In this document: piece after piece, positions 1 through 64,000 of the stretch
Layout of the letters: each line of letters opens with the position of its first letter
How positions within the stretch are numbered: position 1 is the first letter of the stretch
Assembly: GCA_030265395.1 (NCBI GenBank)
Contig: JARFYF010000057.1
Location: forward strand, 20,452,973-20,516,972
DNA length: 64,000 bases
From: Rhina ancylostomus
Taxonomy: Eukaryota
Reading direction: 5' to 3'
Program-made: the position numbers and the translations under genes
Notes under the pieces: model-generated
What the model was told of the DNA's origin: nothing
Database searches by the model: none
The model's input: the letters and a program-made list of their open reading frames with translations, nothing else

Positions 1-399
1 TTCCACTTCATAGAAATGACAGAGCACATTACATGCAAGCATAGGTCTACATGTGCCTGATGTCTATGTGCACATCTATAGAACAACTTAACAGTAAAAA
101 GATACTCACTAAAAGTCAGAAATTAGAGTCCTCTGAACAGCTCGAGGAGAATAGTTTCTTTTCTCCATACATTTACATTATAGAAAAACTTTGCATCATG
201 TTGTCTATCCCCATATTAGAATGGGAAAGCTTACTTGTAATAACTGAAGATCATACTATCAACAGTAAAAATAAGATGTATAGCTCATTGTAGACCAAAA
301 TTTAAGTTCCATAAATTTCTAGGTGCACTCAATTTTAAAGGTACAAATCATTAATTAATGTGTCAATAATTGGCAGTAATCAGGAATTACCATGCCATT

Positions 400-675
400 G
401 AGTGAGAGTTACACAGCAAGGAAAAAAGGTCCTTTGGCTCAACTTGTCTATATACCAACCAAGATGCCTTCGTGAGGAAGTCCCATTTTCCTGTATTGGA
501 CACATATATCCCTCTAAACTTTTCCTATCGATGAATAGTTCCAAGTGTCTTTTAAATCTTATTGTACCTGCCTCTACCACTTCCTGTGGCAGCTTGTTCC
601 ATATATCCACTACCCTCTGCATGAAAAACCTATCCCTCAGGTCCCCTTTAAATCTTTTCCCCCTCACCTTAAAGT
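400..675 (-). mobile_element. CR1-type LINE 3' fragment
   Basis: Translates as FKVRGKRFKGDLRDRFFMQRVVDIWNKLPQEVVEAGT, the typical CR1 ORF2 C-terminus. Confidence 0.85.
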
Positions 676-2108
676 GAGATTGAGATGCATTAGCCCAGAG
701 TTTAAAGTTAGTCCTTTGTTTAAAGCTTATCCACTCTGAAAAGTACAGTCCACACAAGGCAAAGTTGCAATTTAATGCCATTCAACATAGTAGTAGGACA
801 AGTAAGCTTCAAGTCAGTGTATTCAGGACAGGGCAGCTTCAGAGCTTTCGGATTAACAACCCTTTGGTAGATATGGCTTGATTTCAGCACAAATTATTTG
901 TGAACAGTTAAAATCTGTCCCCATATTTCCTAAAAGCTAAATTCACAGATTTGGAACACCTATACAAGCATTAACTTATTAGCCTGAGATTCCCAAAAAG
1001 CAGAATATTATTTTTACATATGACTGGCAATGCAATATTAAAGATGTCCTACAACTAATTCTTTTAGGGTGCATGTTAAATGCTGTTAAATTCAGTTTTG
1101 TTATTGAGATACTCTGTTGCTGCATACACTATAAAAACTAAAAATGTCCAAATATTTGCACCATATTTAAACATTATGCGAGGACAGCTCATGTGGCTGA
1201 AACAGCAAACTGGTATGGTAAGTCACTGTTGCTGGCAAAGCAAACAGTGCACGTCACAGGATCAGCTGTATGACTCCATACATTTTTTTAATACAATTTG
1301 AAGCCAAAAAGTGAAATAAGGTTCTCCTAGTTTAAATACTTCAACTCTGGTTGTGGAGAAAATTTGTTGCAAAGACAGGAGTTGTAAATGTTAGAAATTA
1401 TTGGCAAAGATCCCAAATAGAAAAAAAACTTTTACACTTTTGTTGGATCAGCTCTGAGGCATTTGGGTCAAAGTGCAAGTGTGATAGTTACAGCGACTTT
1501 CACTGTGGTTATCAAATATACATTCAGGCAAAGAAGAGGGCAACTGCTTTTTGCAAGGCACTAACCTTTTCATATCTGTGCTTCAAGTTCAGTGTGAATA
1601 TTAGCTGAGAACACTATACTCTAAACCTTAAATGGAGATTATCCTTGGTAACACATGCAAATGTTGCAATGCATTAAAGTACAAATTTGAACACATTTAC
1701 ATATTCTACATATGGGATTAAAATTGTGTGATGTTACTGGATGATGTACTTGATCACAGAGTCTGAGAAAGCACTTAAACCAGACACAGCTCTTGGTGTT
1801 TCTGCATGGGGTCTCCACATTTCATGTTGCCATAGACAAAGCTCACTCCCAAACCCTTTTTGGGATTCAAGGCACTCAGGGAGGCTTTGAGCACATCTTT
1901 GAATCCTTTCTTCTATCTGCATGTGGGAGAGCCACAGACATGGGGATACAGTTACAAACTAAGGGGCCAATCATCTAAAACTGAGGTGCGTACAGATTTC
2001 TTCTCCCAGATGTCTCTACAATCCTTTGGGGCAAATTAGAAATATTTAAGGTGGAGATAGATTATTATTTGAAAGATCAAGGAATTGAGGGCTTGGGGAA
2101 CTGGCTCA

Positions 2109-2827
2109 TGTTACATACCAGCAACAAAAGAAACAACACACCGAGTCATGTATGAGTGTTAGACACCATTTTATTAATAAATCACTTATGATAATCAGAA
2201 AAAGCAAAAATGTTAGAAGTAAAAGTGTTAGATCTTAAACATTAACCCCCAAAACTAAACTCAAAGTGTGTGTGCAGCAAATTCCTAAACTCCAAATTCA
2301 GGAATAGTTCTCAAAGTTCAGTTCAGCAAGCCACAAGGTGAAACGTGAGCAAAGACTTCTGCAAAACCACCGTTGACTGAAGAGGAAATGTAGAGAGAAA
2401 ATAGAGTAATTATGAAATCCAAATGTTCCACGATGGAAGGCATACGACACCTCAATCACTGATAATCTCCATTCCTTTGTTCCAAAGTATCTGCCACCCC
2501 GAAAGGCATTCGAGACGTGGCCGTCCACACAAATACCTGTTTCCTTCTACAGGTTAATGACAAAGGAGACTCCACTGGATTATTCCAAAAATCCATATGT
2601 GGATTGTAGTGACAGACGTAGTTATTATTTTTCATCCATCGATACAGAGACCAGCAGGCAGTGTCTTTCTTTGTCCTCACTCTCCTGACTCTGACTGAGC
2701 CAAAACGTCAGCACGTTGTTATTTCCTGTTGTTGTCATAATAACGCCACGCACACGCACACACACACGCACACTACTGTACTATGTCTTAAAGGGACATT
2801 CACCAAATAATAACCTAATCTTTAACA
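2109..2827 (-). mobile_element. LTR-like element (TGTTA...TAACA), probably a retrotransposon LTR
   Basis: Inverted TGTTA/TAACA termini, poly(A)-like signal, internal (CA)n. Ends are homologous to 3643-3762 and 20993-21075. Confidence 0.7.
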
Positions 2828-3090
2828 GGTGAAACTTCTTTTGTCTCGGAGGGTCATGAATCTTTGGAACTTTGCTCCTCAAAGGGCAGTGAAAGCAGCG
2901 TCTTTGAATATTTTAAAATAAGGAATAGACGGATACATGTTAAGGAAGGGGGTGAAAGGCTGCCAGAGGTTGATGGGAATGTGGAGCAGAGGTGACTGCC
3001 AGATCAACCGTGGTCTTTTTTCAATGACAGTAAGCTTGAGCGGCTGAGTGGCCGACTCCTGGCTCTTAATTCTTATGTTCCTTTGTTTGA
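2828..3090 (+). mobile_element. CR1-type LINE 3' end
   Basis: GAGGGTCATGAATCTTTGGAAC...AGATCAACCGTGGTC...GGCCGACTCCTGGCTC...TCTTATGTTC tail. Confidence 0.7.
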
Positions 3091-3642
3091 AGTGATCAAC
3101 TTTGCACAGCCAGCCATGGTGCCTTCACAACACAGGATGTTGTCTCTGAGATTGAATGTGGAACAATACAAATTAAGTGCTTGGTGAGCACTCTGTGGCA
3201 TTGTTCACTGAAATGAAATGCCCAGACATGAGAAGGTGAATGGGGGGAGAGGGATCAGGCACTGTATATCTGTAATCTTGAGACAGTTGAGGAGAAAATG
3301 TAGGGAGAATCAAAAAATACAATTAAGGTAGGATTAGCCACATTTGGTTTGCTCAGTGTTTAGTGGACAGGACACACCTTGGCGACCTTCCACATCGTTG
3401 GATATTGGTATTGGTTTATTATTGTCACTTGTACTGAGGTACAGTGAAAAACTTGTCTTGCATATCAATCGTACAGGTCAATTCATTACACAGTGTAGTT
3501 ACATTGAGTTAGTACAGAGTGCATTGATGTAGTACAGGTAAANNNNNNNNNNNNNNNNNNNNNNNNNNNNNNNNNNNNNNNNNNNNNNNNNNNNNNNNNN
3601 NNNNNNNNNNNNNNNNNNNNNNNNNNNNNNNNNNNNNNNNNN

Positions 3643-3762
3643 TCTCTCTCCCTCTCTCTGACCACTCCAAAAAACATCATGTCATTATCTCCATTGTCAT
3701 AATCACACCCCGCACACATTGTTTTAAAGGGACATTCACCAATAGTAACCTAATCCATAACA
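3643..3762 (-). mobile_element. Second LTR end of the same family, adjacent to a gap
   Basis: TTAAAGGGACATTCACCAA..TAACCTAATC..TAACA shared with 2788-2827. Confidence 0.65.
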
Positions 3763-4059
3763 TTCAGAAGAGTTTAACTAGGATAGATCAGCCATGATCA
3801 TATTGAATGGCAGGTAGATACAAGAGGCTTGATGGCCTGCTCCTGCTTTCATATTCTCTTCAAGAGCCTGGTGTTGGTCACACAGGTAAAATGGCCAGTT
3901 CAACATAGCCAAATCAAGTGTAAACAGGGCCCTGATGTTGAGGGTTTTGGCTTAGAAGAGGACACCAACAGTTAGCTCATCCTTTGAGTGAACTGAGGAT
4001 TTTACAGTCCCTTATTATGCCATGTTAGCTGTTAAATACAATTGTCCCACGCACTATAG

Positions 4060-4352
4060 GATATATTAGAATCATACAACAATGGCAACAGACTCTTCAA
4101 CTGCTCATTCACATTGTCATTTTTATTCTCCCCATTTTGCCCCCCCAACCCAAATTCTACCACTCAGCTACATACTTGGGGCAATTTACAGTGACCAATT
4201 AATCTTCCAAACGACATGCCGTTGGGCTATGGGAGGAAACCTATACTAAATTGCACAAAGAACACAAACTCCACACAAATAGCACTGGGAGGTCAGGATT
4301 AAACCCAGGTTGCTGGAACTGTGAGGTAGCATTTCATTTGGTTGTGTCACTG
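4060..4352 (-). mobile_element. V-SINE/HE1-like tRNA-derived SINE
   Basis: Reverse complement of the element at 28180-28625 (GGGCAATTTACAGTGACCAATTAA...CAAACTCCACACA...GGTCAGGATTAAACCCAGG). Confidence 0.7.
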
Positions 4353-6056
4353 TGATACACTAATATTGTTAGGAACAAAATATTTTTTACAAAGTAAAAG
4401 CTAAACAGACTACAAACTTGGTAGCAATAAACTCTTGCTATCAGAATACAATGCTCCTTGAGTTGTGCAATATCCCAAACAGTTCATTCGTACCAGAGGT
4501 GAAACATGTTTTTGAAGGACTTAAATCATTTAGTTCTGGAAGACAAACTGGTTACATCAAATGCTACATTTTATTATCTCTTTGCCATATGTATTTTTTA
4601 AAAAAATTAACAACTAGTTATATTGCTCATTCTTCCAAATTTATCAGTTGCTGAGTATTCATTCCAAATTCAAAGTCCAGAGATATGCCAAGTGATAAAG
4701 GTGCTAGCTTTGATTTTGGTCTCTGGTTATGAATAGAGAGTTCCAATATACAAAGGAAAAAAGTTGTTGAGATTTTTAAATAAGTATTTAAAACACTAAC
4801 AAGATAGAGATTAGGTATTTTGTGTGGACAATTCTCAACCCATTTATTAATTGATCTCATTAAAATACAAATCTCTTCATTGATTCAAAAAAAGTGTTGC
4901 ATCACAATTAAGGCAAGAATTTTTCCCAGTATTATCAAAGTGTTACCCATTTTCCATTTGGCCGGTTACATCTCTAAATTTAAGAAATCCTTGAAGTATG
5001 GAGCAACACAGAAAATGCTACAGTCATTCTACCACTTGCAAATCCAACATAAGCTAATAAGTCTTCCCTGGAACTCCATATGAAAACAATATATTTACTG
5101 AAACACAAAGGGAAATGCGTCTTTTTGCATTAACAACTAACAATCTGAGAATGCACAAATTCCTTACAGACAGTGGCAGAATTGAAAAATATCAGAAGAC
5201 TTGCAAATTTCTGGGAGCAGAACTGGTGCACTTGCTACAGTCAAAAAATATGCAAATACTTGCTCCATACTGAAATGAAAATTCACGGACTATAGCACCA
5301 GCATGAATATTTCACTATCTATCATGAGTCACAAAAATGATTATTCTGGATTTGAAAGGGATTTTCAACTTGATGCAGCTGGGTCCTTTTCAGTCAAGGT
5401 GCTAGAAATTGGAGAAGGGTTTGTGGTGTAGATAGATTTAAAAAGTTAGTGAAACATAACAAAGAAATTTCAGCAGATTGCTGGAGAAGTGGACACTTTT
5501 ATAATATATCAATCTTATCCTTGAAGAAATCCCATTGTGTTCATGAAAAGTGTTGAATCAGACATAATAGTGGTCTAAAAAAATCCACTGTAATATACAA
5601 GACAGATTAACTGGCCTAACTGATCCATGTCAACCTCCTTGATTTTTATTCATTAATCCCCATTAACAAAATGCTCTGTTCTACTTCTAGCTTTCCCTTA
5701 AATACATCTACACATTTCTCCTCTCCAGTCTATATTTTGGTAAAACTCTTTGGTTAAAGTAGTTTCACCTCAATTCCCGAATGGATTTAGTAAATTCCTT
5801 ATTTATGATTCAGTTTTGATCTTGCACTAATGGAAACATTTTCTGTATCTACCTTAAACCCCATCTTAACTATTAGGTCACTCTGAAGATTCTAGAGTGT
5901 TAAATCTTTCTGGGATGGTATTAGCTCAGATCAGGCACTACTTCTGTAATTTTTTTCCACTATATATTCATCAATCCCCTTTTCTTAAGATACCCCCTAA
6001 TAATAGTCATTCACAATAATGTACTCCATGCAGAGGTCCAAAGCAGAATGATGAAT

Positions 6057-6260
6057 TCACCTATACCCTGCCTGCGGGTACTCCTCCCCCACCTTATTCT
6101 GGCTTCTGCCCTCTTCCTTTCCAGTCCTGATGAAGGGTCTCGGCCCGAAACGTTCACTATTTATTTCCTTCCATAGATGTTGCCTAACCCGCTGAGTTCG
6201 TCCAGCACTTTTTGTGTATTGCTCCAGATTCCGGCGTCTGGAAATTTTTCTTGTGTCTCC
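6057..6260 (+). mobile_element. Penelope-like element 3' end with minimal hammerhead motif
   Basis: CTGATGAAGGGTCTCGGCCCGAAACGTT...ATAGATGTTGCCTAACCCGCTGAGTTCGTCCAGCA; homologous pieces near 8550-8660, 9600-9700, 34035-34180, 56680-56890 and 57970-58350. Confidence 0.7.
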
Positions 6261-6982
6261 ATGATGAATTTTAAATTGTCTTTTGCAATGGTTAACTAAA
6301 CATAACAAAACCCCTTTCAAATGTAACCTAATGGAGACGTTTTCACGTTTCATCCTTCCTCAATTTTTTCTTTCCCTTCCCTTAATTACTACATTTTATT
6401 CAAAAACGCGGTCTGCTCTTTAAACAACTACTGTTATCGGCTAGTTAACAACCCTAAAAAAGGGGCCAATTCTGTCACTGTTGGACATGTTATAGTCTTT
6501 GTTAAAAATACTCGAGGCCAGACAGTGGTATCAAGTAATTCTGATTAAAAATTAAGAGACAATACATTGCAATTGAGATTTAAACCATTAACACTGGATG
6601 CTTGATTAATCTAGCCAACACTAGATTTGAGGCCAGGTGTGGTTGACTGAAAAATGCAGTTTCAGTCAGATGTTTTCTCAATAAACTAATCGAATTATCT
6701 CGTTTCTGGTCCTCTCAGCACGCGAAGTACAATTCTAAACTTTAATAGAGCTAACGCTCTCGCATGGACCAAGTACGCGAATTATCATGAAAGCAACCGA
6801 CCTGGAGCATTCATTACTGAACCGTCATACCTACTGACCCTCCAGCATTGCTTGTAACATCGTAAGCATACATTATTTTTGTTTATTTTTAAAAACAAGA
6901 TCATATTCTCAAGTTGCATAATTATAACCACGTTTGCATTCAACAATGATACAAAGATTGTTAGAGAGCATCTGTTACTCAC

Positions 6983-7097
6983 CTGTGGCCAGATGGTATT
7001 TACGCACTCCTGTTTTCTTCTCAATCTTTTCCAGAATATTGGTGAAGAAGTTCTTCTCTTCTAGGAACTTTTCAAAGCGCTCACGTAAGGAAGGCAT
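6983..7097 (-). CDS. REEP6: REEP6 (DP1/Yop1 family) first coding exon; remaining exons presumably left of the window
   Basis: Reverse strand reads ATG...MPSLRERFEKFLEEKNFFTNILEKIEKKTGVRKYHLAT+G (115 nt), then a GTGAGT donor. Matches the REEP5/6 N-terminus; head-to-head with PCSK4 as in human favours REEP6. Not in the ORF track. Confidence 0.85.
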
Positions 7098-7276
7098 TTT
7101 TGCAATTGGTCCGGTTTATTTTTCAGTACAGCCTACGCTCCAAGTAGAAAACAGCAGCAAACAGTACAAAACCCCAACTCACACCACTGATGGCAAAACT
7201 CCTAAACCCCGAGTTGCTGACTCCGGTTTTACTTCCAATCCGTTTAGTCACTGTTCAATCCGCTTGCAGGAGCCGT

Positions 7277-7317
7277 ACTTCCGCCCCCATCCTCTGACGC
7301 AGTAAGTACCCAATTGG
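7277..7317 (-). promoter_or_regulatory. Putative REEP6 proximal promoter (ETS/GC box, half-CRE, CCAAT)
   Basis: ACTTCCGCCCCC (7277-7288), TGACGCA (7295-7301) and CCAATTGG (7310-7317), about 180-220 bp upstream of the REEP6 ATG in a locally CpG-richer stretch. Confidence 0.5.
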
Positions 7318-7919
7318 AGCAACCATTCATATCTCATCCTCCTGTCTGTGTGCACATTTATCCCTGTCGCGACCGAAAAGTCGAGACACTCTTCAGGAAG
7401 CAGAGACGTTTCCTTTTTTGTTTACCACAGTATTGACCGTTCTGATATCCGATTTATTAAAATGAGTATAGAGGTGCTGCAGCGGGGGAATAAAGAGTCA
7501 TTACATGAAACAATTGGGCAGGATAGATCACCTTTGTCCAGTCATATGATCTTACAGAGGTGCTCTAAAATTATGGTGGCATTTGATTGGTTGGTAGGGT
7601 AATTGACCACTACAAATTGTGTCTAGTGTCCCCAAAAGTTCATTTTAAAACCAGAATAAAAAAATCTTGAGAAGTAGGAGACCTGATGGAAGTTCATAAA
7701 ATTATGAAAGGCGTAGATAGCTGGTAATTCTTCCCAGGGTCGAAATGTCTGATACTAGAGCGCAAGTATTTAAGGCGACAGGGGGGATGTTCAAAGGAGA
7801 TGTGTGGGGCAAGATTTTTTTTTACGTAGAGAGTATGTAGAACAAATGAATAAAACTGGGATTTTTTTTGGCATTTAGTGTCATCCATTCAATTCTCGAG
7901 GTCAAATTGAATGGTGAAT

Positions 7920-8245
7920 TGGTGGCTAAATTGCTGACCAAGACTACTAATTCAGAGATTTTAGCATGGCAGCTGGGGAATTAAAATAAACTATTATCAA
8001 CAATACTGACCCCGAAACAACTGGATTGTTGTTAAAAACCTATCAAACATTCTCATGTCCTTTAGGAAGGGAAATCCACCATCTTGACCTTGTCTGGTTA
8101 ATGTGTGACTCCAGTTTTACCAAGATAGTTGATTCTTAACTGCCTTCTGAAATCCCTAGCAAGCCACTTGGTTCAAGGACAAGTAGTAATACGCAGTAAA
8201 TACTGGACTTGCCAGTGACATTCACTTCTGCAAATGAATTAAAAA
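7920..8245 (+). mobile_element. Degenerate SINE (family unassigned); second copy at about 19520-19810
   Basis: Shared core TTGTTAAAAACC...GGAAATCCACCATCTTGACC...TGTGACTCCAG and a 3' tail ending CTTGCCAGTGACATTCAC. Confidence 0.5.
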
Positions 8246-8844
8246 AAATAAAGCCAGCGAAGTCAGAAGATTCAGCAAAGAGAAATCTGCCAAATAATAA
8301 ATCAAGGCAATTGTGCTTTTTGATGATTCATGTAACATAATTCCAGCTTTTTTTCCCAAACAATTCCAACATCAAAACAGACAACCACAAATCATGTGGG
8401 ATTCTTCTAACTGAAATCCAGATACAGTACAGACATTAACATTGAAATTGTTTGGAGATGGATAAAAGCAAAGGCTGGCCCTAATGACGGGGATTTTAAC
8501 AGAGATAATAGCAGAGTGGTAGAGACGGAAGCATTCCTCCCCCGTCCCATGAAAAATCAGAAAACTGGAAATCTGAAAAAAAATGCTATAAACACTCAAC
8601 AGGTCAAGAGCAGCAGTGGAAAGAGAAACAGAGTTAACGTTTCAAGTTGAAGACCCTTCCTGGTAACTTGGGAAGAGTGAAGGATGTTAGTTCTATGTTG
8701 CTAAAGTGGTGTGGAGGTTCTGCCCCACATTTGGCCGTTTCGACAGAGAAGGCTATGGACCTACTGACAGTGAATGGGATTACTGTAGAGCACCTACAGA
8801 TGCTCCGCATCTCAGTCAATGCCAGCCTCTGGCTTGAGTTTACC

Positions 8845-9535
8845 TGGCCGTGACGTCACGCCTGGATGACGTCACGCGAGCCCGCTGGCCGTCCGCCGGC
8901 GGACCCCCGCGCACGACGTCGCCCTCCGCTGGCCGGCCTGTGACGTCACCGGCACTCAACCGCCGCCCTCGAGCTCCCCACCCCCGGCGACCGTTGCAGC
9001 GCGGCGGCGGCAGCTGGNNNNNNNNNNNNNNNNNNNNNNNNNNNNNNNNNNNNNNNNNNNNNNNNNNNNNNNNNNNNNNNNNNNNNNNNNNNNNNNNNNN
9101 NNNNNNNNNNNNNNNNNNNNNNNNNNNNNNNNNNNNNNNNNNNNNNNNNGACTCGGAGCGGGAAGAATGTTCCAGAGTATTTGCTGAGCGGCGGGTGGTC
9201 TGCCCCCCTCTTCCCCCTCCCCCTCCGGCATGGCAGAGGATAAAATGGCGTAGTCGGGAGCAGCCAGGCGAGTGGCGGCCACAGCGGGCGGGGAACTCGC
9301 GCACTCTCCCCACCCACACCTCCTCCTTTCCCCTCGTTATGACTGGCATCGGCCGCCGCCTGCTGCTGCTGCTGCTGGCGTTCGTCGGCCGCCTGCTGGG
9401 CGGCGGCGCCGGCGGCCGGGAGCTCTACACCAACACCTGGGCGGTGCGCATCCCCGGCGGGGCGGAGCACGCCCACAACATCGCCTCCAGGCATGGCTTC
9501 ATCAACCTGGGACGGGTAATGGCTCCCTTAGCCGA
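8845..9535 (+). promoter_or_regulatory. CpG island / PCSK4 promoter with three perfect CRE palindromes
   Basis: Very GC- and CpG-rich against an AT-rich background. TGACGTCA at 8851, 8867 and 8941; YY1-like AAAATGGCG at 9242. Interrupted by N-gap 9018-9149. Confidence 0.8.
9339..9515 (+). CDS. PCSK4: PCSK4 exon 1 (signal peptide, prodomain start)
   Basis: MTGIGRRLLLLLLAFVG...ELYTNTWAVRIPGG...HGFINLGR, followed by GTAAT donor. Confidence 0.9.
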
Positions 9536-10899
9536 ATAGTCAGTGTTCCACCCGGGAATCGTATCCTTTTTATTTTGATGCTTTGGACTTGAGTTGATTC
9601 CAGGCGAAACGTCGACTGTCCATTTCCCTCCACAAATGCTGCCCGACCCGCTGAGTTCCTCCAGTATCTCAACTCTTTTCTCTGCATCTGCGCTCTCTTG
9701 TGTTTCCAAACTCTTCTCTAGAGAGACTTGCACTCCAAAGTGCTTTCAACCAAAGAAGTTCATTATGGTGGGAAGACACCCGTTCCACTGCAGGCCCCTG
9801 CCAACTGTGCGAAAATCTCTTGATGTTGTTGATTCAGGGACACTTGTTGACCAGGGCTCTAAAAATAATTCCCCTGCTCGGAAATGGAGCCGGCACATCC
9901 GACTCCACGCCCCCGTCATCTGCAGAAATACAGCATAAACCTGTAATGTTTCATTCAAAAGACAGCCCACGGGCTGCCAGCCACTCCACTTAAAACTATC
10001 TTTCAAAAGCTGGACAACGTCCAGTAGTAGTTGTGTCTTTGTTAAACTATGTTTTGACTTTGGAAACATCTTTGTTTTAACATCACTCGAACTCTTCTGG
10101 GGAAGAGAGACGCTGGAAATTCTTTAATTCGTATACTTTAAAAAAATACTTGGGCCCTTCTGAAAAAAATAATTTGACAGACACCAAAGTATGTACGTAT
10201 AGTCATTGCTGATTGTAGGAAGTTGACACATTTTAGTGCCCTAACATCTGAAAGTCGTTGCCGTACTGCTGAAATGAAAACTGTTGCAGTGCTGTTTTTG
10301 CAACAGTGATAAAACAAAGCTAGTAAATGCCGAAAAATAACGAAATCTGAAGATTTTTTAAAGGGTATTTGTGATAAGATATCTTCTTGATCACCGATGG
10401 GAGCAATTTTAAGTGGCAAACATCAAATAAGAAGAGCCATATATTGTTAAAGTATACTGGGCACTGTTGCTTTTCTTTTGCCTATTAAACTGTCAGATCT
10501 GATGTGTACATGGTGAATAAATTCTAATTTTGGAAAAGTGGTGGTAGCATTTGATATATATTTTACTAGTTTTTCTCAAGTTTCATTTTGCACCAAAGAA
10601 ATACACTGTGTTTCCAACGAAGGCACTTTTAAATTTTGCACTGTGAAGTTATTCTTGATGTCAGTTTGGTCAAAGTAAATCTCTTGCCTCTTGAGTTGGA
10701 AGGCTAAGAGTGAAATGCACTATTTCTGGATGAAATGATGGTGGCATAAAACTAAGTGGATATGTGAGTAGCAAATAATAATGTAACAAGGTATTGTGAG
10801 GATTGACAGACTGAGTGGGGAACAATATGGCAGATAGATTATGTGGAAAAAGCCAATTTAATAGGAAAAAATCTTTCGATGGAGAGAATGGGGAAAGGA

Positions 10900-11480
10900 T
10901 GCTGTGTATACACAAGTCACTGAAAACTGTTGAGTACAAGTGTAAAGGTGTTTTGCTACAATTTTATACAGGGCCTTGAAACAGCAGTTGGTGTATTGTG
11001 TACAATTTTGGTCTCCTTTTTGTGGAGGGAGTTCAGTGAAGGTTCACCAGGTTTGCCCCTGGGTTGGCAGGTCTGTTATGTGAGGTGAGATTGAGTAGGT
11101 TAATTTAGGGATTAGAGAAATTAAGTAACTTGAAAGGTACGGTATTCTTGGAAGACTCAACAAGGCTTTGCAAGGAGGATGATTCGAGAACTAGGAGTTG
11201 CAGTTTCCAAATGATGGCCAATTTAGGACTGATATGAGAAACTTCTTCACTCATGGGGTGGTGAATCTTTGGAATGCTCCACTCTGTAGGTCTGTGGAGC
11301 TTTGGTCATGTTTTGTGTTCAAAATAAAGACCAATAGATTTCTGGTTACAGGAGAAATCAAGGAATGTTGGGGGGGGGGGTGGTGCGGGGGAAGGAACGA
11401 AAATGTGTTGAGGCAGAAGATCAGTGATGGTCTTGTTGAATGGTGGAGCAGACTGAATGGGCTATTCCTATTTCTTGCAT
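10900..11480 (+). mobile_element. Degraded CR1-type LINE 3' part
   Basis: Translates as FRTDMRNFFTHGVVNLWNAP..., followed by a CR1 3' UTR. Confidence 0.75.
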
Positions 11481-12336
11481 TCTTATCGAGGCTCCGTGCA
11501 GTAATCAGGGAGTGGTAAATGGATCATGTGCCATCCTACAAATTTAGAGGCATGTTAAAAAATTAAAGTAGGGGTTTGGACCACATTTCTTTGCTATTGT
11601 CATCAGAGTGTATTAATAGCTTGAAATTGCTGTTTATGGATTCTTATGCTATGCAAATTTTACACTACAAGTACAGTAACTGCATAAATTTTCAGGTCAT
11701 CAACATAATTACTAATAATTCCACCAGAGAAGAAACCTCTTTATCCAGATAGTGATGAGAATGAAGTACTTTCTACTAGAAGGTCTAGTTGAGACAAATG
11801 GGAGGCTGGATAAGCACAAGGGAGAAGGGAAGCGAGAGAAGATGGGAAGCAACTTGAAAATTACAATATTTTTAGAGAGATCAACAAGGTAGATAGGAGG
11901 ATGATTTCTGTGGCTGAGGAGTCTAGAACTTGATGCCACAGTCTCAAAATAAGTGATTATTTTAGATGAAACTCCAGTGTTAAGTAGCTCCTGTGTGTTA
12001 TTCTAGCTAAATTTGTAAATGTTTGTACACAAACATTGTGTGCATGGATTCTAGTGAAACTTGTATTTGTAATTATTTATTTTGCTAGATGAAGTCTAAA
12101 TATGTGTTTGTTGTAGTTAATGGCCTTTAACCTTTCATCTGGATGTGTTTAGTATTATAACAAAAGTCACTGCATCAACATTATGCAGTTCTGTTTCTAA
12201 ATAGACCAGGATAATTTGGCAGGAATAAGAGGAATTCTGTAAAATTCAACCCATCCAGTGATGGGATGATCATATTTGATCAAATAAATGTCAGAAGTAT
12301 CCATTTCAGAGTTCTCTTTTTCTCTATATTCTAAAG

Positions 12337-12441
12337 ATTTTTGAAGATGAAGATTATTACTATTTTAAACACAAAGCTGTGATGAAGCGATCTATCAATC
12401 CACATCAAATGAGACATAAGCGGCTAGAAAAGGAGCCCAAG
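12337..12441 (+). CDS. PCSK4: PCSK4 exon 2 (prodomain)
   Basis: AG|IFEDEDYYYFKHKAVMKRSINPHQMRHKRLEKEPK|GTAAAC. Confidence 0.9.
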
Positions 12442-13544
12442 GTAAACTGGCTTGAAATGTACGTATTTAAATAGGTATAATGCACCATTTTTTAGGCTTG
12501 TCAGATCACACAAAATTAATTGATTGGAATGATTTGTTTCAGCTTTGTTACTTCAAGTATATCAAACTTTTATAATGTTGTTGCTGGATTCAGGGGTTTG
12601 AGTGGTAATGAGTGTAAATGTCCAACTTGCAATCATCTCCAGTCTCAATATGTTTCACAGCATACTAAAAATTTGCACTAATCCAAACTAGATGCTTTTG
12701 AGAGATGAATAAATATTATGACACTTAATATGTATCAAAAGCTTGGAGAGAATACCAGAGCTCAGTGCCTAAGTCTGCTAATGTGTCTTGGGGGNNNNNN
12801 NNNNCCGGTGAGCGGGGACGGGGGGGGGGGGGGGGTATGAAAGGGAGTGATGTAAGAAGCTGAGAGGTGTTAGTGGGAAGGAGGAATCTGGTAGGAGAGG
12901 GCAGTGGACCAGTAAAGGGAAGGAATAGATGGGCAGGTCATGAGGGTGGCAGAGGGGAAAGAGAAGGGGTGGGGGGGTCAATGGGAATGAGGGAAAGCAA
13001 AGGCGGGCGGGGGGGGGGGTTAGAGATGGGTGAACACAAGGCCAGAAATGAAAAAACTGAACCTTATGAAAGTTGTGTTCTGGAGTATATTTCATAAAAG
13101 CAGAGGGGAAGGTCTTTTTAAATAAATTTTAGGGTTTTGAGGATACCTATTTTCATTTTGAGATAACAGCTTGGAATTACCATACAATAGAAAGGTCATT
13201 TTTGGTAAAATGGACTTTTGGACTAGCTTAATTTTGAGGGATAGGTGGTTAGCTAAGAGAGCATTATCATAGTTTAGAGATGACAACGAGAGAGTTTTAG
13301 CAACAGTAAATGAAGGTGGGTTCTATTACAGAAGTGGGTTCAAAAGGCACAAAGGAGGAACAGTTCTGTTTTAACCTGGGTTAGCGGCTGGGGTTAGAGT
13401 TGATTGGCAAGGACAAAGAGTTTGCAGAACATGGCAAAGATACTAGTTTTGGTCTTTGCAATATTTAACTAGAGAAAACTTTGGCTCAACCAGGGCCCCG
13501 TGTTGGACAAACTGTCTTCTTGAAAAAATATTATGAACATTTTT

Positions 13545-14215
13545 AAGTGATAGAGTTATACAGCTCTTCAGCCCAACTCACCCATGCCAATCAAGGTGTC
13601 TTCCTGAGCTATATCATTTCCCCATATTTGGCTTGGATCCCTCAAACTTTCCTATCCATGTACCTGTCCAAATGTCTTTTAAATGTTGTAATTGTACCCA
13701 CTTCTACCATTTCCTCTGGCAGTTCATTCCACATACTCACCGTCCTCTTGTGTGGAAAATCTTGCCTCTCAGGTCCCCTTAATTCTTTCCCTTCTTGCCT
13801 TAAACCTATGCCCTCTAGTTTTAGACTCTCCCACCCTGGGGAAAAAGACTGCCAATCCATCTTGTCTATGCCCCTCATGACTTTATAAACATCAAAGATC
13901 ACCTTCCTTTGCTCCAGGGAAAACAATCCCAGCTTATCCAGTCTCTCCTTGTGGCTCAAGCCCTCCAGTCCTGGCAATGTCCTTGTGAATCTCTCTCCAG
14001 CTTAATCATATCCTTCCTGTAGTATAGGACCAGAATTGCACACAATATTCCAGGTACAGTATCTTCAGCGTCTTGTGCAGCTGTATTATGATGTTCTGAC
14101 TCTTGTACGCAATACCCTGAGGAAGGCAAGTGTGCTATACACTACCTTCATCATCTTGTCTACCTGTGTCACCACTTTCAGGAAACTATGTACTTGTACT
14201 ACTAGGTCTCTCTGC
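13545..14215 (-). mobile_element. CR1-type LINE 3' part
   Basis: MPGLEGLSHKERLDKLGLFSLEQR...WNELPEEMVEVGTITTFKRHLDRYM. Confidence 0.9.
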
Positions 14216-14518
14216 TGTGTTTCTTAAATACAATATTGTAAAAAAAGGTGTATTTGCATACTTCTATAAGTAAGAAATGGTATAGCTCAGGAAGACATTT
14301 TGATTGGCATGGATGAGTTGGCATAATTTATTTTTGTCTTTATGCTAGCCAATGTAAGTATGAATTCTGGTCTGGTCTCCATAACTTATTTAATATGTGC
14401 TTTTTATATTGAAAAGGAACCTATTAGTTAAGCATTAATAGTTAGTTCTGCTTTTCAACTATTTGGGTATTATGAACTTAAGCTTCTGACAGGAGAACAT
14501 TTACTACTGTGTGCTTAG

Positions 14519-14611
14519 GTAAAGTGGCTGCAACAGCAAGTGGTGAAAAGACGTCAGAAACGCTCATTTTTTGTTCCTTCAGATCCTTTGTATCATAAGC
14601 AGTGGTACTTG
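14519..14611 (+). CDS. PCSK4: PCSK4 exon 3 (primary autoprocessing site RQKR)
   Basis: AG|VKWLQQQVVKRRQKRSFFVPSDPLYHKQWYL|GTAAG. Confidence 0.92.
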
Positions 14612-17011
14612 GTAAGTTTGGGTACTTCTGTGGTAGGGGAGGGGGCATTGTAATTTAGAACATTTTTAAATGCTCTGAACTGCTGGCCCAGTCAAAGGTG
14701 CATTGAGATTAGTAAGAATATGACAAAAGAATCTAATTTTGTGTTTGAAGTTCCCAGGTGTACAAGGGGTCATTGTGTCCAAATTCAAATTTAGTGCTTA
14801 TGCAAATGATGTGTCTGTGATCCCAGAGTTGGGAGCAATTCTCAAAATTAGACTTGTTTCTTGTGATTTTCTCTAGTTTTGGGTCACCACCTTCAAAAGT
14901 CTTTTTCCCTTGTTCTGCACAAATGTACCCTGTAGCCTTTCTTTGAAAGTTGCACTGTATATCCTTATCTATTAAGCATATGTGATGTCCTCTCCAGTTC
15001 AACTTCTCAGATAAGGGAATAATGTATATTTTTTTGTATTTTAGCTATACATCTAACAGGATGGGTGTGAGGGTAGAAGAAGCATGAATAAAGTTGAGAA
15101 ATACAATTTTAAAATATCAAATACAGGCATTGGTTATTGCAACACTTTGAAGGCAATTTGGCATGGATGTTTCTTCAGTTTGCAACAACTGTCAGGTGAA
15201 TGGTTTCTGAGTAGCAAATGAGTGTAGAGGCATTTTATGTAATGATTTTAGCTTGATTAAATTTGACTTCACAAAGATTTTACAGGAATCATACCTATCA
15301 ATTTGACAGTAATTAGATATACGAATCTTGTTTTGTTTTTGAGTCCTGAAGGAAAAAGATGATTTTCTGCTCCCTAGGTATGTCATTTTGTTGTATGTGC
15401 TAAACACACAGGCGCTAATATGCATTGAACTTGGCTTCTGAAATTCTACTCCATTATTGTCAATAGAAAAAATATATACAAAATAAGAGTTCAATGTGCG
15501 TGTTGCTATTTGGTACAAAGGACTAATTTCTACTTGTGTCTTTTATTCTCTGCCAGTACATCCACGTCTGGTAATTAAGGTTCTTTACAATCTTCGAAGA
15601 TGAAAAGTAATTAAAAGACTAAGAAACTGTCTGCTGGCCCAATTACTGCTCAGATTTATTTAAGCATTAAATTTGATGGAATGGATGCGCAAGCTAAATG
15701 TGCAGTACATCTATAGCCTGATACATGTGACAGAAGCAGATTTTTTTTGATATACTTGTGCCTTTAATCCCTCTTGATATACACTTGATTGCAAGTATGC
15801 CTGGTTTTGATGCACGTTGTGTTCCACATGGGTGATAAGAGATGAACAGAATTGTTGAAAATCTCTGATGCATCATTCCACCCCCCTCCACCCCAAAAGA
15901 CAGGCCTGCATTTTTTCCTACCTTCAAATCTCCACATTAAAGTATCATCTGACACTATACCAATAGTATTAAGCATTAAAATGACCAATGGAAACTTGCC
16001 TTGTGCTGCTACTCCAAACTAACTGCAGTTCACTGTAGGACCTCTGTGTACTATCCTAGGTAGTTGTATATTCTTGTACACTGAGCATCTGTTTTGCCAT
16101 TTTAATGACTTTACTAGTTATTTAAAACTGTTTAATTGACTAAGGTTTGAGGGTGAGGGGTGGTGGCTATACTCTGCAGAAGTAGACTGTCTCTCAGCAC
16201 AAGTTTGGTATTTTGGTGCTGCATGAATTAATTACTGAATATTGGACCCTGCTGCTAGAAAAACATTTTAATTGAGCTAAATTAAAATATATAATTCCCT
16301 TTTTAATTGTGGGTAGTTCTAGAGTCGTTTTTATATTCTTCATGAAAGGGCTTAAAGAAATATACTTCTAGTTGGTTCTTTTGGTTTGGGAGCTGAAGAA
16401 AGAAAGTTTTTTATTTACTTATTATAATGTTTTTTTGTTTTTTATTTTACAACCTGTTGTGTATAGTGAAATGGACAGTTTCACTAAATTTGGTTTCCAC
16501 CAGAACATTATTGTTTTACAAAATAAAGTGCACACAAGAAATAAAATTAAAATAATTCAATAATATCACATTGGGTATCAGAATTTTTTTGATTTGAAGG
16601 AGTCTTAATTAGCCTGTAATCCTCCATGTTAAATAAAGCACCATATTTTTGGTTTGAGAGAGAATTTCTACACACTGGCCCTTTTTGAAGTGACCTTTTA
16701 AGGCTTTTAGAAGGTAAATAATTATCATTCTTGAATAGCGATGTCAGTTTTGAACACTTGTGTAACAATGAACTGATCAAGACTCATTAAGAAGGTGCCA
16801 TTTTAATCAATGTGTGTATTTGTTTGGTAGTTCATCTTAAGTGTGACAAGTGCTAACATTGGAACTGGATAAAATGTTCATTAATTTTATTATAGTTCAA
16901 CATTGTGTATCTTCTACATATTCTATAGAGTTTAATAAATTGCTTTTTGTTTAGTTTGTATTGTTTGTAGACTTTGCATTACAGTAAACAATTATGTTCT
17001 GTTTTATTTAG

Positions 17012-17140
17012 AACAATGAAATACCTAATGACCTGAATGTTCTATCGGCCTGGAAGCGGGGTTATACAGGCAAGGGTGTTGTCATCACCATCCTGGATGA
17101 TGGAATAGAAAAGAACCACCCAGATTTGGCTGCAAATTAT
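17012..17140 (+). CDS. PCSK4: PCSK4 exon 4 (catalytic Asp)
   Basis: [43 protein letters not shown]; AG/GTAAG boundaries. Confidence 0.95.
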
Positions 17141-17733
17141 GTAAGATCAAATAAGAAACCTTTCCAAAATCCACCTGTGGTTAATTGGATGCCTGCTAAA
17201 AGGAGGAACAGTAATAAATTTTTCATGGTGTGTTACAATAGTTGCAGTTGTATTGGAAAATCTTGGTCTTGAAACATTTTACAATTTTTTAATGCTTAAA
17301 CACTTACTTTGCTTCTCCTGTTGGCTAAGCTTGCTTATTCAAATAACTAGGAGCAAGCACTTCTTCAATTTGCTTTGGAGTCTGTGGAATAAAAAGGGGG
17401 AAAATTAATTGGGTGTCCAGAATCCTGTCCAGAAATTCCTGCTGGTAGTGTGTGTGCTTTATTTACAGTTCTAATTACAGTTACTTGTGATGGGTAAGGA
17501 GGCAACTAATTTTTCTTGTGGAAGTTGTGACAATTCATAGGGCACCTGGTGGCTGTGTGGAACTGCAACAAATACCTTCAGTGGAAGAAACATTTTTGGT
17601 AGTTTTTGACACTTTTTCTCCCCCCCTAGCAATGTGACCCTATGGTTTCTAATAACTATGAAGTTAGAATTTTGCATATTAATAAAAGCAAAATTGACAT
17701 TGCCTTCAGTCATTCCCTTTTGCTTGGTTGTAG

Positions 17734-17810
17734 GATCCTAATGCAAGCTTTGATATAAATGACAATGACCCAGATCCTCAACCAAGATACAACTATAATG
17801 ATGAAAATCG
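17734..17810 (+). CDS. PCSK4: PCSK4 exon 5
   Basis: DPNASFDINDNDPDPQPRYNYNDEN(R); TAG/GTGAG boundaries. Confidence 0.95.
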
Positions 17811-19347
17811 GTGAGGTTCTTTGCATTTATTTGGTTATTTAACTGAAGTGGCAATAAGTACACATGTAATCCAGTAGCTGCTCCGTTGCGTATATTTTTA
17901 ATGATGGTTGGTTGTTCACCAAATAGACAAAGTCAATTAAATCTCAGTTTAATCATCATCATGCAGCAGGGAAACACCATTTGGCCCACCACATCTATAC
18001 TGAAGAGTGGGAACTCATCCATATTAATTGCATCTTCCAGCACTTGGCCTGAAGCTACCTTTTACCTGGGTGATTTCAAGTGCTCCTCTAGACACTTAAA
18101 TGTTAGCTATTCTGCTACCACCACTCTCTTGGGCAATGCATTCTAAGTACTCTTCACTCTGAGTAAGGGAAAAAATGTCCACCTCAGATCCCCTCTAAAT
18201 CTCTAACCCCTTGCCCTAAATAGCAAATTGGCCAGGATGTAGGAACAACATGTGTTTAAGTAGTATATTCGATTATATTCTGTTTACCTGAACAGCTAAT
18301 GAGAATTTGGTCTTAATTTAAAGACCAATTTTCAAAAGGTGGTATTTCCAGCATTGCAGTATGGCTCCCGTAACATGTTGGTCTAGATAATATCCATAAG
18401 CCATAGCTGTCATTTGTTTTAAATCTTTTAACCAGAAAGCCTTGAATAAGTCAGCATCTAAAGCGGAAGAATAAGTGATGGTGTTAATTTGTGGTGCTTA
18501 TGGTAGAAGATACCTGACAGTATTGTTCATTTTGGTGACTATTCTGAGAAACAATGACTTCACATTGAATATACTCAGTGGAGCACACTCAGTTTATAAT
18601 TTTGCAAATTATTATCGTGGCTTTGCAGACAATATCCAGTAGATGGCAATGGTAGACAAATTTGTCTCGTACCAAAATGTCTAATTTCCTTATGGTGTAT
18701 AAAATATTCAAAAGTTTCATCTAGCCCATATTAGGAAGACCCAGTTACTCATTATGATATGTGATAAGTACTGTTCAAAAGTTGGACTTGGTAATACGAT
18801 TGTATTACCTAACGTCATGACAGCTCTTGTTTTCGGGGGAAGGAAAAAAATTTTGGACGTTATATTGGATCAATCAATATTGATTTGATAAAATGTACAT
18901 AATGAATGCAGTATCTTTTCTGGAGGAATATAGGAGGAATATGCAGTATGTTTTTTTTTCAGATGGAATTCTTTCTTCAAGCTAAATACAATTTCTAAAT
19001 CTCCAATATGAGGCTTTTGTTTTGAGAGGTGGTGAATGTTTCTTAAATGGTGAACCAAGGAATATCAAAACATTTTCCTGCTATTGCTAGGTTCCACAGC
19101 AGTCATGTCATTCTTGTTTCCTGTGGTGGGTCACTTTTCATTTTCCCTCAATATGAACTGCACCCACACATTTTCCACTGTATCTGATGATTTTTTTGAA
19201 ATGCTTTTAATAGCATATGAGCTATAGTGCTGTGCTCATTGAGCTGTAGGCAGGCCACAGATTGAGGGTTATTGGGCAGTTTAGATTTATAAGCTTATTG
19301 GTATAGCTATGTTAATGTCATAGGTAATTGTCCTATTCTCTTAACAG

Positions 19348-19433
19348 ACATGGGACTCGATGTGCTGGAGAAGTGGCTGCAGTAGCAAATAACCTCTGTG
19401 GAGTTGGTGTAGCATTCAATGCTAAAGTTGGTG
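19348..19433 (+). CDS. PCSK4: PCSK4 exon 6 (catalytic His)
   Basis: [28 protein letters not shown]; CAG/GTAAT boundaries. Confidence 0.95.
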
Positions 19434-20183
19434 GTAATTTCCTTTTCCTTTCCTTTTTTTTAAATATGACATCTTGTACTGGCTGGGGTGATCTTGAAAA
19501 AAAACCTGATAATGTGGCAGTATGGCAGGAAAGTTCCTGACTACAGTTTAGAGTTCTGGACTGGTAATCCTGAGCCATGCATTTGAATCATCTCTTGGCA
19601 GTAAGGGAATTTTAAATTCTAGTGATTAGACAAATCTGGAATTTTGTTTTGTGAATGGTAGCCATAAAAAGTTGTATAACCTGTTTGATCTGTTGATGGA
19701 AGTTTCCTATCCTTACCCACTTTACCACATATGCAACTCAAGCTTCTCAGTTCAGGAACATTTGAGTAATAACAGTTGGAATTACCAGCAATATCCACAT
19801 CTTGTAAATAAGTAAAAAGAGTAAAGATTTGTAAAAAGTTGAACAAATTTTAATATTCACAGACCTATTGATCTTGAGCATTTTATTAATTTTTGTTAAT
19901 TGAAATATTTTGTTTGTGCTCCTTATTTCCTCCTCCTATGGTTTAGAAGTAGCACTCTCTTAGTATTTTTCTTGCCCTTTACATCTTTTTGATTTGGTTT
20001 CAGTGTTGGAATACCACTGTATCTGATAACCACCTCAACACTTGAATTGGTCTTGTTATTTAAGAAACATTGAATTGGCTTTAGACAGCATGGATTTCCA
20101 TATTTTGTGATCACTGTGCCTCATCCTTTTTGTTTCTCCAAACCTCTTTGTGCAGTTTATTTTTGTTTTTTTTTCCCTTGTAG

Positions 20184-20356
20184 GAGTAAGAATGCTAGAT
20201 GGAGAGATCACGGATGTAGTGGAAGCCCGCTCTCTTAGCCTCAATCCCCAGCACATTCACATTTATAGTGCTAGCTGGGGCCCAGAGGACAATGGGCAGA
20301 CTGTGGAAGGGCCAGCAATATTAGCAAGCCGGGCATTCCTTAAGGGTATAACAAAT
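20184..20356 (+). CDS. PCSK4: PCSK4 exon 7
   Basis: VRMLDGEITDVVEARSLSLNPQHIHIYSASWGPEDNGQTVEGPAILASRAFLKGITN; TAG/GTAAG boundaries. Confidence 0.95.
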
Positions 20357-20573
20357 GTAAGATGAATAATTTTTTCCAAAAACACATCAATCATTTTACA
20401 AGGCAAATAACATGTTCTTGTACTACAACAATTTTGTCATTGTATGTTAACTATTTAACATTGTTCAGCATTTAAAATTGTATTCAGTAATGTTGAGCTT
20501 GCACAATTGATTTAATATACCAAATAAAACTCATTAGCTGGATATTTGTACCTATTTGTTTATTTAATCTTAG

Positions 20574-20786
20574 GGACGAGGTGGTCTTGGTTCCATCTTT
20601 GTCTGGGCATCTGGTAATGGAGGTTTCCAGTATGATAACTGTAACTGTGATGGCTATACAAACAGTATCTACACACTGTCCGTGGGCAGCACAACTCAAC
20701 TAGGGAACGTCCCTTGGTACAGCGAGGCCTGCTCTTCAACGCTAACTACTACTTACAGCAGTGGAACCAGAATGGAAAAGCAGATC
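20574..20786 (+). CDS. PCSK4: PCSK4 exon 8 (oxyanion Asn)
   Basis: [71 protein letters not shown]. Confidence 0.95.
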
Positions 20787-20861
20787 GTAAGAAAGATAAA
20801 ATAGTTTTTCCTAAGTTTTTTTGTTAAGCTGGGGGCATCTCACTGACTTGGACTACTAGAT

Positions 20862-21075
20862 TGTAACTGATACTGNNNNNNNNNNNNNNNNNNNNNNNNN
20901 NNNNNNNNNNNNNNNNNNNNNNNNNNNNNNNNNNNNNNNNNNNNNNNNNNNNNNNNNNNNNNNNNNNNNNNNNNNNNNNNNNNNNNNNNNNTTTATTATC
21001 ATAAGTAGTTATTAATAAAGTAGTTTTTAACACTTATACATGTCTCTATGTTTCTGTGGTTGCTGGTACGTAACA
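20862..21075 (+). mobile_element. LTR-like element (gapped) in PCSK4 intron 8
   Basis: 3' end TTATCATAAGT...ATTAATAAA...GTTGCTGGTACGTAACA matches the reverse complement of 2109-2195; flanks TAGAT/AAGAT are TSD-like. Confidence 0.6.
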
Positions 21076-21841
21076 AAGATTTATATTCTTTATAATATTT
21101 ATTATTTATGCGGCTGTTTATGCGGAAATTTTGTTTTTTTTTCTTGGAATATTTCTAACATTTTCTATTTGTCAACATTTCATAATCAGATGCCTGCAGA
21201 TTAAATGTGGATACCTCAAGTAAAGCATAAATTACAAGAGGATTTTTGAAGCAATTAGCTTATTTTGGCTCAAGTGTGCTTGCTCACTGCCTGTATAATT
21301 CTTGCAGTCCTGTTGGTCCAGTTGTCCTGTAGGCCTCACTGCTATAGTCTTTCTGTGAGACAGAGCAGTGTGCAAACTGTCACCTAGAGCTTGGGTAGTA
21401 GTAGATTCTGGGGCCACCCTGTTGAGCACCTGATAGCTAACTGGTATCAAAGGCCTTTGTTCAGAATCTTTTTAAACGGAATTAATTTAAAATCACTAAA
21501 ATTTAGTAGAACAGTTTAAAATCTGCAGCCATTCAAATGAGAGATTGTACTACATGTGCCAGCCAGTGGACTGAAGTGGTGTATGACCTTGATGGTTTTC
21601 TCTGGGAAACTGCCAGCAAAAGGCAAGTGCACTTAGAATTGTTGCCTGTAATCTCTCCCTCTGCCTCGTGAACCAGAGACAGCAAAACACTGGTACTGAA
21701 GCAGTAAGTGGAGATTGAGAAGCAGAGGGAACCTATCCACCAGGCTGTTCTGTATCTAACACCATGAATTCTGTTTTTGACCTCAGTTCCTTGACTTACT
21801 TCTGAATTCACTGAAACCCTCCTATACACTGTAATCAGCAT

Positions 21842-21948
21842 ATAGAACATAGAACATTGCAGCACAGTACCGGCCCTTCGGCCCACAATGTTGTGCCGAC
21901 ATTTTATCCTGCTCTAAGATCTATCTAACCCTTCCCTCCCACATAGCC
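21842..21948 (-). mobile_element. CR1-type LINE 3' tail running into a gap
   Basis: ATAGAACATAGAACA tail followed by CAGCACAG..GGCCCTTCGGCCCACAATGTTGTGCCGAC. Confidence 0.7.
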
Positions 21949-22116
21949 NNNNNNNNNNNNNNNNNNNNNNNNNNNNNNNNNNNNNNNNNNNNNNNNNNNN
22001 NNNNNNNNNNNNNNNNNNNNNNNNNNNNNNNNNNNNNNNNNNNNNNNNCTCCCTATTTCAATTTGTTTTCTGTCTCACCACCCCCCACCCCACCCCCCCA
22101 ATTTCCACGGCTACAG

Positions 22117-22217
22117 GTTACAACAGATCTGCGGTTACGATGTACTGAGAAGCACACTGGAACATCAGCATCTGCACCACTTGCTGCTGGGATCATAGCT
22201 CTTGCTCTGGAGGCGAA
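22117..22217 (+). CDS. PCSK4: PCSK4 exon 9 (catalytic Ser)
   Basis: [33 protein letters not shown](N); CAG/GTAAT boundaries. Confidence 0.95.
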
Positions 22218-23677
22218 GTAATTTTATTTTTATTCAAATACATTGACAAATTTATTCAAGAGGCAGACTATCTTTAATGAATGGATTTAAGCAATCTTGC
22301 TTGAACAAAAGGTGGTAATTCATTGGAATTCATTATTTAAAATATACACAGTAATTTATTGATTTGAGGTTCGTAGCAAAATCTACAATTTTTTTAAGAA
22401 GCATCAGTTGTGTGTATATGTGAGAAGATTAATCTGGTTAACTACAAATGGTTTGGAATAATATTCCTTATTTGAGCATCTGTGGCAGACAAATGCTTTG
22501 GTTGACCAGAGCAGTATCATGCCTTTTTACTAATTTGGACAGTAAAGATAATCCACAGCCACTTTTTTTTTGTTGTTACCAGCTATTTTGTTTCTGTTTC
22601 TCCCTGCTCCCTCACATTCATGCCGGAAACAACAATTGCCAGAATTAGGTTGTCTATTCAATTGATTGTCCCTAGCATTTCTGAATCTGGTTTTTGGGCA
22701 TTAAAAAAAAATATCACTCACCTTTCCTGAGCTTATTGTATTCATTTCCTGTTTCCTTATTCCATTCACACTGTTAATGATCCAGTTTACCTTTCTGACC
22801 TCTATGCTATCTGAAATTGCAAATTTCCTTCTCCAGGTTGCTTTTCTTGTGATACAGCTTTGTATGGTCAATCTTGCTTGGTGGTCCTCCTGCATAAGAG
22901 GAGAATCTCTTGTATATGGATGGTCTTCTTAACTGCTGCCTCTGAAAATGTTTTGATTACAACAACAGGACTTACCTGGCCAGTTTCTTCATGTATGATG
23001 TTGATATTTGTTTGATTCTAGTTCTATACATCTACAATATCCTCCAATTGAACAATGAGGATTGAAATCATCATCTTTAGTTTGTCCCACAAATCCACTT
23101 CCACTTTTCTTGTCCCCTCCATTTCCAGTCATAATCTTAAGTGGAATCTCTTTACTTGAACTAAGTCAAACTCCTAGCCATGATTTTTCAATGGTAATGA
23201 TGGCATGCTTCCAATTCCAGTGTCTGTCTTGGCACCTCTGCTGGAATTATCCTTCAAGATTTATCTTTTGTCACCTCCCACCTTTGCAATGCCAGTGCTG
23301 ACCTTCCATAATGTATACTCTTGCCTTTCAACCCAAACAGAAATTGTCTTTTTATCCTTTTTCACATCAGCATCCACTCAAACAAAGCTTGCTGTCGCAG
23401 ACCATGTTAGATCTGGTGGTCCACTTTCCTTATGACAGTAAATAAAAATCCAAAAAGCTGGAGATAATGGAAAAAGCTGGAAATGCTCAACAGGTCATAC
23501 AGCATCATTGGGAAGAGAAACAGTTAATGTTTCCAATCTGAGCTTGTTTGTTAAAATTGGAGTGTAAAGTACTTAATTAATTTTTCCAAGTCTTCAAATG
23601 AGCTGAATAAATGAAAATAGTTACTAACATTTTAGTGTTTTAACTTGCAGAATGTTTGGTTTTTTTTAAACTTGTAG

Positions 23678-23781
23678 TCCTGCACTGACCTGGCGCGATA
23701 TGCAGCATCTAGTAGTGAGAGCATCTAAGCCCCTTCATTTGAAAGCAGAAGACTGGGCCAAAAATGGAGTGGGGCGCAAAG
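23678..23781 (+). CDS. PCSK4: PCSK4 exon 10
   Basis: PALTWRDMQHLVVRASKPLHLKAEDWAKNGVGRK; TAG/GTAAG boundaries. Confidence 0.95.
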
Positions 23782-24682
23782 GTAAGAAATACTAGTTTAA
23801 ATGGTATGTACCCATAAGTGGTATGAAACAAAGCAGAAGTGGCCTGTTCGTAATATTATTATGTTCAGATTCTATTTACCCAAATATTTTTGGAAAAAAT
23901 ACTCTTTTTTTTGGAGGAAGCGGGGAAGCTTCCTTGAAATGCAATATTTTAAAACAAATTGCTTTAATATTAAAATGGCTAGATTAAAGTTTTTGTTTTG
24001 GAACTCTAAAGCCATGAAGTTCCTTTAGACTGTTGTGATTTAGCAGTGTCATTTGGAACACCTTTATGTCCATCTACCTAAAGTTCCAAACTTGGCAGCC
24101 ATCCTAAAGAAATGGGCTATAACTTTTGGTATTAGCTTGAGTTGGAAGTGATAGAAATCGACATGGTGAGGTGTTTGGTTGGACTGCTTTGTTATGGATA
24201 TGATGCATTCAAAGCAAAAGCCTATAAAAGATGTAATGAAAATTATGATGATTGTACAGTTTAGATTAATGAGCTTGTTGGTATATGTCATCTTTAAAAT
24301 TAACTTGTGTTGTGTTCTGGCATTAACCAATTTGTGATCCCAAGATCTCATCGGGGTTAAGAACAAGCCAACTCTTGGATGTTAAGATTGACCAAAAGTC
24401 TGTGTTTCAAGATAATTTGAGATTGGATTTGACTCTACTAATCTAAAATGATTGCAACAAATAATAATATTTATCCTAAAAATTATGACTCCTGATTTTG
24501 CTTTCACTCTGTCAGTGTGATCTATTGAAAAACATTCTAACATAATACAATCTGTTGGATCATTAATTGAATTGAGGAAAACATTTTATCACTTTTTCAA
24601 ACCTATGTGAAAGTAATCACATTACTTGATCTCCGATCACTAAACAACGTCTAATAATTTGAATTATGATAATTATTTTCAG

Positions 24683-24800
24683 TGAGCCACCATTATGGAT
24701 ATGGACTACTAGATGCTGGACTTCTGGTGGATTTAGCAACAAAATGGTTGACTGTTCATCCACAGAGGGAATGCTCCATAGAGATTATTAAATCCCCACA
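24683..24800 (+). CDS. PCSK4: PCSK4 exon 11
   Basis: (V)SHHYGYGLLDAGLLVDLATKWLTVHPQRECSIEIIKSP; CAG/GTAAG boundaries. Confidence 0.95.
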
Positions 24801-26533
24801 GTAAGCATGCTAAATGAGATTGGAATTGTTGTTGTATAGTATAGAATTACAGATGGCTCTGAATGTCTTACAAAGCGCTACTTCATTCTTAGATATTCAT
24901 ACACTACCCAGAAATTGCCAAATAGCAGTTTGAAAGAATAAAATGATACATGACTAACTACATTTGTCCCTTGATAGGCATGCATCAATTCCACACAATA
25001 GAGCATACCATGCAGTACAGCAAATAAATAGATGAAAAATAGGCCTTAATAGTCCTGAGAGCAATAAATCCAGAAGTCTAAAATCTATACTGATGATGGA
25101 CAAGTAACACAGAACTCAGTGGAAATCCAAACTGTTAAATCAGTATAAACAAAGCTTGAATAATATCAACAATAGGAAAAAACTTGCATTTATGTATTTT
25201 AAACTTTTTGAAGCATTCCGCACAACTACTTGCTCTTTGAATTGCAGTTAATATTGTGTAGATACTTGACTATCATTCCAGGTCATCATCTTGCAAACAA
25301 CCATTAGATGAATGGCCAGATAAAATATGCCTTTGGGGGGGGGGGGCAGGGGGAGGAGAGTTGAAGATTTTGTATATATTATATGAAAAGGTAGCTGGCT
25401 GGGAGTGTGTTTAAAACTGTAACACACTCAGGTTTTGATTAATAGATCATCATACTGAATTGTTACTAACGTGTTGGAAAAAGTTTTTGTCTCTTTTTAT
25501 TGATCCTGTCTCTTTGCACCAACTGAAGCTGCATTCTTAATTTTTGAGTAACATTTGATTAAAGAAATGGGATTCAATAGCAAATAATGTATGCATAATT
25601 ATTCTTAAGTAGAGTGGTACAATGCCGCAGTGGTATCTACTTGGCCATATGAACCACTCATAGCTTTAGCTTAGTCTCCTTTTAATAGTACTACAGTCTT
25701 GTATGCTTTCTAATCTTTTTATTGCTGTAAGTAACACATTCTCAGCCATCTGTTATTTTATATAATGTATACACAACTCAAATTAAGAAACATAAAGTGC
25801 TCACATCTTGGAATAGCTTTAAACTAGTGATGGTGTCTCTTGGTTACACTGAATCACTGTTTAAGATAATTCTCTAAAATCAGTTTTGTTTGTTTTCCAC
25901 AAGTTTACAAATGTAACATGTTATAGTATTAGTCACGTAAAGGATTGATTTGCTTGCAAGGGTTAATGAGTAACTTGGTCTTTTGTTGATCATTGCTCTG
26001 ATTAGTTCTTTGCTTCACTCCTATTCTTTTTTTCAGGGAAAAAGAAAACTGGTTTTATTTTGTAAATATTCAAATTAGTGTATCTCTTATCATAATAACC
26101 ATGAGATTTCCATTTGGAATTTACCAGTTCTCCTTTGTATCAAGCTTAACGTACTTGTAGATCTGCAGTACTTTTATCGGTAAATCTATGATTTGCAGGA
26201 ATAGAAAGGTTCTCTTAACTTTCTTGCCATGATTTGAAAAATGTTGTTAAGAATTTGGTTCCATCTCTTAATGGGGAATGGGTAAAGTAGTGGGGAGTAT
26301 GTATGTGCCTGTATACTGCCTTTTTGTATTCTGTATTTTTATGGAGCACAGCATGCTTCTCCAATATGCTTTTCCCATTTCTATTACAGTATGTCATAGT
26401 CCAACAAAATTAACTTGCTCTTCTGCTGCTTCTCTGCAATATGGCAAAACATCAAAATGTATGTATTCCATGAAATGAAAACTTATGAGGACATAATGTG
26501 CTTAAATAATCCACTTTTGTTTTGCCCCTCCAG

Positions 26534-26713
26534 AATTATTTCTGGCAACCTTGTTATCAAGAAGCATATCAATGCATGCTCTGGAACTAAAAATTATATT
26601 CTATCTCTTGAGCATGTGGAAGCTCAAATGTCACTGAGCTATACTCGAAGAGGTGATCTGAGGATTTCTCTCATTAGTCCTAGCGGGACACGTTCCAATC
26701 TGGTTGATGTAAG
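26534..26713 (+). CDS. PCSK4: PCSK4 exon 12 (P domain, RRGDL)
   Basis: IISGNLVIKKHINACSGTKNYILSLEHVEAQMSLSYTRRGDLRISLISPSGTRSNLVDV(R). Confidence 0.93.
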
Positions 26714-27321
26714 GTAGGTAGGTCTATGTGTTGTTGATTTGATGGTCTATATTTGAACAAATGATCCAGAATGAATTACATAATCTCTAGTCACTAATTT
26801 TTCTGGAGAACTTGCAATTGTCTGTTAACTTTTGGAGCTTTTTCATGCAGTGCTTTTGTTTTGATAACTTAGTTACAGCTGAGTTCTGAGTTGTATCTAT
26901 GATAGAACTGTTAGTTTAAAACCCCAGTGCTTCAACTGTTGTTCTCTATTTAGCATTGGGAAAGGATGGATTCACAAGATAAAATTGACCAAGTTTCTAA
27001 CCTCGAATGCAGTGTGAGGTTGGGAATAAGACTTCAAATGCTTTCTTAACCTTGGGTCCAATAATGAAAAGGTTATTTCTGATGTCTATTGTTGTGTTTA
27101 TTTAGAAGCAAACACATAGAGGAAGAAATCAATAAGATATTTTCCCAAAAGATCAACTGCCATATGATGTTTAATAATATCAACAGTATAAGAATAACTG
27201 CTTGTATTTTACTTACTACCTGTTGCAGAAAGTGGGGCTAATCTCTTGCCAATGTTCTATTACTATGAATTCCACCACAAGTGAGGTGGGCACACACTTT
27301 GCTTTGTTTTTTATTCTCAAG

Positions 27322-27446
27322 ACCATATGATACATCACCCCACGGGTATAGAGACTGGACCTTCATGACTACACACTGCTGGGATGAAGATCCTAAAGGA
27401 GTTTGGACTCTTGAGATTGAAAACAAAGGAAGTTCCAGAAACACTG
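27322..27446 (+). CDS. PCSK4: PCSK4 exon 13 (P domain)
   Basis: PYDTSPHGYRDWTFMTTHCWDEDPKGVWTLEIENKGSSRNT; AAG/GTAAT boundaries. Confidence 0.93.
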
Positions 27447-28179
27447 GTAATAGTTAACTTAGTATTGTAATGCATTCTTTGGTGTATCTTGTGCTTAGTG
27501 CATACTGCAGTACGGCTTGAAACGTGTTTTGTTTATCAAGTGCATTGACTTTCATTCTTCGTACTAGATTACAACCAATCACAGCTTTTCAAACAAAAAG
27601 GGGAATAAAGTGAAGAACCCAATTTCAAACGCATAGAAAGCCTACATTTTGAAAATAGAAAGTCAAAACTTGCATTGTGTAGTGTTTTTTGGGGGGGTAG
27701 CTTGAGTCCTTTGCAGTGCAGTTGCTTTGTTTTTGGTGATTTGAATGTATCAACATTTCCCACAAACACAGTGAGAGAAATGGTAGTGTTGCCCCAGACA
27801 CAAACTTCAGTTTTTTTAGTACTGTTTACTGTTGGGACTTGAGAGCTCTATTTAATGGTTACAATGAAAAACATTGCAACACTGTTCTCAGTACAATATC
27901 AGCATCGATATGTGCTTGAACAGTGAAGTTGGCTTTATCCTATTACATCTGGATTTAAAAGCTAAGCATAGTACTCCTAAGTCAAACTAACTGCGAGCAC
28001 TTTGTTACTGGCTCTCTGAAACTCTGAAGGCAAAGTCATGTTTTCTGTATTATATGCCATCCTGTGGAAAATGAGGTAAGGTGGCCATTTCTTTTAATAT
28101 TTAAGTAACTTTGGAACTTTGTATGATTCCAGTGAGGAGATAAGAGATGTTACCAAATTCTGTGACTAGATCTTTTGAC

Positions 28180-28625
28180 CCAACGGTTCAGCTAGTAGAG
28201 CCACTGCCTCACAGCACCAAGGACCCAAGTTCAATCCTGACTTTGGGTGCTGTCTGGTGTTTGCATAGTTTTCCTGTAACCATGTGTGCTTCCCTCCAAG
28301 TGTTCTGGTTTCCTTCCACATCTCAAAGACGTAGAGGTTGGTATGTTAATTAGCCACTGCAAATTTCCCGTAGTGTGTAAGGGTGTTTATAGAATCTTGG
28401 GGCAATTGAAGAAAATGTAGGGAGAATAAAAAAGGGATNNNNNNNNNNNNNNNNNNNNNNNNNNNNNNNNNNNNNNNNNNNNNNNNNNNNNNNNNNNNNN
28501 NNNNNNNNNNNNNNNNNNNNNNNNNNNNNNNNNNNNNNATGCAAGGTTAGTGTAAGTGGGTGGTAGTTTATCAGTGCAGACCTGGTGGGCCAAAGGTCCT
28601 GTTTCTGCACTGTATCTTTCTATTA
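28180..28625 (+). mobile_element. V-SINE/HE1-like SINE
   Basis: tRNA-like head (GCTAGTAGAG..GCCTCACAGCACC..GGACCCAAGTTCAATCC), V-domain-like core (GGTTTCCTTCCACATCTCAAAGACG) and CR1-derived tail. Confidence 0.75.
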
Positions 28626-29016
28626 TGCTAAAGTATTTCCAAACTAATAGATTGTAAGACAACTGAAAAGGGGAACTTGACCTATTATTTGAAACTGATG
28701 CTATCAGATTCATTCTTGATTTTTCTTTACACCAGAAATGACAGCCTCCTACATCTGTTTGCGTGTCATTAAAATGCATAGGGTGGCTGTGGCAATACCT
28801 GCCTTGTTATTGCAATTACCTGAGGCAGACAAGGCCACTTTCAGAATATTTCTCCATATTTGTAGTGCCCAGATCAAAATAATTGAAATTACTTAAGTGT
28901 GCCCAATGTTTTAAATATCTTTAATTAACTTGAAATCTAACATTATGTGCAATGAGCCATAACTACTGGAAGGTATAATGGAAAAGAATAGATTACCTAA
29001 AATTTATCTCCTGCAG

Positions 29017-29136
29017 GAGTTTTGTCTTATTTTAAGCTGCATTTGTATGGTACTGATGAAGACATGATGGCAAGAAACATGAAAGACGCAGTAATAAGTG
29101 ATTGTGTGAAATGGAATGAAGATGGACTCTGTCAAG
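29017..29136 (+). CDS. PCSK4: PCSK4 exon 14
   Basis: VLSYFKLHLYGTDEDMMARNMKDAVISDCVKWNEDGLCQ; CAG/GTATG boundaries. Confidence 0.9.
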
Positions 29137-30591
29137 GTATGCAAAATATTTTTCAAGTAACTGGCAATGTTCTAGAAATGTGACCATTGATATTAGATCT
29201 GCATACTATTGACAAAGATTATGATAACTCAGTGGCAAACACATTAGGTATGCTCTTCAAGCTATTCTTGTACAGCTGACTCACTTTCACTTTGCTCGGA
29301 CCATTTTTAAATTGCATTTAAACTAACTCCAATTATTCATGGACACTTGACTTTCTGTAGTTGTCCCTTTTTGTGATCAGGAAATTAGCTTTACTGCCTA
29401 AATTAGTTATTTGATAGCATGCCACAGGGTTTTAACAATGAATCCCCTCNNNNNNNNNNATTGATTACTGGAGTTCTTGCAGCCCACCACATTATTTTAT
29501 CCAAACTGTCAAATGACAAAATGACCCTTAGTAAAATGAGGTCACATGTAACTCTGTAAGGTGATTGCTTTTGTAATCCATAAGGAAACAATAAAATGTA
29601 ATAAATCTCAAACATGTAATTCCTCGACAAGTAAAATTTGTAAAGATAACTGGCACACTACTCCTTTGTGATTAAATGCTCTCTTCTCATCACTAAAGCT
29701 GTTTTGGTTCTGAACGTAAACTAACCCTAGATTAGTACCATTTCTATTTACCAGCCTTTCACTGCAGTCTCAGACCACTGTCCTTTGATTATCTAGATAG
29801 ACAGGAAGTCAAGAGCTTGATCATGACCCTATTTCCACTTCATCTGGCTGCTTCCCTCCTGGGTGAGTGTTCCCAGTAAAAGTCTTCTGCTGTCTGGATT
29901 AAATGGAACTATCCCAACCCAATGGATAATGTTAACAGAAACATTTGAGTTACATTAAGTTGATGTGTTACATGGGAGAAGGCTGCAGCTTTGTCTAGAT
30001 CCAAGATGGAGTTGAGCTAAGTTAACTTGATAGTTTTTCCAATATAAATGAGACAAATTCTCCCCATGACTAATGCTTGTGGTTAGAGAGAGAATAGTTA
30101 AAATTCTTTCTGAAAGGCTTTTCTTAATCCAAAAAGACCTACTTAATGTATAGATACAAGGTTATAGTCAGGTTTAAACAGTGAAAGTTTTACATTGTTG
30201 AATAGGTCTGATATTCACATGAAGGAATTTGAATTAAATAACAAAAACCCTTCTGCTTCACAAACCACAGAATTGGCATGACTTGTCTTTTTGGAGTATT
30301 GGGATAGGGAATCTGAAAAATATAAGGGTGGCAGGTGAATAAAATGATTTATCTTGACAACATTGTCCTGTTTTACAAGATTAAGAATTGAACAATATGA
30401 AGATTCTTAACCTAAAACATGATCATTAGATTTAAGACCTCATAACTCTCAAAATGGGGTGGGTGCTTTTGATTAATACTTAGCAATGCCATAATTTCTT
30501 TGAGTAAACCAATTGCTTTATGTTATCATTAAAGAAAATCTGCAGGCACCTGAAAATGCAGAAGATTTTTTAACTTGTATTTTTTTTACAG

Positions 30592-31130
30592 AATGCCATG
30601 GTGCTTTTGTCATTTTTGGGCACCTTTGCCTCAGATACTGTCCTCCACGATATTACAGTGTTTCAAGGACTTTAAATAAAACAGTGAATGGTGTTTACGA
30701 AAGTTTTACAGTGTTGGCCTGTGATCCTTGCCATTCATCTTGTTACTCTTGCAATGGCAGTTCTCTAAATGACTGTGTGACGTGTCCTCCATTTTCTAAT
30801 TATGATGAACATCAACATTATTGTTCACCTCCAATTTACCCAAGGCGTTCTAATATGAATGAAAAGGAAGAACAACAGCATGGACTTTACAAAATTGCTG
30901 TGATGGTTGCAGTCCTCATTGGTGCGCCTGTTGCCTTGATGTGTGGTGTAATGTCATTGTCATGGTTAATATGTCGTTTGAGTATTGGGCAAGCTTTCAT
31001 TGTAACTACTTCGCCAACTGGAGCCACAGAAACAATGCAACTACAAGTACATCGTGACACTACAGATGAGGGAACTGGAAGTAGTGAGACAGAATCCACT
31101 TACTTTCTTGCACAGTTGGGTCAACAATAA
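30592..31130 (+). CDS. PCSK4: PCSK4 exon 15 (furin-like Cys-rich repeat, TM helix, cytosolic tail, stop)
   Basis: ECHGAF...CLRYCPP...CDPCHSSCYSCNGSSLNDCVTC; hydrophobic IAVMVAVLIGAPVALMCGVMSLSWLIC; TAA at 31128-31130. Confidence 0.9.
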
Positions 31131-31732
31131 ACTCATTAAAAAAAAATCTAAATAACATTTAGTGGTCTTTATTTCATTGAACTACAAAATTAGTCGACTG
31201 ACCATTCACCCGGAATAATATACACTATTCAAAAATTAGTTTGGTCGAAGTATGGTTTCCAATGCAGTTGCAGAAATTGTTTGATTTGTGTCTGGACATT
31301 TCCATCAGCAATGTGCTTAAGTTCAAACCAGTGCCAAGGGAGAAAAGCAAAACTTAGCTGATGTGCAGCTTTCCATTGCAGCAAAGGATTCTTGCGTTAT
31401 TTAATCAGGGTTACAACGCTAATGCCTTGTGTTCAGAAAATTTCTCTACATTGGAGAAACCAAACTGATTGGGTGACTGCTTTGTGGCGTACCTGTGTTT
31501 AGCCTGCAGCGGCAATCCTCAGTTGCTTACTGCCTTCTACTTTAATTCTCCACCCTACTTCCACTTTGACCCATCTGTGGCCTCCTGCAGTGTTTATAAC
31601 AAAGCTTATCAAATGTTAGAACTATAGGTAACTTGCTTTCTTTTTTTGAATTGGAACTGGCCACTTTGGAGGTCATCCTTTTATCTCTCTCTGTTCACAC
31701 AATATGACCTGCTGGGCATTTCCTACACCTCA

Positions 31733-33335
31733 ATATACCCCCAGGTTATTGAGAGCTGCAAGAGATGAGAATGCTGGGGCCTTGACCAAGATCTTTGCGT
31801 CTTCTCTAGCCACAGGCGAGGTCCCAGAGGACTGGCAAGTAGCTAGTGTTACTTCTTTGTTCAAGAAGAGAAATTATAGGCCAGAGATTCATGTCATTGA
31901 TAGGGAAGTGATTTGGAGAGGATTCTTAGGGATAGGATTTGTGAGTATTTGGAAGAGCATAGCCTTATTAGGGACAGTCAGCATAGCTTTGGGCAGGGCA
32001 AGTCATNNNNNNNNNNNNNNNNNNNNNNNNNNNNNNNNNNNNNNNNNNNNNNNNNNNNNNNNNNNNNNNNNNNNNNNNNNNNNNNNNNNNNNNNNNNNNN
32101 NNNNNNATAGCCTAATTAGGGACAGTCAGCATAGCTTTGGGCAGGGCAAGTCATGTCTTACTAACTTGAGAGAGTTTATTGAGGAGGTGACCAAGGTGAT
32201 TTTGATGAGGGTAGAGCAATGGATATTGCCGACATGGATTTTAGTAAGACATTTGATGAGGTTCTTCATGGTAGGCTTATCCAGAAGATAAGATGGATGG
32301 GATGTCAATGCCTTGGCTGTTTGCATTCAGAGTTGGCTTGCCCATAAGAGTAGTTGATGGGTCCTATTCTGGCTTGAGGTCTGTGACTGGTAGTGTTTCA
32401 CAGGGATCTGTGCTGAGACCTCTGCTGTTTGTGATTATAAATAAATGACTTGGGTAATAACGTGGATGGGTGAGTTAGTAAGTCTCCCGCTGACACAAAG
32501 ATTGGTGGTGTTTTGGATAATGTAGAAGTTGCCAAATGATACAGCAAAATGTAGATCAGTTGCAGATGTGGGTGGAGAAATGGTAGATGGAGCTTAATCT
32601 AGGTGTTGTACTTTAGGAGATCAAATGTAAAGGGAAAGTACACCATTAATTGCAGGGCTCTTAACAGCATTGATGTACAGAGGGATCTTGGGTCCAAATC
32701 CATAGCTCCTTGAAAGTGGCTGCACAAGTTAATAGGGTGGTAAAGAAGATGCATGGCATTCTTTCCCTCATTAGTCAAGGCACTGAGTTAAAAGTCAGGA
32801 AATTATGTTGCAGTATTACAAAACCCTGGTTAAATCACATCTGGAGTATTGCATTCATTCTGGTTGCCCCATTGTAGGAAGGATGTTGCGGTGATGGAGA
32901 GGGTTCAGAGGTTTGCCATGATGCTGCCTGGATTGGAGGGCATATGCTATAAGGAGCAGTGGAGGCTGAGGGAAGATCTGATAGAAGTTTATAAAATTAT
33001 AAGAGGCATAGATAAACAGCTGGTATCTTTTCCCCAGGGTTAAAATGTTTAATACCAGAGGGCATGCATTTAGGGCGAGAGAGGGAACATTGAAAGGAGA
33101 TGTGTGGGGTATTTTACTTGGAGAGTGATGGGTGCTTGGAATATGCTACCAGAGGTGGTGGTAGAGGCAGAAATGATAGAGGTGTTTAACAGGCTCTTAA
33201 ATAGGCACATGAATATGCAGAGAATGGAGGGGTATGGACCATGTGCAGGCAAAGGGAATTAGGTGACATCAGCTTAGTTTGGCATGACATCATGTGTGGA
33301 AGTTCCTTTTCCTGTGCTGTGCTGTTCTGTGTTCT
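31733..33335 (+). mobile_element. 5'-truncated, decayed CR1-type LINE (reverse transcriptase region and 3' end)
   Basis: IFASSLATGEVPEDWQVASVT; IRDSQHSFGQGKSCLTNL; QGSVL; YADD-like region; CR1 tail; many stops and frameshifts. Confidence 0.92.
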
Positions 33336-33427
33336 TTGCATTTTGCAGCTTGTACTTGATGTTTATGCCCACCCTATAACTGCCCTCATTTCATAGCTTC
33401 ATGTTTATTCTCTTGATTGTCAATACG

Positions 33428-33905
33428 AATATCCTAGGACGTGGGAAGGAATTGCAGTACCTCTGGCAGAGATATTTGCATCATCTTTAGCCATGGGTGA
33501 GGTACCAGAAGACCAGAGGATGGCAAATGTTATGCCTTTATTTAAGGGCTGCTGGGAAAAGCCAGGGAACTGCAGGCCGATGAGCTTGGCATCAGTGGTG
33601 GGAAAATTACAGGGGAAAATTCCGAGGGGCCGGTTCTGCCAGCATTTGGAAAGGCAGGAACTGATGAGGGATAACCAGCATGGCTTTGTGCTTGGGAAAT
33701 CCTGCCTCACAAATATGATTGAGGTTTTTTTAAGAGGTACCACAAGAAGATTGACAAGGACAGGACAATAGATGTTGTCTATGTGGACTTTAGCAAGGCC
33801 ATTGCCAAGGTCCTGCATGGTAAGCTAGTCTGGAAGGTTAGATCACATGGTATCCAGGGTGATCCAGCCAATTGGATACAAAATTGGCTTGGTGGAAGGA
33901 GACAG
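33428..33905 (+). mobile_element. Second CR1-type RT fragment
   Basis: GEVPEDQRMANVMPLFKG...NQHGFVLGKSCLTN...MDFSKA...HGIQG...WIQNWL. Confidence 0.9.
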
Positions 33906-36744
33906 TATTGGATAAATAGCATTGGAATTGTACTGATTTTCTTGTTCCCATATAATATTCTTAAAGAGGCATTGCTGTCTGAACAAATGAGAAGCCTCCA
34001 GACAGTAAACAGCTAGCACGGTCAGGACTGAAATAGAGACACAAGAAACTGCAGATGCTGGAATCTGGAGTGAAAAATGAGCAGCGAAAATCAGATGAGG
34101 GGTCTTGACCTGAAATGTGGACTGTCCATTTTCCTCCAAATATGCTGCCTGAATCACTTTCCTCCAGCAGTTTTTTTTTGCTCCACCACTGAAATCTTTC
34201 TCACCCTCAGCCCAGCAGTGAATCTGTGAGGCATCAATTCCATTTCAGCAGATGCTATATTAAAATAATGCATTTAAAGCAGTAATAAAATTGCCATGAA
34301 TAATTTGAAAATTTGTTCTTCATGTGAAATATTTAGTTTTAGGAGGGACCATAATCCTGAGTAGTTACTTCCCTGTAGTCTACCCTGACTATCTATCATA
34401 AATAAGGGACAAAGAGTATTGCAATTATGCACTCTGATTAAAACCCATGAAAAAAATATGGGTTTTTAATCAACTGATCCTCTGCTACATTTCTGCTTTG
34501 GTAACAATTGAGAAGATTTTCAAAGGCAGGGTGCAGCATCAGTGAGTTGAATAAAAGATTCTAAGTTAGAAATTCTGTTGCGCATCCCTGTAAGAGTTAA
34601 TTGCAACAGATTGACAAGTTTGATATACGTTCTGTTCTGTTAGTAGCATTAATATGACAAAAGGATCAACTTGGGCAGTACATTGGTAAATAAATGTGTA
34701 CATTTTGTAGCAAACTTTCACTTGTGAACAACAGATCAGCTGTTTTATTCAAGGTAATTTGGAAAAAAATACAATGTCATAGTCCAGAAAGGTTGTTAGT
34801 GTAAGCCACAAAAGCTGCAAAGTTATTTATAACCTGAAGAGCCAGAACACATTTGCATACTTCACTGACTTTTCAAGGACAACAGATGGTTCATATTAAA
34901 CACAGACCACTACCCCCACTCTTACTGTATCTCTGCTAGCAACCCACTAGTTTATTTAACTACAAATCCAAAACTTCATTATCCAGCTAGTTAACCTGTA
35001 GTGTTCTTACTCATTTAATCTCAGCAATTAGCCCTATAGTTTTAAAAATATGCTTGCTTTACATAAGTCCTGCTACTTTTTGAAGCCAGTTCAGTCACTG
35101 GTAGTCATTGCACCTTAAATTATTAGAAAATACCATTATGTATATCCTGCATATTGTAATTATGACAATATACCTTCATTTCTGTTTTGGAACAAGATTT
35201 GTTTCAGATGCATGTATAAAATTATATGACACTATTGTGAAGTAACACAAGAGTTTATTTGAAGATCCTACTCAGCAATTATCCATTAAGCAACATTAAA
35301 ATTAGTGATCAGGCTGTTTATTTCACTGCTGTTTGTAGGACCTTCTGCATCACAACTGTTATATGCTGAGTGTTACTGTGGGACTTTGTAGCAGTTCAGA
35401 GCAAGCGCTCTTGCAAACCAATGTTATATACTTAAGGACTCAACTCTAACAGTGAAGTCTCTCAAAATTTGGGGGCAAAGAAGAGTTTTATTTTGCAAAT
35501 ATAGTTAAAATTGCCTAGAGTTATAAGTTAGATGGGAAATTGCAGATTGATTAATGGCAATAATTATTGAGCCTTCTAACATCACCATAGCTACTTTTAT
35601 CTGAGTTAGATTAAGCAATAAAGTTAAATTTAAAGTCCCAAGCAAATGCAGAAAGAATAGAGCAAAATAAGACAGAAGACAGGTTTATGTTTTGGAGGTG
35701 CATGGTAAATAATTTTTCTTCATTCAGCTGTTCCTTTTTCTCCAGATTTCCCTTTGTTTTGAAGTGGTTATTTCATTGTTAGATTGAAGCCNNNNNNNNN
35801 NCTGGACAACTTAAAATTGAGCTCCTAACATAAGGAAGTGCTAGAGGGTAAATTTCAACCTGGACCCGGTGTTGCCGGTGGGACCCAGCACATTTAGGAA
35901 ACTGGCAGTCAATATGGTGTAAATTTCTTGTGTATGGTGACAGCACGAGGACCAATCAGCAATGTGGGGGCAATTCACAAGCCGCTATTGTGAATATCCG
36001 AAGAGCCAGAGATTCAACCTTTCAATTCTTTGGATATTTAAATACAAAACCAGATGCTTTTTTTTCATTGAGTCAGGACCTGTCTGAGTATGATAAATTA
36101 GCAAGATTAATATAACTTGAGGCAGTATAAAATGTATCCCTTTAACCTTGCAGGCTGCAGCCTTTAGTTCTGGAGGAAGTGCATTCCAGATGGCATTAGA
36201 TTTGAATTCTATTTGTAAGGCTGCTTTTGAATCTAATGTATTATTAAAATGAAGACAATTTTAGGCTGTGTAACTTCCTCAGGCTCTTCCATATCACATT
36301 TTTAAGGCAAGTTCTCAGGATAGAGTTTCTCACCAAATATCCCTTAGTGACAACACCCAGCTAACAGCAGTTACTGATACAATATATCAGAAGACGGCAT
36401 GAACCTGATGTGTTAAATGGCCACCTTCTTTATTGTTATACGTATAAGTCGTACCCTGTCACATGACACACATTCATTGAGTATGTCTCCAAGAGTTGTA
36501 TGTTGCAGACTGGTGCAATCTGGGCTGCTTTTGTACCTAAACATAGTTTCTGCAGCAGTTTTGATGGAGCAACAACCTTGGAGCAAGGACATGACTGAGA
36601 AAACGTCTTAATATTAGACTTTTGGTGAATAATCCTGTGGTGAAATAGAGCAGTAAGTATACAACACAGCACAATTTGGGAATGCAGTTTCATCACTACA
36701 TATTCATTATTATATGTAAGCCTTACAGAATAAGGGAACATGCA

Positions 36745-37200
36745 CATCTATAGCCTCTTGCAGCTCCAGGACATCCTAAAATGCTTTGCAGCCAATGAAA
36801 GATTTTTTTTAAGTGTGCCACTGTTATAGTTGTGGGAGATGTGGCACCCATCATTTGTACAGCAAGGTCCCAGAGATAGCAGTGACCAGACAAACTGTTT
36901 TTGTGATGTTTGCTGGGGGATCAATATTGCCCAGGATACTAGGAGAAATTCCATTGCTCTTTTTCATTATTACTGCATGAAAATATTTTACATAACCTGA
37001 GGAAGAAAATTTATTGGTTTAATTTCTCATCCACAAGACAGCAACCCTTCAGAGATGATGAGGATCAGCAGGGAATCTCTAATTGCAATTTTCTCTCAAT
37101 AACCCAGTGGAATATTAGGTTAGATTTTCTCCAAGGCTGTGGAACAGGATTTGAACACATAACCTTCTAATTGAGAGGCAAGAGTGTTACCCAAGAGAGC
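36745..37200 (-). mobile_element. DeuSINE-like (SacSINE1/AmnSINE1-type) SINE
   Basis: Reverse strand resembles the Deu core (GGATGAG..TTAAACC...CCTGGGCAATATTGATCCC...TGGGACCTTGCTGT...CATTGGCTGCAAAGCATTTTAGGATGTCC); homologous copies at 58570-58830, 59390-59760 and 60900-61135. Confidence 0.6.
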
Positions 37201-40003
37201 CAAGCAATATATCAGAACACCCCAACTTCAGAAATGCAACAGCATTTCCCAGTCCCTCACTTGTCATTTCCTGACCCTAATGATTATCAAGATGTGTCAA
37301 TTTTTTTTTGCTCTGAGTCTTTTTTTTTGCTGTGTCTGGACAAAGTCTACAGTCAGAATTCAGGCAGTGCAAGTTCAGCCCATGAAATGGCAGAAAAGCC
37401 GTTCTTCCAGCACTGCGTGNNNNNNNNNNNAGAGGTGAAAGAGTAGTGTCCAACTCTTTGCAATGAGTTCTCCGAAGAACCTATGCATTTTCTCCCTTTC
37501 TTCCTCCAGTTCTGATGTCCAGGCTTCAGAAACATCCAGTCAGCCAGCCAGAGGCAAGAAAGGGAAACACAACAACAACAACCTGGAGGAACGTAGGTGA
37601 GGTTGAATGATCTTTTCAAGTGACCTTTGAGACATTTAACGAATGACGCTGATTGAAAGAAAAACATTGCACCCTATAATTCATACTGGTATTTAAAATA
37701 CATAGTATAATTTTAGATGAGATTAAATGCAATAACTTTATTTGATATTTACAGTCTTAGAGTTTTTAGATCAAGCTACATTACTAATTTCCCAACACAA
37801 TTTATGGCTGAATCGAAGTCCTATGTAGGCAAAGATATTTCAACCCTTCATATAAAAATGGCTAATTCTATACTTAAAAGTAACCTTTTTAAGTTAAAAC
37901 TAGATCTATAATAAACCACAAACAATTCACTTTTATAGATACAAAAATCCTCAGGAGAAATATGATCCACATTTGCCATGCTACTGGCTTTAAGTGATGC
38001 ACATTTTTAATGAAAAATCAATAATTTTTGGCAAACAGCCTTTTTCCTCGGTTTAAATTTGAGACTTATTGCTTGGACACCCATTGTTTCCTAAGGTCTC
38101 AGTATTCATTTCTCCTCTGTCTCTCCTCTGCTGCACCTTTGGGCTTTGAAAACCCAGATTAATGAATTAATGATTAAATTCATTAATCGCTGTATCATAG
38201 TTTCCTTTACCTTTTCAAATTTGGTAATGTTCTCCACTGTTGTTCTTGACTCCATGTGTAAGTTTCACAGTCAAGAAAGATCTCTGGACATGGAATGAGT
38301 GAGATGTGGTGGTTATGGGTTGCAACAGAAAGGTCATATTCTGAGAAGGCTTGCTCTGTTTGACTTTGCCTGGAGTTACCCATGCTCTCAGTGTTATATA
38401 CAGGAGCTTATCCTCTGGAAAATAGGCAGCCACATACTACAGTGCCTTGACATAGGAAATATTGACAAATGAGCTCTTTTTCTGAATTCCAATATGAAAT
38501 ATTCTCTTCATTATAACCAGTATTAATGCTTAATAGTGGTATGATGTCTGTGTGCCTGGTTTACATTTTATTTGTGCATCCACCCAGCATAAAGACCTCA
38601 AATAAACCCTGAAGTAACAGCATATTTTTAAGATATTCAATGGTAATGGGCCCCTTGTCAAACAGCTGGAAGCTTCAGATGTGATAGCTTACATCCTTCA
38701 AATTTATGTCATTTATTCTTTATTGTGAGTTTTTGTGCTGACCAGGCTTACTGGTGGGAAATGGTTCAGAGTTTTAACCCCATGAGATAAACAACTAATG
38801 GGAGTAGCCTGGCTCATAGTCAATTAGTAACACCATCAGTCCACAGGGTAGGAATGTGACCAACTTCAAAACATTCTGAATGCTATTCTACACTAAATGT
38901 TCCAATATTCATCAGAATATAAAACTCTCCCTTTTATTAATTCATGTGCTATGGGCAATATTTTATTGCTGCTGGAAAATCTTAATAATACTGGGTTGTG
39001 TTGTCTTTAGTTAGAAGACGACATCTTGTCATACATTCTGCATAGGTTCCAGGTCATGTAGGTTCTTTACAGCATGCTAACCTGATGGTTATTGAAATCA
39101 TTATGTTCCCACCAGCCAGACTCTGGAATCTTTATGCTGGTACATTCAATGCATTGTATTTTACAGCAGTTAGAGCCCTGAGTTATCATAATCCAGTTAG
39201 GGGCTTCCTGAGTGTATATTTGTAAGTAAATACTGGAAATCTGTGTTAGTAATCTGTGTTTAATTCTACAGCCTACCCTTTTATTGCAGTATCCCTGAAC
39301 TGGAGCACTGCAGGCAGAGTGGAATTATAGAATGCCTTGAGTGCTAAGTCTCAGAATTTCAGGCTGCTATTTCATAAATCCCGCAGTGGACATTTTTGTG
39401 GAGTTTCCTAAACAGACCCTGAAATAAGACAGTAGTAATTCAGAGCAGAGACTAAGGAATTCACAAATCTCTCATTTGAAGAGACTCATGATAATACTGG
39501 ATTGAAGGAAAGAATTGCATGGCTAATTTTTAAGGTTTGTGGAATTGTCCATTGAAAGCAAGAGGTGTAATATGATCTGGACAATAAACCTAAATATAAC
39601 CTTTAGCTTATTTGTCAGTCATAAATGTCCTTAAGCATTTAAGTGGCTCCAGTTGTGGGATGTGAAGGATGTTCAAGAAAACTGTAAAACTTGAACTGAA
39701 TTAAACAAAAGAGGGAATTAGTGTTATGTTTAGACAGGCACAAAACATGTATGGACAAAGATCAATCATCTCTTATTGTCAGCTAAAAGTATATATAGAG
39801 AGTCCGAACTCCAAGTAAGTTGAATTCTTGTTAAGGTAGTCACAACACTGCAACCTATCTGATATTCATAATTTAAACTCCAATGAGCAAATCACAAAAA
39901 CTAATAGTGCTATCATTTCTCAACATCCTCTGTATGCTCGTATTCACACAATATACTAATCTAATCCTCCAGGATGTGGTGTTAAGTGTCTTCCCTGGAG
40001 CAT

Positions 40004-40211
40004 TCAACCTCCAAGGCCCCACCACCTCAATCTTGGTGCAGGAGCTCGTGTAGGCCCTCCTCTCTCAGGTGGGATAAAGTAGTGATCTAATCCCAGTTCA
40101 TACATGCAGTAGCAATTGTAGGCCAGCATCGCCAAGGTTGGGAAAAATGTCAACCCAAATCCAAATCCACGATAGGCGCTGCTCAATCCAGCCGTAATCC
40201 AATATAGCAGC
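40004..40211 (-). CDS. TMEM79-like last coding exon
   Basis: CAG|(R)LLYWITAGLSSAYRGFGFGLTFFPTLAMLAYNCYCMY...WWGLGG*, resembling TMEM79 [25 protein letters not shown]. Confidence 0.9.
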
Positions 40212-40934
40212 CTGCAAGAAATTGCATCAATTATAAGCTAAGTGATACAATCAGGATCTTCGACAAATCAGTTGACTGGTGTGTATGCATGTACATATCA
40301 GTGTATTTGTGTTTTGTTTTATTGAAAGGCCCAAAATGGTATCTCTTTTGCTCTCTAGATCTTGCCTGACCAACTGAGTGTTTCAAGCATTTCAACTTTT
40401 ACTTCAGACTTCCAGCATCCGTGATAATCTGCTTCTGAGTATGTCACTGTGCTTATGTCCATGTAGGTATGGACAGGAGTGTGTGCATCAGCATTTGTAT
40501 GTCAATCTGCACTTGCCTGAGAAAGCATTAAGTATATTCTGGAAATTGTTACTCTCTTTCATACAACTTGAATAAAACTGTAAGAATATAACTTGCTTTG
40601 TTCTGGTGGCAGGATAAGAGGGAACAAAAAGTAGTATTCAAAACCAAGGGACGAACAGAAAGTTATTTCCACCACTTGGTAAACTAGTAATTGTGTGATA
40701 TAATGTTATGAATGTATAAAAGAAAAGGGGGATGGGAAGATAGAGTACAATATCCAGAGCTTGTCAAATTCCTGTCAACTTATCCTCTGACAGCCCATAA
40801 GCTTTCTAGCATCTAACAAGACACAAATCAGGAGTGTTAAGGAATACTCAGCACCTGGCTGGATTGGTACAGATACTCACTAACCAGGACAAAGCAGTTC
40901 AATTGATCAGCACCCCAACCACCATCCTGAACCT

Positions 40935-41345
40935 TCAAGAACACAAGAATATAGGAACAGGAATGGGCCATGTGTCCTGCCTGCCATTCAATATATCCAT
41001 AGCTAATCTACGGTGGCCTCAACTCCTCTCCTGTACTATTTCCCCATAGCACTTAATCTTTCAAAAATTTATCTACTTCCACCTTAAGTACTTCTGATGA
41101 TCTAGCCTTCACAGCCCTAACAGGGCACAGAATTCCAGTGATTCACTCCCTTTGTGAAAAGAAATTTTTACACATCCCCATGTAAATGACCAGCCCCTTA
41201 TCTTGTGGCTATGTCCCCTCATACGAGACTCTCCCACTAGGAAAAAACATCTCAATGGCTACCCTGTCATGCTGCCAGGATCTAGTATGTCTTAATAAAT
41301 GCACCCCTCATTCTTCTAAACTCTAAAGAATGCAGACCCAAACTG
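40935..41345 (-). mobile_element. CR1-type LINE 3' fragment
   Basis: AAGAACACAAGAATATAGGAACAGGA tail and a reverse-strand CR1 C-terminal remnant. Confidence 0.7.
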
Positions 41346-42689
41346 TTTAAACCCCTCTTAATAAAATCTTCTGTGAGCAGAGTACCATGGTTGAACTGTT
41401 TGCCATCTACAATCTGCAGCAACTTAATGAGCCTTCTTCAATAACACCACCCACTCATGATATCTACAGCTAGAGGAATTAAGGGTAGCTGGTGCATGGA
41501 AGTACCGCCACCTCAGTTGTAGTTGGATGTTTAATGGCTGTTTCTTCTCACGGTTTGGTCAAAATCCTGCCACCACCTGCCTAACAGGACTGTGTGAGCA
41601 CCATAGCTGGTGGGATGCAGTGATTTTGGAAGGTAAGTTTGCTTTTCCTCAAATCATCACCTTCTCTGGGACAATTAGCGATGGGCAATAAATGGTGGTC
41701 ATTACAATGGCTTCTTCATACCTCAAATGAACAATAAAAGCAACACATAAAAGGGAAAGAGAAACATACATATAAGAAGAAAAATGTTTTAAAAATATGG
41801 AGAAATATGAGCCTGGAGTAGATATCTCTTGGCTGGGTACAATAGGTAAGCTAAATGGTATCTAGTTGTTGAGATTTCAAGGATTATTTAATTGAGAATG
41901 CACTACTGTAAATAATTCCTTCATGTTCCCTCGTTGATTTTTGTGTGTTTAAGAAGCTTAGTAATGTGTTGGATAAATGTCTGTGTTTATTTCAGATTCC
42001 TGTTAAATAGGTAGATGTGTGAGTTGTCCATTAACAGGTGTTATAGCATTTTGGTGCGTTATAAAGTTCCTATCAGCAGAATCCAAATGTTCCAGGTTCT
42101 TAGTAACAGCATGATGTGTAAATCTGAGATTTACAGCTTGGTCTAGGTAGATTTATCATAAGGCATTTATAAAATCTGCAAACATTTACAGCAGTTCTAG
42201 CAAAGTGATGCAGTAAAACTGAATCTATTTTGAAGCACAGGTATAATTAACACAAAGTGGTTCTATTACCACCAAGCAGATTAACCAATTCAGAGTAAGA
42301 AACTGCTTGGGGATAAAATTAAAACCTGATCCAACTATGGCCAATTCCAACCTGACTCGAGTTTGAGGAATTATATTTTTAATATACCCAACCCATCCCA
42401 CATTGGTCCCAAAGGACTTGGGTTAGGGAGCTAGGCTCTAAGCATTGACCTTCGGTGCATTTACTTACAAAGAGTTGTCTCACCTGATCTGATTGGAGCC
42501 CAAGGGCCTATAATTTTTTGGGAGGCCTGACCTAACCTGCATCTGATACATGGAGTCAGGTTTGATCAGGTCAAAGTCAGGTAGCCAGGCTCCAATTCAG
42601 AGAATGGATGGAATCACTGTTCCTAATCAGTCGAAAATGACCCTTCTTTATGTGTGGGCCAACAGGGAGAGGGTTGTTACACTATTTAT

Positions 42690-43450
42690 AGACTTAGAGA
42701 ATTGTTATGAAGCAGAAGAAAGCCAGTCAGACCATTGAATCCATATCAGTATCCAGAAACCCATTAGCCCCACAGACCTACTCTTTCCCTGAACTCTTAC
42801 AAGCTTTTTTCCTCAATCATCTGTACAATTAAAAACCCTGACTGATTCTGTTTCCACTTCATTCATAGGCAGCAGGTTCCAGATCATCACTAATTTCTAT
42901 GATTTTTTTCTCNNNNNNNNNNNNNNNNNNNNNNNNNNNNNNNNNNNNNNNNNNNNNNNNNNNNNNNNNNNNNNNNNNNNNNNNNNNNNNNNNNNNNNNN
43001 NNNNNNNNNNNNTTCTATGATTTTTTTCTCATATCCCCACTTGTATCTTCTGCTTTGACTTTTAAATCCTTTAAATCTATGCTCAATGACACTCCCTCCC
43101 TTATCCCTGGAAATAAAGGAGGATCTGCTCTACTAATTGGAATAGCTCCCCTCTAACTTATATTAAGCAGTCACAAACCTGTATATCTCTATGTGATCCT
43201 CTCTAAACCTTCTTTGATCCAAGTAAAATAACTCCAGCTTCTCCAGGCTAAACTCAGAGCTGAAATCCCTCATCCGTGGAACCATGTCTAGGACCTGTGA
43301 TCCTTCTTAAATTGTGGTAACCAGAACTGAATGCAATACTCCAGGTGTAGCCTAACGAGTGTTCTATACAGATTCAACATAACATTCCTGCTTTTGCATG
43401 CTGGGTCTAGAAATATGGAATCTAGAATCCCATATGCTTGATTAACTACC
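42690..43450 (-). mobile_element. Decayed CR1-type LINE fragment
   Basis: ACCAGAACTGAATGCAATACTCCAGGTGT (reverse reads HLEYCIQFW) plus 3' tail remnants. Confidence 0.7.
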
Positions 43451-43939
43451 CCCTCAACATGTTCCACGACTGCATATATCCTTTAGAGCACTGCTAATTA
43501 GTCTATATTTAGTTCTGCTTATTAGTCTATATTGTGTCTTTCCTTTTCTTTCTGCGCACTTCTCTTTCTCTGTCTCCTGTCTGCCTATCTATCGGCCAGT
43601 CCATGTCTTCTTGCAATCTATTACAATCCTCTTCACAATTCCAAATTTCATGTCATATTATTATGTAAGGTATCACAACAGAGGCCACTCACACAGATCC
43701 TATTGGATGGTGATAAGGTCTGGAAGACTAGCTAATACTACTTGCACAATTCCTTAATCCTGATGGTACTAGTCCTGCTACCCCAGTTGAACTTGACTCA
43801 ATGTAAAGGTAAGCCCTTGAGTAAATCTTTGTATGTGTGCTCACTCACACTGGATGGTCCATTGGGAGAATTCAGCCACCATTAGCCTTTGAGAAACTCA
43901 TAACGACACCAGCAATGCCTACTTCATATTGGTTATCAC

Positions 43940-44153
43940 CTTGCCACTGCAAAGAGCCCAGATAATATGGGAATGATCTTCAGGTGCTCCTGATGAAGGT
44001 AGGTTGCCATAACAGCCATGTTGATAAAGTAGATTATAAACTGTTCAATGGAATTGCCAACGTATCTCTGATGAATAAGAACAGCACGAACATTAGTGTC
44101 CAAGGGATCAATGGCAGTAGAGCAAAGCCGGGACAGAGAACCTATCACAACAC
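43940..44153 (-). CDS. TMEM79-like middle coding exon (MAPEG-like core)
   Basis: TTTCCAG|(G)VVIGSLSRLCSTAIDPLDTNVRAVLIHQRYVGNSIEQFIIYFINMAVMATYLHQEHLKIIPILSGLFAVA(R)|GTGAT; 214 nt, phases compatible with both neighbouring exons. Confidence 0.9.
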
Positions 44154-46514
44154 CTGGAAAAGATCAAATGAGATCAAAATCAAGAGTCAGTCAGATCAGG
44201 AGCAGCAAAACCATGTCCGAAAAGAATTCTATCAACATTTTCAACTCAAGGTATTTTGCATTATAAAATTATAAGAAACTGTTGAATAATCCAGTTGAAT
44301 GTGTCTTTTGATTGAAGATAAAATTTGCTCGGATGAGTTGGTGCAATGATTTTTCAACATGGTGTGCCAATGTGAAGGGATTAATCCTGGCCATAAAGAA
44401 CTAAGGATGCAAGAGATTGACTCAGTTTATCTGAGTATTATTAGCAACGCTGCCAACTAGTTTCATTGAGAAAATGGTTATGAGACATCTACTTGATCTG
44501 CTGCAATCCATAAAGTGAAAATGATCCCAAAGTACTGCTGGGAAGGGAATGCCAAGTTTGTAATCCCGCAAGAATGAATTATGTCGAAATCAGGATGTGT
44601 GCGCCTTGAAGAGGAACTTGTGTTCCAATGCAACTGCTACCTTTGTCCCAAACAATAGAAGCTGTGAGCTTTATGTTTTGCACATAGAAAGACAGAAAGA
44701 TCCAGTCACTGGNNNNNNNNNNNNNNNNNNNNNNNNNNNNNNNNNNNNNNNNNNNNNNNNNNNNNNNNNNNNNNNNNNNNNNNNNNNNNNNNNNNNNNNN
44801 NNNNNNNNNNNNTGGAAATGGATGACTGATACACAATGGAGGATCAGTGGGAATGCATTCATATAAAATTCCTTTCAGCTATTGTAACAATGTTGACTAT
44901 TACAACTCAAAAATGAAAGAGGACATAATATCAATATATACTGTTATTCTTAAGATAACCTGCAACATTTTTGGGAAAAACTTTTTTTATATAAGCCTTC
45001 CCTGAGTCAGATGACAAAGCAGTCCACTGGCGGATGTTATTTTGTAATTATTATTTTATAATTAATTCAAAGGTGACTCATTTAGCCAGCCCCAGCTTCA
45101 CTGTCACGACCAATATAGCAACTAAAATCTTCGTATGAAATTGAAGCATTAATTAATAAAGCATGACAAAGATCCTTGGACCAGGTGGATTACACTGAAC
45201 CTTTGAAAGACATCTTAAATGTCCATTGAGGCTCAGGATTATCCATCGCTGTCACTGTGGAATAACCTTGATTTATTTTTGTTTCAACAGAGAAAGCAAT
45301 TACAGGTTCATGCGTTCTCTAGGTCCTGGGGGAGGTGAACAGGATGGGTTCTCTGTTATTGAGGGAGTCAAAGACATTGTTTATTTTGTCTGATATTGTG
45401 GCTACGCAGTCAGTATAAAAAGGATAACTTTTGGAACACAGTCCATTCTCAACATTTGTTAGGGTATGGGCAATGCTAGAAAATGTCATCAAAGGTGGTA
45501 ACTAAAGATGGGTTATTTGACCACACATTGGAGGTGGGAGATCAGGAACTGGAGAAAAGACCCTGTGGTCTAAGTAATTAACTAAATGAAGAACTGATGT
45601 GAGGTGTTCCCATAAAGTAGGAGATAAAAAAAGTGTTTGGAGGCAATGGGAATTAAATCTTTTCAGGAGAGAGAGAGAAAGAGATGGGAAGGGATCTACA
45701 GGGATTTCCATGTAAGTGTAAGAAAAATGTACAGAAAGAAAGGCAGTAGGAGACAAAATGGAAAATTAAAGCTCACTGAGTGGGAGTGAAACAGAATTAC
45801 AACTATATGAAGGGAGGAATGTAGTAGGCTGAAGTGGCATTTCTCACTGATTTATTAGAAGAGTTAGCCAGAAATAAGCAGGTTAATGCATTCATTAAAA
45901 TACCAATCATAAAATTGGTAAATTGGTTTATCATTAACACGTAGCAAGGTACAGTGAAAAACTGTGTTTTGCATGCCATCCATACAGATCATTTCATTAC
46001 AACAGTGTCGTTAGGTAGTACAAGGGAAAACAATAACAGAATGCGGTATGAAGTGTTACAGTTACAGAGAAAGTGTAGTGCAGGTAGACAATAAGGTGCA
46101 AGGCCATAACGAAGTAGATTGTGCGGTCAAGATATCCCTATAATATTCATAATATTATAAGAATCTGCAAAGTGTTTTTCTTATAGTCTATAATTACTAC
46201 CCAAATACATCTTAAATGGAAAATTAACCAGTCCTTCACCTTGAAAGTGGGAGCAATGTGGAACATGCTACACAGGGAGAGGTTAGATGAACATTATAGA
46301 TGAGAGAATTTAGCACATCATTGAAAAAAATAGAGGGTGATAGAAATGAAGTAAGATAGCAGTGAATACAAGATAAGCTGAAGTAAATTATAAACATTGT
46401 CACAGGCTGGGTGGGCTGAATAACTGCTTTTCTGCTGTATTCTAGTTGTAAATTCTATGAAATACTTTTAAAATGTGGAATTTCTTAGGAAAGAATGGAG
46501 TTCTAACTCTGTCA

Positions 46515-47661
46515 TTTATTCTGTCTGTTAATGGGAACGTGTTTCATTTTCACATTCTTTTGAAACTACTGAAATTAATCTTTAATTAAAATATGTATTT
46601 TTATATTCAGGAAATAAATTCTTACATTGCTACCTTCCTTGGATAGGATAAGAGAAATGATCTTGACCCTCATTAACAGTCAATTCACAGGAGAGGCAGC
46701 CTTCACTCTGTAACATCATCCAACTCTATGCTTTCCTCAGCCCACCAGCTGCTGAAACCCTCAAATGTGCCTTTGTTATCTCTAGACTTGCTTATCCTGA
46801 AGCATTCCTGACTGGCATCACTTGTTCTATTCTTTGTAAAGGAGGTCTTTCAAACAGAGAATGGAGGGATATGGCCATTGTGCAGGCGGAAGGGATTAGG
46901 TTAGTTGGGCGTTTAATTGAGTTAATTAGATTGGCACAACATCGTGGGCCGAAGGCCTGTTCCTCTGCTGTACTGTTCTATGTTCTATGTTCTAAAACTC
47001 TGCTGTACTTGTTCTAACTCACACCAAGTGCTGTTTATGTCTTCAGCTGCCCAGCTCTGGAATTCTCCAAATCTCTCCTTTCATCCTTCAGCACAAAAAT
47101 GGGTGGTAGTGTGCACTTGTGGAACATGCAAAAAGATTAAGGCAGATATAGAAAGGTTAAATGTACGGGCAATGATGATGCAGATGGAATAGAATATGGA
47201 AAAGATGTGAGGCCACCTCTTTGGTAGAAATAATGGAAATACAGAACATTGGTGAAATGATGGGAGATTCAAAATTGTTGGTGTTCAGAAGGACCTGGTT
47301 GTACTTGAATACGAATCACTGAAAGTTAACATGCAGCTACTGCAAGCAATTAGCAAACAGACACAGCAAGCAACTGGTATGTTGGCCATAATATTGCAAG
47401 ATGATTTGCATAGAAGAGCAATTATATAGGGTGAGACTGCACTTGGAATATTATGACTTTATTCTGTCTGTTAATGGGAATGTGTTTCATTTTCACATTC
47501 TTTTGTAACTACTGAAATTACTCTTTAATTAAAATATGTATTTTTGTATTCAGGCAATAAATTCCTATGTTGCTAGCTTCCTCAGATAAGATAATAGAAA
47601 TGGTCTTGACCCATTGAATACTGCAGCACCCTCATTAACAGTCAATTCACAGGAGAGGCAG
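46515..47661. repeat. Direct repeat of about 185-200 bp (46515-46699 and 47458-47661) flanking TE fragments
   Basis: Both copies run TTTATTCTGTCTGTTAATGGGAA...CAATTCACAGGAGAGGCAG, with scattered substitutions and one short indel. Confidence 0.9.
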
Positions 47662-50077
47662 GATGATCCAAATTTCAGTCTTGCAACCAAATAATTATTT
47701 TTAAAGGGCAACATTGTTAAAAGGCAAATGCAGCATTGACAATAGCGTATCATTGTTAATAAAAAAACAACCTGATTTAGTGAGGTTTTACACGACTTCT
47801 CATTAATCAACAAGGGCCATTGCATATAATATCTGGTTTACTGTTGGAATTATAGAAATACAGCACTAGTAAGGCCATTGGGTCCATTGGCATTTGCTAT
47901 CCAACTCTTTGATTAGTGTTATGTCCACTAATCCTTTCCCTCATAAACTATTACAGACTGGTAAATTCATGAAAGAATATAAACCACCCTTTAGAATGTC
48001 CCAATGATTATCACTGGCAAAATAATCATGAATTGTAGTTATTATTGTCATATGAGTAATTGGTTCCTCTTTCCAAACAGAAATGCCAGAAATAACATTG
48101 GAACCACATATATCTTATGCCCATTTCTAAATCTCTGTCAGATGTATTGTCAGATGAGCCACTAAATCTGGGGTATTTTAACAGAGGCATTACACTGAAC
48201 AAATCACTGAGTGCTTCTGTTGAATTTCTGGACGTAGCAACTTGATACAAGTGCATTAAACGCTATTGCAGATTGTAATTTAAACCCCATGGCTTCCTGT
48301 GATGGAACGATAGTATTTTGAAATACTCCTTCAATCTGCAATGTGTTTTTGGAATTTTCTTTCAGCCGTAGCCGCAATTACTGGGACAGGTCACTCTACT
48401 GCTTAAAGATTTCCCACAGTGTTGGTCATGGTGTATTTGTCGTGCCTTCTTTCTTTTGCCCCAACAATAGTGGTCATGGTTTCAGCTGCCAAATCCCCAA
48501 ATTCTGGAAATACCTTCCTGCCTCCCTACCTCTCAGACTTCCTTTAATATCTCCTCCTTTGACCAAGCTCCTCTAATATCTGTCAAAATATAGTTGAGTC
48601 GTCTCCTGTGAGGCCCCTTGTGATTCTTCATAAACTGACAAGGGGCCTCACTAAATTCAAGCTTTTGTTGAAATCCCTGCTTGTTCAGCACTTTGTTTTT
48701 ACTCAATCAAACGGAACAGCTAACAGCAGCTTTCACTTCTCAGAGATGGGCAAGTAGCTTTGAAGTTTCTACCTGCACTGCACTTTCCCTGTAACTGCAA
48801 CACTATATTCTGCATTTTGCATTCCTTTTTACTCCCTCAATGCACGGATGTATGGGAGGCATACAGTACATATCTGTCTAGATGACATGCAAGCAAAAGC
48901 TTTTTACGGTATCTCGGTATATGTGACAATAATAAAACAATACCAGTACCAAGTGAAGCAGGAGTAGGCCATAGTCCTTCAAGCCTATTCGTCATTCAAT
49001 AAGGTCATGGCCAGCCCTATACTGCAAGTCCAATTTCTCACTCAATCTACAATTTCATTGCTATTCCAACATCTATCAATCTTAGTCTTCAGATTACTCA
49101 AACCTAGCATCATCATGTAAAAGAGAGAACTCTACAGATTTGCATGTCTCTGAGAGGAGAAATGTCTACTTTCTCAACCCTAAAAGGCGGACTCTTATTC
49201 TTGGGTTACAAGCCAAATTCTAAGTCCTCTATCCTCTTAGAATCAACACTATCAACCCCCCTCTGAAAGGTATTAGTTTCAATTAAATCGCCTCTTTTTC
49301 TTCAGAGCTCCAATGAATATTTAGGAAAAGCTTCCTTAATTTATCCCTGGAGGTCTGTGGGACTGTTGCAAGTAAGGAGGAAAGACTCATTGGCAAAATT
49401 CTGTGAACTATTTCTCTGAATCCGAATTAAAGGTCATCCGTTGGTCTCTGTCAGGCTAAGGAGCTAACAGCCTCAAAGAGTAAGTGATCACGATAACTCT
49501 CGGAGGAAAAGTCCTTACCCGGAAAAGGTTGAAAAATGTTGTAGGAATAATAAAGTTTGGGATCATTTAAAGGAAAAGCACAATGCTTTGATAATTGGGA
49601 AGGTTTGTGCAGTGGATCTGTGATGTCATGGAACCATCACATTGGCTCTCCCCTTGAAATCTCTAAACAATTAACTGATTACACCAGAGAACACATCTCC
49701 CACAGGGAAGAGGAAACATTTCCTTGTCTTCCATTTAGTGTCAGAAACAAGTATAGCTCCTTATTGAAATGTATTCTATTCTGTCTTTAATAGCATAGTC
49801 AGACCATACCCCTGCCTCATTACTTCCTGTTTAAGTGCAGCCCCAGGCACTGTTTTACAGCACAGCCCTCCACTGTGAAAATGTTTCCTGTGGTGTTCCC
49901 TAAAAAGTGGAATCCTTCTTGCTAAATAGTAGCCCAGGCATTCAATAAGGCTTGCTCCCTTCAGTTAAAGTGAACCTCAAGAGCCTCTGTGAAATTCATT
50001 GTAATATCACTTTCTTGCTATGTATAGCCTATGTTTAGTATTCAATGATGTATGAACACCTCTTCAGTTAGATCGTA

Positions 50078-50705
50078 GGAAAACACACCAGCACCTCTAC
50101 TTCTACTGAAGGCTAAGGAAATTTAGCATGTCCCCAGTGACTCTCACCAATTTTTACAGATGTGCCATAGAAAATATCTTGTCTCCTGCATCCCAGCTTT
50201 GAATGGCAACTGATCTGCCCCAGACAGCAAGGAACTGCAGAAAGTTGTAAAAACAGCCCTGTCCATCATGTAAACCAGTCTCCCCTCCATTGATGCTGTC
50301 TACACTTCCAGCTGCCCAGGAAAAGCAGCCAACATAATCAAGGGCCCTTCCCTCCCTGATCATTCTCTCTTCTCCCCCCTCCCATCGGGCAGAAGATACT
50401 AAAGCTCGAAAAGACCAGGCTCAAGGATAGCTTCTACCCTGTTGTTATCAGACTCTTAAACAGACCTCTTACACGCTAAAGATGAACTCCTGAACTCTTG
50501 ATTTCCTAATCTACCTTGCCATGGCCCTTGCACTGTATTTGTCTACCTGCACTGCACTTTCTCTGTTACTGTAACACTATACTTTGCATTCTGTTTTTTC
50601 TTTCCTTTTGTACTACCTCAGTATACTTATGTTTGGAATATGTAATGTCTGTCTGGATGGCATGCAGAAACGTTTCACTGTACATGTGACAATAATAAAC
50701 CAATT
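50078..50705 (+). mobile_element. Rex1/Babar-type LINE 3' end
   Basis: Translates as RLRKFSMSPVTLTNFYRCAIENILS; tail GTGACAATAATAAAC. Same tail at about 48770-48945 (+), 45915-46130 (-) and 3400-3542 (-). Confidence 0.75.
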
Positions 50706-53700
50706 AACAATTGGAGGGGTAGTGGAGCAGCCCAGTGAGGAATAGTCCAGACTGGGTGGGATGGAGCAGGGTGGGATGGATGGGGGGTGGATGGGGCGGT
50801 GAGCAGGGCCATGGTGGTGTTGGGGAAGGAGAGCCTACCAGATGGATTAATTTACATGAGCCTCACTAACACCCTGCTCCAGAATTGCCTGCTCAATTCA
50901 TGTTGTAATTTGAAATGCAAACAGAAAAGGCTCTGAACACAACATGGGTTAGTTGGCATCTGAAAGCAAAAGCAGGATTAAAAAAACATATTAGAACAAG
51001 AATAAAATCAGAAAATGCTGCTTCTCACTCCACAGATGTTGCCTGAGCTTCTGAATGATTTCTGCATTATTCTACATTTTTTATTTCAATTTCCATTGCA
51101 CTATTTTGTTCTGAATATCTGAGCAAGAGTAGGCCATTCAGCCCCTCAAGTCTGCCCTGCCTTTCAGTGAGAAGACAGCTGATCGTTAAGCTTAAATTCA
51201 CTCTTCTGCCTTATCTCCTTGGGGCCTGGGTCCCTCAATGTCCAAAATCCTATCAATGCCAGTCTTGAGTACGCTCAGCAACTCAGTATGCAGAGCTCTC
51301 TGGAGTAAAGAATTTCAATTTACAACTAAATAAATGAAGAAATTNNNNNNNNNNNNNNNNNNNNNNNNNNNNNNNNNNNNACTGAGATTGTGACCCCTTG
51401 TTCTGGATTCTCCATTCAACTGAAACAGCCCATCAGCATCTACCCTCACTAAGAATTTTATATGGATCAATGAGGTAAACTCTTAATTTTCTAAATTGTG
51501 AACAGTTGTGTTTCAGGATGGGAAAGTCCACTAGATTGCAAGATATTAATCCTTCGTTTCTCTTGCAGGCACTGGCTGCCCAATAGTGTTCAAGGTTCTG
51601 TACTTTGTTCACATTTCAAAAGGACAGAGTGTCTGGTCACTGATAATGAGATGGACGCATTAGCTTAAAAGTGTCTGAATGCTCAGGACTGTCTTCAGTT
51701 ACTCACAATGTTTTTAGTTTCAGTGAGCTAGACAATACACCTCACTGCATCCCAATGCCAATCAGCTCAATCATTCCCCTAATTAAAGAGCCAAGCTCAG
51801 CATGCTCCCTGTCCAAACATCAAAACGGTGGCTACTCAGACTACACAGCCTACTCATAGCTTATTAACAATGATGAATGTCACAAATTCCATTCACTCCC
51901 AAATGTTTCTTTTTAAAACTATGATGGCTTTAAAATCTGAAAAGAAAACAGAAAATAATGAGAAGTGTTCAGCAGGTCAGAAAGTATCTGGACAGAGAGA
52001 GAAGTAAGGGGCTAATATCAACATTCCAGGAAACGTGCTTATTTAACTCTCTGGAGTTAAGCAGTAAAAGAGGGGTTGGCGATATTGGAGGGTGAGTTCA
52101 CATGTGTCCCCATGTGAAATGGCTTTTCCCAACCATTGTATGAAGGAACATCCTGATTGTAATAGCCAGGTTAAAAGCCCTCTGTTAAAGCAACAGTCTA
52201 AGAATGTGACATCACCACCTCAGGTGTCCATCCACCAATAGCTTTGAGGGCTACTGATACCACTCGATGTCCAGCGGAATGTGGATTCTGTGTAGACTTT
52301 GGCAGCAGGAACTTTGGTGGGAGTTCAGCTGCCTAACTAAGGAGGCTGAAGTCTCTTCCAGCACCCTTGCCCCTTCAGAATCATCTAACTTAGCAATGAC
52401 TAAGTTTGGGACCAGATATAGTGACCTCATTGAATGCTGGAGAAGATTCGAGGGACAACCAGTCTGTTCCTCGGTTCCTGTGACTGTTTGGCACTGACAG
52501 TTGTCTATATTTTCCTCCTCTAAATGGGTATCATACCCTAGTGACCTATTGGCAAGGGAGAGAGTAAAAACAACTTGCTAGCTGGCCATTTGTCTGCATT
52601 CCTCAAACAAGTGAATGAGTACCGCTGCCTTTCTCCAGAACAAGTTAAGTCTGAGTTATTGATGTGCAGTGGAACACAGACAACACATTGTACATAGCAG
52701 CCTGCCTGTGACATGAGAAGGAAGCTGGCTACCCAGCTGTGCAATGGTTCTGTTTCCCCCTGTACTTTGAGTCTCTCTTCGGTTGGACAAAGAGAGTGAG
52801 CAACAGGACAGGTAACTTTTGCTGCTGATTACAGATCTGCTATTGTACAAACCTAAAAGCTGACCCAAACCTGATCCAACCACCATGAATTTAAACCCCA
52901 AGCAGTTTTAATTTTTTTCAAAACAATCTCATCGACCTGGTTGAGGGTGAAACCACAAATAAAATGTACCTGAAACTCGAACTTTCTGAAAGTAATTTTC
53001 ACACTGAGAAAATTGCCCTGACAGACCCAGTCAGGCTGCCACGGCAGAGCCTGACCCAACCTGAATCCAACTGTTTTATCAAAACCTGCATCCATGCTTA
53101 TCTGAACCCAATACATGTCGTCAGCCTTGTGGGGCTTGGGCTGGGTAACCTGCCTCTGCTGCAAACAGTTCCCTCCTGAGAATTGAGTTGAAGCCATAAC
53201 TCTCTCATCTCATGTTTCTTTCCAAAGTAAATAAAATCGTGCTGGGTGATGAACCACTGACAGGAGCCGAAAATAGACAAAGCCCCTCTGTTAGGCTTGC
53301 CTATAATAGGTCTGGGAAATGGCAACATTGAATGAACAAAATTATTTAAATTCAATTATGCATTTTGTTACACTAACATATGTAACATTGGGAATCTATA
53401 GCAAAGCCTCACTAATAACGCCACCGCCATTCTGGTTTCACACAATCATCTAGGGATGTACAAACACAAGAAGTGACTCCACTTCGCAAATANNNNNNNN
53501 NNGAAAGTCGAGGCAAGCTGTTTCTTTGGTTTTCCAATCCCTTGGGTCTTGCTTTTGGTTACAAATCAGGTAGTTTTGACTCTGAAAATGGATGCTGGCA
53601 TGGCTAACTAAGTGTAACATTTGTGTGTTTTGCATTTGTTTTTGCTTTACCCGTGTTATATGGGAGGGGTCAGGACTTGAAGCACGAGGAGAGAGCAGAG

Positions 53701-55044
53701 AATCACAGTGTCTTCACAATCCTAGCATTAGGCAGGTTTGATGGAACAACTTCCCTTTTCCCACCTTTAGTACGCTGTGCTTTTCCAATGTTCCTATTTT
53801 CCTGGCAGCACATAAAGAAGAAGAGCAGAGCATGGGTGTCTGGAGCTACTTCACCTTTCAAAAAGATTCTGGCAAAACTTTCTTATTTAATTTGAGGTTT
53901 TGCACTTTAATCATCTGAAAGAATGTTTTAATATTTAATTCCTTAATATTTGAATTAAGTGTCTAAATAAAAGAGCATTTAAAATCCGTTAATTTAGTTT
54001 GGTTACTACTCATAACTGGCAATACAAGGTGATGGCTAGAAGTTTTTACTTAGACTTTGTTTGTCCTGATGTTTTAATGAATTTAGTGAACTGTTAAATT
54101 TGGTCACAGCCAGTATCTCCCACTCACTGTCAACAATGTTGAGATTAAAGCAGTTAATTTTTGTATAATTTTTAATATGTATCTGGGGAGGTAAAGGAGG
54201 AGCTGTCATCATCGTGCCAGCAATTTATTACTGGTCAGGATAACATCAAGGGTGATCACAGAACAAATGAAGAGGCCAGCCTTTCAACTGCCCCATGATA
54301 GTTGGGACATGCTGTTATTAAATACCCTGGTGCCATTTATAACTGAGGGTAGGATCAGCATATCTAATAACACTGGCATATTCAACCAGTTCCCTATCCT
54401 TTATTGCCATCCTGGACTCTAATCCTGCAACACTTCAAGAGATGCATTGTTGAGTGCCAGTCCTAACAAATTGTTTGCTTGTGAAAGGCTTAGATTCCAG
54501 CCTGCTCTCTTTCGATTCACAACCTTCAATCTGCTTTTGAGTATAAGCATAGCTCGGAACAATCAGTAACATTTCATTGCTGGAGTGAGATGGGAAGAAT
54601 TGGAAAGTTCCCTGTGTCAGGTTTAAAATTGATTATCTTTGTTAGATCCAGACTAAGGAAAAATATTGACTTGAATTTTGTGGTCAGCAGTAAGCTGCCC
54701 CTGCTCACGGCTGATCTCTGGATTAAGTTCTTGTGTATCTTAAAGTTCCCTGTTCAGAATTTGCCGGACAGAGCTACCTCTGATTTCACCACTGAAGCCT
54801 TGCAACATAGTTGGGGCTTCTGTCTGTAAATTGCATCACATGGGTAGAAGGGTCAGACCAAGTCCAGCCCAGTGTACTGCTGGAAATCTTTGAGCTGGCA
54901 TCCAAGCTGAGCACCCAGCTAACATGACAGTCAAAACTGTCCAGACTGTTTTAAATGTCAAGAATGTACAAAATTACTCCAAAAATATTTTAAAATTAAT
55001 CAAATTATTTTAAAATAATTAAGAAAAAAATTAAAATATGTAGG

Positions 55045-55882
55045 GGAGAAATGTCAAGTACTAGAGGACATGCATTTAAGGTAAGGGGAGAAGTTTAAAG
55101 GAGATGCGCAGGACAAGTTTTTTTTTGTTTTCACAGAAAGTTGTAGGTGCCCGGAATGGTGGTGGAAGCAGATACAACAGTGGCATTTAAGAGGCTGTTA
55201 GGTAGACACATGAACATGCAGGGAATGGAGGGATATGGATTATGTGCAGGCTGAAGAGATTTAGTTTAATTCGGCATCATGTGTGGTGTGGACCAAAGGG
55301 TCTGTTCCTGTGCTGTACTGTTCTGTGTTCTATGTGTAAGTCCATTAAAAGCAACTTAAAACTATGAAAATGCTGACACCTTGAAACCTTGTAGTCATTC
55401 TCCTTCACTGCAATTAATGGAGAACTCTCTGTGGTGTATCTAAATCAATGGAGGTACTCCGTTGCTGGACTCCATGAGCAGTCAGATGGTGGAATATGGC
55501 CCTAGAATCACTGATGTTTGGGTCATCTATATTGGTTCACACATGCACAAAAAACCCAAACTCACTGGCATTTGCATGGAGAACAGCCTGCAGTTCCACA
55601 AAATCCAGTTCATAACTCTTTTGGTTAAGGAACTAGGATTGGAATTATATTAAAAGTTTTAATGAATTATTAAGTGCAAAAATACATCAATGTCAATCAT
55701 CACCTTAAAGCCTGATAGGGAGGTGGAGGCAAATTCTTTGCGGGTTTTTAAGAGGGACTTGGATGGGCACATGAACGAGAGGAAAATAGAGGGACATTCT
55801 GTAGGTAGGAGGGATTAGCTATGTCGGCACAATATTGTGGGCTGAAGGGCCTGTTCTATGCTGTACTGTTCTATGTTCTATC
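55045..55882 (+). mobile_element. Two CR1-type 3' ends (55045-55335 and 55715-55882)
   Basis: ACTAGAGGACATGCATTTAAGG...TGTGCTGTACTGTTCT(A/G)TGTTCTAT tails. Confidence 0.8.
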
Positions 55883-57469
55883 TCTGATACAACCAATATA
55901 CAGGACATCAAACTACCCAGGACTTTCTTCTGTTTGGGCTTCAGGGATAGAAGGAAGGGGAATTAAAAGGAGAGACGTGGAATAGGAACTGACTAACTTC
56001 TCCTACGTTACTTGATGGTGCAGAGGCAGCAGAGCAGGACAAAGGATGGGAGCAGAATGAGTAGTGTTAAACACCCCCAGTGAAATGTGATTGAAGTGTC
56101 TCTGGCATCCTGCAGCTGTCAATCAGAATGGCAGGAGAAAAAATCCATTCCATAAAATGAATCAAGCCAATCACTGACAACATAGCATTGACAACAAGCT
56201 CAACAAAGTGTGAAATATTGATTGATTTAATGGATTTTTAAAGCATTTTCTCTTCCATTTTACAATCTATAGCTCACTGAAATGTATCAGTCACTGAGAT
56301 TTATGTTTCTCTAAAGCAATAATATTTTGGCTGCATGGAGGTGAAGGGATGAGAGTTATAATTGGACCCAGGAGACCAAAAGCAGAACATCAGCAAAAGG
56401 GACAAAAAGTTTGCCTCGTCCTTTTAGTGTTCTAACTGCCCTATCTTAGTCCTTGAATATCTGCTTACTGGTTTATAGTCTACTTCAGATGTTCTCATGG
56501 GAATGAAAGGGTTGAACACATTCATGATGGATTTTCATGAAAGAGCAGCAAAGGATGTCATTTAGCCTGTGTCCATGTAGGTCAAAAAAGAGCTCTTTGG
56601 ACTAATTACTTTGGCCAGGTCTTAGTGTGTAGCCTTATAGGTTGTGGCACATCAACTGCTCATCCAGGAACTATTTATTTTTGAGCAACAAAACAATCTG
56701 CTGAATGAACTCAGCAGGTCGCGCAGCCTNNNNNNNNNNNNNNAGGACATTGTCAATGTTTCGGGTTGAAACCCTGCATCAGGAGCTGAAATGTTGACAA
56801 TCCTTTTCCACCCACAGATGCTGCTCGACCTGCTGGGTTCCTTCAGCAGATTGTTTGTTGCCCCAGATTCCAGTGTCTGCAGTCTCTTTAGCCTCTCCTT
56901 GCCTTCAGCCAGCAAGTTCCAGATCTTCATTCCCTCTAGTTGAAAATCAGTTTGTCCAATACCTCTACCCCGTATCTTAAATCCAAGTCCTCTAGTTATC
57001 GATCTTTGTGCTAAGGGAAGTAGATCGTTCCAATTCCCCTCATAATTTTATACACTTCAATTAAATCTGCCCTCATCTGTCTCTATTCCAGACAAGTCAT
57101 CTTCTCCAGTGCTGTCAACATCTGCCTAATGCCTCGATGGAGGTAACATCCTTTCAATGAAGTCAACAAGATATTGCAAATGGCTAATAATGATAATACC
57201 GAACATTTCTATCTCAGCCAGCCCACCTTAACCTTAGGACAGTATTCAGGCAGCTCAGTATTAGAGGATAGACAATTATCACTTTGAGTATAACAATAGG
57301 AACTGCTGTGATTTGCCGACTGTGGTGTTCTGTCAGCCCTTTTAACTCAGTCAGGATACATCATATATTCCGTGATTCCCAATGAAGATGTATTCCATTG
57401 AGCAATTATATCTCTGCAAGTAGGATGATCAATCTGCAGCTCACTATAATTAGAGATGGTATCACATTG

Positions 57470-58550
57470 AAAGAAAAGGTATATAATTTGCATAGATTAG
57501 TGGTAGGCCAGAAAATTTGGAAAAGTTTAGAAACCAGCAAAGATTGATTAAAACAAGAATGAGGGAGGAAATAGATTATGAGAATAAATTAGCTGGACTT
57601 ACAAAAACAGTTCAAAGCTTCCCTAACTTAATGGAAAAGAGTAAGTAAGATAAATCGGCCCTTACAGGAAGCAAACTAAGGAATTAATAATGGCAGAGAC
57701 TTTGAACAAACATTTTGTATCTGCCTTCATGGCACAAAAAAACATTAAGAGTATTTCAACAGGAGAAGAAAACACAGATGAAAAATGAGGGAGGAATCAC
57801 CACCACGAGAGAATAGGACTGAAGGCTGGCAGGTGGCTGCAGAAATGGTGGATGCATTGGTTGCGACCTTCCAAAAAGTTTTGGAATAAGGTGTTAAGCA
57901 TTTAATGCAGAGCTGTGGAGGAATTTCTTCTCTCAGAGGGTCGTATATCTTGGGATTATCTACCTCAGAACAAAAAACAGAAGGCTGGAAGAATTCATGA
58001 ATCAAGCAGAAGGTGCAGGTGTTTTGGGTCAAGACCCTGCATCAGGACAAAGAGGGAAGAGGACAGATTGCCGGTATAGAGCAGTATGTGGGGTGTGGGA
58101 TGAGACTGGTAGATGATAAGTAAAACCTGATGGGGAGGGGATGATGGGCAGATAAAACCAGGAGGGGGTATCAGTGTGGGGGATAGGAGAGGTGAACAAA
58201 GGGAGAAGAGAACTTCTGGTGGATGGGTGAGTGTGCGGGAGGAGAACACCAATGGTGTGGGCTAACCGAAAATAGAGTATTCAGTATTCATGCCAATGGG
58301 TTGTAAACTATCCAAGTAGAAATATAAGATGTTGTCCTTCCAATCTGCATATACCCCAGACTGCTTTAGAGGCATTGAATATATTCAAGCTTGAGATTAA
58401 TTTTTGGATTATAGAGGAGTCAAGGCTAACAGGGAACAGACAGGAAAGTGGAATTGAGACTAAAATCTAATCGTGGATAATCTTACTGAATAGTGGAGCA
58501 GACCCAAGGGGTCATGTGACCTATTCCTACTTCTATTTCTTATGTTCTTG
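57470..58550 (+). mobile_element. Decayed CR1-type LINE with a nested Penelope-like fragment (about 57970-58350, minus)
   Basis: CR1 sequence resumes after the insert; TACCTCAGA/TACCCCAGA flank it. The insert encodes ...EGQHLIF../SLQPIGMNTEYS, typical of the PLE ORF C-terminus. Confidence 0.7.
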
Positions 58551-59389
58551 TGTTCAGAAAGGGGAAAAAAAATCCAAGCTGATATACCACTGCTCTGCTG
58601 ATGGGGTGATGTACCACTGGAGGTGCTGTCCTTTGGAGCGCCCTTGTCTGTTTCCTCAGGTGGATGTCAAGAGATCAATTAAAGAGCAGGAGCTGTTCTC
58701 AGTGTCCTGCCATCAAAATTGTTGAAGTAGATAATCTGGGCATTGTCACATTTGTGTTTGTGGGATCTTGCTGTGTGGGAATTGGCTGCCATGGTTCTTA
58801 CATTAGAACTACGGATGCCAGTCTCCAACAATGGGCTACAATCACTGTGCCAGCCAGGGTGTAACTGTACCCCACAGCTCAGCACCGAGTGAGTGCACTG
58901 CTTGCCCTGGGCCCATCCAATGCCAGCTCTCACACCGAGCTGTGGGTGATCCTTTGCTGCCGGAATGCCAGCAGAGGGCAAGGGTCTGTGCCAGGTTCCC
59001 AGCACAGCAGCATGGAGGACAGGACTTCACATTAGGTTCCTGGGACAGTGGAACCCAATTAGGTGTCCTTTTTTAAAGTGCAGATGGGGATTTACCTGTC
59101 AATGCTTGGACTGGAGGATCAAGAGGGCCATGAGTTAGTGCTTGGTATCAATGTACATCATGTTGCCTGGGATTTCAGTGGAGCATTGCTTTGTCGGGGT
59201 TGGGTATTGAATCACTGCCTTCCTGCTCAGATAGTTGTCAGATACCCCAAGGCACTGTTTGAAGATGGATCAAGTTGATGTCTTGGCTGTCGATTAACAC
59301 CCAGTGTTATACTAGAGCAGAATAGCCAGTCAGTTATCCAAGTCCTGTTTTGAAACCTTGTTAGGTGCAAATTTTCTGCTGTGTGTAGA

Positions 59390-59760
59390 CGTTTGCTCTG
59401 AGTCAGAAGGATGTGAGTTTAAACTCTAATCCAGAGTCTTGAGCAGATTTACACCACAATGCAGTATTGGGAGAGTTCTGAGAGGATGAGACATTAAACT
59501 GAGAGACATTATTCACTCAGCGGACCCATGGCATGATTTGTAGAGGTACAAGGAATTCTTCCAGGTGTCCTGATAAATGCTTACCCTTCAAACAATATTT
59601 TTAGAACAAATTATTTGGCTATTATCACATTGCTATTTGAGAGGAAATGCAAATTCCACATTACAGAACCTTACTTTAAGAGTAATTCAATGTGGCTATA
59701 AAATGCTTTGGGACTTTCTGGGGTTACTAACAATGGTATACAAACCAAGTCTTCCTTTTA
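59390..59760 (+). mobile_element. DeuSINE-like SINE
   Basis: GCTCTGAGTCAGAAGG..GAGTTTAAACTC head; GGATGAGACATTAAAC..GACCCATGGCA..GGTGTCCTG core; AAATGCTTTGGGAC tail. Confidence 0.6.
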
Positions 59761-62025
59761 AAACATCTAGCCAAAGCATAAGTCATTGGCATTGAAGCAC
59801 TTAAGAGAGTGACACAAGCATTATAAATGTATTTTCTACTTTTAGTTTAACCATGCTGGCTACTGTATTACATTGCAACCACAAGTGAGGTTATTTAATT
59901 GTTTTGTTCTCAGTAAATGGGTGATTTAATAAAGTACATCTGGGATTGTTTAAGGACCCAAATCTTTTCCATTAACAGGTTTTCTTTTTGCAATGGATGA
60001 AATGGAAATCAAATTTTGAGAAAGCTCAGCAGCTAAAGGCAAAAACCCATCAGTTAATGGAAAAGTAATGCAAGTTATGAAAGATGGAAAAGAAGAATTA
60101 ATGATCAGTTTCCATTCTGAAAACTCAGTATCAGAATATTTGTAATATTTTGAAATATTTCAAATAAGTTGAAATATTTGTAAAGCGTCCATATGATTGG
60201 ACGTGAAGAAGAGATTGTAGAGGAGAATGAACAGGCATGATAGGTCTGAATTTGTGGTTACTGAAACATGTAAAGAGCTGTTGCTAGACATACATTATAG
60301 TGTTCATGTTCATTGTTACTTAAAACAAAATTTCATGGGAGTGATTATCAAGAAGAATGGTTGGAACTGACATGGAAACTGATCTTGTGTGTTGTTAGCA
60401 GCTGAGCTCTACTTTCAGACAAAGAAAAAAACTAATGGATTCTCATCACCAATTTTTTTGTCCCTTCTCATTTTTCCTAATAGTGTTGACCTCTGCTGTC
60501 TTTTTAGGGTGTTCCTCAATGTCAGAGGTGATTACTTCCATTCCATTTCTGTGGGTTCTGAGGTGACTGATGAGGTCTTTGTGGAACCTATTAACTCTGC
60601 CAGTGNNNNNNNNNNNNNNNNNNNNNNNNNNNNNNNNNNNNNNNNNNNNNNNNNNNNNNNNNNNNNNNNNNNNNNNNATAGGGTGCTTATTTTGGAAATT
60701 TTGTGTCAGGCATGCAAGTGAATTGGCCTGTCCTTGGAGTGTAATTGGAGCCTTGATGCTGGGATATTAGTTTGGGAGAGGATGCTAATATTGATTCATT
60801 TATGATTCCATAGGATTTGGTGAATTTTCTGGTAGTTTTGGTGTTACCTCTATGAAGTGCCTCCTGTGGGTAGTCCATGTTGAGTCTATACCTTTCATCA
60901 GAATCCACTTTAGAGATGTTGATCGAGGGATAGATGTTACTAGGACACTGGGGTCATCACTTTTTCTTCTCTTCAAAATCGTACCCTGTGACCTTCTGCA
61001 TCCACTTCACTTCCAACAGAACAGCACTGGAAGGTCAGGCTAGATTACATCTACTCAAGTTTCCAGAGCAGGTGTTGAACCCACAACCTTCAGCCTCAAC
61101 AGCAAGAACACTACCAACTGAGCCACAATTGACATGAAACAAGAGAGTGAATGTTTGATGGCCAGTTAGACACACAATATAGGCATAAATCACACCGGGC
61201 AGCTGAGTTAAGCCACATTTCAGAAACAGTAGAGGATTCTTACATGTTTAACAGGATCACTGAGAGCAGATGGACATCATCCAAATCCTGCTCCATGTGT
61301 CTGCACAAGGAAAGATGTTGCTGCAAAATTGCTTTTGGTAAAATGTCTACTGACTCAAGGTGACCCCAGAGGTCTCTGTGTTCATTCACACGGGAATACT
61401 TAATGCATCGAGGTAGCATCAGGTCACCTTCTGTCCTTTGTCTTTTTGCTGGCTGCTGTACACCCACACTTTTGAAAGCTTGTAAGTACTCAGGTCTCAA
61501 TTCTTTTCTTCCCCGCCCACCTCGAACCCTCCCTCTGATGTACAGAATACAGAGAAAGGATCGAATTGTGAAATCTCTGTCATCCAACTGCTACATGTGC
61601 CACTAGAATGACAGAGTGGTTCAATGTGGAGAGGTGGGGTGACCAGTAATACATTTAGGCTGGGGTCCAAAAGTGTGTGAGGGATCCTGGCTGGGAATAA
61701 CCTACACAAGTTGACAGGGCTTGGAGAACTCAACAGGGAAGCGATGAATGGAGTTCCAGCTCTCCAAGGTAATTAGTTCTTGTGGGCCAGAGAAACCAGA
61801 GTGCTCCCACCACCCTGGTGCTCCACAGTCACAGGTCAAAGATGAGCAAGCAGTATTCCAGTCCTCTGATAATCACCTAAGGTTAAGGACATGCAGACAT
61901 ATATGTTCACTCAATAATATTAAGAACCTCTACAGAAAATAAAAAACATTAAATTCTTGCACTTAAAATGGACCACTCCCCTCCCCACAACAGAATGCTC
62001 AATGCACTGACATCTTCTGCAGCCT

Positions 62026-62290
62026 TGATCTCCATCCTCTGCCCTCTCACCACCAGTTCCCTGATCTCCATCCTCCATCCCACTACCAGTTCCTCTGATC
62101 TCCATCGTCCATCCCACCACCAGTTCCCCTGATCTCCATCCTCCCTCCCACTACCAGTTCCTCTGATCTCCATCGTCCATCCCACCACCAGTTCCCCTGA
62201 TCTCCATCCTCCCTCCCACTACCAGTTCCTCTGATCTCCATCGTCCATCCCACCACCAGTTCCCCTGATCTCCATCCTCCCTCCCACTAC
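62026..62290. repeat. C-rich minisatellite, 34-bp unit with alternating A/B variants (68-bp period), truncated by a gap
   Basis: CCAGTTCCTCTGATCTCCATCGTCCATCCCACCA alternates with CCAGTTCCCCTGATCTCCATCCTCCCTCCCACTA. Confidence 0.92.
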
Positions 62291-62827
62291 NNNNNNNNNN
62301 NNNNNNNNNNNNNNNNNNNNNNNNNNNNNNNNNNNNNNNNNNNNNNNNNNNNNNNNNNNNNNNNNNNNNNNNNNNNNNNNNNNNNNNNNNNNNNNNNNNN
62401 NNNNNNNNNNNNNNNNNNNNNNNNCTCCAGCCCTTCTGATCACAGCTTCATGTCCCCGGCCTTTGGTAACCTTCCCGATTGGTGGACTGGTCAGCTGCCA
62501 GGCAGGAGGTGAAGTTACAGGAGGTCCCGACCTCCCCAACCTATCACAGATCATTAGCAATTCCTTTTATTTTACATATTTGCAGGGTGTGAAGGCTTTG
62601 CACTTGAGAAACCCTGGAAGTGGTGTTGAACCATCTTTTTGAATGAGTCCCAAGGCCTTTCCGATGATGGTTGCCCCTGGATTTAGGCCCAGCCCTACCC
62701 ATACTCACCTTGCCTCTGTGATACCAGAGACCAGGTAGTGTCATACCCAAAAGAAGAGGAAGAATGGTAGGCAAAGGTAGACTGAATAAAAATAACCCAA
62801 TCGTTCAAATAATAAACAAGTCCTTAC

Positions 62828-63737
62828 CGAGTAAGACCGGAGTGATTGCAATTATGTTGCAGCGCAGTGTATATGTCATTCGGCTAGTTAGGTCTGGACA
62901 GGGTGGGGGATCAAAGGGCACAAACAGGTAAAGACCATAGAGGATCCATGGTATAAACAGCAGAGCGACAAAGACAGACGATATGGCTTTAAGATGTGAA
63001 GTAGAGCAGTATTGGCAGCAGGGACAGCATTTCTGGCCTCCACTTGCCCCAGTGGCTGTCTCCTTTTGCGATGATTCTGCAGAGGCATTGCGCTCCGAAT
63101 CACTGGAAATCAGTTCAATGGTCTCGGCATCCGGCGATGGGCCCAGCAATGGCTGGTCTTCTGAAGCCTGGCTGGTGAACTTGTGTGCCTTCTCCAGCAC
63201 TGCAGTGTTCTCTACCCCTACCTTGGTATTGAAGTTCTGTGGGGGAATGGTTCCAGCTTCACCTGGCAATGATGGCTCAGAAAAAGACACTTTTTCATTG
63301 GGCAAGGTTGAAGTTTCTCTGGTGATGTCCACCGACACATTGTCTGGATGCTTGTGTTTATTTTCAGTGTATGGAAAGGTGTGGTTTCTCACTAGTTCCG
63401 CTTTAATCATGTTCAAACGCCCATCACTCAGTGCGGTCTGCTGTTTTGTGATCTTCTGGTGGGCTTCATTGAACTGAAGTCTCTTGGCTTTTGGAGCTGG
63501 TTCAGTTATGTAATCGATGTTTTCATCAGATAGTGAATGCAGTTCTTCCACAGATGATTCTGGGCTATCAGAGATGGGTGCCAATGTAATCTGGGTGTCT
63601 AGGTCCAAGAACGGAGAGAAGGAGAGGCGGCTGGGGTCAATGTCCTGCAGCTGGTTAATGATGTCAGTGATTGACTCCTTTACACTGTCAAATTCCTTCA
63701 GTTCATGACTATTGGCTGGTTGTCTTGGAGTAGTCAT
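62828..63737 (-). CDS. TMEM79-like first coding exon (long acidic N-terminus, Cys cluster, first TM)
   Basis: 910 nt from ATG to GTAAG donor: KCCPCCQYC...LKAISSVFVALLFIPWILYGLYLFVPFDPP...SRMTYTLRC. An acceptor at 63754-63755 implies an upstream non-coding exon outside the window. Confidence 0.88.
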
Positions 63738-64000
63738 TGTTCAGAGCTAACCTCTGGAAAGATACAGAAGTTAGGAGTGACATGTGAAAAAAATACTTAT
63801 TTCTATTTAGTTGTAAATACACATGACTACATTACAGATCAGTTAACTTTTCATTCACACTTTGTACAGGTTGCTGGGTAGGACATCAGTTAATGCCCTT
63901 CCCTATGTCAGCGACTTGCTTGGCCATTTCAGGGGCCTGAGTCGCACCACACATTGACTTTTTAAAGTCCAGGTTCATTTAATTTCTTAATTTTAAATTC

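What the first reader, a model, noticed from the sequence alone, without database searches (positions are those of the whole stretch)
40004..44153. TMEM79-like paralog retains the full MAPEG glutathione-binding signature: candidate undescribed membrane GSH enzyme
Seen: the spliced 443-aa protein has R312 (GSLSR), R333-x3-N337-x2-E340 (RYVGNSIE, 44044-44067), R375-x2-Y378 and R389 exactly 14 residues after R375. Established: MAPEG enzymes bind GSH with this pattern (LTC4S R51/N55/E58, R90/Y93, catalytic R104 = R90+14; mPGES-1 R38, R70/N74/E77, R110, R126), and TMEM79 is MAPEG-related. From memory, human TMEM79 reads YGLSLL and RYVAQSVQ at these positions, lacking the TM1 Arg, the Asn and the Glu. 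Inference: this paralog kept the ancestral active site and may be a GSH transferase, peroxidase or eicosanoid-type synthase with a long N-terminal extension, while mammalian TMEM79 may be a degenerate form.
Basis: partly seen in the sequence, partly recalled or inferred. Interest (0 to 1): 0.8.

Follow-up and report, generated by a model that had tools for sequence, protein, structure and literature searches.

The report
Shark TMEM79 paralog keeps glutathione site
This cartilaginous-fish gene is an uncharacterised sister of the skin-disease gene TMEM79 that keeps seven of eight glutathione-site residues of MAPEG membrane enzymes, four of which human TMEM79 has replaced, so it is likely, though untested, a glutathione-dependent enzyme and a direct way to test whether human TMEM79 is a dead one.

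Summary
The gene is real: three coding exons on the minus strand (63737-62828, 44153-43940, 40211-40004) give 443 aa, and contigs of two related organisms join these exons. It is a second vertebrate TMEM79 paralog; the same genome holds the true TMEM79 elsewhere. An HMM alignment to MGST2 maps R312, R333, N337, E340, R375, Y378 and R389 onto R30, R51, N55, E58, R90, Y93 and catalytic R104. An ortholog's model has the MAPEG fold and a predicted homotrimer. Two corrections: the signature is not full (Tyr97 is Ala382), and it is not a property of the paralog as a whole. All 14 cartilaginous-fish sequences keep it, but 0 of 22 bony-vertebrate orthologs keep all six Arg/Asn/Glu positions. It is ancestral: short invertebrate and bacterial TMEM79-like proteins keep it, Tyr included. 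Best reading (0.5): a glutathione transferase/peroxidase of unknown substrate. Main rival: a slowly evolving adaptor with a relic site. No activity is shown here or, in the papers I could read, for any TMEM79. The scan's earlier notes held nothing on TMEM79.

The parts
62828..63753 (-). First coding exon: acceptor at 63753, ATG at 63737, residues 1-303 (N-terminal region, extra helix TM0, start of MAPEG helix 1)
   Evidence: contigs of runs X1 and X2 match to 63753/63755 and continue into exon 2 letters
63528..63698 (-). Strongly conserved N-terminal motif (about residues 14-70), diagnostic of this paralog from lamprey to lizards; predicted helix 15-31; no family match
   Evidence: no Pfam or Atlas hit
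63006..63029 (-). Cys cluster C237-C244 just before TM0; possible palmitoylation site (inference)
   Evidence: sequence; conserved in orthologs
62922..63002 (-). Extra predicted membrane helix TM0 (about residues 246-272) ahead of the four MAPEG helices
   Evidence: helix 245-271 in the ortholog's model; hydropathy peak at 255
43940..44153 (-). Second coding exon: R312, R333, N337, E340 and two bases of R375
   Evidence: joined to exon 3 in contigs of runs X1 and X2
44128..44130 (-). R312 = MGST2 Arg30 (helix 1)
44044..44067 (-). R333-x3-N337-x2-E340 = MGST2 Arg51/Asn55/Glu58 (helix 2)
40004..40211 (-). Last coding exon: Y378 (= Tyr93), A382 (in place of Tyr97), R389 (= catalytic Arg104), C-terminal RLRWWG motif, stop
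40190..40192 (-). A382, the one missing ligand of eight (Tyr in 46 of 46 outgroup proteins)
40169..40171 (-). R389, predicted thiolate-stabilising arginine
   Evidence: role in MGST2 and MGST1 from PMC7979937 and PMC5554250

Best explanation
The gene encodes the cartilaginous-fish member of a second vertebrate TMEM79 paralog, predicted to be a five-helix MAPEG homotrimer that likely still binds glutathione and acts as a glutathione transferase or peroxidase on an unknown lipophilic substrate. Shown: gene structure, paralogy, and seven of eight ligand residues in register with MGST2. Predicted: fold and trimer (on a 92% identical ortholog). Inferred by homology: R312 of one subunit and R333/N337/E340/Y378 of the next hold glutathione at the subunit interface, and R389 stabilises the thiolate, which attacks an electrophile or hydroperoxide entering between helices 1 and 4. 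Loss of Tyr97 probably weakens or reshapes binding. The extra helix would put the long N-terminus on the cytosolic side, where its conserved motif likely binds a partner; that second role would be what bony vertebrates kept after the site decayed.
For: HMM alignment to MGST2 (6ssr, E 0.0023 and 0.0013) puts all seven residues in register. The four best VIA matches are all MAPEG: mPGES-1 4bpm Z 12.2 (rmsd 5.5, 142 aligned), MGST2 Z 11.6 (3.1, 128), FLAP Z 9.7, MGST1 Z 9.0; the top Foldseek rows are LTC4S/MGST2, at E about 0.02. Trimer score 0.78 against best control 0.00, runs agreeing in at least 80% of contacts, pLDDT 75-77; the mark was reached by 21 of 30 solved homodimers and 0 of 23 monomers (eukaryotes 17 of 29 and 0 of 30), and a pass may come from likeness to solved MAPEG trimers. 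14 of 14 cartilaginous-fish sequences, chimaera included, keep the seven residues. Ancestral residues are better kept at ligand sites (0.88) than elsewhere (0.70) in this group only; bony orthologs 0.52 vs 0.56, TMEM79 0.55 vs 0.52. Equivalents of R333, N337, E340 and R389 matter for activity: MGST2 R51A/K and R104A/K near or fully inactive, E58A down 93% (PMC7979937); MGST1 N78T and R130A undetectable, E81Q 0.51 vs 6.4 (PMC5554250).
Against: Tyr97 and the preceding Gly are replaced (T381-A382), though Tyr is in 46 of 46 outgroup proteins and in 4 of 4 canonical MAPEG exons of this genome that cover the position; MGST2 Y97F keeps 26% activity and I saw no Ala mutant. 0 of 22 bony-vertebrate orthologs keep all six Arg/Asn/Glu positions, so the paralog's shared function does not need them. 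Sharks and rays evolve slowly here: 97 of 141 domain columns are invariant, as are 28 of 52 columns that vary in bony orthologs, so keeping R312, R333 and N337 passively has odds of roughly 0.54 cubed, about 1 in 6. Lungfish keeps 18 of 25 outgroup-conserved columns against 17 for the window. PMC10359276 states that there is no direct evidence of glutathione conjugation by TMEM79. No model with glutathione could be built.
Confidence: 0.5

Rival explanations
1. Non-catalytic membrane adaptor with a relic site. The protein works like mammalian TMEM79 or FLAP, binding other membrane proteins, and keeps the old ligands only because cartilaginous fishes evolve slowly or because the polar residues stabilise the trimer.
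For: Site decayed in 22 of 22 bony orthologs, 33 of 33 TMEM79-clade sequences and lamprey. The N-terminal motif is better conserved across the paralog than the site. Tyr97 is already gone. TMEM79 acts through USP8/Frizzled (PMC7521923 section 8) and TRPV3 (PMC10359276). FLAP is a trimeric MAPEG without activity (PMC5554250). E340 and R389 equivalents lie in the predicted subunit interface.
Against: FLAP lacks the catalytic Arg, which is kept here. Of 19 outgroup-consensus columns lost in bony orthologs, the 6 kept in all cartilaginous fishes include R312, R333 and N337, against 3 of 14 non-ligand columns. A relative's contig changes the N337 codon silently (44053).
Confidence: 0.33
2. Glutathione-binding but non-turnover protein: glutathione is a structural or regulatory ligand that tunes the trimer or its partner binding.
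For: Most ligands kept but the Tyr97/Gly96 motif lost; fits both an intact pocket and an adaptor role.
Against: No direct evidence; the catalytic Arg is kept at the MGST2 spacing.
Confidence: 0.12
3. Dedicated eicosanoid synthase (LTC4- or PGE2-forming).
For: R+3 Tyr and R+14 Arg spacing are those of MGST2; nearest folds are LTC4S, MGST2 and mPGES-1.
Against: Only 12-19% identity to these structures; the closest kin with the intact site include bacteria and invertebrates; the genome has separate canonical MAPEG exons.
Confidence: 0.05

Closest known systems
TMEM79/mattrin (human; P0198)
   Same: Long N-terminus, Cys cluster, five-helix layout, C-terminal R-x-R-x-W-G; 29% identity overall; keeps the R333, R375, Y378 and R389 equivalents (R282, R324, Y327, R338).
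   Different: Separate clade. Human has L261, Q286, Q289, F331 in place of R, N, E and the Tyr97 position, and lacks the paralog's N-terminal motif. The true ortholog in this genome is on contig C73 beside NCU-G1/GLMP exons and reads Q, R, D, H at 312/333/337/340.
MGST2 (PDB 6ssr) and LTC4 synthase (2uuh), MAPEG family PF01124
   Same: Four-helix fold, predicted trimer, R30/R51/N55/E58/R90/Y93/R104 in register with identical spacing in helices 2-4.
   Different: No Tyr97 or Gln53; an extra helix and about 245 extra N-terminal residues; 13-19% identity; no activity shown.
Short TMEM79-like MAPEG proteins of invertebrates and bacteria (Saccoglossus XP_006824639.1, Glandiceps, Branchiostoma, Asterias, Parvibaculaceae)
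   Same: Same family by profile (E 1e-17 or better); R312 46 of 46, N337 44, E340 42, R375 46, R389 45.
   Different: Mostly 170-245 aa, keep the Gly-Tyr of helix 3, mostly Phe at 378; 24 of 46 carry all six Arg/Asn/Glu positions (31 with Lys allowed at 333). I found no paper on their activity.
FLAP (ALOX5AP)
   Same: MAPEG fold (Z 9.7, rmsd 4.6, 131 aligned); precedent for a non-catalytic member.
   Different: FLAP lacks the helix-4 arginine (PMC5554250); this protein keeps it.

Membership tests
MAPEG (PF01124) | Profile match above the curated cut-off | tested here: met
   Orthologs P0001, P0002, P0013 score 28.1-29.8 bits against 23.4. The window's single exons give no hit; its joined protein was not scanned.
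MAPEG (PF01124) | Four-helix membrane fold | tested here: met
   Model of P0002, pLDDT mostly above 90 over the helices; top four VIA rows are MAPEG, Z 9.0-12.2, against 8.1 for the next. Such Z values alone are not decisive for helical bundles; the sequence match agrees.
MAPEG (PF01124) | Homotrimer | tested here: met
   Predicted only: 0.78 vs best control 0.00; may reflect likeness to solved trimers.
Catalytic MAPEG enzymes | Helix-4 thiolate-stabilising Arg (R104/R126/R130) | tested here: met
   R389 aligns with MGST2 R104.
Catalytic MAPEG enzymes | Helix-2 R-x3-N-x2-E and helix-1 Arg | tested here: met
   R333/N337/E340 and R312 align with R51/N55/E58 and R30.
Catalytic MAPEG enzymes | Helix-3 R-x2-[YH]-x3-Y | tested here: not met
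   R375 and Y378 present; the last Tyr is Ala382 in 14 of 14 cartilaginous-fish sequences.
Catalytic MAPEG enzymes | Glutathione binding and turnover | not testable with these tools
   Needs assay; glutathione is not an offered ligand for modelling.
TMEM79 orthologs (mattrin) | Groups with human TMEM79 | tested here: not met
   Window lies in an 18-row clade (98/91) apart from the 20-row clade holding human TMEM79 (100/99); a second locus of the genome lies beside NCU-G1/GLMP exons (the human TMEM79-GLMP neighbourhood is recalled).
TMEM79 orthologs (mattrin) | USP8/Frizzled or TRPV3 regulation | not testable with these tools
   Described for TMEM79 in PMC7521923 and PMC10359276.

The most novel reading that the evidence does not exclude
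The TMEM79 family is a further, catalytically active MAPEG branch running from bacteria through invertebrates; in vertebrates it duplicated, and the glutathione site survives only in this shark and ray paralog, having decayed separately in lamprey, in TMEM79 proper and in the bony-vertebrate paralog. Human TMEM79 is then a pseudoenzyme, and its redox phenotypes are indirect or rest on residual ligand binding.
Probability: 0.42. Interest if true: 0.72.

Novelty: new variant of a known kind. Interest (0 to 1): 0.52.

Why it matters
Whether TMEM79, an atopic-dermatitis gene, is a glutathione transferase has been proposed but, by PMC10359276, never shown. This comparison makes the question testable: human TMEM79 has Gln at both the Asn and the Glu whose mutation cripples MGST1 (N78T undetectable, E81Q about 8%), while the shark paralog and the short invertebrate and bacterial relatives keep them. 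Assaying these side by side would show whether the family is an enzyme family, what its substrate is, and whether mammals kept only a pseudoenzyme. It also flags an unstudied vertebrate paralog with its own conserved N-terminal motif.

Tried and rejected
Single-sequence and 20-row profile searches of PDB sequences found no MAPEG; only deeper profiles reached MGST2, and none reached LTC4S or mPGES-1 by sequence, so the mapping rests on MGST2. Foldseek gave no match at E 0.001 or better. Five alternative splice combinations were open and were rejected because orthologs and spliced contigs match the 443-aa form. No RNA holder was listed on record; runs X1 and X2 are only guessed to be RNA, so tissue and level are unknown. 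The Atlas gave no hit for the N-terminal motif, which shows neither novelty nor absence. Emrick et al. 2018 (PNAS), the main paper proposing transferase activity, is not held; I saw only other papers' statements on it, and the MAPEG alignments in figures of PMC3834151 and PMC7521923 cannot be seen, so the loss of these residues in mammals may already be visible in print. No mammal or bird copy of the paralog appeared among named hits, but most hits are unnamed, so absence is not shown. Rejected: pseudogene or artefact (open frame, orthologs, mostly silent differences in relatives); direct TMEM79 ortholog.

Full report
Gene model. The finding's span holds two minus-strand exons; a third, large coding exon lies about 19 kb upstream. 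Of six open GT/AG combinations, 63737-62828 + 44153-43940 + 40211-40004 gives 443 aa and matches annotated orthologs end to end. One contig in each of two runs from related organisms (X1, X2; RNA status only guessed) runs through all three exons without introns, skipping 3728 bases between exons 2 and 3. The closest named protein tested is from Mobula (92% identity), so the window is from a cartilaginous fish, probably a ray (inference). Databases already call such proteins 'TMEM79-like' or 'uncharacterized', with a precomputed MAPEG domain.

Residues. A profile of 94 family members matches human MGST2 (6ssr, E 0.0023), and a 46-row profile made mostly of short relatives does too (E 0.0013). 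Allowing for a six-residue offset in the chain, which I fixed from the residue names in PMC7979937, the alignment gives R312=R30, R333=R51, N337=N55, E340=E58, R375=R90, Y378=Y93, R389=R104. It also shows two gaps in the signature: A382 stands for Tyr97 and V335 for Gln53. PMC3931076 (passages) names R30, Q53, R51, N55, E58, Y59, Y93 and R104 as LTC4S glutathione contacts. PMC7979937 (passages) reports for MGST2: R104A/K inactive, R51A/K near inactive, E58A down 93%, Y97F 26% left. PMC5554250 (passages and Table 1) reports for MGST1: N78T and R130A undetectable, E81Q 0.51 and R38A 5.5 against 6.4 for wild type. So the residues that matter most are present, the helix-1 Arg is dispensable in one member, and the lost Tyr contributes.

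Structure. The Mobula ortholog was modelled with the 94-row alignment: low-confidence N-terminus, a short helix 15-31, then helices 245-271, 282-314, 324-354, 362-383 and 385-413. The best four VIA matches are mPGES-1 (4bpm, identified from memory of the entry), MGST2, FLAP and MGST1 (Z 12.2, 11.6, 9.7, 9.0). Foldseek ranks LTC4S and MGST2 on top but only at E about 0.02. Three copies of residues 245-425 scored 0.78 against 0.00 for the best of three controls, with agreeing runs and pLDDT 75-77; the alignment was not used, the calibration held two copies only, and the pass may reflect likeness to solved MAPEG trimers. The interface includes the equivalents of N337, E340 and R389.

Distribution. 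Of 176 sequences, 166 hit the domain and 119 covered it; 47 partial ones were dropped. I grouped 115 of the 119 (lamprey P0039 and three aberrant rows left out; some unnamed rows were placed by similarity). A 51-row tree splits vertebrates into this paralog (18 rows, 98/91) and TMEM79 proper (20 rows, 100/99); the lamprey row is unresolved, though it carries the paralog's N-terminal motif. Cartilaginous fishes: 14 of 14 keep the seven residues and have Ala382. Bony-vertebrate orthologs (lungfish, coelacanth, sturgeon, teleosts, newt, turtles, lizards): R312 6 of 22, R333 3, N337 1, E340 16, R375 22, R389 21, all six 0. TMEM79 clade: N337 0 of 33, E340 0 of 33. Mammal set (119 of the 317 hits): Asn 0, Glu 0, helix-1 Arg 1; human L261, R282, Q286, Q289, R324, Y327, F331, R338. 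The genome's own TMEM79 on C73 reads Q, R, D, H and lies near NCU-G1/GLMP exons. Outgroup of 46 short proteins, of which the named ones are from amphioxus, acorn worms, starfish and Parvibaculaceae bacteria: R312 46, R333 27 (Lys 7), N337 44, E340 42, R375 46, Tyr382 46, R389 45. One of them, Saccoglossus XP_006824639.1, is the sequence used as a TMEM79 homologue in PMC7521923. The site is therefore ancestral, and among the vertebrate sequences seen it persists only in this lineage of this paralog.

Is the retention meaningful? For: ancestral residues are kept at 0.88 of ligand sites against 0.70 of others in cartilaginous fishes, a gap absent in the other two groups; of 19 outgroup-consensus columns lost in bony orthologs, R312, R333 and N337 are among the 6 kept in all 14. 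Against: 97 of 141 domain columns are invariant in this slow group, as are 28 of 52 columns that vary in bony orthologs, so three passive survivals have odds near 1 in 6; the Gly-Tyr of helix 3 was lost; and lungfish keeps as many ancestral columns overall (18 against 17 of 25). The evidence is suggestive, not decisive.

Mechanism. Most likely (0.5) a trimeric glutathione transferase or peroxidase working as MGST2 does, with R389 stabilising the thiolate; every step beyond sequence and fold is inferred. The main rival (0.33) is an adaptor with a relic site, as TMEM79 acts through USP8/Frizzled (PMC7521923, section 8 read) and FLAP has no activity. The paralog's most conserved feature across vertebrates is its N-terminal motif, which favours a shared non-catalytic role, with catalysis at most an extra kept in sharks and rays.

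Literature. TMEM79's MAPEG likeness is known (PMC3834151, passages; PMC13732302, passages). PMC10359276 (passages) says the proposed transferase activity has no direct evidence. Searches for TMEM79 with MAPEG (4 papers), with glutathione transferase (2) and for tmem79a/b or TMEM79-like (2 listings on other subjects, not read) showed no paper on this paralog or on the intact site in invertebrates; the library lacks most subscription papers, Emrick et al. 2018 was not available, and figures and supplements were not seen. Earlier notes of this scan had nothing on TMEM79.

Verdict. Real and correctly mapped, but overstated as 'full' and as a trait of the paralog. A new variant of a known kind; interest 0.52, mainly because it makes the TMEM79 enzyme question directly testable.

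Noticed in passing
window about 9420-31130, + strand: Multi-exon proprotein convertase gene (Peptidase_S8 and P-domain exons; Cys-rich and membrane C-terminus), tail to tail with the TMEM79 paralog; which PCSK it is was not resolved.
   Followed up: partly
window 63528-63698, - strand: N-terminal motif nearly invariant from sharks to teleosts, turtles and lizards and recognisable in lamprey, absent from TMEM79 proper; no Pfam or Atlas match.
   Followed up: partly
window 40007-40036, - strand: C-terminal R-x-R-x-W-G motif shared by the window, lamprey, shark TMEM79 and human TMEM79 but missing from most bony-vertebrate copies of this paralog.
   Followed up: no
window 63753 and upstream: Contigs of relatives continue 5' of 63753 with letters not on the laid stretch, and an in-frame TGA lies two codons before the ATG: an upstream non-coding exon is likely and was not located.
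   Followed up: no
L002 / L005 (G000:C73, about 7007900-7011530) and L008: The genome's TMEM79 proper, with NCU-G1/GLMP exons about 20 kb downstream on the other strand.
   Followed up: partly
L014 (G000:C68) and L015 (G000:C56): Two separate, similar MAPEG exons that look like PTGES (label recalled from motifs); one may be a duplicate or partial copy.
   Followed up: no
L009:7172-7435, + strand: Cadherin-like exon about 7 kb beyond the window's end (weak Pfam hit, E 0.056).
   Followed up: no
P0115 cluster and other short hits: Bacterial (Parvibaculaceae) MAPEG proteins fall among invertebrate TMEM79-like proteins; the tree does not resolve direction or transfer.
   Followed up: no
P0053, P0055, P0057, P0060: Four TMEM79-clade proteins replace even the helix-3 Arg by Gln; unnamed, lineage not determined.
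   Followed up: no
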